A stretch of 64,000 nucleotides of DNA, taken from assembly GCA_038496445.1 (NCBI GenBank), contig JALMLS010000196.1, forward strand, positions 1 through 64,000, read 5' to 3'. The notes beneath the pieces were generated by a model. That model was not told where the DNA came from and ran no database searches. It was given only the letters and a program-made list of their open reading frames with translations. Each line of letters opens with the position of its first letter. Position 1 is the first letter of the stretch. A program made the translations under genes and the position numbers. The stretch comes from Trichosphaerium sp. ATCC 40318 (Eukaryota; Protista; Tubulinea). Of the stretch, positions 1-64,000 are shown in pieces.

Positions 1-297
1 CAGGCACGTGTTTTTTTGGACCATTCACACTCTGTCTTTATTGCGTTCTAGTTTCTCTCAGGGGGTCCTAACCTTTGCGCAAACTGTAGGAGAATGCACC
101 TTGTTGAAAAAAGCGCGTTTAAGCTTACCTATGTGTCCGAAAAAACATCACAATCACATGTTAGAAATATCTGTATCTCCGCAATTTAAAGGACATGCGT
201 ATGTACGGGCCTGTACGTTTGTACAAACAGCGCAAAAGCCACAGTTCACAAATTGTGCTACAAAAAAACACTTAGTATCTGCTCAACCAAACAAACA

Positions 298-2607
298 ATG
301 AAGCTCGTCTTGCTCCTAGCCCTCCTATTTGCGGTCACAACCGCACAAGTCTCGTCGCTATTTGATGACTTTACGACCTTCAGTACCATCGACGCCAACG
401 CAAACATGCTTACTGCCACAACAACTGCCAGCAACCCTAATATCTTGGGTACCAGGCGTGATCTTTCACTTACCGTCCAACCAGGAAGCAACCCCGCTCT
501 TGAAGCTTCTTGTACTATTGTAGGCGGGTTCTTTGCTCTCAGTACTGACGTATCGGTCGTTGGAGCCTGTACCGCCAGCTATAATGGTCCAGATGACATG
601 GGTTTCGACACTCCTGTCAATTACAATGCATTCGGATGCGGTACGTACCTTTAATAGGTAGAACACCACTTTCGGTTTAGTGTCTATCTCGGTCATAAGA
701 TTCTTTGTGTTTTGGTTTTTTTAAACGTCTTTCGCTTCGTTATACGCTATTACATTAGATTCGCGAGTAAGCGAATGAAAAAATATTTTGGTCAATCTGT
801 CCGCCAGGTTATTTATCAATCTTTGTTTTTTACTTCTTGGTTGGCTTTTTGTTTACCCCTTGCGTAGATTGCTGGAACATGAGGATTATCGAGTCAGACA
901 ACAATGTTGGCTTCGAGATCACAGCAAATAGCCGCGACTTCGGTCCTCAAACATCAAGCCTCATGTTGGCAGTTGATATTTCTGACCCTCTTGATGTCTG
1001 TATTCCTTTTGAAGGCGACCGCGAAGCATACAATGACATTATCGGTGTTGACTTTCAGATTGAAGGAAGAGTCGCAAATGTCGACGTCAACCTACAATCT
1101 GTATGTTGTCAGCCTTCTGTAACTTGCGTGTAAGTACTTTTATCATCGCTCCAAATCTCCGAAGTTGTTCTCTTAACCAATCTTTTTTCTCACTTTTGTT
1201 TACCTAGCCACTCTATCACTGGCTTGAACGGTGCTGATGTCGATAACTTGATTGTTGGCGATGATATCAAATTGTCAATAATGTGCAGAAACTACGAATC
1301 TCAACCTGCTGATCTTCAAGACATCACAGTATCTTTCCCATTTGACAGTGGTTTTGGTGTTTTGGATGCTGGTTCCATCATGTGCGATGGTGATGTTGAT
1401 GTACGTATTTATATTTACTTCTTGTTTCAACGTTTCATTTCACGTTTCTCTTCACGTTTTCTCACTTTATTTTTCAGCCAATTTCTCCAGGAGTTGTCAA
1501 CAACGCTCTTGAGTTCCAAGCTTCTCTCATTGATGGTGAATCCATCAACTGTATGGTCGATGTCGCTTTGATCGCAGGTGGATCAGTCGATAATATCGCT
1601 GCAAATATCTTCACCAGCCAAGGAGATCCAAGATTCCCATTCCAATCCAATACTGATATTGACAGGCACGCCTCTTTGAAACAAAATTATTTTACCCATT
1701 CATTAACATTATGTTTAGACAAGGAACTCTTGAGTTTTGTGAACTTCCAGTACCTGCCAGTCTCGTAATTATCGATCCACCAACCACGTTACCTCCTACC
1801 ACGCGTCCTCCAACGACCCTACCTCCAACTACACTACCACCAACAACTGAGCCTCCAACAACAGAACCACCAACTACAGAGCCTCCAACAACTCAACCTC
1901 CAACAACTTTACCACCAACCACTTTACCACCTACAACTCTGCCTCCAACAACTTTGCCACCAACTACATTGCCACCTACAACGGAGGTACGTACTAAAAC
2001 AACAATTTTTTTTTTCGTGGTGGTTTATTCCTTGTAGCCTCCTACAACGGAACCCCCAACAACGGAGCCACCAACTACTGAACCTCCTACAACCGAGCCT
2101 CCTACAACGGAGCCTCCAACTACTGAACCTCCAACAACGGAGGTATCTTTATTTTTGGTTTCTTTCTCATCCTCTTACTAAATACTTTTTTAGCCTCCTA
2201 CCACACAACCTCCAACAACTCTCCCTCCAACCACATTGCCACCTACCACACTACCACCAACTACTTTACCTCCAACAACTCTACCTCCAACAACCTTGCC
2301 ACCAACTACATTGCCACCTACAACCGTACCACCAACACCAGTGCGCTTTGTGTGTGTTTCTCCTCGTATCATCAATGGAGAGTGCGAGTACGTCTACAAC
2401 TACAATACTTGAATATTTTTATTTCAAATACTGACTTTTATTGTTTTCTTTAGTTGTCAAACATTCCCTTGTTTCGAAGCAGATGATGGAAGCAATTCTT
2501 TCAGATGTGAGACTGATGAATGGTACTGTTGGTTCGTCGCCAGAATACCAGCTTCAGGTCGTTTCCAAGTCGGATACCGTGGACAAATGTGCTACTGTGA
2601 GATTTAG
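298..2607 (+). CDS. Secreted/surface protein A: signal peptide, Cys-containing acidic N-terminal domains, about 30 PPTTx mucin-like repeats, small Cys-rich C-terminal domain (multi-exon)
   Basis: ATG 298 MKLVLLLALLFAVTTAQ; exons joined in frame at GT-AG introns (e.g. 642-868, 1987-2037, 2143-2193) and one GC-AG intron (1666-1718); ends ...GQMCYCEI TAG 2607; clear paralog at 9618-11486. Confidence 0.85.
1778..2340 (+). repeat. Coding 15-nt tandem repeat (PPTT[L/E/Q/R/V]), about 30 units over three exons
   Basis: Direct translation gives 14 + 7 + 9 units; third codon positions are degenerate. Confidence 0.95.
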
Positions 2608-2736
2608 ACAAATGCGCCGTGATACTTTCGAACTTCAAACATAAATTACAATACAGTAATAAACAAATTCTCATGTATTATGTTAAGTTTCTTGCCAGCG
2701 CAGATTTTTATTTGAAATTTTCGTTTTGGTTAGTGT

Positions 2737-3996
2737 TTATCCTCTTTCATTGCGTCTGCCCATCCAATGGCATCTATATGATGTAGCCTTGAATCCACAA
2801 GACTCATGTAGGCGTATAGATGCTTTGTTATAAGGAGAAACAAAGCTGTATGGTGTGGCTGTACGACTAAAGTCAGTGCCAACTGGAACAGTAAACTCTG
2901 TTGTTTGTGTTGATATCCTTGCTGCAAGCAGCTTAACAACCATCTTACCCAATCCAAGACTTCGCCACTTTTCTTTTACATGAAGTTGTCCAATAGAAAA
3001 ATCAACTTTTGTGAGCACCCATGCAACAATCTGTTTTTCACCTGTGCTGTCATTGACTGCACGAATACAAACACAAGGACGCAATCTAGACCGTTTCAGT
3101 CCTTATACCATGATAACATCACTGGGAAATAAAGACGACGTACGTTATGTGTTGCTTGGTACACCGTAAAGAAATACTTGAGTGGAATTGCCACAGTTTA
3201 TCAATATCTATTGCGTCTGCTTCTGCATTTGGTGTATCAACAATAAAATGGTGATCGTTGATAGCAGGCAAACGAAACTTGTTGCTTTTATCACGTAAAT
3301 CATTGCTTAATTCTATGACCTTCTTCTGTACTTCAATTGGCATGGTGTAGAGAATATACTCATTATTAAAACTTGGGCAATTAAGGTCGGGGTTCCTTTA
3401 CAACAAGTCAGCAAGAGACAAACCGTACAAGACTTTTATGTTCGTACGCAATGTTCCATGCACCTACTTTTGGAGCAATGTCACTTGGTATTGCTGAAAA
3501 AACTATTCTATAAACTGCTCACATTAAAAAAAAAGTCACGTGATATGACAAGTTTGTTTTGAATACTCACCTCCCTTTGTATCCAAGTATGACAACAATT
3601 CGTCAACATACGAAGGGGTTGTAAAAACCCTTGTATTATTATCCTTAATGGGGCTTGTCAGGTTAAAGTAGGCTTAGTCACTATGGTACCGTTGTAGTAA
3701 AGAGTACGAGGCCTATTTCGATTTGTAAATTTAAGGTCAAGTCATAAACAAATTCGTGCCTTTGATTTTTCCATCTTTTGAAATCGTGTGATACGATCCA
3801 TTGGCAGCTAGACCATCGAATGTAAAAGAGATCGAGCTGTAGAGCATCAATGGACAGTATAGTTGTGGTACCAACTCATTAAGCACTTTTTGAGCATCCA
3901 CACGCGTAAACTTACGTCCTACTGCAATATTAGCTGAATTAACCTTTATCAAGCAGTACCGTTTGAAATTGTTGCTAAATGGCGCTTGTTAGACAT
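2737..3996 (-). CDS. GNAT-family acetyltransferase (glycine N-acyltransferase/FR47-like), multi-exon
   Basis: C-terminal exon has IGQLHVKEKWRSLGLGKMVV (acetyl-CoA motif A) and NKASIRLHESCGF; upstream exons joined by eye from a putative ATG at 3996, including GC-AG intron 3759-3713; start uncertain. Confidence 0.7.
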
Positions 3997-5393
3997 TGTA
4001 TGTTATGGTAATTGCTGTTAATACGCTGTACAAGTATTAACTTTATTAGGTCAAGTGGCAAACTTGCTACCTTAATCACTGAACTAGAGCCACAATGAAA
4101 GCATTCCACATATATGTAGTAAACGCGAAAACCATTGTTTACAAAAGCACTTCCGCCATAAAAGGAAAGTAGCAACGTACACGCCTTGAGCGCTGGTTTA
4201 ATGATATACCTTAGTTTCGTCAAAGGTATATCAAGCTCCGGTTAGGTGGCAACAGAAGTTATATACGTTGTTCTGCAGTTATTGACCTAGGTTATCACGA
4301 AGTTTAGATAACTGTTCATTTTTTCAACACAAAAACGTGCCAGCCAAAATGAATCATTCACACCTTGTGTAAGGATATTAATATGAATACCTGATGCATT
4401 GAATGTCGGTTTTTATTTTCCAGTGACCTATGCTAACAACATAACATTAGTATAGAGCAGTAAACCATGAATGGCAACTAAATCTCATTAACAAAGTCCA
4501 CTTTTGAGGAACTCTATTGGGAGTTTACTTTTTAAATAAAGACCAGCGAGGCTATTAAATACAACCACTTACATCTACCCAAAGCGACGAGAACAACAAT
4601 GACAATAAAGGTTGTTTTTTTTTGTTGGCAATTGAAAAAGGTGGTTTTGTAGCAACATGTAACTTTGCATGCTATCGTGGGCGCACTGTCAATGTATTAG
4701 TGTAATAAAGCAGAACTAAGAGAGGTGTCAAAAGACTATATTGCCTTGTGCAAACAAAGCCAAAGTACAAGCTTGTAACTATTGTCATAGATAGATAAAA
4801 AAGGGTCATAAGCAGTTGCGATGCAGTTTAGCGCCAAGCGCTAGTTCGAATTGTGTTACTGCAAACAAGAATAAAAGAAAAATCAAGCGTAGAGTCTTAA
4901 TTTTATACAGTGACTTCCCGGTCACGAATTTATTCGTAAAACTCAAAGTACTTGCTTCACTTTATAATATGTGTTACGTTTTCAGAAGTTGTGCGAGTAT
5001 ACCGCTACATACCAACAAAGCATCAGAGTAAATTCGATCACGTGTATTTGTTTTCGTGAGTTATTTATGACGAAACAATACCACATAAATCAGAATCTTC
5101 ACAAAGGTGCATGTAACAATACGGTGTAGTGCTGTTTTGTTTTTTATAATATAATTTATCCGACACCATCTGTTCACGTGTCAACCACCTGAATCGCTGT
5201 TTCTCTCGTATAACTCGCGGTGTATACCCCCGCGAACTCGGTCAACGCAATAACGACCCACCCGAGTCATAAAACAGGCGCTAGTAGAACGTTAAGAACA
5301 CGCATAAACGCACATTTTCTAGCGGATTTACGCTAGAAATGGCCCATAAAAATAAACCAACAACAAGAGATACAACAGTTCGTACACTAAAAT

Positions 5394-7959
5394 ATGAATC
5401 TAACAGCACGACTATGTGTTGTCTTATTATGCGCAACGCTTGTAAGCGCTGCGTGGAGACCTATACACCCAGGTGGCGGTGGTATGATTCAAGGTGCGTA
5501 CAACGTTTTCTGTTATCACGTGGGCTACTTTTTCTTACTTTTGGTTAAGGCTTCGATTTCGACTACAAAAACGGAAGGGCGTTCTTCCATTCTGATATGG
5601 AGGGAACGAGCGTATCAAACAATAGAGGAGCTTCGTTCAAATCCACTGGTGCTGCTCAACAGTATGGTATGCATAGCTATGCTGCAGCTATTGATCCTAC
5701 AAATTCGAACACTGTTTTTTCTGTTGGTATACTTGGGATGGATAAATCTTATGACGGCGGACAGACTTGGCGTCCTGTACCAGAGCTTAAGAATATTGCT
5801 CATAGTTGTATCGCATATGATCCTAAAGATAGAAGTAGGATATATGCTGGTCACGGATGGAACAATCGCGACAATCGCATGCAAGCACCTCAAAACGGAC
5901 CACAGTCCTTGACAGGCAAATTTCAAATCGCGTACAGTTTCAACCGTGGTAACAACTTCGCCTTCTCAACATATCAAGCAGGCACGTTAAATAAAAGCTC
6001 GCCCTTTCGATATATCATTTATCATCCAGTAGTTCCAATTAAAGTTTTGTTTTTTCAAAAAAACACGTGAAAAAAAAAAGCGTTGGTCATGCTTATGGAT
6101 TTTAGGCACTGGTCGGAATGAGATTCATAGTATTGCTGTTAGTGGTATAGACAAGAAGGTATATATTGGTGGAGATGCTGGCGTTTTCGTAGGCGTACCT
6201 GATCCAGGGAACAATAGAATTAACTGGCAAAAAATAACTCATCCAAACAACGCTCCTTCAGCATCTAATGGAGTAGTGCTTGCTAAAGACGGAGCCTTTT
6301 TGTTCTCTGTTCATGGATCAAATCTATACGGTATTCCAGTATGGCAAGTTTCCAATAGAAACAATTGGGTGAAGCTAAGCGTAGGATTGCCTCAAGGGCG
6401 TCCGTATTGGAGACCAAAGATTGATCCAAGAGACACGGGAGATCAATGGCATATCATCATAGGAGGCAAGTTTGGTAAACCTGCTGGACTCATGGGGCTA
6501 CATGAAGGTATTGTCAAATGGCAAGCAGGATTAAAGATGGTATCTCCTTTCAAGCAAGTATTCAATCAACGCTATTTTCCTTTGAACGCTCCAGCAAACA
6601 AGAAGTTTAACTACGATGAAGGATGGGTTACTACTCAAGCAAAATCAAACCATTATAACTATGTACCTACTCAATGGGGCCTATCCGGTAGACGTGTTTG
6701 GGTGTCGAGTGATGAAGGCGTATACGAGGGTGACTTGAACGCAAACGTATACACGACTTGGAAGCCTGTTTATACAAGAAAACACAACAACGGAAATACT
6801 TATAAATCAGTCGGTTTCGAGTCAACGTTCAATTGGGATATGGCAGGTACTGGTAACCTCATTGTACAGGGGATGGCTGATAACGGTTTCGTATTCAGTA
6901 CGAATAACGGCGTTTCCTGGAAACAAGAAAAAGCTCCTCAGGTCAACGACTGCACTGTTGTCGAGCTTATAAACTCTGGTACAGGTGTTATCATTTCTGG
7001 AGGTACTTCAGGATACGGAGGAGGAACACCACAAATGCCAGGAAGACTATACTCAAGAAAGGTTAACGGAGGTAAAAACGGATTCAACGGAGGATTCCGT
7101 CTTATTGGCGGAGGAGGAAACGGCGGCTTTGGTATGAAGCACAACACAAATGGTCAAGGATGGCGTCCTTATACTGCTGCTCAAGATCCTCATAATGGAA
7201 ATCGCGTCTACGTCGGTACAGAGGGAGGTGTATACTTTTCAAACAACATTCAAGGTCTTATCAATGGTAACGTAAACTCTGGAAGCTCGAGCTGGAACAG
7301 ACTTGGCGGTGCCGCTTTTTCTTCTATTAAAAAGGTGCTACTAGATCCAAGGCAGGGTGGAAGACTCTATGTTTCAAAGGGAAGGTTTCTATCGCGTTAA
7401 CAACGCTCCAAACAGTCCTCAATGGACTACGCTTAGCGGAAGGATAAATGGAGGTCAGGGAACACGTGCTTGTGGTGCTTGTGCTGGAGTTGACTTTACA
7501 GTTTGGGTTCACGGTGGCGCTACGTATGTTGCCATTGGTACAAGTGACGGCAAGGTTTACATCTCAAAAGACGCTGGAAACAACTTTGACATTGTCCTTA
7601 ATCCTGCGCTTGCTAGACAGAAGCATCCACAATCCAGAGAACCTTGGTACCAAAACGGCGATTACTTTACAACTGGATCAATCGTTGGGTTCCAGAATAA
7701 CCTATTTTATTGCTATGGAGGTCCTAGACAGCATGGATATGCTTGTCTTAAAGGTTTCATAAATCAACAAGATAATAATTCTCCGTTCAATGGCGCACGT
7801 GTTCCTGTAAGATGGAATGATTGGACAGGAACAGGTAATAACAAGATGAAGTATCCTGCATCTAGAAGAATGAAAATACTGAGAAACGGTAACGTGAACT
7901 ATGTTGGTGTAGCAACAAGTGGTATGGGACTATGGAGGAGACCTGTAGGTGATACCTAA
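5394..7959 (+). CDS. Secreted BNR/Asp-box beta-propeller protein, GH74 (xyloglucanase)-like; apparent 1-nt frameshift near 7380
   Basis: Signal peptide; WRPIHPGGGGMIQG...HSDMEG resembles the GH74 N-terminal GGGG...TDxGG segment; Asp-boxes SYDGGQTW, SFNRGNNF, STNNGVSW, SKDAGNNF; introns 5494-5549 and 5982-6105. Confidence 0.7.
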
Positions 7960-8319
7960 AAAAAATAAAAGAACTTAATCCTTAAACTTGTCACGTTTTG
8001 GTAAATCTTGCTTGAAAAAGGTTAATTTCGCGCTAATACTCCAAGACTAGATGCATGCAATATTTTGTACAACTTGTAAGCGTTGTAAGGTTACATCATA
8101 CGGATGCCATTGGATGCGCAATGAAAAAGGACTACCAAAACGAAAGTGTCAAATAAACCGAAATGCCGAAGCAGTACATGCTTCGATTGTTTCTTAATCT
8201 TTTGTGTGTTACTTTATTTCTTATTTTATGTTTAATTTTGTATCTCTCCTGGTACTGGTAGTTTATGTTTTGAATATCTTGCTTTACTTCTGTATTTGAT
8301 TTGTTTTCTACTAAAAGAT

Positions 8320-9349
8320 CTATTTGCATTTTGCTGTTGTTTTGGTTTATTTATCTTAAAAAACTGACCGTCGTCCTTAGCTTTAACAACAACAGACTCC
8401 ATACTAACCTAAAACAAATCACTATTTAGCTATCTAAAAAGACAACGATGCTAATACTTGACAGTCATAGCTTGTCTAGTAAGAAAAAAACAAGAAATAC
8501 AAAACTCATAGACATACCCCGTCCCAAGAAAGTATTAGTTCTTCATGTATTTCATTAGATTGATAGTGATATCTACTACCATTAATTATTCTTCTCTGTC
8601 TATTACCAACATCATCAATAATATAAGTATTAGGTATTTGAACACGTCTGCATCCTCCTCCTTTTCTCTTGCTTTTTTTAAAAACTTGATAACTAGGTTC
8701 TAAATGAAATAGAAACTCTCGTTGTCTACCATGTGGCCACTGCATCAAACAAAGGCCAAGACCTAGCCTATAAGGCCCTTTTTTCCTTTAAAACAGACAC
8801 GTCAATGATAATAACAACACGTGTTGGTGATGTCAAGTATGCGAACCATTCTTGTTTAGGTATTTGCAAAGATATGACGCAGATGTGTTTCTTTTCTCTA
8901 ACCTTGTTTACATACTCACCAGTAAAGAGAGTAGTCAGGCGAAGCAATTGAAGTCTTTCATACACAAAATCGTCTGAGACAGAATGACACCATGTATTTT
9001 TAAGCGCCATGTAGGCTACTATAGCAATGGTTAGTAATCGACAATTTCGGCTTTTGTTTTTGCAGACTTAATGGAAAAGCTTAAGGTGCGTAAGAAAGTG
9101 TTTTGGAGCGTCACACAGCGTGTCTGACGTTGGGCTTGTTTATACTTGACTTTCAACAGAATTGCCCTTATGTTGTTGATATCACAGTGTTAAAATGGAC
9201 GTACGCTTGTCAGAGTAGTTAAGAATATTGTTTACAAGTATACAAGCCGCTTTAAAGCGACATAAAGTTATAAAATCACAACGCTCTCCTAACAGCGTTA
9301 GAACTTCCGGAGGAAGTTCTGTAAGTAAGATAGAGTGCGTCAGCGACAT
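8320..9349 (-). CDS. F-box domain protein (multi-exon)
   Basis: MSLTHSILLTELPPEVLTLLGERCDFITLCRFKAAC is an F-box-like motif; a GTACGT intron (about 9204-9019) joins it in frame to ORF 8768-9010 and then to 8506-8748; 3' end uncertain. Confidence 0.55.
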
Positions 9350-9617
9350 GTTGTTAAACAAATGAACCAAGATGGTTTCACAGAACGAGAGCAGTCCTTG
9401 TCTTTCCAGTCGGTGAGAAACTGCGAAAAACATCGGAAATAAACACCCAAGGTTTGTTGTGTAGTGCTTCTGTCCAGTGTTTCCAAACACTGAATGCAAG
9501 ATTGTAGAATGGGTAGAGTGAGAGAATGAGATTTGTTGATTCATCACTTGTAGAGTAAAAAAAAGGATCTTTATTTTTGGTTCAGGTTTGATTATCTTTA
9601 AATTGTGGTTCTGTTGT

Positions 9618-11486
9618 TTAAATCTCACAGTAGCACATTTGTCCACGGTATGAAACTCTGAAACGACCTGAAGCTGGTACTCTGGCGACAAACCAACAGT
9701 ACCATTCATCAGTCTCACATCTGAAAGAATTGCTTCCATCAGTAGCTTCGAAACAAGGGAATGTTTGACAACTGAAAAAATAAAGTAAGTATCTTACTTT
9801 CATGTTGAAGTGGTGGACTTACTCGCATTCACCGTTAATAATACGAGGAGCAACGCATACAAAACGTATTGGTGGAAGTGTAGTTGGTGGTAATGTAGTA
9901 GGTGGTAATGTCGTTGGAGGGAGCGTAGTTGGTGGCAAAGTAGTTGGTGGAAGTGTAGTTGGTGGAAGGGTTGTTGGTGGAAGCGTTGTTGGAGGTTCCG
10001 TAGTTGGGGGCAAGGTAGTAGGAGGATCGACAACAACAATATTGGAAGGTACTGGAAGCTCGCAAAATTCGAGACTACCTTGTCTAAACAAAAGGTTAAC
10101 GGAAATGCCTTACAGGTAGAAACTAATTTTAAAGTAAAAGGTGGTGTAGTACCTGTCAACGTCTGCATTAGATTTAAATGGAAAGTTTGAATCACCTTGG
10201 CTGGTGAAGATATTTGCAGCGATATCGCTAATTGATCCACCTGCAATCAAACTGACGTTGACCATGCAGTTGATGGATTCACCATCAATGAGAGAAGCTT
10301 GGAACTCAAGAGCGTTGTTGACAACTCCTGGAGAAATTGGCTGAAAAATAAAGTGAGAAACGTGAAGAGAAACGTTGAAACAAGAAGTAAATATAAAATA
10401 CGTACATCAACATCACCATTGCACATGATGGTACCAGCGTCCAGAGTACCAAAACCACTATCAAATGGGAAAGATACTGTGATTTCTTGAAGATCAGCAG
10501 GTTGAGATTCGTAGTTTCTGCACATTATTGACAATTTGATATCATCGCCGACAACCAAGTTATCGATATCAGCTCCATCCAAACCAGTGATAGTGTGGCT
10601 AGGTAAATAAAAGTCAAAAAAAAGATTGGTTAAGAGAATACAACTTCGGAGCTTTGGAGCGATGGGTAAAAGTACTTACACGCAACTTACAGAAGGCTGA
10701 CAACATACAGATTGTAAGTTGACGTCGACATTTGCGACTCTTCCTTCAATCTGGAAGTCAACACCGATGACATCAGCGTAAGCAGCACGCTCGCCCTCAA
10801 AAGGAACGCAGACATCAAGAGGGTCAGAAATATCAACTGCCAACATGAAACTTGATGTTCGACGGCCGAGTGACTGACTATCAACTGTGATAGCGAAACC
10901 AACATTGTTATCAGACTGAATAATACGAAGATTCCAACAGTCTAAAGAGAAAAAAGAAAATTAGCTGATTTGAAGTTTATCACGTGATTCAAAAAAAAAA
11001 GATAAAACTTTTTTTCGAAGAACAATTAACCATTTGAGGCTTTTTGTAACGTTCCCAAAAAAACGCCGATTTGTTCACCAGTACCCAAGAAGAAATCAAA
11101 AAATAAATTATGTTAATCTTGCTTGAGATCCAAAAAAAACACGTACCACAACCAAATGCGTTGTAATCGACGGGTGTTACAAACCCAGTACCATCCGCAC
11201 CATTATAACTAGCGGTACAGTCGCCAATAACTGATACATCAGTGCTAAGAGCAAAGAACCCACCTGTAATGACGCAAGAGGCACCAAGAGCGTTGTCACT
11301 TCCTGTTGATCGCGTAACAGTAAGATTACGCCTTGTACCCAATATATTTGGGTCTGTAACTATTTCAGAGACAACAGGGTTATTTTCATCAGCTTCGATG
11401 GCGGTGGTGACTCTAAAGTCATCAAATAACGAACTCTGCGCGTTGGCAAGTAGAACGAGAGCAGAGAGAAGGAGGAAGAGCTTCAT
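9618..11486 (-). CDS. Secreted/surface protein B, paralog of 298-2607 with 10 PPTTx repeats
   Basis: Signal peptide MKLFLLLSALVLLANAQ; same intron positions as copy A outside the repeat; same C-terminus GQMCYCEI. Confidence 0.85.
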
Positions 11487-12814
11487 TCTTCGTATTCAGC
11501 CGGCTGTAAACACAATAAAAAAAATTTTTGAGGCTTTAAGAACACAACGCGGGTTTGTGATTGTGTTGTTTAGAAACGTTATTTGGTTTCCCCTATAAAT
11601 ATGGTATCTAATGGTGTAATTTTTGGAGATTAGCACGTGAGTATATCTCAAACAGAGGGAGACTTGTGATTGTGAAGATTTGGGGTTTTTTCTCCTTCTT
11701 CTGTCTCCGGATTGCTTTGTATCTTTTATTTTTGTTTTAGAACTAATTGTGTGTATTCTTAATTGGGAAGCGTATTGATCATGTTTGATCTTGTGGTGAT
11801 TACCACAAAAAAAAGTGAACCCCACAAAAGTAGGAAACTCTAAATGTTATTTTCTAGCTTTATATTAACGTAAAACCGGACAGCCAGAGTGCTTTCTTTT
11901 TGGTACCGAAAAAACGTGTTTTTGAGTCTGAGTGGTACGGCAACACGTACTAAAGTGGTACAATTGTAGTTTATCTTTTGAGCGCTAATCCTGGTCAACG
12001 CAGTCGAAGCACTCTTTCGATGAAAACATAATAACATTAGCACTCTTAAGTCATAAAAAGGTCTACTTGTTTCTTCCAGAAATGCAAAGATTCCTTAAAT
12101 ATTTCTTTTTCCGTTCCAACAAAGACACCAGTTATTTCACTAAGTTTATCAGCAATTAACAAAAACGTGCGCTCATGTATACTACACTCATATTATGCTT
12201 ACCAATATTATTGTTGTTAGGAGCAGGGAGTAAGCGGATGGAAACAATTTAAAATAAAAGCAAATATTCGATAACAGAGATGTTATTCCAGACTGTGCTG
12301 TGCTTTGATTCTACCTGTGAAGTGACGCTTGTTCTTGTGGACATATTTGTTTGTGTTACCATTGCTCAAGGAAAATACACAAATGTCCAATGTGAGCGTC
12401 GATCAATGAAACAAAAATTTTACTTTTCTTAGCCCTTTTGCACCTTTGGCAAGAGAATTGTATGTTAAAAAAATCCACCTTGGGGCTTTCTTGAACTGGT
12501 ATGTACTTATTAGAAAGAAATAAGAGTAGAGTTCACTAGCTATTAACCTCGGAATTAGTTTGTTAAGGAAGTATTTCAAACTTATTGGGGTTTTTTTGCA
12601 CTGTGCTTTAGCAGTAGCTAACTGTCACAACGTGGTTTTCATATTGAGTGTATCAGAACTACGTATACTTGGCCTAGGGAATCTACGGTGACTTTTGTTG
12701 CATTGTCGCCAAAGGACGGTATTCTCTAAGATTTTTTTTATTTTGTATTTGCTTTTGTCTTGTTTGCCTTACGTCTTTTTATCAAAAATCCAATAAATAT
12801 TATCTTTTTTTTGT

Positions 12815-15800
12815 TTACATTACATTACATCTTTTCTTTAATCCAGTAGATCCTTGCTTAGCCTTTGCTCTTTTTTCAGCTGCTTTGAAATCTTTTACTT
12901 TATTCTTGTATCCTTCAGGATCAAGCTTCTGTTCGAGTGTTTCTTCCAACAGGAAGATAGTCTCAGGCGTTTTAACAAAAATCTTTGTATTACCATAAGC
13001 TATTTCATCACTTGCGAAGCTAAGCTTCCACTTGCCTTTTTAAACAATCAGTATGAGAGTAAAATACAATGAATTGATAAAACGTCAAGTTCATGACACG
13101 TACTAGATGCAAGTTGTGAAAAGAACTGTTTACACCCATCAGCGGTATCAGCACAATTGAAGTCATCAAGAATTGGCGTAAAACGGCGCAAGAAAACACT
13201 AAGAAAAGGTTAAGATGACCCAAAAAAATATGGATTTGGATTCTTTATCTTTGTTTATTGCTTACTTGAAGAAATGACGGTAAGCGTATCCAGCACGTTT
13301 AACTCTGACGTTTTGTAGTAGACCCAAGTACTTTACTTGATGCTTGACACGACCAGTGTCAAATGAAAAAGCTTGTTTGTTGTCATTAGACTTCATACAA
13401 CGGACGTAGTGAGGCTTTAAGTACAAAGTTAGACAGCTCTATTACTTTTTTTGATGAGATAGAACGTACTGTGCACTTGTTGAGCTTGTCCATAAGCATT
13501 CCTGCTGATTGTCTTATCTTCATACCAGATGTTACAGGCGATTTTTTATCTATACAGACCGTCAGAGCCATTCGAAAGAAAGAAACAAAAGGGTAAGACT
13601 ATCAAAAAAAAGTTGTTCGTTTACCGTTTTGAATATCTTCTGGGAATAAACCTGCGATGAAAGCATTTTTTGAAGTTTGTAGGCAAGCTACAAGTGAAGA
13701 GTATAGATTATCATAATTCTTTGTACAAAAATCAACTACATCGTATCTCACAGAACCTAACATGAGCGTTAGTTTATCGACCAACGAGATGTCACAATAA
13801 TAAATTCATGATACATACCTGCATAATGCTTTACTGTAAATCTCATGGCACTAGCGTCAACCTCTTGAGGTTGCTGTTTTGCAGCTAGAATAAAGGTTAG
13901 TCGAAGAGTAAAACAAAGGACTTAAAGGATTTTTGTTGTTGTACCTAAAGCATCAGCAAGGTTGGCAGGTGCGGCTCCCTCTTCTTCGTCATCGAGAATA
14001 GGCACTAAATTTATATTAGAGCAACCATTAGTGATACCTTTAACTACATACTATTTTTAAGGTCCAAGTATTGGTTTCCTTTCTGTACTTTACGAACACG
14101 TTCCATGAACTTTACATCAAGGACAGCCTAGTGAGAATACACGTCAGAAAAGTATGACTCAAAAAGAAGAATCACCAAAACTTACTCCTCCGTGAGAATG
14201 CATTGTCTTGCATGTATCATCTAATAATCTGAATATACCAGGTGGATTCTTTCCTTCAATCAAATCAACAACAACTTTGTTGTCAAAAAATTTAACATCT
14301 TTCCACTAAACACATAGATTGTTAGTGTATTCAACACGTGAGTTTAAAACAAACATCATACCTGCATTCCTTCGTCATGGTACTCTTTTTGTTCTCCTTT
14401 TACAGTCAAGTCAATAAATATTTGTTGAAGGCGTTCATTGACATAGTTAATGCAAAACTAAATGGCTAAGTAAGTAAAGAAAAAATATGACAAAGCGTTT
14501 TAGTATTACCTGCTCAAAGCCATTTTCTTCAAAAATCTCAAACCCATAGATATCTAATACGCCGATACTACGTCCAGACATAGTAATCGGTGCTGTATAA
14601 GGCATAGAAGATTTTGGAGGTGCTCCAGATGATCCCATAGCACTCATTGGTGGAGGACCTCCAGTAGCTCTTGGTACTATATAAAAATGTTAGTACTAAG
14701 CTGTGTATACAGAACATAAAATTTACGCACTTTGTGGAGGACCGCCAAAACCACGACCCATACCTCTACCACGGCCCATGCCTCTTCCTCTACCACGTCC
14801 GCGGCCACCGCGACCTCTGCCACGTCCGCCACGACCGCCACGGCCACCACGTCCGCCACGACCCATACCGCGACCTCTTCCTCGGCCACCTCGACCTCGG
14901 CCTCTACCGCGTCCTCCACCACCCATTGCCAGTGGTTGAGACATAGGCGGAGGTGGACCATTATTGGAGTCGCCTGCAATTGAAGATGCTTTAAAGCTTG
15001 AACTACTCTTTTTTCCAGCGAGAGCGCCGTTTATATGAGCTACTAGCCAATCGAATATACGAGAGTATATTGCCTTTGCTAAGGCATCTCTAATAGTCGC
15101 AGCTTGTTCAGGATTCTGTGGGACAGGATACATTGATCTAAATACTTAAGCACGTGGACAAGAAAATAGATTATAACAAGAATAGGAATTTACTTTGTAC
15201 CTTCGAGCTGAACCAGTTTGAATGACACGGTATGTCAAAGCATGTTGGAGGTTTGAAGCCTCTACATCGAACAATTGAGCAACAAAATTGAGTTGATCTA
15301 TTACGCGTAAGTGGTAAGTAGTACAAGTGACGTTGTACCAATGTTTGAAACTTGAGCAGGTTCTTCACCATGAAAGTTAATATTACCGAGATGAAGTACT
15401 CCAGCTAGTAATTGAAAGCATAGCTGACGCTCTTGGTCGGAAACTTGAATTGTTTCGAATGCTTCCATGACCTCGTGGAATTCTTTACTGTCATCCTTAT
15501 TTGGAACATTTGTACATCCACTTTGAGATAAGTAGTGGAAGCTTGATGGGCCTCCTTGAAGTTTAAACTTCGACTTCCAATCTTGTGGAGCTGCAGTCAC
15601 CAATTGGTAGAAAATATGGAAATTTCTCTCGCCCTTGGCCTTAGGAATAGGTGGTAAGAACATTGCTTGTCTTAATGATAAAATGTTCAAGTTTAAAAGT
15701 TTTTCCTGTTTTCTATTTTTAGCATCGTACTTGATAAGCAACACGTGTTTGCTCCAATAAAAAGTTTGTAATTTGTCCTCCACATGGTTCTCCCTATTTT

Positions 15801-17186
15801 TATTTTAATCAAAACGGTAAGATGATATCTTTAACAAACCTTTTCATTAAATGCAATCTCTAGGTACTTCCCGAAGCGGCTTGAGTTGTCATTCCGCACA
15901 GTCTTGGCATTACCAAAGGATTCAAGAAGAGGATTTGTAGACATAATAACAGCCTTAACGCGTTGTGTATCACCACTGTCACCAGAAACCGCTGAAATGT
16001 AATTCAAGATCTGTAAAAAAAAAAATACATAAACATTCAAATTGAAAAGAAAAAAAACGTTTGAACAAGTTCTTTTCACCCAAAACAGAGTTAAAAAAAT
16101 TAATATGTATTGATAAATGGTTAACCATCTCATGTCATCACGTGATAACGTTATAAAGTTCGAAAACAGAAAATACAAAAAAAATCACAATAAAAATGGC
16201 GAACGCACTTGTTTCGCTGCCTCTGTTTTACCAGCTCCAGATTCTCCACCTAAAAAATTCTTTTGTGAAAAAAAACCCAAAAAGAATTGATTAAAAGGTT
16301 GTTATCGTCATACTTATTATAACTGCCTGTCCACAACGTTCGTTAATCATATGCCGGTAAGTACGTTCAGCCAATTGATAAATGTGGGGCGTGGTACCGC
16401 CTATCGGTGAATCAAAAAATACAGAATTGAAAACGATCACATTACAGTAGTAATGATAATCGGGAACGTACCTGAATTGCTAGTGAGGTACATGTCCACA
16501 TGTTCTTTGCCATAAATTGGCAAAAATTTGTAAGGGTTCACCTAGCGATAGTATAAGGTAGAGAAAGGGTGCGCAGGACGTACGCATATCAATACATCGC
16601 CAATGTTGGTATAAATCTGTTGACGATCAAAACGAGCGCCTAGCTGCTTGGCCAAGCCTGAGTTTGAGGGACTGCTGCACATAACAAGGTCATCGACGCC
16701 CTAATAGCAAATTACATAACGGTTCTAGCGTGGTAATGCAACGACAGCACCACAGAGTGTGGCGCGCAAACTAGGGTACTACAAGATTGGTGCTACAAAA
16801 CTACAGAATTTTGCAGTACAATAGGCAAGCCCGCGTACTGCAAACACGATAGAGTGGAAGCACACGCAATGTCGTTTTCCAGAATTTTAAAGCGACAGAG
16901 AAAACAGCTTGCAAGCAAAAGAATGCGCGAAAATATAGCGTACCGATGTTCTCAAGCGAAGAAGCATTGTGGCGATTGTTGTTTTGATTTAGAAATAACA
17001 CGACAAATAAGGGTCATTGCCTTAATACCAATTAAAAACCTTGTAGTAAAGGTAACGCGAATACACAGTATCCAGTCTACGTTGCAAATAAGCTTTATAC
17101 CTTGCAAGAAGATTATTCAACGATTTGTAATTGAAATTACCTGCAACGCTGTATGAGATGTCAAATATGCGTCGTACTTGCGTCAT
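12815..17186 (-). CDS. myoK: Class I myosin, myosin K-type (no neck/tail, Gly/Pro/Arg insert, C-terminal CaaX)
   Basis: GVDDLV, P-loop [52 protein letters not shown]-site RRSMY; ends [56 protein letters not shown], closely resembling Dictyostelium MyoK as I recall it; exon 1 (MTQ, 17186-17178) is tentative. Confidence 0.88.
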
Positions 17187-17388
17187 GATAGGAACCAGTA
17201 CACAGTTTTTTGTTACACTTGCTCGCTTTATTTCCCACTTCACAGTGTAAATGCTAGCGCGATACTAGCCATGCGATTAATAAGAGTTGTCTAGCACGTG
17301 TGTTTACTCACGCTTACTGTCCCTGTTGGCTTCCTAAAAAAAACTGCCAAAGAACAGTCCTCGTTACAACTTTTCCAATGGGTAACCT

Positions 17389-19434
17389 ATGTTGCTAAGA
17401 AGTTATCAACAGTGTACTAGCTCTTGCTCGCGCACCAGGTCTAGGACAAACCAAGGCACTATAACTAGAGCTAGAGTCAGTGTCAAAGCCAAGTTATGTG
17501 CGCTAAGAAGCATAACAACCACACAAAAGTCGTTTAAAGGTTAGAATCGACATTATTAACGTATTTCGTTTTGAAGCGTTGTTTATGCTGCGCACGGATA
17601 TAATTTTGCCTTTTACACTAACTGAGTATGATAGGTCTTAGCCCGGCTCAATATTTCTACAATGAGACTGGACTGACTCCAGGTACTTTGAGAACGTATA
17701 AAAGTGTTATTAACCGTTCCAAAGGGCAAGCAAAACAAAAATTTGTTAATGATTGTCTGACGTTTAGAGACTTCCAACTCTACATGCCTGTCATTCACAA
17801 TGAGGAGTTTGCTATTGAACAGTATAAACGGCTAAAACAAGACGCAGATATAGGACCGCGCCATTTGCTTCCAAACCTTGGTGTATACAAAGTACTGGCA
17901 AAACTAGCGCGTAGTATGGAAACGGGGTCTTACGTTGTGAGCGAAATGATAAACAATCCAGGTACAACAAAAAAAAAACTTTTCGATCCAAAACACCTCT
18001 ACGACGCGTCTACCTACCCTAAGAGAACTTTTGAGTGACTTTAGAAAAGAATAACTAGGTTTTTTCATTATTTTTTTTCACGCAGCTGTTGTCGTTTCAA
18101 GTGGTAGCTGTTGTCGTTTCAAGTGGCTGTAGTGTTGAATTATAAGAGTGTCATAATGCTTAAAATGTTTTAGGTATCGAACCCGACTTGCAGACGTATA
18201 CTATGGTAGCTAGACGCTTTGGTTTTACTCAGGCTCTTGATCTTTTTCATGCGAAGGCACCACATGATGTAGTATCTTATAATTGCCTTTTATCACTTGC
18301 TGATAGCCTTGATGAATTCCCTATATTACAAGAACTTTACAAAGAAGCAAAGAAAGCATTATCTTCGCTTGACAAAGATACATACACGATTGTTTTAAAC
18401 AAATGCGATAAACATAAAAAATTAACTGATACTTCCAAGTTTGCTTTAAGTATCTACGAAGAACTCAAGGTTGATGGTATTGTATTGACATTAAATCAAT
18501 ATCAAGCGCTTATACATATATGCGCACGCAAGGACACCAACCGCGAGACAAGGAAGAAGGCATATTTGATTTTTAATGAGATGTTAAGGAACGGTATTGA
18601 TCCTTACCCTGCAACTTGTGTTGTATTGATTCTTTCTATCGCAAGAGAGTCACCAGATGCTGTTATTGGTATATTTAAGTATATGCTATCTAAGCGTTTC
18701 AGTATAAACAATGTTATTCACAATATCGCTATTAATGCATTTGCGAAGAAGGGAAACTTTGATGGAGCTGTTAAAGTTCATGATGCAAGTTTGAAAAAAG
18801 GATTACCTGGAAACCCAGAAACAAACTTAAAAAACTTTAATCAGATTTTGACACTTTCGAGTAAGAATGACCGATCTGGATATGGTTTACGCATATTTAA
18901 TGAACGTAAGAAAGTAGATGCAGTTGATTCATTCACGTATTCTATCGCTCTGAAGCTTGCTGTTAACATCAAGAATTATGAGGAAGTTTTTTCTATTTTT
19001 GATGAAGTACAGAACCATCCTAATATTGACGTACATGGTTCTATGTATGTCTCTGTTTGGAATGCTTGTTTAGATATGAATGATAATGAGAAATTATATA
19101 AATATGTCAAGGAGTTCAGAGAGGTACGTACAGTGGTTTTTTTTTAACGACTGAAAAAGAAAACGTGTGCTTACCTTTTTTTAACTAGAAACTTCGTCCT
19201 ACTAAGGCTGTTGTCAAACATTTATTTATGAGAGTGATATGTTATTTATTCCCTAGAAGAGAGGAACCAACTTGTTTTGATTATGAAGAGTTTAAGGAAG
19301 AGTGGCTTGATCATTCAGCTAACAACAGAAGAAACGAATATTTCACCAAAGAAACAGAAGAAAAAGTTTTGAAGGTACTTGACCTTTTCCTGGCAAAGTT
19401 ACGGAAACGTATTGATACCCCTGCTACGCTGTGA
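17389..19434 (+). CDS. Pentatricopeptide repeat (PPR) protein, probably mitochondrial
   Basis: Arg/Ser/Thr-rich N-terminus without acidic residues; helical repeats of about 35 aa (DVVSYNCLL, FNEMLRNGIDP, HNIAINAFAKKGNFDGAVKV, DSFTYSIAL). Confidence 0.8.
18084..18126. repeat. 22-bp direct tandem duplication in a PPR gene intron
   Basis: agctgttgtcgtttcaagtgg(t) occurs twice. Confidence 0.9.
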
Positions 19435-19644
19435 TGTTTATTGTTCACTCTCAATAAAAGCGTCATCACGATTGTAGTTAAATAGAGGGTTTTCTTCGAA
19501 TTCTAGTAAACTTGTAGTTAGCTGAACAGTTGCAAACAGAAAAGTCAACGTTAATAAACAAATTCAATCAAATTAACCTTACAGTAACACCTGCTACAAA
19601 GTGAACAAGTGTACACTAACGATTCTAACAGAAACATTATTATA

Positions 19645-20070
19645 ATGGAACAGAGACCTATTCTGCTGCTTGATTTACCTCCTGAGCTCTTATATATTAT
19701 ACGCAAGCTTGATGTTACACTTGGGACTCGTTTTGCTGCTTTAAATTACACAACAGCGACTGCAAGCTTGTTTGACGAGCAACTAAACAAACATGGCCAC
19801 TTTTTTCGACAGTTTGGCATTGGGAATGACCGTAAACTTGAATCAGTTTGTTTCGTACATGGTAAACGCGAAGGTGAATATAAATGTTGGGATAACAACG
19901 GCAAACTATTGATACACAGTCATATAAAAGGCGGTTTACGACACGGCAAGTATACAAGATGGGGACAAGATGGAAACAGCTCTGTAGTTGAGTATAAGAA
20001 TGGAAGAAGAGTGAGTCCGGATACTGTATGTTTCGATAAAAGATACTCCTCATGCGGAGTCCTCTTTTAA
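19645..20070 (+). CDS. Intronless protein with F-box-like N-terminus and MORN-variant/YwqK-type repeats
   Basis: LLDLPPELLYII followed by HGKREGEYKCWDNNGKL and GLRHGKYTRWGQDG. Confidence 0.65.
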   Translation: MEQRPILLLDLPPELLYIIRKLDVTLGTRFAALNYTTATASLFDEQLNKHGHFFRQFGIGNDRKLESVCFVHGKREGEYKCWDNNGKLLIHSHIKGGLRHGKYTRWGQDGNSSVVEYKNGRRVSPDTVCFDKRYSSCGVLF

Positions 20071-20215
20071 GAGGCTTGGCTACAACCCTACACTGAACCG
20101 TTGTTAACGACTTAATAAATAGCGATAACTTGCCTTAGTACTCTATTTCTCGCTTCTATTACATACAGCAATAGCCCATGCGTAACAGAACTGAGTAATA
20201 CTGAAGCTATTTCCA

Positions 20216-21408
20216 ATGCTCCGCTCACGTTTTGTTTTGGCTCCACGCAAGGGCGTAGACGCGTCGAGGCACATTTCACGCGTTTTAATGCGCTATCGGT
20301 ATAAAGTCGATTATATACCAGTTGTAGACATGAACAGAAAAGAGGACGCTATTAAAACGCTTACAGAAGCTTTTTCGACTAGTGGTTTCCTGTACATCAA
20401 AAACAGCAAACTAAAACCTAATATTATCACGAAAGGTTTACACGATGTGCGTACTGTGCTATAAAAACCTATTTGACAAATTCAGGCTAAACGGTTTTTT
20501 ACTGATCAAACGGACTTTCAAAAGAGCGCTATTACAAAAATTGAGGCCAATGGTAAGGTTAGAAAGCACTAGTTTACATACTTCTAACAGCAACAAAAGG
20601 GTTACTACCAATACCATGGCAAAGGACTTGGGGAAGTTGGTAGTGATGCAGCTATTGAAGCCTTCTTGATGGGAAAAGATATTGAAGAACCAGGAGCATT
20701 AAAGCGAGGTATTGTCAGCATACTAAAGAGCTATGTGATACTTATTTAATCGGTTAAGAATATTTTAAGAATAGTGGATACAATGACGACAAGGCTTGGT
20801 GGGATCTCGTGAACCGTCCAAATCAATGGCCTGACGAGCAGTTTCAAAATAATATGAATACACTATGGAACTCTTGCAGTGAGACAACACTGCAAATGCT
20901 CACATTAATGGGTGAAGCACTTGGAAAGGTGAGTTGGTTTTTTTTTGTTTTTTTTTTTGTTTGTTGTCTTTGCGAGGAAAAATCATAGCTGATATCACGT
21001 GATTAGGAGAAAGACTATTTTACAAATATGCACAATCATATGGATGCAAACTTAGAGCTTAAACTATACCACGCAAACGAAGATAAAACACCGTCTGTGC
21101 GTGTTAAATCACACGCTGATTTGACATCGATTACATTGCTAATGCAAGACTTTGGTGGATTAGAAGTATACGATACTAAAAACTCAATATGGTGTAAAGT
21201 ACCTGTAGTAGAGGATGCAGTACTTGTGAATACAGGTAATATTATGGAGATGTGGACGAACGGAGAATTTAAGAGTGCAAAACATAGAGTTGTTTCAGAA
21301 GGAGATTCTCCTGCTCGATCTTCAATTGTATTTTTTGCCATACCTGATTGGCATGCCCGCTTGAAAGTAGGAGAATACGATATGGTAGGTGATGTATATC
21401 CAATGTAA
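20216..21408 (+). CDS. 2-oxoglutarate/Fe(II) dioxygenase, IPNS/DIOX family (multi-exon)
   Basis: IPVVDM...GFLYIKN N-terminus; HAD...H facial triad (SHADLTSITLL, AKHRV) and RSS 2OG-binding motif. Confidence 0.88.
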
Positions 21409-21619
21409 TCACAAGAGCAAAAACTGTTTAAAACATGAAATTTCGCTTGGATTTCATTTTGATGACCTTTTTCTGCCTTGTTTCGCTTTATAATAGGTAG
21501 TCATGAGAGCAAATGTATTAAATAAATGATTACATTACTTTCTTTCAAATTTTTAGCTGTCACGTGATTAGTACACAACCCTTTTGTCATCTAAACCACA
21601 ATACAGAAAATTTACAAGG

Positions 21620-23875
21620 ATGGCACTTCAAAAACAATGGGGAGAGTTCGTAGCAATGAAATACGCCGACCAAGGCAAAGCTTTGTACGTCTTGTTGTAA
21701 AAATCTATGTGACGCTTGAAACGTGGTGACAGTAGCCCACTGATACATAAACGCTCCTTGTGATGTCACAGCGAGCGTGCAGCTCGTTAGTTTTAGTTCC
21801 TCAGCAAGTTTGCTTTATTTTTTGCTAATCTTTACGTCTAGCCTTAATGCGTTCTGGGAAGAGCTTCCAGGTGCGATGAGAAAAGATTTCCCTTTGTGAG
21901 TGGCTAACGCTTTTTTAGAGGATATTCCAGAGAAAGTATGGCAATGGGTAAGCGCACTAAAAATCAAAGCAGTATTTGTTTTTCTGTTCAATGTGTGACA
22001 CGTTACTTCACAGGCTGCAAAGTTTGCAGAACTTGACCTCGACAAACAAGAGGAGGGCTGTGATCTCGATGGTAAGTGTCTAGACCGCGATATTAAAGCG
22101 TGTTCTTGTGTCTTACAGGTGTATTTAGAGTTTGGCGCTCACCGTTTTTTGGAAGCCATCAGTACGTGTAACTTTTTTTTTTTCGGTTTTTCTGTCTTTG
22201 CCATCTTTAAATTAGCTAACATGTTTAATCAGAGGAAGCAAGTACAGTAAAGGCAATGAGAGAAGATATCAAGGAAGCTGATATTGACTTCAACAAGGTT
22301 TGTGTTTTGTTCTTTCCCTTTTTCTTTTTTGTCAATAACGTGATTATTGTTTACGGGACGATTAGAGATTGGCTTTGATTGAATTTTGCTTGTGGAAATT
22401 GAAAAAGAAGGCTTCTGTATTTTGTGAGCGCCCTCAGGTAAACTAGTATTGGATGTTTTCGTTGTTTGTCCACCTAATCATTATTTCAATAATAGGGAGA
22501 CGCTGATAAGATTGCCAAAATGCAAGCTGCTCTTGAAGCCGCTCAAGCCGCTTTACAAGAAGCCATCGCAAAGGCAAAGGCCGCCAAAGAATCCGAGGAC
22601 GCTGCCGCTGCTGCTGCCAGAGAAGCAAAAGCATCTGAGGATGAAGCCAAGGCTAGAGCTGATGAAGCTGCTGCCGCAGAGGCAGCCGCTAAGGCCGCTG
22701 CTGAAAAAGCAAAGGAACAAGAGGCTGCTGCCAAATGTGCCGCAGATGATGCTGCTGCAAAGGAAGCTGTCGCTGCTGAATCAGCTGCCGCTGCAAAAGC
22801 AAAGGAAGACGAGGCTAAGGGTAAAGCTGATGAAGCCAGAGCCGCCGAAGATGGTACGTCCATGCTCCGAAGTAGATTTTTATTAACAGTTGTTTAGAAT
22901 TGCGTGCTGCTCTCGCTGAGCTTGAAGCACAAGAGACTGCTTACAAAAACAAAACTGAAGATTTGAAAAAGGTACGAACGGAAGCATAGCCAGAACAAAG
23001 GGTTTATTAAGTTGTAGAGATCCGAACAAGGAGGTGTTGTAACCAGAAACAAAGCAAAAGCAGAATTAGAGATTCACTTGGCTGGTACGAAATTAAACAT
23101 TATTTTATCGAATGACTCACACAACATAATAGAGGATCCATTGCCACTCCGTACTGCAAAAATTCTGTACGTGATACAATTTATCAACCAACACTAACCC
23201 ACTTTCTCAGCCAAGAAGCTGCCACCCGTAAAGCTGAGAAAGCGCGTAAAATTGCTGACGAGTATCACGCTGCTGCTGCAGCAAAGCGCCAAGATGCTGA
23301 TGATGATCATGCCGCTGCCGCTGCTTCAAGACAAGACGCTGATAATGCAGCTGCAGAAGCTACTGCTTCTCGTGAAGCAAGCGAAGCCGCAGCTGAGGTA
23401 TGTTCATTTAGTTTTTTGCGTACTAAATGATTTAGGCTGCTTCTCAAGCTCGCCAAGCTGCTGATGACGCTCATGCATCTGCTGTTCAACTCAGACAAGC
23501 CGCTGATGATGCTCACTCTGCCGCTGCAGCAGCACGTGCTGAAGCTGATAGTGCCCTCGATGACGCTCAAGCGAAAGTAGCTATTGTTGAGGTAAATAAG
23601 CATCACATTATGATGTACCGTTTGTTGTGTGTATTAATAGGTTTTTTAGGAACAAATTGTTGAAGCCAAGAAGAATGCTGGACCAGGAAAAGGACTTGTA
23701 TGGTGGTAAGCACTGGTTTTATTTTTTATTATGGATTTTTGATCTGATGATTTGATTATTCTTTTTTCTCCCGCCACGTGATATTAATCGGTTTTTTCTT
23801 TGTAGGATTGAAAGAGAACTTCACGAAGCCAAGAAATACATGCCATTGAAGAAAGGTGGTATTCTTCGTAAGTAG
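21620..23875 (+). CDS. 34-kDa calcium-regulated actin-bundling protein (ABP34) family, long Ala-rich variant, copy 1
   Basis: Spliced product has QGKAFLNAFW, LDEFGAHRFLE, EF-hand-like DIDFNKRLALIE, EDPLPLRTAKI and GKGLVWWIERELHEAKKYMP, matching motifs of Dictyostelium AbpB as I recall them; about 15 exons. Confidence 0.8.
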
Positions 23876-24152
23876 AAGAAAACTAGACGCTCCAAACAGT
23901 TTTGGTGTATCAAATAAATTAACAGTTTTTTACGGAATTAATTGCCATAAATTTGTTAGTAAGTAATAACACTTTTCGGGCATGTTGTGGCCCGCTGCGA
24001 ATGTTCAAATAGCAGGGTGTTCACCGTATCGAACTGATTATAACGTTATGAAGATGATGCTTCTCCTTCGGTGAAAATTGATTTTGTGGTCAAAAAATTT
24101 ACCCGAGTCAATCAATATCTACATTTACAACCACTCTAGCAAGAAATTACAC

Positions 24153-25055
24153 ATGGCCACTGCGCAACCACCACCGCTTCCTGCATTACCAGCTATGGTC
24201 TCGAAGAAAGACAACAAACACGCTGAGTTGTATGCAAAATACGAACAATCAGTATCGCAGTCCCCTACGCTAAAATTTACGCGAGAAAATGCTCTAGAAA
24301 TAGATGGACAACCCAGATCGGTTACAAAAGTGTGTTGTCCAAAAACGGGGCAACAAGTATGCTTGGTGGTCCCGAATATACTCAACGAGCAAGAATGTGG
24401 AAAATGGATAGAGTCTGGAGAAGCTGCTGGTATTAAACAGGCGCCACTCGCTGCAGGAACCCTCAGAACAGCAAAGAGAACAAAAGACTACGTAAATAAA
24501 GCATACTCAACGACAATTGAACAACGAATCTCGAAAGAGCTTCGAGACGCACTGAGGGAAACTGTACCGAGCAGTTTATCCTCCACGGAACGTGTCCAAT
24601 GGCGTCTTCATGAAAATTGGCGTTTCGTACGATACGATGCAGGTGACGTATTTCAACCTCACGTGGACCAACGGGATTCTATTCGCACACTTTCAAAAGA
24701 CAACAAGCCAATCCAGACTGTGTCATTCTATACAATGATCATATCGCTGTCAGATGACTATGAGGGAGGCTGCACGAGCTTTTACCCTACAAAAGACTAC
24801 AATCATAGGATAGATATTAGCTTGCCGAAGGGATGGGCCTTGCTGTTCTACCAGCCTAGTGCTTTGCACGGTGGCTCACCTGTCACAAAAGGAACAAAGT
24901 ATATTGCGCAGGCCGGATTGATGAGACCTCTAGTTCCAGAAGAGCCATTCCGTCGTGCAGCTTTTAAGTTTGGACCAGGGATCCGAGAAGAAGCCGAAAG
25001 CAGAGCAGTAGAAGCGTTCAAGAAAAATCCTGAATTGTTTAAGCAAATCCTTTGA
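24153..25055 (+). CDS. Prolyl 4-hydroxylase-like 2OG-Fe(II) oxygenase (intronless)
   Basis: RFVRYDAGDVFQPHVD, YEGGCTSF, LHGGSPVTKGTKY (HxD...H...K). Confidence 0.85.
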   Translation: MATAQPPPLPALPAMVSKKDNKHAELYAKYEQSVSQSPTLKFTRENALEIDGQPRSVTKVCCPKTGQQVCLVVPNILNEQECGKWIESGEAAGIKQAPLAAGTLRTAKRTKDYVNKAYSTTIEQRISKELRDALRETVPSSLSSTERVQWRLHENWRFVRYDAGDVFQPHVDQRDSIRTLSKDNKPIQTVSFYTMIISLSDDYEGGCTSFYPTKDYNHRIDISLPKGWALLFYQPSALHGGSPVTKGTKYIAQAGLMRPLVPEEPFRRAAFKFGPGIREEAESRAVEAFKKNPELFKQIL

Positions 25056-25349
25056 AGCGAAAGTCATTAGAGCTTTAGCAGTGTACATAAATAAAATGCT
25101 AATAATTTCTTTTTCGGTTTTTTCTTGACAATCACGTGGACCTCCATAGTTAGTATAGCTGTTATCCATTACCTTATACGTATAAGATTGATTGAGAGCT
25201 AAGATGTGCTCTAGTGAGCACCTCAACAAAGGTGTCTGAATAAGTGAATCGCTTAAAGGTTGTTAGCAATCTTCCAGTTTTCAACTTTAGTCAAAACTTG
25301 TACGAATTCGAGTAGGAGGGCTGTAGGAACTGTTGTTTGAGCGTGCAAA

Positions 25350-28300
25350 ATGGAGTATTTGCGTAAATGCATCAATGACAACAGCTCAGAGCGTAAACCT
25401 CTGTTGGCAGTACGAATAATTGTTAAACACCCAATAATAGTCATTGGGGTGTCTTTCGTGGTGATGATTGTACTTACTGCCGGTTACGTGACATGTTACT
25501 AAAAAATTAAACTGCCAAACATTAAAACCGTTTATAGTCGCCATTTCATTACCATTTACGCTTGATAAACGAACTGATAGCTTCCGCGTATTAAATCATC
25601 CTACAACACTTAACTATGACGCATACGATGTTGCAGGCGATGAAACTGATAGTCTGAGGGAGCTAGAGAACACAAGTACTGACATTTCTCAACAAAGCAA
25701 TTTTAGTACTAAACCAGGCGTATAACATTCCTAATTCGTAGATCTTAAAAGAGACACAACTGACAGGCTTCTTGAAAGGCGTAAAAGGTAAATTAATAAC
25801 TCCCTGATCTTAATATTTCAAGAACAGTGAATGAAATGACACTTTGTAAGCTTGGGTGGTTTGGAGGTCTTCTATGTAGCCAAGAACCCCAGTAAAAATA
25901 TATTAGAACCGGAGCTACTGAAAGAAATAAGAGAAATTGAAAAAATGATATTAGAGATGCCTGGCACGTGATTGGCTAGCAGAATAATTGAAAATAACGA
26001 AAAAAGTTAGGATATGACAAGTTTTGTAAGCTTCACGAGAAGAAAACTAGAGATGACAGGGACGGTAGTCATAATCTTCTACCTCCATACAAGGTCGAAT
26101 GCGAGTCACCTACTTCACTGATGAACTACTTTTATCCAACTCTAAATGCATCAGAAGATCGACACTTTAGACTATATGATGTCTCTGATTTTGTAAGTAC
26201 AGCCCAAGTCAATCATGCAATCACTTATTGTTGTGCTAGGATGGTAAAGGAACAAAATTATACCCTATATTTGATATTTCTCAAGTGATTGCTTACAGCG
26301 GGTTAAAATCCCTTGTCTGTACGTCCACGCAATCAACACTATTTTTGTAATTTTTTTTACAATTTTTTAGCGAGTAAGTTCAACACATGGTATAGGCGCT
26401 CTGTGGCTACTAGAAGCTTTTTTAGGTACACATAAAATTATAAAAGGAGAAATTGACACTATGATGTTAGTTGGGGTATGCCTCTTCCTGGTTATAACTC
26501 AACAGAAAATGAAGAAAAATACGAGATGCGTCTTGAGCTTACAGATTGGATCAAGGCACTTTCACCAAAACTGAAAAAGGCGTCCACAGAGAATATTGAT
26601 GTGTTCTGGCAAGGTGAGATTACTTTGTTTTCGTGGATTGTATTGGGGTTTGTTGTTTGCTTATAATTTTAAGGTACTGCTATAACAAGCTGGGAAATTG
26701 ATTCTATTATTCTTCATGATGCTTTATTTGCTCTTGGTTCGATATCTATGATATTTATATGGATGTTATTCCATACTAGATCTGTTATACTATCTATTGC
26801 AGGCTTATTCCATGTCATAATGTCGATACCAACGCACGTTTTTAAGTTTTATGGAGTTGTGGTTTTGATGGTTTTTTTAATTACTTTCCAAGCTCATCTT
26901 CTCCTTCTAGTGCGTATTTCTTCTTGCGTGTCATTGGAAATGTTCAAACAATTGGTATTTTGCATTGTATGGTATTGTTTATAATCTTGGGTATTGGATG
27001 TGATGGTACGCACTTATTTTCTGGAATCTGGAAAGAGGTAATTAGCTAATTGGCTTGTGTTAGATATCTTTATTTTTATCGATGCTTGGAAGCAATCTGT
27101 TTATCAAGGTCCTAAAGTGACTGGTACATTAATGCACAGAATGGATTGGTATGTTTATTATGATGTACTGGTTAAACTCAAAGCATTTCAGGGTGTACAG
27201 GCGTTCAGCTTACACTATGTTCATAACATCGTTTACAACTGCTGCAGCTTTCTACTCAAACAGTATATCACCTATTGTGCCTATTCGTCTGTTTGGTATA
27301 TTCATGGTATGTACGAATACATTTCTGTGTAGGAACACTAAATGTCTTTGCCAGGGTACAATTGTAATGACAAACTATATTCTTGTTATTACATGGTAAA
27401 AGTGCCGAACTAGTGTAAGTTTCTGTGGTTTATTTATCTGTTGATTTATAGGTATCCTGCTATCGTAGTCGTATGGGATCGGTATTGTAACTGCTCTCTA
27501 CCATGTAAAAAAGACAAAGATGGAAAACATAGCGACCATACAATAATACAGAACCAGGATAGCGATGATGACAATGAAGATATTCCATTACAAGTGCTGG
27601 ATGACGACAGTACTACACTTTCCCTTTACCAAATAACGTCTTACTGATACAATAGGCTTGGATGAAAACGACAGTACCACATTAGTGCCTATCGTTCAAA
27701 AGGGTTAGTAGTTGGGTTGACAGTTGTCCTTATTAACAACTGTTAAAGATGTACACAAGCAAGAGCCAGTAAAAGAAGATTTGAGACTTCTTGAACGATA
27801 CTTCTTCTTTAGACACGTGCCTTTTTTGAATAAGTACCGTTACGCCATCGTAATCTTATTTGCAATAATAATTGTGCGTTCAGAATTACTTCCTGCAGGA
27901 ACCAGTGTCTTAGTTTTAACATCGTCATAGGGCGTATGTCTTTATTTTACTATAACTGGGTTGAAGCCACATACTGGTTTGATACTCTTTTTTCCTAAGC
28001 ATGTACGTACATATTTATTGTCTATTAGATCTTATTTTCGTGTACTAATGCTTTATTCTTAGCATCGTCTTTCTCAAGCTGATATATTGGAAACTGAGGT
28101 GTTCAAGAAGGAAGATTGGTATCAATCTGTATGGATTTGATTTTTTTCTTTCAAGTTTGTTGGCTCCTTTTTAATTAATGCTGGTATAGATACATTTAGT
28201 TTGGGGTGTGAAAGGTATAGATAGGTCCCATATTGATGTTTATAATCCTCAAGATAAAGGTGATGTTGTCTGGTACGAGTTTTTTTACACTCTTTTTTTT

Positions 28301-29902
28301 TCTTTAAATCGAAAAGTTTAATGACAATTAAGGGATCCCTCGTTTGATTTAGCAGCTCCGGATAGCCAGCAGTATATATTAGATATTTGTGAAGCAGCAA
28401 AGACCGCTAAAATGGCAGATGGAGCATCACTTGTCCGCAATGTAAGTGGAGCTAGTGTTTTTGTTCTTCTTGTCATTTTATCTTGTAGGCTGAAAAACCA
28501 GTCACGTGCTTTATGGAGGGATTCAAAAAGTACCAAGAAATACACGGACACTCATTTCCAGTCAATTCTAAGCCAGAATTTTGGACACAATTCAAGAAGT
28601 TCCTGAGAAAGCAACCAAAGAATGAAACAGAAGACAAACTTGATAGAAACGACTATAGGTACCAGATTTCTTGTTATTTCCTCTGATTATATTCCTAAGA
28701 AATCAACTGGGATGGACTGATACTCCGAAAGGAGTAGAACAGGAGTTACTCTTTGCTACAATATCAGTTAAAACGCCACTCATTGGTACAATAAAGAGAT
28801 CTGCATATTTCTCGGCAATAATGTGGCTTTTTCTTTTAGACACAATGTCAGGTTCAGAGCGCCTTCTACATTATGAGGGTAAGTACCAAACAAAGCAATA
28901 CCTCATCTAATCATTGGATAGGGTGGAAGACTTTCCTAGAAAACCATGCAGCTAAAGCACCTGCTGGAGCTAAGAATTCTTTTGTCGCAAACGAGTCTTG
29001 GGTTATTGCTACAGTAGAGAATACTCTCATCAGAACAGCAGCAATTGTGCGGATGTTTCACCCTAAGAATGCCAGAATCTCATTTAACCTTTAGGGTGCA
29101 ACACTTTCTGTAGCATTTGCTTTTGTTGTACTCCTGTTATCAACATTGTAAGGATCTTCCTAGTTCTTGAATCTTTTTTATCAGCAATTTCTGCTTTCAA
29201 TTGGTTTTTTTTGCTTACCGCTTGTGTAGGAATATTTTTGTTGCTCTGTACTCTACAGTAAGTATCATATTCGTTGTTATTACCCTCCTTGGATATATGT
29301 CTATTATTTCATGGCGAATAGGTATGATTTGACATTTAGTAGTACCTTCAGTTGATACTTTTTCAAAGGCATCATTGAGTCCGTATCCTTGACTGTGATT
29401 GTTGGTCTCAGCGTAGATTACAGTGTCCATCTCGCTGTTTCATATATGAAAGCAATTCAAGACCCTGAGCTAAAAAATGCTTCTAGAAAGGAAATTATGC
29501 AACACGCTATGCTTGAGATTGGTACAAGTTTAAAACTGTTTTTGAAAAAACAACCCAGTTTTTTCTTTTTCTTTCAGGAAAAAAATGAGAAAATGCTTAT
29601 TGTTGCTGTTTAGGCATTAGTATACTTGGTGGTGCTATAACAACTGCAAGTTCAGTCTTCATGCTATTTTTTGCGACGATCACATTCTTTTCAAAGGTAC
29701 AAAACGAAGAATATCATAACATCTGTGAGATTTACTGATTTTTTCTGTTTTTTAGTTTGGTCTGTTTGTCTTCATTAATATCGTTTCCTCATTAATCTTA
29801 TCTCTCATTTTCTTGTGTACTTTACTACTCGTTATTGGCCCTCTTGGAAAGATGGGTGATTTGGTTTACATTACTAAACGGATATTTTGTTGTAAACAAT
29901 AA
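25350..29902 (+). CDS. Dispatched/Patched-family RND membrane protein with sterol-sensing domain (about 30 exons)
   Basis: N-terminal TM segment; IILGIGCDDIFIFIDAWKQS, TSFTTAAAF, IRLFGIF; second repeat VGLSVDYSVHLA, ILGGAITTA; ends FCCKQ*. Confidence 0.85.
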
Positions 29903-30808
29903 TAATAGAGTTGTAAAAGTTAAAAAACAATTAGTAGTGAGCTACAACAATTGCACCAACAGGTCCACCAACAGTTCCAATTTCTCCTTCATATGATTCC
30001 AGCACACACGCTGGATTTGTTCCTTCAGTGGCTCAGTGTATGTACTTTTGATAGCGCTTACACTTTAAGAATCAGATCAAAAACGCACAACCTATTTATA
30101 ATCCAACTCATTTGACTGAATAAAGTTGCTTACGCTCCTGGTAAACGGTACAAAACGCATGAAAAAGCTGTGAACGTATATTCTTACACACCCTACAAAA
30201 TGCGACTATTAACTACGCTACGTATTCTCTGCGCGTAGAATATGTCATTGGAAGTAATAAAACGTTCGTACAATGTACTGATACTGATGCTTGAAGAAAA
30301 ACTCAAGTTATCTGTGCTTGGCCTACAGCACAAGGCTCATGGTATTTTAAGGTCTGTTTTTACTTTTGTGTAGTTGTTGTAGTTTTTGAGTATTATATGT
30401 TACTTTCGTACATCACGAGCGCATAGGTAAGGCTAAAAGAACGATTCGGAAAAAAGCGCCAAATATTTAAATATTAGCGCGCTTCTTTACAAAAAGTGTT
30501 GCTAATGTCATTGATCCAGTGCATACATCTGTGCTGTTTGTCGTAAGATTATTCATGACTTTTTTAATTAAAATGTAGTAGTTGCCGTATCCCTTTTTCT
30601 CCGAGAACAACTACAACGCTTTGATTAGGTTCACATTGGCACCACAGTGTGTTTGGGGTGATACGTTAAAAATAAAACTCTGAGAAAAATAACCAACAGT
30701 CGTTGAATGCAGTTATCATTTGCATTTCTCAACTTTCCTGGACAAGAAACTACACGAGTTTCAAAAAGACACAAATCATCTACTCAAACCGATTAAACAC
30801 CTCATCCA

Positions 30809-31276
30809 ATGTTCGACACAATCAGACAACGCTTCAACACATTCTGCAACGTATTCAAGAAGAACGGAAAGCGATCTAAACCGAAGCACACCCTCGACAC
30901 TGACAATATTCTCGGAGAAGACACCAATGGCACTGTCTACGCTCACACGAACAGTCACAGCCAAGAGACTACGAAGATAAAAGTAGTTCACGATGACCTG
31001 CCCAAAACAGAAATCAAACGACACAAGAGGATCCTCCGACGCAAGGCAAAGATCAAGGGCAAGACACAGTGTGAAAACACAGTGCAACCTTCAAAGGAGC
31101 TTAAAACCGGCCCAAAAGTGCCAACCGTCACATTACCAGTGGCTACAAGCGATACAACCACTTTGGCAACAGACCAGCAACTCTTGGTGGTGAATCTTTC
31201 TGAAGAAGCTGCCGATAGTCTGTTTTGTGAAGTGTTTGAGGAATGGGCTCTTGAACAAGGGATAAACTTGTCCTAG
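30809..31276 (+). CDS. Hypothetical basic protein (intronless)
   Basis: 155-aa ATG ORF with coding-like composition, followed by AATAAA; no recognised domain. Confidence 0.45.
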   Translation: MFDTIRQRFNTFCNVFKKNGKRSKPKHTLDTDNILGEDTNGTVYAHTNSHSQETTKIKVVHDDLPKTEIKRHKRILRRKAKIKGKTQCENTVQPSKELKTGPKVPTVTLPVATSDTTTLATDQQLLVVNLSEEAADSLFCEVFEEWALEQGINLS

Positions 31277-31815
31277 ACTAACTCACAAACAACAAATGTA
31301 AATAAAAAAATACTTGTACTTTTAAACTTGTTTTGTTAACTACTTGAAAAAAGAAGTTAATTCGATTGTTAAAGTCCCACACGAGCACAGAAAAAATTCA
31401 AAATATATTATTCTTTTTTCAATCTCGGGCTAAGTCTGACACACGTATGGCTAGCCCATCAGGAGTACAATAATATTTGCCTGTACATGTGAGTAACAGC
31501 AATATCTCTGTTCAATTTGTAGAGCGCTTGAACAATCGCCACCTTTGATGGAGCATCTCCTGTTATAAGCTGTTAATATTTCCAATGGAGCCACAATCAA
31601 GTAGAAGTTGCCGTTCTGTTTCGTCCCTTGTGACATTTGTACCCATGTTCTACTTCGACAACACATAGAAAAGTTGTGAAAAACAACAAACAATACTTCG
31701 TTCATGGCTGATTGCATGTGAGTGAGGTTTGCCCCAAGTACAACAATACGATGCATGTGCTAAAATACAGAGGTGCTTTATTTATTCCTTTTTTGTTTTT
31801 CTCAAAAAAATCTTA

Positions 31816-33065
31816 TTAATAGTCTACTAGTTTACAAGAAATATCTTCCTTTGAAGAAGTTGCAACAACCTGAATTCTAGGCCTATCATTCTCTTCTCTC
31901 CTCCGAGCAACAAGAACAGATTGATCCATACCTTGTTTTAAAGCTTTGGTCAATAACTTTCTTCGAGCTGTACGCCTTGCACCAGGATTACCAAAGATTG
32001 ATGCTGATTTCAGTTTATACTTTGTTAACTTCATTTGTTTCTTATAGTTTGCTTTGCCAGTCTTGAAAGACACCCTCGAGGCCATCTTAGAGTCTTCTTC
32101 AGATGCATCAAGTAGAGGAATTGCTAAACCTCTTGAACGCGCTTCTTCCACTCTTTTCGCTGCCCTTTTCTTGTTTTGACGGAATCCCTTGCGTATCTGA
32201 CGAGAAAGAGCCCAATCGTTTTCTGATTTGTTCGTTTGAATCTTATACAGGAGGCTTATTTCTGGTGCTTCTTGTACAGCAACTATCTCGTCTTTTTTAA
32301 GGTTTTCAAGCTTAGCAAAAGGATCTGTTGCGATTCTACAAAAACCTGTGAGAAGACAGTACGCCAAAACTACACGCGCCAAAAGCACTAGGCATTTAAA
32401 GAACTGGTTTCAACAAACAAGTAGCTATCTCGACTTACTTTTCTTTTAATTCATTTTCCATCAATTTTATCGTCCCTGTTTCTTTTCCAGCCTCCCATGT
32501 CTCCACCTTTTTACGTACACCTGATATAAACGCGTAATCATAGTTCTAGTAGATTGTTTGTTAGCATTCTGTCTTTGAGCTCTTGGAGTGTTATGAGGAT
32601 ATTTAACTTACTTGTGGGTCTGTCCTAACAACCATCTTTCCTTGGCATAAGTGACAGGTCATACGGAACTCCCAAATCTTTGTTGTAAAGTAATTTCCAA
32701 CACATTGTTTCTCGGCGTTATAACGGACTCCTTTACCAATGTGTTCGTTACAATGAGTACACCAAACGTTGTAGGGCATTTCATAGCTATTTTGAAGTTA
32801 GCTTTGCGTGGTTTTTTTTTTATATTGCGTGTTTTTGTGTCGTACCGTACTACCATGATCCCTTGTTTGATTTTACGAGCTCTTTCGCGCAATGGATGAG
32901 AATTGTGATATGTGTTTAAAGAACCCTATTTTACGCGTCAACGACGTATAAATAATCAGTTCGTACCATTTTGGGCTCCCATTGTGGTGGATAATATTTA
33001 TTGGTGGCTTTACGATCAGACTAAATTCATTTAGCAATATGGTTAACGTATTACGAACACACCAT
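31816..33065 (-). CDS. YJU2B: Splicing factor YJU2B/CCDC130 (Saf4/Yju2 family)
   Basis: MSDRKATNKYYPPQW, HPLRERARKIKQGIMVVR-FEMPYNVWC, GKGVRYNAEK, RTDP, DPFAKLE; exon 1 is the ATG only. Confidence 0.9.
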
Positions 33066-33334
33066 TTGTTTAGATGTGTCTTCTTAGTTAACGACCAATG
33101 TGAAAACTCAATGCAATTTTGAATTAAGCAAGTACGAACTTAAGATGCCTTTCTCCTTGCTTTTCACAGCTTACAAGGTGTTCTTCTATTACATGTAAAC
33201 AACCTACGTGTGTCATGTTGCACAAGTCACAAAATAGTTTCATCAGGTTCAGAGCACTTGCAATGCGACAACATTTTACCTTTGGTTTAAATTTTATTGT
33301 ACAACTTTTTTTTTTCTTTTTTTTTTTCAATTTG

Positions 33335-36300
33335 TTATTCAGACAGATCATCATCTTCAATCCAAGATACAGCATCTCTTATAGAATTAAATGATACAGG
33401 CTTAGACAAGAATATATCTATCCCAGCATTATTACACTTTCGTTTTGTCTTATCTGTAACATCTGCTGTAACAGCAAATATTTTTGGTGCTGTAGATCCA
33501 TACTTAACTCGTATTGCTTCAGCTGCTTCTAATCCACTCAAAATAGGCATATGCAAGTCCTAAATACCAAATAATTATAAACCTGTCCTTGTAGAAGAAG
33601 AACTTACCATAAAAATAGCATCAAACTGTTCACCAGTTGCTAAAGAAAAAAAAAAGTGAGCCATTTGGATTTTTTTTGGATGATTGCAAGTAATGCGTTA
33701 CCTAGAATATCTAAAACTTCTTGTCCATTTTCAGCAAATGTACAACGATGACGTAAACGTCTTAAAATCATTGCCATAACTTTTCGATTTACCAAGTTAT
33801 CCTCAGCTACCTAGAAGGAAAAAAAGAAATGAGCAAAAAAAGTATGCCAAAAAGTTAACTCAAACTATCGTACGAGAATATGTAATCCATCATATAAATC
33901 AGAGTTTCCTGTACTCAATGACCGAGAACGTGTTCCAAATTTTCTCGTTAAAGGTGAAGAATTACGTGATCCCTTGCTCTCTAAGCATGATGTTAAAAAA
34001 AAAAGTTGTTATAATTGTAGTAAACAATATCGTTCAAATTCTCGCTTTTTGTTTCACCCACGCCTTGAAAACACTATTTTTATAAAATAAAATAATAATA
34101 CATAAGGTCTTTATATCGGCGGAGGAACAAAAAGGTAGGACTTGAACGATAGAATTGTATTTGTTTGGTTAAACAAAAAACTTTCCAAAAAAAAAAAAAG
34201 TCGTACGATGTTTGTTGGCTACTATGGCAAAGTAAAATGTAGCACCTCTAGTAATTGAGGTATCCAACCAAATGGAACCACCCATTAATTTTACAAAATT
34301 ATGACATATATTCAAGCCAAGACCAGCACCACCTTCGTTGAAGATAGGAGATGCCCATTTTTGGAAAAGGATCTTTGATTTGCTTATTGGTATACCTGGA
34401 CCGTTATCTTTAACAGAACACTATCAAAAATGTCAGTAAAAATAACCTCAAAGAAACTAGCTATGATGCAAATTCTAAAAAAATTTCATTGAAAAAATCT
34501 ATAAAAGGAGACGAGAGCTGAGCAAGTTGACCTTCGAGTCAAAGAAGTACAATTTTTTGTGTCAATAGCAAGTTGAATATTGATAATAGGTTTTTTAAAT
34601 GTAGACTTTTGTTTGCTGCGTATTTTGAGATCAAAAAAAGAGAAAAGAAAAAAGGAAGAAAGTTGCGGATCAAAAAGGGACGCACCAGGAGGCAATCATT
34701 ATGTTCTAAGATTTTTTTGACCTGTTTGAATTTACATTTATTACTACCTTTAGTGAAATGCCGTAGGTCTAGAGTAATCTCTTCACCACAAGGAGAGAAT
34801 TTAATAGAATTCGAAATTAAGTTAATCAAGATTTGCTTAAGTTTCGTTTTGTCTCCAAGTATCCTTAGTGGCCCAACAAGCGATCGTTTCAATGTAATAT
34901 TCTTTGGTATAGCTATAGGAGAACATACCAAAAAGGTATCCATGGCTAATTTATCAACCTTCAGCGTGTCAGAAAACGAAAAACAAAAAAAAATGCACTT
35001 ACAGATACAACATCTTTGCGTGCTGTTAACATTCCTTCTTCGATCTTACGTACTTCAATTATATTATTTACCTTAACGCATATAAGACGTAAATACAACA
35101 AGAAAATAAAAGCGGTAAACGTGGAATAACGTACAAGTGCTAGAAGTAATTGTGATGAACTTAAAATGATAGTTAACTTTTCTATAGACTCTTCTTTGGA
35201 CTCTACAGTGCCATTTTCAAAAATGTCAAGTAAGGTTGTTGTAGTCCCGATAATACCTAAAAAATGGATTGGTACTCATCAATACAGAATTACAAGTTCA
35301 TACCATTTAACGGCGTCCGCAGCTCATGAGAAACAGTAGTAACAAATTCAGCTTTAAGTTGATTTGCTAACACTATACGCTTGGCTTGTTCAAGCTCTTT
35401 TCGCATGCTAAATGATTCTGTAACATCTTGCTGAATAGCTACAAAGCTAATTATCTCACCAGTTTTCTTGTCTTTTACAGGGTTGATCTGTAAACTGACC
35501 TAAAAATACATTAATACTTGAGTATTAACTACTTCCCAAAAGAAAAAGAAATCAATAAAAAATGTACGAACCTCAATCTCAGAGCCATCTTTTTTGTAGT
35601 TTGTTATATTAACATGACAATCTCTACCCTCACTGAGGCACTCTCTCATCTTCTTAACAGTTGCAGGATTTGTTTTAGGGCCTTAAAAAAGCGATAAGGA
35701 TCAGTTTTTGTAGACTTTGTTAGTTTTGTTGATTCCAAAGAAGAACATGGTACACTTGTACCTTGTAATACTTGACTTGGTCGTTTACCCACAATATCTT
35801 CTGGCTCCCAACCTATAGTAAACTAAGAAAATGATATGTCTCAGACTAAATGTCAGATGTCAAACGCAAAGAAATTCGTATTTTATACAGATTAGTGAAG
35901 ACTTTGTGAGTTTCTAATTGGCGAAAGCTTATGATGTGTACCTGTAACTTTAGTGAAAGCATCATTAACAAAAGTCGTCAACTGGTTTTTATCTGTAACA
36001 ATGCAAGCAGTATTTGTAATATTAATTATTCTATTGACTAGTCTCAACTGCTCTTCAGCCTCACGCTGTTGTTTTCTTAGAACACTAATTACATTCTGTC
36101 TCTTTGTAAAATCGCAACTGACTCCAACAATACCAACCATATTACCTAAAAATAAATAGTGTCAGTCACTAGAAAACCAATGGCTTGCTTTTAACTTTTT
36201 TGCAAGGCAGGAAAAAATGAGCTGAGCATTTGATTTTCCCAGCTTACCATTTTCGTCCATAAGCGCAGAATCGTTTACAAAAAGCGTTAAGATGCTCCTA

Positions 36301-37140
36301 CAAATATTTAATACCATAATAAGTAATCATTTATACATACTTATCCTTTCTATGTGCATCAAAGCATCCACACCAACTTTGTCCTCTAATAATAAAAACC
36401 GTCAATTTTTTTAGATGATAACAAAAACACTTTTGCTCAAAGTCTTACGCTTGTAGTGCCTTCATAATCTCATTTGCCTTTTTAGAAAGAGAGAAGTAAG
36501 TCATTTATATGGTTATTCGTTTGTAGTTACCTGTTCCAATGAAGTTGTAGGTGAGAGTACGTCAATAATGCTTTTACCTAATACCTCTTCTTTTCTCCAT
36601 CCTACAACACATACAAAATGAGATGATTACAGAAAAGATAGGTAAAAACAAACTAAATAAAAAACAGCCCAACTAGGCGAGATATGAGGGTTTTTGTTCG
36701 AGACGCCAAATTTATCGTTTTGTGTATTCTCAAATTCTCCATTTTAATTTTCTTGTATCCCTTGATGTATTCCAAGCATATTTAAAGCGTTTAAAAGCAT
36801 TTTCATACCAAAAAGTGTCTCCGCGAAGTCATTCCAATACATGATATTTCCTTGTAGATCTGTGCATATCACCTTGTTTAAATGAGTGGTTAACGCTGAT
36901 AATAAACAGTTACCGATTGATCAATAGATTTAAGTATTCGTGCAGCGCTTGCTGTTGATTTACTGTTGCCTACAGAGGCGTAAACAATTATTTCAACGGA
37001 GTTTTCGAACCTGCTAATAAAATGGTGCCAAACACTTGAAGCACAACGTACATAAATAACATACCGCCAATAAACGCTGTTAAAAGAAGCGCAAGCATTA
37101 CCGGCTCGGCCAACGCAGTTGTAAGGTATGTCCACAACAT
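33335..37140 (-). CDS. Hybrid sensor histidine kinase: N-terminal TM, two PAS domains, HisKA, HATPase, receiver
   Basis: VSHELRTPLNG (H box), QILINLISNSIKFS (N), VKDNGPGIP (G1), GAGLGLNIC (G2), receiver AEDNLVN...FMDLHMP...AVTAD...SKP; start inferred at 37140 (MLWTYL...). Confidence 0.9.
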
Positions 37141-37642
37141 TTCTCAATAGAGGTCGTATGGCACTACTCACAGCATAAACAATACGTTTGAGCTCCTCAC
37201 AAGCGTTTTATTTTAAACAGTCAAAAACATTAAACTTAACTCACCTTTAATTGGCTAAACTGCAACTAAACAGCGCGTACTACAATCAGTATCAATGCTT
37301 CTATAAACTAGCCTTTCCAGATTAACCTAAAATCCGTTGCTGCAGGCTAAAAACATGCACAAACTAGTTCAAACATTCCACACTCCGCGGAAATACCAGA
37401 AATACCATTAAAGTATAACCCAAGATATTTCCGCGGAGCTGGGTACACATAAAACCTGTACTTACGTTGTTAAGGTCAGCAATATTTATTGATACAAAAA
37501 CGGAGCTGGACAGCTAGACCATGATATTATTAATCCCAGCACTGTACAGGTCTACTCCCGCCTCTCCTTATAGCGTTAAAAAAAGCAAGAATGCTTTTTT
37601 TTCTCTTTTCAAAAAAAAGTAGTAGATACCATGTTATCGTTA

Positions 37643-45466
<7,824 letters not shown>

Positions 45467-46211
45467 TAGGGCGAAGAATTAACACGCCCGCGCGTTCCCA
45501 AAGTACTTGTAGGTGGTTTGGTGGTTGCGGTCTGCTGTTTCTTCGCTTCGAGAAAAAAACGGCGAAAATATGCGAATTTTCGGTCACTAAAAGTGTCGCT
45601 AAGCACTGTAAACAAAAAAATAACCCCGCAATACCGACTCAACATTGAGCCGATTCACTTGCGCCGGCCTAAATTAGATGCGTAAATTATTGTGAGTTAT
45701 TTGCATAATATCTGAAGTATCTGCTTTACTGTGGGCTATGGGATACATTGTAGGTAGTTTTTTTAACATTTGCGCTTTGTCAAGTATACTATAGCCGATT
45801 AAACACTCACCAGAGTCGCTGCCTACTCAAAAGGTGCTACGCGCATTCAAAATCGCAAACAAAACGCGAACAAGTTTGTCTCTTTGAATAATCTCAAAAC
45901 AAACACATTCTCGTTCCACTGTTCGCGCTGATGTATTTCCGAACGTATTCGGAGGTTTGGGAGTACACACAGGACTGATTTGCTTATTTTGTGTTGAGCG
46001 GTTTGTTGGCGTCATTGTCTAAGAAATCATGCTGTTCAAAAAAGTTTTGGTGATAGTCTTGCAATGTATCGTCTAAATGAGCGTGAAGTAGTCTATTTAG
46101 TCGAACAATTAACGTGGTAATACTTGAAAACAATAGTGTCTGCTAAATTTTTAGTAACAGTAGTTTTTGGGTACAAAATCATCTCTTTTTGATGCTGTAG
46201 GTACTGCAGCG

Positions 46212-46223
46212 CACGTGACGTCA
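46212..46223. promoter_or_regulatory. Overlapping E-box (CACGTG) and CRE-like (TGACGTCA) palindromes in the divergent CHD/oxidoreductase intergenic region
   Basis: Sequence cacgtgacgtca about 150 bp upstream of the oxidoreductase ATG; function inferred only. Confidence 0.35.
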
Positions 46224-46362
46224 TTGCACTGTACGAACAACGCTACTGTTTGTGAGACATGTCGTGAGAGCACGGTATCAAATCTCCCTTCCTACTGCGT
46301 GCATAATTGCTAGTGCCCAAGATTAAGGCAAGTGAAGCTGACATTAACAGCTTTTTCTTCAC

Positions 46363-47762
46363 ATGCAAGCGATCGTAGTACCAGAGTTTCAACATCACAA
46401 CAAGTTGAAGGTTGGCAGAGTTCCAAAACCACAAGTTACAAGCGACGGCGATATTATTGTGCGAGTATACGCCGCTGGTGTTAATTTTTTTGATGGTTTG
46501 TTGGTTGCGGGTAAATACCAGGTTAGTTGTAACGTAATTTGAAATACTTGTTTGACACGAGGCAGGTAAAACCGCCTTTACCGTTTATTCCAGGCTCAGA
46601 ATATGCAGGCGTAGTTGAGGAAGTTGGAAAAGGTATTTGAAATTGTTGTTTAAACACATGTCGTTTACGCCTGCTGTTCGTTGCTTCAACGCCATTTTAC
46701 CTCGTTTTGGAGCGTATTTTTGAATGTAGAAACTCTGCTATGTTTTTATTCATCACTACATAGGCGTGACGCAGTTTAAACCAGGTGACAAGGTGTTCGG
46801 TAATAGTCTCGCTGGCTGTTTTGGTGAATACGTTAAAACATACTCTCCAATCCTATTTCACATTCCAACAGGCATGACATTCGCTCAAGTACGCTTGCAA
46901 CTCGGTAAAAATAAAAATACCAACGGTTTTAGGCTGCTGGTTTTACGGTCGTTTATGGCACGTCTTGGGCTGGTTTAAAATGGCGTGGGGACCTGAAACC
47001 TGGTGAAACAGTACTCATTCATGCTGCTGCAGGTGGTGTAGGCTTAGCTGCAGTTCAAATAGCGAAGGCTTTGGGTATACATCATTTTGTACTGTTGAAG
47101 CACTTACAACTTTTTTACCAGGTGCCAAGCAAATTATTGCGACTGCTGGAAGCCCTGAGAAGCTAGCCATAGCGAAAGCGAATGGTGCAGACGAAGTACG
47201 GAGTATCCATGAACTGCAGAGGTTAATGAAATTCCTGTAATAGGTCATCAACTACAACACTGAGGATTTTGTAAAACGTGTCAAGAAAATAACTAATGGT
47301 CGCGGTGTTGATGTGTGCTATGATCCTGTTGGAGGAGATGTTTTCAAAAAGTCTCTTCGTTGTCTTGCTTGGGGTGGACGTAAGTCAATAGTGCTTCGTG
47401 TCCTTTATACTCATCTTTGGGTAGGTGTTGTCGTTGTTGGATTCCCGGCTGGTATACCTAAAATTGCTACAAACTATTTGTTATTGAAGAGTATTAGTGT
47501 CGTTGGGTAACCTTGGTATTGTGGTTTTCTTTTGTCTCACGCTTGTGATAGGTTACATTGGGGCGCATATCAAAAGCATAGTATGAAAGAGTGGCGCACA
47601 ACAGTCACAGAGTGTTGTAAGATGTTCATTGAAGGCAAGGTGAAGCCGATTGTTTACAAAACATATAGCCTTGAGAATACACCAAAAGCTATTGATGATA
47701 TCACTGAAAGAAAGACGTATGGTAAATGTATAATAGTAGTAGCAAAAGAAAGTAAGATGTAA
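46363..47762 (+). CDS. NADPH:quinone oxidoreductase (zeta-crystallin-like MDR family), probably peroxisomal
   Basis: AAGVNFFD, PPLPFIPGSEYAG, VLIHAAAGGVGLAAVQIAK, YDPVGG; C-terminal SKM* is PTS1-like. Confidence 0.92.
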
Positions 47763-47969
47763 ATCCAATACGTAATACGAACTAAATAAGACTGGTGTTG
47801 TGTTCTAAAAAGTCTCATGTTTAGGGCAGTACCTAGCCTTTTCTTTCCATAGCTAATACAAGCAGCAATGCCGTTGTGATATAAAAAGCGTATTATGTTA
47901 AGTCACGTGGTTGGTTCACATTCCGCCGTTTTAAGACGGCAGTGTACGAAAGCTAACTGATTTACAAGG

Positions 47970-50178
47970 ATGGCACTTCAAAAACAATGGGGAGAGTTCG
48001 TAGCAATGAAATACGCCGACCAAGGCAAAGCTTTGTACGTCTTTTGTGAGCGTCCAACGCTTAAAAAGCGCCTTCGGGAGTGCGGTGCGCTAGAGACGCA
48101 TTGTTAGTTCTCATAGCAAGCGAGCCACGAGTGGTATCGCCTTTGTTGATTTTTCTTCAACCGCTTACTCGCTATAGCCTTAACGCCTTTTGGGATGAGC
48201 TCCCAGGTGCGTTACAACACTTGTGCTTCACGTGATTGGTGGCTGACACCGTTTTTTTTAGAGGACATTCCAGAGAAAGTATGGCAATGGGTAAGCACAC
48301 TAAAAATCAAAGCAGTATTTGTTTTTCTGTTCAATGTGTGACACGTTACTTCACAGGCTGCAAAGTTTGCAGAACTTGACCTCGACAAACAAGAGGAGGG
48401 CTGTGATCTCGATGGTAAGTGTCTAGACCGCGATATTAAAGCGTATTCTTGTGTCTTACAGGTGTATTTTAGAGTTTGGCGCTCACCGTTTTTTGGAAGC
48501 CATCAGTACGGTTTTTTCTTCGTAAACAAGGCTTACACAATTTTTCAGAGGAAGCAAGTACAGTAAAGGCAATGAGAGAAGATATCAAGGAAGCTGATAT
48601 TGACTTCAACAAGGTTTGTGTTTCTCCTTCGTCCTTTTTTGTCAATCAATAATCACGTGTTTACGGGATATTTAGAGATTGGCTTTGATTGAATTTTGCT
48701 TGTGGAAATTGAAAAAGAAGGCTTCTGTATTTTGTGAGCGACCTCAGGTAAACTAGTCTTGGATGTTTTCGTTGTTTGTCCTCCTAATCATTATTTCAAT
48801 AATAGGGAGACGCTGATAAGATTGCCAAAATGCAAGCTGCTCTTGAAGCCGCTCAAGCCGCTTTACAAGAAGCCATCGCAAAGGCAAAGGCTGCCAGAGA
48901 ATCCGAAAGTGCTGCTGCCGCCGCTGCCACTGAAGCAAAAAAGCGTGCTGATGAAGCAGCTGCTGCAGAAGCCAAAGCAAAGGACGCAGCTGAAAAGGCT
49001 AAGAGGCAAGAAGACGAGGCCAAATGTGCTGCCGACGAAGCTGCCGCTGCCGAAGCTGTCGCTGCTGAATCAGCTGCAGCTGCTCTTGCGAAAGAAGAAG
49101 AGGCCAAGAAACCAGCCGATGAAGCCAGAGCCGCTGAAGATGGTACGTCCATGCGCGCGAAGCAAATTTTTATTAACAGTTGTTTAGAATTGCGTGCTGC
49201 TCTCGCTGAGCTTGAAGCACAAGAGACTGCTTACAAAAACAAAACTGAAGATTTGAAAAAGGTACGAACGGAAGCATAGCTAGAACAAAGTGTTTATTAA
49301 TTTGTAGAGATCCGAACAAGGAGGTGTTGTAACCAGAAACAAAGCAAAAGCAGAATTAGAGATTCACTTGGCTGGTACGAAATTAAACATTATTTTATTC
49401 CTTTGACTCACACAATACAATAGAGGATCCATTGCCACTCCGTACTGCAAAAATCACGTAAGTAACTACACTAATTATGTCTCGATAATTTGTGCGCACA
49501 CGCCGTCAACCATTAACATCTTTCTTTCTCAGCCAAGAAGCTGCCACCCGTAAAGCTGAAAAAGCTCGCAAAATCGCAGATGAGTACCATGCTGCTGCTG
49601 TAGAAAAGAGGAAAGCTGCTGATGAAGATCACGCTGCAGCTGCCAAAGCTAGAGAAGCTGCTGACTATGCTGCATCCGAAGCTACTGCTTCTCGCGAAGC
49701 CAGTGAAGCCGCCGCTGCCGTACGCTCGTTTAATGCTGCTTATAATCTTAATTTCTTTAGGCTGCATCCCAAGCCCGTCAAGAGGCTGATGATGCCAAGA
49801 AAGAAGCTGACGAGGCTCATGCTGCCGCAGCAGCAGCACGTGCTGAAGCTGATAGTGCCCTCGATGACGCTCAAGCGAAAGTAGCTATTGTTGAGGTAAA
49901 TAAGCATCACATCATGATGTACTGTTTGTTGTGTATTAATCGGTTTCTTTAGGAACAAATTGTTGAAGCCAAGAAGAATGCTGGACCAGGAAAAGGACTT
50001 GTATGGTGGTAAGCACGGGTTTTATTTTTTATTGTGGATTTTTAACCTGATGATTGGACTGTTTCTTTTTTCTCCCGCCACGTGATATTAATCGGTTTTT
50101 CTTTGTAGGATTGAAAGAGAACTTCACGAAGCCAAGAAATACATGCCATTGAAGAAAGGTGGTATTCTTCGTAAGTAG
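47970..50178 (+). CDS. ABP34-family actin-bundling protein, long Ala-rich variant, copy 2
   Basis: Near-identical to 21620-23875 in the N- and C-terminal exons, with the same intron positions. Confidence 0.8.
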
Positions 50179-50244
50179 ACGTGTAAGAGATTATAAAAAA
50201 AATAAACGATAGAGATTTACAATTGTTTTTTTTTCCCCAAGTCA

Positions 50245-52385
50245 TTATACAGGTTCACTTTGAGTACGCATTACTACAGCTTCAGTACGGGCTGTACTAA
50301 TTACACCCGGAGATCCAAGAGATTTATCAGATTCACTATGAAAACGTTTTGGTATTTCTGATGATCTACCAGTTCCTCCTGAACTCGATTTTGTTTGTAC
50401 ATTTGTTGCTGGACTGTAAGCCCAAATCTGTGAAACAGAAATTGCAACTAGAAGCAACCAGTGCGTTGTAAATAATAGATACCACCCCCAAGGACTAAGT
50501 ATAAGTGGTGTTGCTGTTAGAATGGCGTTTAACCCACTTGCTAGAGTAAAAAGGCCGCTCGCAAGTATTCTTTGTGTTGTCTTTGTAAAAAAAGCAATTA
50601 GTTTACTGTATTAGCGATGAGTTTCTAGGTACCTTATATATCCTTGTTGCTCGAACCCCAGTTGCTCCAGCTATTCTTAATGCCTTAAGTATTCTATATC
50701 CTGACACGTGGTTAATAAGTTGCAAACAAACAATGGTTTGAGTCGTACCTGTTATGGTGAAAAAAACAAACACTGATATCGCTGCTACAACATATAAAAC
50801 ACCTGACACTACTACAACTATAGCTACAAATGATCGAAGCCATGATGTTGTAACGTCCAATAGAAATAAAACTACGGAGATGGCAAAGAAGAGCCAGAGT
50901 AGTTTATCTAAATAAGAATAAATAGTGATGTAACCAATTTTTTTGACGAAATAATTCTTACCAACATTTGGCGTTGCCATCGCTCTGCAGCTTTTAACGG
51001 ATCCCAGTAATTCATGCCTTTGAAGCATGTTAGGCGATTAGATAGGATAAAGAAAATACCAGTAGAGAGCTATGAGTAATGTTGTAACAATACTCAAAGA
51101 AGGAAACCCAGAGACAAATGTTGATTGTACAGATACGGTTAATATTCTCCTGCTTTCTAACGGATCTAGTACCGCATAACAAAATCGTACTAAAATACAA
51201 GTATTAGGTACGTAAAAGCCAACAATCATTCTTCAAAATGACCTCATTCTTGAGAACGAAGCCAGCAGTATTTAACAAAAAAACCCGCAAAAAATCAAAA
51301 TCATTTAGCCTATCAGAAACGCACTTGTATTTGCCAAAATCTCTAGCATCAAGCACACTTCCACGACAGACCACGTGAATCCATTGTTAATTATTAATCG
51401 ATATAATGTCAAGCCTGCCAGTAGAACAACACCAAGTAACAAGGGACCCATCAAACAAGACCAAACAATCTATATCAAATTCAGTTTGGCAGCCTAGTTT
51501 TTACTTTTTCTTCTGTTTTGTGCTAACGTACTGATCCATATTCCTTACTCCATTTCCAAGGATTACCATCTCCACCGGTTAATGTGATAGTAAGGTTTCC
51601 ATCTGGATTTGATTCGAAAAAATTGGAGATCTTCACACCGATTTTACTAGGAACTTCAATAGCTAATATCTCCATAAAGCTATCGTCAAGATTATATTTC
51701 TCATACGACAGTACACCTGGGTAGTCTTGTAACACAGATTTAGTAAAGTAAAGAGGTGTTACACGTTTACCAGATGTAACAAGCGTGTGATGAGTTACCA
51801 GCGCGATCGCACCCGAGTTTAATACTCTAGGGATGTGTCTCCACCAGAATATATCGGATAGAAATACTGCTTTGCCACTGACGTTTCGGTGAGGATCAAA
51901 AAGTACCAGTGGTCCAGTGTACGCTATAAAATGTCAGGCACTGCCATTGGTAAGTTTGTTTTACCTTTTTCACAGTTTTCTTCGTTATTGCACAGCCAAT
52001 CGATTGTTGGCGCTGGGAAATATGTACCTGAGTACTGTTAGTCGTGTATTCCATGTGAAAGGTATCAAAAAGCGCAAAAAAAAGCTGTGACGCCTCTGAC
52101 GCCATTTTGTTCGAAATCGACTAGAAAATCACTATACCATTCAATTGTACGTTGTTTGAGATAACAAACGATGCTTTAGAGCCAAGAGTGGTTATAGCTA
52201 CAACTACAATCACTAGCTTGGCAATAGATTGCATTTAATACGTAAAACGAGCTATCGATTGTGTTTCCTAATGAAGTAATGCCAGAATAACCTGCTTTTA
52301 GGATTATGAATAATTTACGGTGACTTAACCTCTGTGAAAATGAAATGTCAAACAAAGTTAATAATCCGATAAGTAGTTTATACAT
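50245..52385 (-). CDS. Multi-pass membrane protein with N-terminal extracellular region (receptor-like, family not assigned)
   Basis: Possible signal peptide MYKLLIGLLTLF; several hydrophobic exons (e.g. KLLWLFFAISVVLFLLD, FVAIVVVVSGVLYVVAAISVFVFF); Ser/Thr-rich tail; start uncertain. Confidence 0.5.
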
Positions 52386-52908
52386 CTGCTCTTTGAGGGC
52401 ATTTTTTTCTCTTGCAGTCACCTCCTGCAAGATATTTTAAGATTCATTTCCTTTTTTTACTCCGAAACGCTCTGGGAGTATTTAATACATTTAAAGTTGT
52501 GCAGGCTTAGCTTCATTCACTCATTGTTTGGATTACCAAATATTTGTTAACGTCTAGTGGTGGGAAAGAAACAGTCCTAAATTCGGTCTTCCGTTTTGTT
52601 GGATTTAGTAGAAACTTCAGTTTTTTCAGCTTTGAGTAGTTTTGTGCAAAACTATATCAGCACATAAATAACTTTGACGCTTTTTTTTGTTACGTATATC
52701 CTCAATGACTGAAAACTTACAGTTTTTGACAGGTCAGCTTAAACGGTGGACCACTTTTTTTCCAAAAGTCGAAAGACTGAAGTTGTATCTGTCGAAATCC
52801 ATTTTGGGTAATTGTGCTTTTTTTTGAACTTAATTAGCGACTAATAGTCTTTTGAGTCACAAACGCATGTATGGTTGATTAAACGCTTGTTTTATTTTAG
52901 ATGTTAAA

Positions 52909-55900
52909 CTATTTTTTTTTCATTTGACCTTTTATTGCATCTAGCATCTTCTTTGCGTATGTAATGCAATCACTCTTTTGGTTCTTTACAGAAAGGAATG
53001 ATTCTAGGACTTTTTTGATACCATCTTTCAAAAGCTTTTCTCGACTAGATACTACAGAGTAAAGTCAACAAAACCTTCTAGCCAAAAAAGGATAAAAAAG
53101 ATTTTGTTGTTTTCTGGAGTTTCTTTCTTTGTACGCACAAGAGCATGAGAATAATAAGTAAAGGACTTGAATAGATAAAAGGCATATATTAGGATCTTTG
53201 ACTTCAAGTAATGTCCGCTTCATAGCATCAACAACTTTAAGTGATTCAAGCTTCTCTCGTATTTGTGCTTAAAAAAAAAGAAAAATAAACATTGACATAG
53301 AAGTGTTGTTTAGTTGCTTACGATTATTAGATAGTTGTGTGAGCATGTAAGACGCATAGTAGATGACACTATTATCTTTAGCTTCTTTTATGAGCATTAA
53401 GAGTGTTTTAACAAAGCCTACAAGGTAAGATAAGTACAAAAGTTGGTTTAATATATTAAGAAACGTTACCTGGTTTTGTACTCAAAGCTCCCAGGAATTC
53501 TTTTGCCTGTGACAGACTTGCAAGTGTTTTTAATACCAGTTTAGCAGGGTCATCATTATATGGAGGTTTTAAGGAACTTAAAAGAATGGTAGGACCAATA
53601 TTTAGCATCTGTTTGTCGGTTGCTAAACAGGTGTCAAAATTCATAGCAATACCAAAATAAAAATATTAGTGTTAGAAGGTTCTTACGCGCTGAGCTTATA
53701 CAGTTGATTGCTAATTTAACAGCTTGTAGTCTTATAAGATTTGGTTGATTTGGTGCTACAAGATTATGATCTACAAATACATCAAGCAAACCTAACGTGT
53801 GTGTTAGCACGTGATAAAAAAAAAAAGAGCAAAGAAAATTGTAGTAATACCTTCGTCTATTATTTTGTTTAGATAGTCCTTTGATTTCGATAAACGAATC
53901 AAAATCGATAACGTCTCGTTTATGATTGAGCCGTCTCCTGAAAGCAAGTACTTAACTAGTTTAGACGATGATTTCAATTTTAGTGAGGTAAGAGGCTTCT
54001 TATAAGTCAACGCAAGAGCTGCAAGAAAAAGAGTGAGTAAACCGGAACAATAACTTTTTTTCTTGGTTTTTTCCTTTCTTGTACCTTGAGCGTAAGCATC
54101 TTCTGTTTCTTTCCAGGATGAAGCACCAATCTGGGTAAGTTCCATATATGCGTCACTAAAGTTCTTAGTATACCATATATGGAGCTCATGACGTACGCAA
54201 TGTTTTTTTGCCATGAGTACTTTGCAGTACCAGAAGAAGTTGAGGCCATCTTAGTAGCACCTTCAATACTTGACATTAAAAACGTCTTTTTTTCTTTTGG
54301 ATTTGTAGTATGTTGACCAAGATGCAAGCTTATTGCTGCACATTGTCCAATACCAGGTCCAAAAGTAGGAGAAAGAGTAACGCTCTAAAACAAGAAAATC
54401 AGTTTTTTTTGACTAAAATGACTAAATGGAGACTAACCTTTTGTGCGAGTTTGTAAGCCGTTTGAAGCATAGACAAACACTCTTTAGGTCTCTTTAGTGC
54501 CTAAAAGATTATTAGAATTAAAGGGAGGTATTGTGCTTACAATCTGTTTCATAGCTGCTGCTGCATAGCAGTAAGCGTGATAGTACGTTTTATCATTAGT
54601 TGCAGCTTGAATGAACTAAACAAAGAGTCTGAGTACTTGCAAAGTTAAAGGAAGGACTACCTTGTCGTATGCTTGTTGAAGCAGCCTATCTTGTTCTAAT
54701 ATATCCGTAACACGTGCTGCTTGTGAGTTATAAGCAAGTCCCCAGTTAAACCATATTGAAGGTATCTTAGATATCTTTGAGGCAGTCTCAAATCGTTTAT
54801 AAGCTTTCTCATAAAGAGCAGATGCCGACTTTACATTTTTTTCCAAGTCGGCCTAGATATCAATTGTAAGCAATTTTCTCGACTTTTTGTTAATGCGTAC
54901 TTGTTGGTAGAATGCTATACCGCTTCCAACAAAGCTTGTGAAGCTCTCTTTTAGGGTAACAGCCTTTTCGAATTGTAGTTGTGCCCGCTTGAAGATTGAT
55001 GTTCGTTTCACTGCATCAGGTTCGCAAAGTGCTCTGAGAGAATGGTAAGCAACTGTTTTGGATTTTTTTTGAAGATTTTGGAGTACCTTTCTTTTAAAAT
55101 CAAACCAAGGGTCTCATGGTCTTTAGCAAGGTCTATGTACTTAGGTCTTGTCATTGCAATATCTTCACCACGTTCTCTCAGTGAGATGGCATGGTCCAAC
55201 ATTCTTTGCTGTTCTTTTGTGTCAGGACTACTTTGTATTAATTTAAATAGTACTTGCATGGATCGTACGCTGTTGCTTGAGCCCATACTTTATAAAGCTG
55301 AGCCCAATTGAAGAATGTCTCAAACTGAGGACGAAGAGAAGTCGCAATTTCAAATTGCGCATCTATTTATCATTAAGAAAAAATTACGAACAACACGAGA
55401 TGTATTTTTTTACGTACCTGCTTGCTGAAGTAATTCAATAGCTCTCTTGACGTTACTTCTACGGAGCTCCATTTCTCCAAGTTGATATAAAGCAATACCA
55501 TAGTTTGTAAACGATACAGAATCTCCAGGAGCGCGAACAATACTCGCCGCGTATTTTTCAATACCCATTTTGTACAACTCTGGTAATAAGAATTAATTGC
55601 AACTTAATCCCTCCCTATTTCCAACGTACTCTCAGCTTCAACGCCGAACTTAGATTTAGCCATTTCGACACATGCAAAACCTTCAATAAAGGAGAAGATA
55701 CTCAATCTTTTTACCTTAAGTATTGTTAAGTGAGGGTTTTTTGTAGATGGTCCTTACTTTTACTTCAATGCTGTGAACGCTGACATGAGAAAACGTTCGT
55801 GAGTCATCGTCAAAAAATCCTTTTGGTACTTTAACTGTTTGCTTTGCTAGGTGGTTTGTATGGTTAAATAGTATAAGTCGCATCTCTGGAGTTGACAATG

Positions 55901-58093
55901 GTTTTAGATCATCTTGATCAAGGCTTGTAGCATAGTGTTTATTCAAAAGTTTTGGAAGCTTCACACGCCTACCAAAAAATGTCACGTGACATACTTAATT
56001 TAATAAAAATTAAACAGTTATATCACACGTACCAAAATACATCAGTATTACGTGATACTCCAAAGAATAGTTTGAGGCTTTTCAATACCTAACAGTATTT
56101 GTTAACAAGTTTTTTTTCTGAATTGACTTAGTGTGAACTACGTACGCCTTCCTTGATCTTAGTCTCATTGGATGTCTGTAAAAACCGTAATTTCCTTCTT
56201 ATTTCATTCTTGAGTATTCTTGCGACCTATGAATATTAGAACAATTAATAGAATAGTGAGGTGGTGCCATTGTGAGTAGAACGAAGTTTGTGTAAGTTTC
56301 ATTTGTCAACAAATTAAAGATTGTGCCAAGACATCGTATGTTGATACCATAAAGCCGCAATATTATATAAAAGTCAGAGTAATGTTGGTCGGTGTAAGGA
56401 AAACTCAAGGTTCTAGTAGTTTGTCAAAACATGATCGAGGGAGTATCCAAAAAAAAAAATACGCACAGTTTTTGAGGCAAGTCTTTTACGAAATTACCAC
56501 ATACTACTTTATTCAAGAACTTTGTCGCTTCCCTCACCTCTTTATTATGTTCTTCAGCATTATGTGTTCCAAAGACACTATAAGCATCACTAATAAAGTG
56601 TAAGGGTAAGCTGTAATCACCATAATAAAAGAAACCTCTCTTACCTGCTCAAAGACTTGTGGAACTTTCTTACAAGTTCAGGTCGGAATAAGCGATATAA
56701 GTGACCTCCCTTGATAGTCTTATCTGTTTTAACAGGTGGGAAGACTCTGAAAAAGAAGTACATGTGAGTTGTAGACAACAAAGTCAGGAATGTTGGATTG
56801 TACCTTGCTGTATCTAGGATATAGAACCTTTGATCCTTTCCGTGGTGAACCTCTATGTCTCCAGGCATATAAATCGTTTTTTCTGATACCACGTGTGGTT
56901 TTAGGTTGAGTAATTTTCCGGCTTCTTGCATAAGCCTATTCACTTTTCTGTTATCAGTGTGTACTGTCTTTCCAGCGTCGTCACTGAGATGTTGTTAGTT
57001 TGCTGCTTTTGGTAGTTATTTAATTACCTTCCGTATACTAGCGTGCTAGAGTCTATAGGTAGTACAGATGAAGCAAGAAGGCAATAGCCTTTATAACAGA
57101 TAATAACCATAAGAGGAAAATGCAAGTTTTCCAACAATTTATTCATTACCAGACCAGCTATCGCCCGAAGTCCTATCTTGTATGAGAAAACACAGATTTT
57201 AGAATTAATAAATATTACCATCTAATTCTCTATACGCTACTTTCATCGCATACTCATCGCCACCGTAGAGCTTGAAGGCGTCTGTTGCTACTTTGAAGAA
57301 AATACCTTTACTCACATACTTGACACCTAGACAGCATTACACTACTGTTTCTGTATTGTCACGTGCTATTATTTTAAAAAAAAGCGCACCTCCTGCTACG
57401 CCTCCAGCGCCAACAGGCTCTATAGTCTTTTTACTGTCGTCTTTAAATAGCTCATCTATGATAATTTTACCTTCCTAATTGTCTCTTAGATTTTTACGTT
57501 GATTTGACAACTTTGTTTTTATCACGTGCTTCTTTCGCTACTTTAGTGAATTCTTCTACAAGGAGCCTTATGCTTGTAGCCAGTTGTAGAACTTGGGATT
57601 TTTGAAAGTTAACGCTCTTCCAGCTATCAAGGAATGCCTGTAATTCTACAACAAACGCGACTAAATAATCAAAGTAAAACTACAAAATTACTGTACCTTC
57701 ATTCCAATTTCTTGCAGTTTTATCTTGGATTACAACATCAAACGATGTGGTTCTCTCGTGTCTACGGCGTACTCTCTTCACTATTAACCGATTAATTATA
57801 AATAACCCACGTGCGCTAAAATAGATAAATGGCAATAACTGACCTTGTAATGAGTCTACAATCTTTGGTCGTTGTTGTAGCTTCTGTTTTGTCGGAGGTG
57901 TCTTTTGTTTCTTTGGAGGCGTCTTTGTAAAGCTTGACTCTTCCGATACTGAAATAAAAGTTGTGTTAAACTGTGTATAGATAGTATAATTACCATTGAG
58001 AGGCCTGTAGGTCTCTATAGAAGAATCATGAAGCGAGTAATTCTCGGGAGCATTACTCATGTTCTCTTGATACGATGATATAATACCCTGCAT
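52909..58093 (-). CDS. Clu (clustered mitochondria)-domain protein with TPR-like and C-terminal ARM/HEAT-like repeats
   Basis: GKIIIDEL, GGVAGG.KY..GIFFK, LHFPLM, TLVYGSDDAG, GDIEVHHGKDQRFYILDTAR, LFRPELV, GINIRCLG; helical repeats downstream; start uncertain. Confidence 0.8.
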
Positions 58094-58528
58094 ACTGGCA
58101 ATATCGTCATCGTCCAGCTTGTACAGTAAAACATCACGTGTGTTGCTCTTTTTAAACTTTTCCTAAACAATCGGTAAGATTCGCCTGCTGTTGTCTCTAG
58201 GCACTCAAAAGATAAACTAAACAACTCGTTGTTGGCGTTCACTTACTTTTAACTTTAAAAATTCGCTGTGCGGGTCTTTCACTTCCGGTGTTCGGATAAT
58301 ACTTCTAGATGATGCTAAAAGGCGTTAAAAAGAAGAGTGTCGCTCAATTGGCACGTGCCTTCCTCATCGGAGCCCAACCAAAGCGTTGGCTAACAAAACA
58401 ATGAACGTAAAAGTGATTAAGTTGAAATACCTCGCTATAGGCTTCCATTGGTGTTCATGTACTTGGCTTGGTAAAATCACTTAACGTCATTTGTACTAAG
58501 TCAGTGTTACGCTTCAATCGAGGCAACC

Positions 58529-59999
58529 ATGCGCCTATTTGTGGTTGTAGTATTGGCATTGTTTATAATAGCTTGTAAATGTACCCCAGCGTTTCGCATC
58601 ATTGCCACAGGAACAGCTGGAGGAGACTTGGAGGCTAGTCTTACTTCGTTTATGTTGTCTTCGTTTAATGACCCAAAGCATTGGCTAGCATTAGATGCAG
58701 GTAAAACAGCACTTTTTGAACAGAGTTGTAGAGTCTTTATTTTAACCAGAGTAAAAACTGTTACATACGCGTCAAAATCGCTTATGGAGTGGATTTAGGT
58801 AATATATGGTCTGGTTTGACAGTTGCAGCTTCCAAAGGCTCTCTATCTCAGTTTATACCTCCTAGTACAAGTAAATTGTAATATTAACGATATTTATTAC
58901 TTCCTAACTGACTTTTAAGACTATTCTCAGATGGGTTTTTTTTTCACAGAACTTTTGACATCTTACTTCATTTCTCATCCGCATTTTGACCATTTGATCG
59001 GCCTAGTGATAAACTCACCACATGATACAGATGGAAAGGTATGTTGAAAAACCTGCACTCATTCATTATAACAAACAAAATAAAAGGCGATTTTTATGGC
59101 GAATTTCACGAAACATGCTTTCGAAAACTACTTGTTCAATAGTGTCATGTGGCCAAACTTTGGTGATTCAGGGCCAGAGCCAATACTCAACAAATATACT
59201 TATGAAGCTATGCCTTTTAATAGCGTTCCTAAGCGTATTCTAAACACTTCAATGTCAATACGTATTTTTCCGCTATGCCACTCTGTATGCTTTGCATCAA
59301 CTGCTGCTTTAATAGAAAGTGACGGTAAGTATGTATTATATTTTGGAGATACAGGTACGTTGTTAGCTAGATGAAGCTCTTGCGCTGAAGACAAATACTG
59401 ACAGGTTTCGATAGGTCCAGATTCCGTATCTAATAGTACTGCCATGCGTGATATTTGGACTTTTGTTGTATGAACGTATTATAGGTTCTGTTCTTATACC
59501 ATTTCTCAGGCACCTTTAGTGCGTAATCATACGCTTATGGCTATACTATTGGAATGTTCTTTTCCTAACTCAACACCGGATGACATGCTGTTTGGCCATT
59601 TGACACCTGTAAGTTGTTAAGCAATACGTAGGTTTAGCTGGTCCTAATACTTTCGCCTAGAGGCACTTTATGGAGGAACTGAGTGTTCTAGCTGACGCCG
59701 TTAATACAACGCACAAAGAGACTGTTCTAAGAGATGTACAAGTTATCGTTACACATATAAAACCAAACCTTTATGGAACAGCCAGTAAAATAATAGAGAA
59801 TGAATTGAATGAGCTGAATACGCTGAATATTGACCTTATTATCCCAAACCAAGGTGACTTGTATACTATCCCACACGAAGCTATCAAAGAAAAACATAAC
59901 CCATTATATTGGCCGTATATATTAGTAGTTTGTATAGGTTTTTTACTCATCATAGGACGTACGTTTTGGAAGAGTAAAAACCAATCTAAAACTCTTTAG
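58529..59999 (+). CDS. Class II 3',5'-cyclic nucleotide phosphodiesterase (PdsA/CpdP family) with signal peptide and C-terminal TM
   Basis: LALDAG, ISHPHFDHLIGL metal motif, FNSVMWPNF, FGDTG, LECSFPN...LFGHLTP, THIKP; hydrophobic tail YWPYILVVCIGFLLIIG. Confidence 0.92.
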
Positions 60000-60180
60000 T
60001 TGTAGTATATTTAGTTATGGCAAGGAGGAAACGATCATTTCAACGTATAGCACAAGAGTGAAACACGTTTAAAGCTCTGAAAAATGACAAAAAGTCACGT
60101 GGTAAACATTACAACAGTAAAGTAAATCAATTTATGTTATTACAAGGTACCACTTGGAGTTTTAGGTTCTATTGTAGACA

Positions 60181-60603
60181 TCATTGAAGCTTTAGCTTTC
60201 TTAGTCTGTAGGTATAGTTATAGCCTTCAAATTCATACCCTTCCAGTTGAGCCCCATTAAACTTTTGCGTAAACTGACTCAAACCCTGTTTTTCGTTTAT
60301 AGGTTGCAACATTAACGGTTCCTTTTCTCCCAAATCAGTGTCATATTTGGCAGTACATTTGGGCACCATTGTGAGTTGTTTTCCATTGTTTATAATCTTG
60401 TACTCACCATACGTTGTCATGCGAACATCCCATTCCTTTCCACCATCCCATTGAGCTCCGTTTGAATAGTGATAACTTCTTGAAGTTGCGTGAAAGGTAC
60501 CATCAATATGAAGTACAAGCTTAGCATAGTTGTAACTGGTGCCATTGAAAAAGGTTTTATCCGTTGATTTAGTAGCAGGCGGCCTAAAACTAACTTCTGT
60601 CAT
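60181..60603 (-). CDS. Hypothetical protein (intronless, beta-rich)
   Basis: 140-aa ATG ORF with coding-like composition; no recognised family. Confidence 0.55.
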   Translation of the reverse strand: MTEVSFRPPATKSTDKTFFNGTSYNYAKLVLHIDGTFHATSRSYHYSNGAQWDGGKEWDVRMTTYGEYKIINNGKQLTMVPKCTAKYDTDLGEKEPLMLQPINEKQGLSQFTQKFNGAQLEGYEFEGYNYTYRLRKLKLQ

Positions 60604-60799
60604 GGTGCGTATTGTATTGCTTTCTTGGTTTTTTGAGCTAAAAAGTCGTTAAGAGTGTTCACTGAACGTATTTTTATTTATTTTCGCTTTTCTACAATTT
60701 TCTTAGTTTATTACGACGTCCTGTTTTCATAGATGATTACAACCACAATCGGCTGGTATTACACAAAATTTTCTAGGACTGTACTTAAGATTGTAGCAT

Positions 60800-62331
60800 C
60801 TATTTTTTAGCATCTTGACCAGTGTGAATGCCTCCCATTACATTGTTTTTAAAGTCATTCAGCTCTTTACGCATTTCTTGCATTTGTTCAGACATATCTA
60901 CTACCTTCCGATGGTATTGATTTATAGTTTCAGCCAGAGCTGCTATTTGCTCATCGTACCTATTACATATTGAAACAATATCATCTTCTTTTCTCTTCAA
61001 TCTGGTCTCTAACCTCGATATCTTTCGTTCCATTTGACCAGTCTCGATGCTTGTTTTCTTAGGAGCACCGCTCGATTCAATATATTCCCTGGATCCATGA
61101 GGAGAGTATTCCATGGAGCTATTGTTAGACTTTTGAAAGCTATCTTCATCAACTTCGAAAGAGGACATCATGATTTTTGCTTTAATGTTAATCTTCTGCG
61201 GAGCGCATACTACAGCGGTGCCAGTTACTTGATTAGAATTGTTCTTTCCCCACCCATACATAACAGAATCACCTGTAATAGCTATAGTGTGACTATGACC
61301 GGCTGAAACAGTCCAGACATCAATCAAGTTCACGATCTTTGTTGGAATTAAAATATCACCTATTATTTCTTTAACACAAGTACTAGCACTTATTTTTGTT
61401 ACCTTCTGGAGCTAATATAACGGTTCTAGCAGCGTCTGGATAATTTAGATTCTTTCCCCATGAATAAACAATTCCATTAGTGAGGAGTGCATGTGCGTTT
61501 TCAAAGCCTGCTGAAATTTCTATTACGAGCTTCAATTTGGGCACTTTGGTTGGTTGCAAGCGCCTTTTTCTATCTCCTATACCTAATTGACCGCACGAAT
61601 TATGTCCCCAACTATACACTTCTTCACTGGCTGTTAAAGCCAATGAAAATGACCCTCCTGCTGCGATTGACGTAACGTTTCGTAGCTCTGGAATCATCGT
61701 AATATCTTTCTTTGGAGCTGTGTTACCTAATCCTAGCTGACCAGTTTGATTATGTCCAAAAGCGAATACTTGTCCTCTGAATTCAAGCGTAAGGTATCTT
61801 ATTACATCGCACGTGTTCGTACTTGGAAGTTAGGGCAAGTGTGTGCTTCCATCCAGCTGCAATCGAAACAACTTTTGTAGAGAATGGCACTACAGATATT
61901 CCAGATGAAGCGTGACCGAGTTGTGCTTTATGGTTCCATCCCCATGAGTAAACTTGCCCTTGAGCTGCGATAGCAAAGGTGTGAAAGCTACCACAAAATA
62001 TAGCGCTGATAGGCGGGAGGTGAGGTACTTTGATAGGCACGTTAGAATTTTTCTTATCAGGGAATCCAAGCTCGCCATACGAGTTTTTACCCCACGCGTA
62101 TACAGCACCATCTAAGCATAACGCAATACTGTGATGATCGCCGCAGGCGACACCAATGACGTTACTGAGTGCAGAGACGCGTTTCGGCTGTGTCACGTGT
62201 TCGTTGTGCCCAAGGCCTAGTTGGCCATATTTATTGTCTCCCCAGCAGTACACTGATCCATCCTCAGATACAAACATTGAGTGATTTTCCCCTGCTGCTA
62301 CAGGGTATAAATTATCCGCTTGTTCTTGCAT
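60800..62331 (-). CDS. RCC1-repeat protein with C-terminal coiled coil
   Basis: Repeated VY.WG.N..GQLG and A.G..H.LAL motifs; heptad-rich C-terminus; two introns. Confidence 0.92.
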
Positions 62332-62673
62332 TTTGACGGTTTAAAGCGACCTGTAAACCACGTGTTAACGAATATTCAACAGATTTATACTGCGTGAGAA
62401 TTGACGTACAAAATACAAAGGTACAACGTAGGTGGTACTGATGAGGGTGAAGTAGGGAACAGACAGTCAATGAAAGTTGGCTGAGGTGTTTTTTTTTTTA
62501 TCTAAAAGCGGTTAAAGCTTCTGGTAGTTGCGTCGAGTATAATTTTTGTAGGCGAATAGAGCATGTTGTGAAGATACATTTATTTTATGGAGCTTGCAAC
62601 TCAGAATTCAGTTGAGAGGCCTCCTGATGGCCTCTCATACGTAGTGGGATTGTTAAATACAATTATAACGACT

Positions 62674-64000
62674 ATGAACGAAGGCGAGGTACAAAAATTC
62701 CAAAAGCGCCTCGCAACACGCGTGAAAATAGACTTTGTACAATTTTTAATGATATAACGTATTTTCAGGACCTGAAAGCCTGTATGCAAACAACACAGCA
62801 TATTGGCGCTCTGGAGGACCTTCTAGGTGACCCTGTGGCGGCCCAAACGTTCGCGGTTGTACGATGACATAAAATAAATACTAGCTCGCTCAACAGCTAA
62901 ATACCGCGTATAGATGACGTTACCTATCTTGACAGGCACATTGAAATTTGCTGCACAGAAATCATTTGTACAGGTATGTCACTTCTTCTTATCCTCCCTT
63001 ACGTATACGTAGCACCTAGATAGACCAATAGAAGGATGCCTTAGGTGCCTGGTAAAAATATTACCATCAGTGCCGTTAAATGTCAATCTTGTAAGCTTCG
63101 TTTTGAATGCCTTAGCAGGAATCAGATCTGTTTTAGACGACATCATGACTCCGAAGTCTCAGGGTACAGTTTTATATTTGTAATCGATCCAGCGCCTTAT
63201 ACTTAGTATAGACTCAGTGCCAATGTCACGAGATATTGAGCTACTTCTCATGCAAGTGCTTAAAAGCCTATTTGTTCGGATTGGGGAGTGTAAAGGAATG
63301 CTACCTGCTGGAATGTTTAATCGCTTGGCGACACAGATAGGGTATGCGTTAATAGATGGCGCTTGATCATAACTTACTGTGTTTTAGATATACAATCCAT
63401 TATGTATTGCAAGTTGTTACTGAGAGCGTTTCAAGAGAAAATAGACTTATTGGATTGCACGCTCTAGAAGGTCTTATAGGCGTTGTAGAATGCGACTTAC
63501 TAGCAACATTCCTACCAGGTATACTGAGTGCATTGTCAAAGGTCGCCAAAGGAGACTATAAATTAGGCCACAAAGGTAAAAACAAACAACACAGCAAGTC
63601 AATATTTACCTAACATGTCCACGTGCTTAGTAATTGGAAAGGCTTATCACTTATTGGCTAAGACAATTGGTAAAGTTTTACCTGATGCCAGCAACCCAAC
63701 GCTTCATAAAAAAGTGACGCTGGATTCTCTTCGTAATATCAACGCGGGTGAGAGTACACAAGGAAAAGCTCCTACAAAGACTGTACCAAAGCGTACACAA
63801 AACACAATAGAGATGACGAATAGAAGCGAAGCATGGTTCACAGAAGCCTCAAAGTACTGTTACTTCATGATACTCTACTGACGTAGTATGTAGGCGTTTG
63901 AGTAGTATTATTCCTGGTTTGTTTGGTATGAATTATGACCCAGAGAGTCAAGAGACACAAGGTATTTGGGCCAGCCCTGTTTATGAACATTGGGAGCTGC
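62674..64000 (+). CDS. TTI1: TELO2-interacting protein 1 (TTI1)-like HEAT-repeat protein, 5' part
   Basis: FLPGILSALSKVAKGDYKLGHK and NRSEAWF resemble the TTI1 motif FLPGI...GDFKQGH...R..W; runs off the window. Confidence 0.65.

Follow-up and report, generated by a model that had tools for sequence, protein, structure and literature searches.

MyoK is the textbook example of a myosin in which tail function, namely TH2-like actin binding and the binding of Abp1 and profilin, was moved into the motor. To our knowledge, the MyoK insert has always been described as an insertion in loop 1. In Dictyostelium MyoK, it comprises about 130 residues of loop 1 (Kollmar 2006, PMC1634994). In PMC3708727, this insert is described as 'TH2-like' and as binding Abp1, with PakB phosphorylating the TEDS site. 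Loop 1 and the HO-linker are both flexible elements of the transducer, which comprises them among others (PMC3151086). In human beta-cardiac myosin the HO-linker corresponds to K450-Y455 (PMC10153137), and in human cardiac myosin the loop 1 residue D208 was modelled as pairing with the first HO-linker residue, K450 (bioRxiv 10.1101/2021.10.08.463735).

The window, that is, the whole stretch of 64,000 nucleotides analysed here, contained a complete tail-less class I myosin gene at positions 12815-16967 of the minus strand, on which all features given below also lie. The splice model consisted of 21 exons, all GT-AG, with 879 codons and a stop, giving an 879-residue product with the C-terminus KKRCNVM. 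It was supported by Pfam Myosin_head matches on the exons (PF00063; E-values of 1.7e-26, 1.7e-22, and 9e-10), by RNA contigs at three introns, and by alignment of the N- and C-termini with relatives. The best PDB matches of the protein were Myo1c, myosin I, and MyoE. Spliced RNA contigs whose sequence matched the window exactly confirmed the introns at 14306-14361, 14458-14509, and 15640-15730, and another contig of 151 nt, taken from a run with spliced RNA, spanned 14745-14895, within the RG tract discussed below. Checking the exons by RNA-seq, as the preliminary description had proposed, thus confirmed three nearby introns and gave coverage of the tract. The RNA contigs came from low-share sequencing runs and supported these three introns and the RG-tract stretch; exon 1 and the junction of the intron inside the insert were placed by reading frame, GT-AG consensus, and N-terminal homology (MxxRLxxxGVDDL in relatives).

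A separate feature of the splice model was a predicted stretch of about 30 extra acidic residues (613-646; 13844-14052) in the loop just before the HYAG strand. Its coding sequence, interrupted by two introns, ran from the final base of exon 14 through exon 15 (13945-14004) into the beginning of exon 16 (13819-13884), and the distance from switch II to HYAG was 145 residues in the window protein, compared with 111-119 in relatives. Exon 15 was 60 nt long and frame-neutral, and this acidic loop is separate from the insert finding.

In the spliced protein, the P-loop, switch I, and switch II were all intact, and DIYGFE was present. The P-loop GESGAGKT occupied residues 101-108 (16224-16247). The TEDS-site serine was S325, in RRSMY (15134-15136); this position held serine or threonine in 17 of the 18 MyoK-type sequences listed, the exception being P0155. 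The C-terminal exon contained no IQxxxRG motif, and the protein has no IQ neck. No TH1 or other tail domain was found, as the C-terminal exon had no Pfam match and the protein stopped 41 residues past the last motor residues. A polybasic KKR followed by the CaaX box CNVM (12818-12838) directly preceded the stop codon (12815-12817), and the tail alignment with relatives ended at the same CaaX. KKRCNVM aligned with ...LKPKCIIQ, the C-terminus of the D. purpureum orthologue, and with three other tail-less relatives at their CaaX, and a CaaX end was present in 49 of the 52 tail-less relatives listed. Judging by this motif, CNVM is probably farnesylated and the protein held at the inner membrane face with the aid of the adjacent basic residues. 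The preliminary description of a neckless, tailless myosin I ending in a polybasic CaaX agreed with the splice model in each of these respects.

The insert comprised 128 residues (366-493), encoded by 14576-15013 in exon 10 (14731-15137) and exon 11 (14510-14676) and interrupted by the intron at 14677-14730. On its N-terminal side, the HO helix ended at residues 354-363 (15020-15049), where the PDB alignments reached MyoE 371, myosin II 445, and MYH7 ~447-450; on its C-terminal side followed strand beta5 and switch II (residues 496-506; 14537-14569). In these alignments the flanks of the insert were four residues apart in Dictyostelium MyoE (371/376) and two in Dictyostelium myosin II (445/448). 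By this alignment, the insert occupies the transducer's HO-linker, which connects the HO helix with beta5 and corresponds to K450-Y455 of human beta-cardiac myosin. RDALAK and LDIYGFE were 154 residues apart, compared with 28-31 in MyoK-type relatives that lack an insert and 30-42 in the remaining class I myosins of the comparison, so that the insertion amounts to about 125 residues. Loop 1 was short (residues 118-132; 15954-15998) and continuous inside exon 6, and the 30 residues from the P-loop to NPLLE were the same as in myosins without an insert. Both a short loop 1 and an insert of about 120 residues between a long helix and the switch II strand had been described beforehand and were found as such. 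The further statement that the insert lies next to switch II held for the sequence but not in space, because the HO-linker sits at the end of beta5 away from switch II.

The insert consisted of 33% G, 12% P, and 17% R and carried a net charge of +25. Its core RG tract (residues 396-453; 14750-14923) was made up of 34 G, 21 R, and 3 M and nothing else over 58 residues. It was flanked by PPPP on the N-terminal side (residues 385-388; 14945-14956) and by PPP on the C-terminal side (residues 467-469; 14648-14656), and the proline-free stretch measured 64 residues. RG/GR dipeptides reached 33 per 100 residues, compared with at most 19 in every relative, in line with the earlier remark that the tract is purer than that of MyoK. 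At the DNA level the tract was an imperfect tandem repeat with units of 27 and 60 nt, and a scan of the window detected no other RG tract. In the PDB, the tract also matched Sm D1 at its GR tails (E-value 3e-5), a similarity of composition only. For the closest relative, which is 66% identical, the AF2 model gave pLDDT values of 80-95 in the motor and values below 50, with no secondary structure, in the insert (367-448), which lies between the helix 333-363 and the strand 451-457. From this model the window insert is likewise predicted to be disordered.

Relatives were found by a search with exon 8 alone (best identity 52%). Loop lengths were compared in about 60 of them, and those with an insert showed one of two patterns: a loop 1 of 89-200 residues with an HO-linker of 29, or a loop 1 of 30 residues with an HO-linker of 78-157. 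Among these, no sequence with both sites readable carried both inserts. The loop 1 G/P/R insert was found in Dictyostelia (including the D. purpureum, Acytostelium, and Tieghemostelium orthologues), Archamoebae (Mastigamoeba, Mastigella), and Balamuthia, and the HO-linker insert in the window protein, in Planoprotostelium 'myosin IK', in Nematostelium, and in about ten environmental transcripts. Stramenopile members had no insert at either site, and P0171 was a MyoK-type sequence without an insert. The HO-linker group was defined by a baseline loop 1, the MyoK tail, and at least 50 inserted residues separating the HO helix from beta5. All three features were present in the window protein, P0173, P0267, P0151-P0153, P0155-P0157, and P0159; the HO-linker insert alone could be scored in P0105 and P0166 (loop 1 region absent), P0160 (ends before the CaaX), and P0002 (a fragment in which the tail is missing). 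The motors of this group were 55-73% identical to P0157, and the inserts ranged from 52 to 131 residues, with many K in P0159 and P0002 and many Q in the case of P0151 and P0105. The window protein is thus not unique in its insert site. It lacked the canonical TH2-like insert in loop 1, and as loop 1 is of baseline length and the insert is in the HO-linker, the window gene is a MyoK variant and not canonical MyoK.

In the tree, calculated with the inserts excised, the window protein fell inside a clade of tail-less CaaX myosin I with 100/100 support, whose sister group was long-tailed myosin I. Together with the tail, which aligned residue for residue with the D. purpureum orthologue, this position upheld the earlier assignment to the MyoK type. 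The window protein lay outside a loop 1 subclade (98/100) that holds the dictyostelid sequences, and the HO-linker group formed one side of a branch with 68/71 support. The careful tree omitted the chimeric transcript P0187, whose N-terminal half is foreign, the N-terminal fusions P0191 and P0270, the near-duplicates P0153 and P0178, the further stramenopile sequences P0198 and P0225, P0255, which the quick tree had placed in the outgroup, several partial sequences of short length, and one outgroup pair (P0201/P0204); P0166 and P0180 were replaced by the longer P0267 and P0268. A literature search on MyoK, the GPR-loop, and Protostelium myosin yielded no paper describing the HO-linker insert site; Kollmar and Muhlhausen 2017 and Odronitz and Kollmar 2007 (PMC2375034) mention insertions generally, but not this site. 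The HO-linker-insert myosins form a whole sister variant of the MyoK family that has apparently gone undescribed. The 'Myosin Ik' of Sebe-Pedros et al. 2014 (PMC3942036) is a holozoan subclass unrelated to Dictyostelium MyoK.

It is extremely improbable that the protein lacks the RG tract because the latter is part of an intron or is spliced out as an exitron. Many GT and AG dinucleotides occur within the tract, and because all reading frames are open across it, an open frame alone is little proof. However, within exon 10 the reading frame of the tract continues into conserved motor sequence at either end, and 14745-14895 was covered without a skip by the contig mentioned above, whose run also held a spliced contig of the gene; no joint across the tract was found. 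Transcript-derived relatives, moreover, keep inserts of 85-143 residues at the same site (a Nematostelium Trinity contig; ORFs of 834-836 residues on contigs of 2.7-3.0 kb). Replication slippage in a tolerant loop, giving a largely neutral low-complexity expansion with no specific function, would fit the tandem units of 27 and 60 nt and the wide variation of insert length and flavour among relatives. We nevertheless consider this unlikely, since the insert is present in every member of the HO-linker group across deep divergence, its cationic G/P-rich composition is kept in nearly all of them (least in P0105), and this insert and that of loop 1 are mutually exclusive, the latter having documented binding functions in Dictyostelium. 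As for the RG/RGG core, it could be a methyl-arginine, RNA-binding, or condensate element addressing a partner class foreign to MyoK, as its pure G, R, and M composition, its dipeptide density, the 64-residue stretch free of proline, and the Sm D1 match might suggest. This is distinctly unlikely in view of the compositional nature of that match, the lack of an RNA-binding domain in the protein and of a nuclear context, and the proline-interleaved tracts of the relatives, which are typical of a TH2 that binds actin, profilin, and SH3 partners. Very improbable, in our view, is that the core made the MyoK insert a methyl-arginine, RNA, or condensate module on the transducer, coupling kinetics or cortical localisation to methylation or to RNA/Tudor partners; we know of no myosin with such a coupling.

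The preliminary description had proposed that the insert sits at a second site, either relocated or evolved independently, and had suggested that insert positions be mapped on a phylogeny. The second site was borne out, with an insert in the HO-linker, a loop 1 of baseline length, and a split that extends over the family; so was its statement that the Dictyostelium MyoK insert is in loop 1, with which PMC1634994 and the dictyostelid orthologues agree. For the origin of the split, it is a reasonable possibility, short of probable, that a single orthologous gene was involved and that its G/P/R module moved, in either direction, between loop 1 and the HO-linker in the lineage to Variosea-like amoebae. 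Among the 120 best matches listed, each genome or proteome had a single insert type (HO-linker only in Planoprotostelium; loop 1 only in D. purpureum, Acytostelium, Tieghemostelium, and Balamuthia), and on the tree each site mapped to one group. The two insert types also have a motif grammar in common beyond composition, as they share more 5-mers than same-composition shuffles (e.g., 12 vs 2.5). This low-complexity similarity is, however, no proof of homology, and the k-mers that the window insert has in common with relatives did not exceed chance. In the motor tree, the HO-linker group did not branch from within the evosean loop 1 sequences, and forcing Planoprotostelium and Nematostelium with Dictyostelia, Physarum, and Archamoebae, Balamuthia excluded, was rejected (p-AU 1.4e-4 and 4e-5, for groups named after the tree was seen). 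This rejection of a species-tree-like arrangement would fit a pair of ancient paralogues, or independent gains in two lineages from an ancestor without an insert, with the same selection placing a TH2-like tract in different permissive loops. Such a history may well have occurred, although we would not call it the probable one. Insert-less MyoK-type members do exist (P0171 and the stramenopile clade), and a G/P/R tract is also found in the tail of a long-tailed myosin I (the C-terminus of P0009), so this composition arises repeatedly in class I. Against it, no sampled organism had both types among the 120 best matches listed, and the relationships between the groups are weakly supported.

Our preferred reading, which we consider likely, is that the window gene is an expressed MyoK-type myosin, anchored at the membrane, whose HO-linker G/R/P insert serves as an ATP-independent second binding module. 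A single motor domain without lever-arm IQ motifs or a tail would be attached through CNVM and the neighbouring basic residues. A strongly cationic insert, predicted to be disordered, emerges from the HO-linker, the connector between helix HO and beta5 of the central sheet, and by analogy with MyoK it may offer a second, ATP-independent site that binds actin filaments and possibly profilin or SH3 partners. As D208 was modelled with K450 in the myosin II literature, the insert may leave the motor at about the same surface patch as that of MyoK. One anchored chain could then link the membrane with cortical actin under the control of TEDS-site phosphorylation. Charge-driven binding would be expected to dominate, because the proline motifs are cut to two short runs flanking the G/R/M core. 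Partner binding may differ from that of relatives, since the RGG-PPP alternation is mostly lost and the k-mers in common with them are at chance level. Being located in the transducer, the insert may also tune nucleotide kinetics.

Related amoebae thus show a second solution, mutually exclusive with that of MyoK, in which the same kind of tract is placed in the HO-linker, a transducer connector of six residues in muscle myosin and a hot spot of cardiomyopathy. This amounts to a natural swap experiment on whether the function of the module depends only on its exit point at the motor surface. It also lets one ask what an insertion of 50-130 residues in one or the other transducer loop does to ADP release and to the detachment induced by ATP. 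The insert site is a sequence character that may help to sort amoebozoan lineages. The interest is for specialists and is not field-changing.

Compared with RGG/GAR boxes, such as the C-terminal GR repeats of Sm D1, the window tract has clustered RG/RGG in common (21 Arg in the 58-residue core); unlike RGG/GAR proteins, the window protein has no RRM, KH, or similar domain. The arthropod class I variant C myosins (PMC2375034) likewise carry a long insertion in a transducer loop, of about 300 residues in loop 1, but differ in the loop, the lineage, and the tail architecture. The myosin II HO-linker occupies the same position by ungapped HO-helix alignment and is likewise a transducer connector, with the cardiomyopathy site R453C; it has six residues, compared with about 130 in the window protein. 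The TH2 (GPA/GPQ) of long-tailed amoeboid myosin I is rich in G/P/A/R, disordered, and binds actin in an ATP-insensitive manner; the MyoK insert is likened to it in PMC3708727, and the C-terminal tail of P0009 showed such a composition. TH2, however, sits in the tail, after TH1 and before SH3, whereas the window insert is inside the motor.

D. discoideum MyoK (Myo1G in Kollmar's nomenclature) and its dictyostelid orthologues (D. purpureum XP_003283373, P0023) belong to the same clade as the window protein, with a motor identity of ~50-55%. They share the class I motor, the absence of IQ motifs and tail, serine or threonine at the TEDS site, one long disordered G/P/R insert in the motor, and ~40 residues after the converter with a basic stretch and CaaX, aligned position by position. 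In dictyostelid MyoK, however, the distance from the P-loop to NPLLE is 164-200 residues, compared with 30 in the window protein, and that of the HO-linker is 29, compared with 154. The dictyostelid inserts have ~24% proline and many PPP runs, whereas the window insert has half that proportion of proline and none in the core.

Planoprotostelium fungivorum 'myosin IK' (P0173, NCBI) and the Nematostelium gracile transcript (P0267) have the insert site of the window protein, as well as its baseline loop 1, tail, CaaX, and tree group. From RDALAK to switch II, Nematostelium has 85 residues and Planoprotostelium 157, the exact insert length of the latter being uncertain because the gene prediction calls four very short introns inside the repeat; none of these is at the position of the window's intron. 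The inserts of both show a regular RGG-PPP alternation, with 24-25% proline and a net charge of +5 to +13, whereas the window insert is near-pure RG and more strongly charged. The window insert is the extreme case of the HO-linker group in RG purity and charge.

On the minus strand, myosin motor segments separated by short GT-AG introns were visible in the ORF list and on sequence inspection. In the splice model, 21 exons (16967-12815, minus strand) form a continuous reading frame of 879 codons, and the coordinates and motifs quoted in the preliminary description were correct. The tested exons matched Pfam Myosin_head, and exon 1 was backed by N-terminal homology to relatives (MxxRLxxxGVDDL). 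The P-loop, switch I, switch II, and the TEDS-site serine (in RRSMY) were intact. The protein ended 41 residues past the converter with KKR-CNVM; no IQ motif was present in the spliced protein, and the Pfam search found no domain in the final exon, in agreement with the neckless, tailless, CaaX-ending myosin first proposed. About 30 additional, mostly acidic residues, absent from relatives, preceded the HYAG strand, giving a switch II-HYAG distance of 145 aa against 111-119 aa in relatives. This segment (13844-14052, minus strand) runs from the final base of exon 14 through exon 15 (13945-14004) into the first part of exon 16 (13819-13884), and we take it to lie in the region called loop 3 in muscle myosin. 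With a length of 60 nt that keeps the reading frame, exon 15 could be a cassette exon.

Contigs from two public runs differed from the gene at few positions or none. They skipped the introns at 14306-14361, 14458-14509, and 15640-15730 exactly as modelled and are therefore RNA-derived. A 151-nt contig spanned 14745-14895 within the RG tract and came from a run that also contained a spliced contig of the gene. Among the contigs of the two runs, which leave uncovered the insert's internal intron, exon 1, and exons 14-17, none was reported to join across the tract.

Loop 1 was short and unbroken within exon 6. The P-loop to NPLLE distance was 30 residues, equal to that of uninserted myosins, so loop 1 is short, as previously claimed. 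RDALAK to LDIYGFE measured 154 residues; this distance is 28-31 in MyoK-type relatives that lack an insert and 30-42 across the remaining class I myosins compared. The Gly/Pro/Arg insert indeed lies outside loop 1, at residues 366-493 (14576-15013, minus strand), where a 54-nt intron divides it between exons 10 and 11. On its left flank, ungapped alignment ran to residue 371 of Dictyostelium MyoE, 445 of Dictyostelium myosin II, and 455 of human beta-cardiac myosin, with the insert starting at about K450; on its right flank, alignment began at MyoE 376 and myosin II 448. As K450-Y455 is the HO-linker of beta-cardiac myosin (PMC10153137), these alignments identify the insert site as the HO-linker.

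The flexible elements of the transducer include both the HO-linker and loop 1 (PMC3151086), and a salt bridge between D208 (loop 1) and K450 was reported from modelling (bioRxiv 10.1101/2021.10.08.463735). From this literature, we infer that an HO-linker insert would leave the motor near the exit point of a loop 1 insert. The AlphaFold2 model of the relative P0157 (32-row alignment; mean pLDDT 78.7, pTM 0.74) had a confident motor with the HO helix at 333-363 and strand beta5 at 451-457. Across its insert (367-448), pLDDT stayed below 50 and no secondary structure was predicted; by homology and composition, the window insert is taken to be disordered also. The earlier placement next to switch II holds in sequence only, because the insert sits at the opposite end of beta5.

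A homologue search with exon 8 against 1.8 billion representatives gave identities of at most 52%. Several matches, including the Dictyostelium purpureum MyoK orthologue, aligned with our model up to the C-terminus and ended in CaaX. Another match, the long-tailed class I myosin P0091, had an insertion of several hundred residues immediately following switch II, between ...GFEQFC and INYVNE; this insertion begins right after Cys, ends ...VHN before Cys, and looks like an intein within the motor. A word-index search with the C-terminal half of the relative P0105 gave about 60 tail-less CaaX myosins, with named sources Acytostelium, Tieghemostelium, Physarum, Balamuthia, Mastigamoeba, Mastigella, Vermistella, Luapelamoeba, Planoprotostelium ('myosin IK'), Nematostelium, and the stramenopile Hondaea. 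In Luapelamoeba hula (P0191/P0270) the motor was apparently joined to an SH2 and Cbl-like N-terminal part, and in the Mastigamoeba balamuthi gene model P0183 to an FGE-sulfatase domain; these fusions may stem from chimeric assemblies or gene models.

Loop 1 (P-loop to NPLLE) and the HO-linker region (RDALAK to switch II) were measured in each sequence, and the relatives split cleanly. Group A (Dictyostelia, Balamuthia, Mastigamoeba, Mastigella, and environmental transcripts) had a loop 1 of 89-200 aa and an HO-linker region of 29 aa. Group B (the window myosin, Planoprotostelium, Nematostelium, and about ten environmental transcripts) had 30-31 aa and 78-157 aa, respectively. Group C, the stramenopile sequences, was at baseline for both, as was P0171. 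None of the sequences with both sites readable had both inserts. Several group B transcript contigs scarcely exceed their ORF in length, and the insert is therefore present in mature mRNA. The Planoprotostelium annotation (L001 3319-3742, MDYQ01000033.1) places four introns of 38-64 nt within the repetitive insert, and a GRG-PPP unit opens each exon following the first three; the insert length in the public protein may therefore be wrong. The stramenopile class I myosins (Hondaea and relatives; P0193-P0199, P0202, P0203, P0225, P0236) are tail-less, CaaX-ending, often with a double Cys, and fall within the MyoK-type clade, supported as a whole at 100/100. P0171, an environmental MyoK-type myosin of 724 aa ending KPKCLIQ, had an ambiguous tree placement and is possibly an insert-less amoebozoan form.

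Both insert regions were removed before alignment for the IQ-TREE analysis (42 rows, 717 columns). The window myosin fell alongside MyoK-type relatives in the tail-less CaaX clade (100/100), which bears out its assignment to the MyoK type; its closest row was P0157 (66% identity). Support was 98/100 for the loop 1 group, including partial sequences placed in it, and 100/100 for the stramenopile group; the HO-linker group formed one side of a branch with only 68/71. Relationships among the groups were weakly supported. The two sites may reflect old paralogues or separate gains, or a relocation followed by faster evolution. Against coexisting paralogues, no sampled proteome had both types among the matches listed. 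A topology constrained to unite both named variosean sequences with those of Dictyostelia, Physarum, and Archamoebae, excluding Balamuthia, was rejected (p-AU 1.4e-4 and 4e-5, for groups picked after the tree was seen). The gene tree therefore does not show a recent hop inside one evosean orthologue.

The group A and B inserts were alike, mostly with about 20-55% G, 13-27% P, and 8-18% R in a repeated RGG-PPP alternation (exceptions: P0105, P0159, and the fragment P0002), and shared 5-mers between the groups exceeded composition-matched shuffles (e.g., 12 vs 2.5). The window insert was a composition outlier (Pro 12%). Its RG tract was purer, as first noted, with 33 RG/GR dipeptides per 100 aa vs at most 19 elsewhere; net charge was +25 vs at most +13, and a proline-free stretch covered 64 residues. 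Its core comprised 58 residues of solely G, R, and M, with one short polyproline run on each side. The insert DNA contains imperfect tandem units of 27 and 60 nt, which points to expansion by slippage. A PDB search match of the tract to Sm D1 was compositional.

In Dictyostelium MyoK, loop 1 holds about 130 inserted residues (PMC1634994); this insert is 'TH2-like' and binds Abp1 directly, and the TEDS site of MyoK is phosphorylated by PakB (PMC3708727). By analogy, the window protein would be a lever-less motor anchored to the membrane by farnesyl and a basic patch. Its cationic insert would hold actin filaments at a second site, independently of ATP, and perhaps also bind profilin or SH3 partners, so that cortical actin would be tied to the membrane, with the TEDS site controlling the link. 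With the interleaved prolines lost, binding may have moved towards a purely electrostatic mode. On composition alone, roles that involve methyl-arginine, RNA, or condensates are possible. No description of the HO-linker insert position or of the loop 1/HO-linker dichotomy was found in the literature searched. The MyoK-type myosin itself is an already known kind, and HO-linker-insert sequences are public, one of them named 'myosin IK'. The HO-linker insert is a variant within MyoK-type myosins, with the window myosin as its most RG-rich member.
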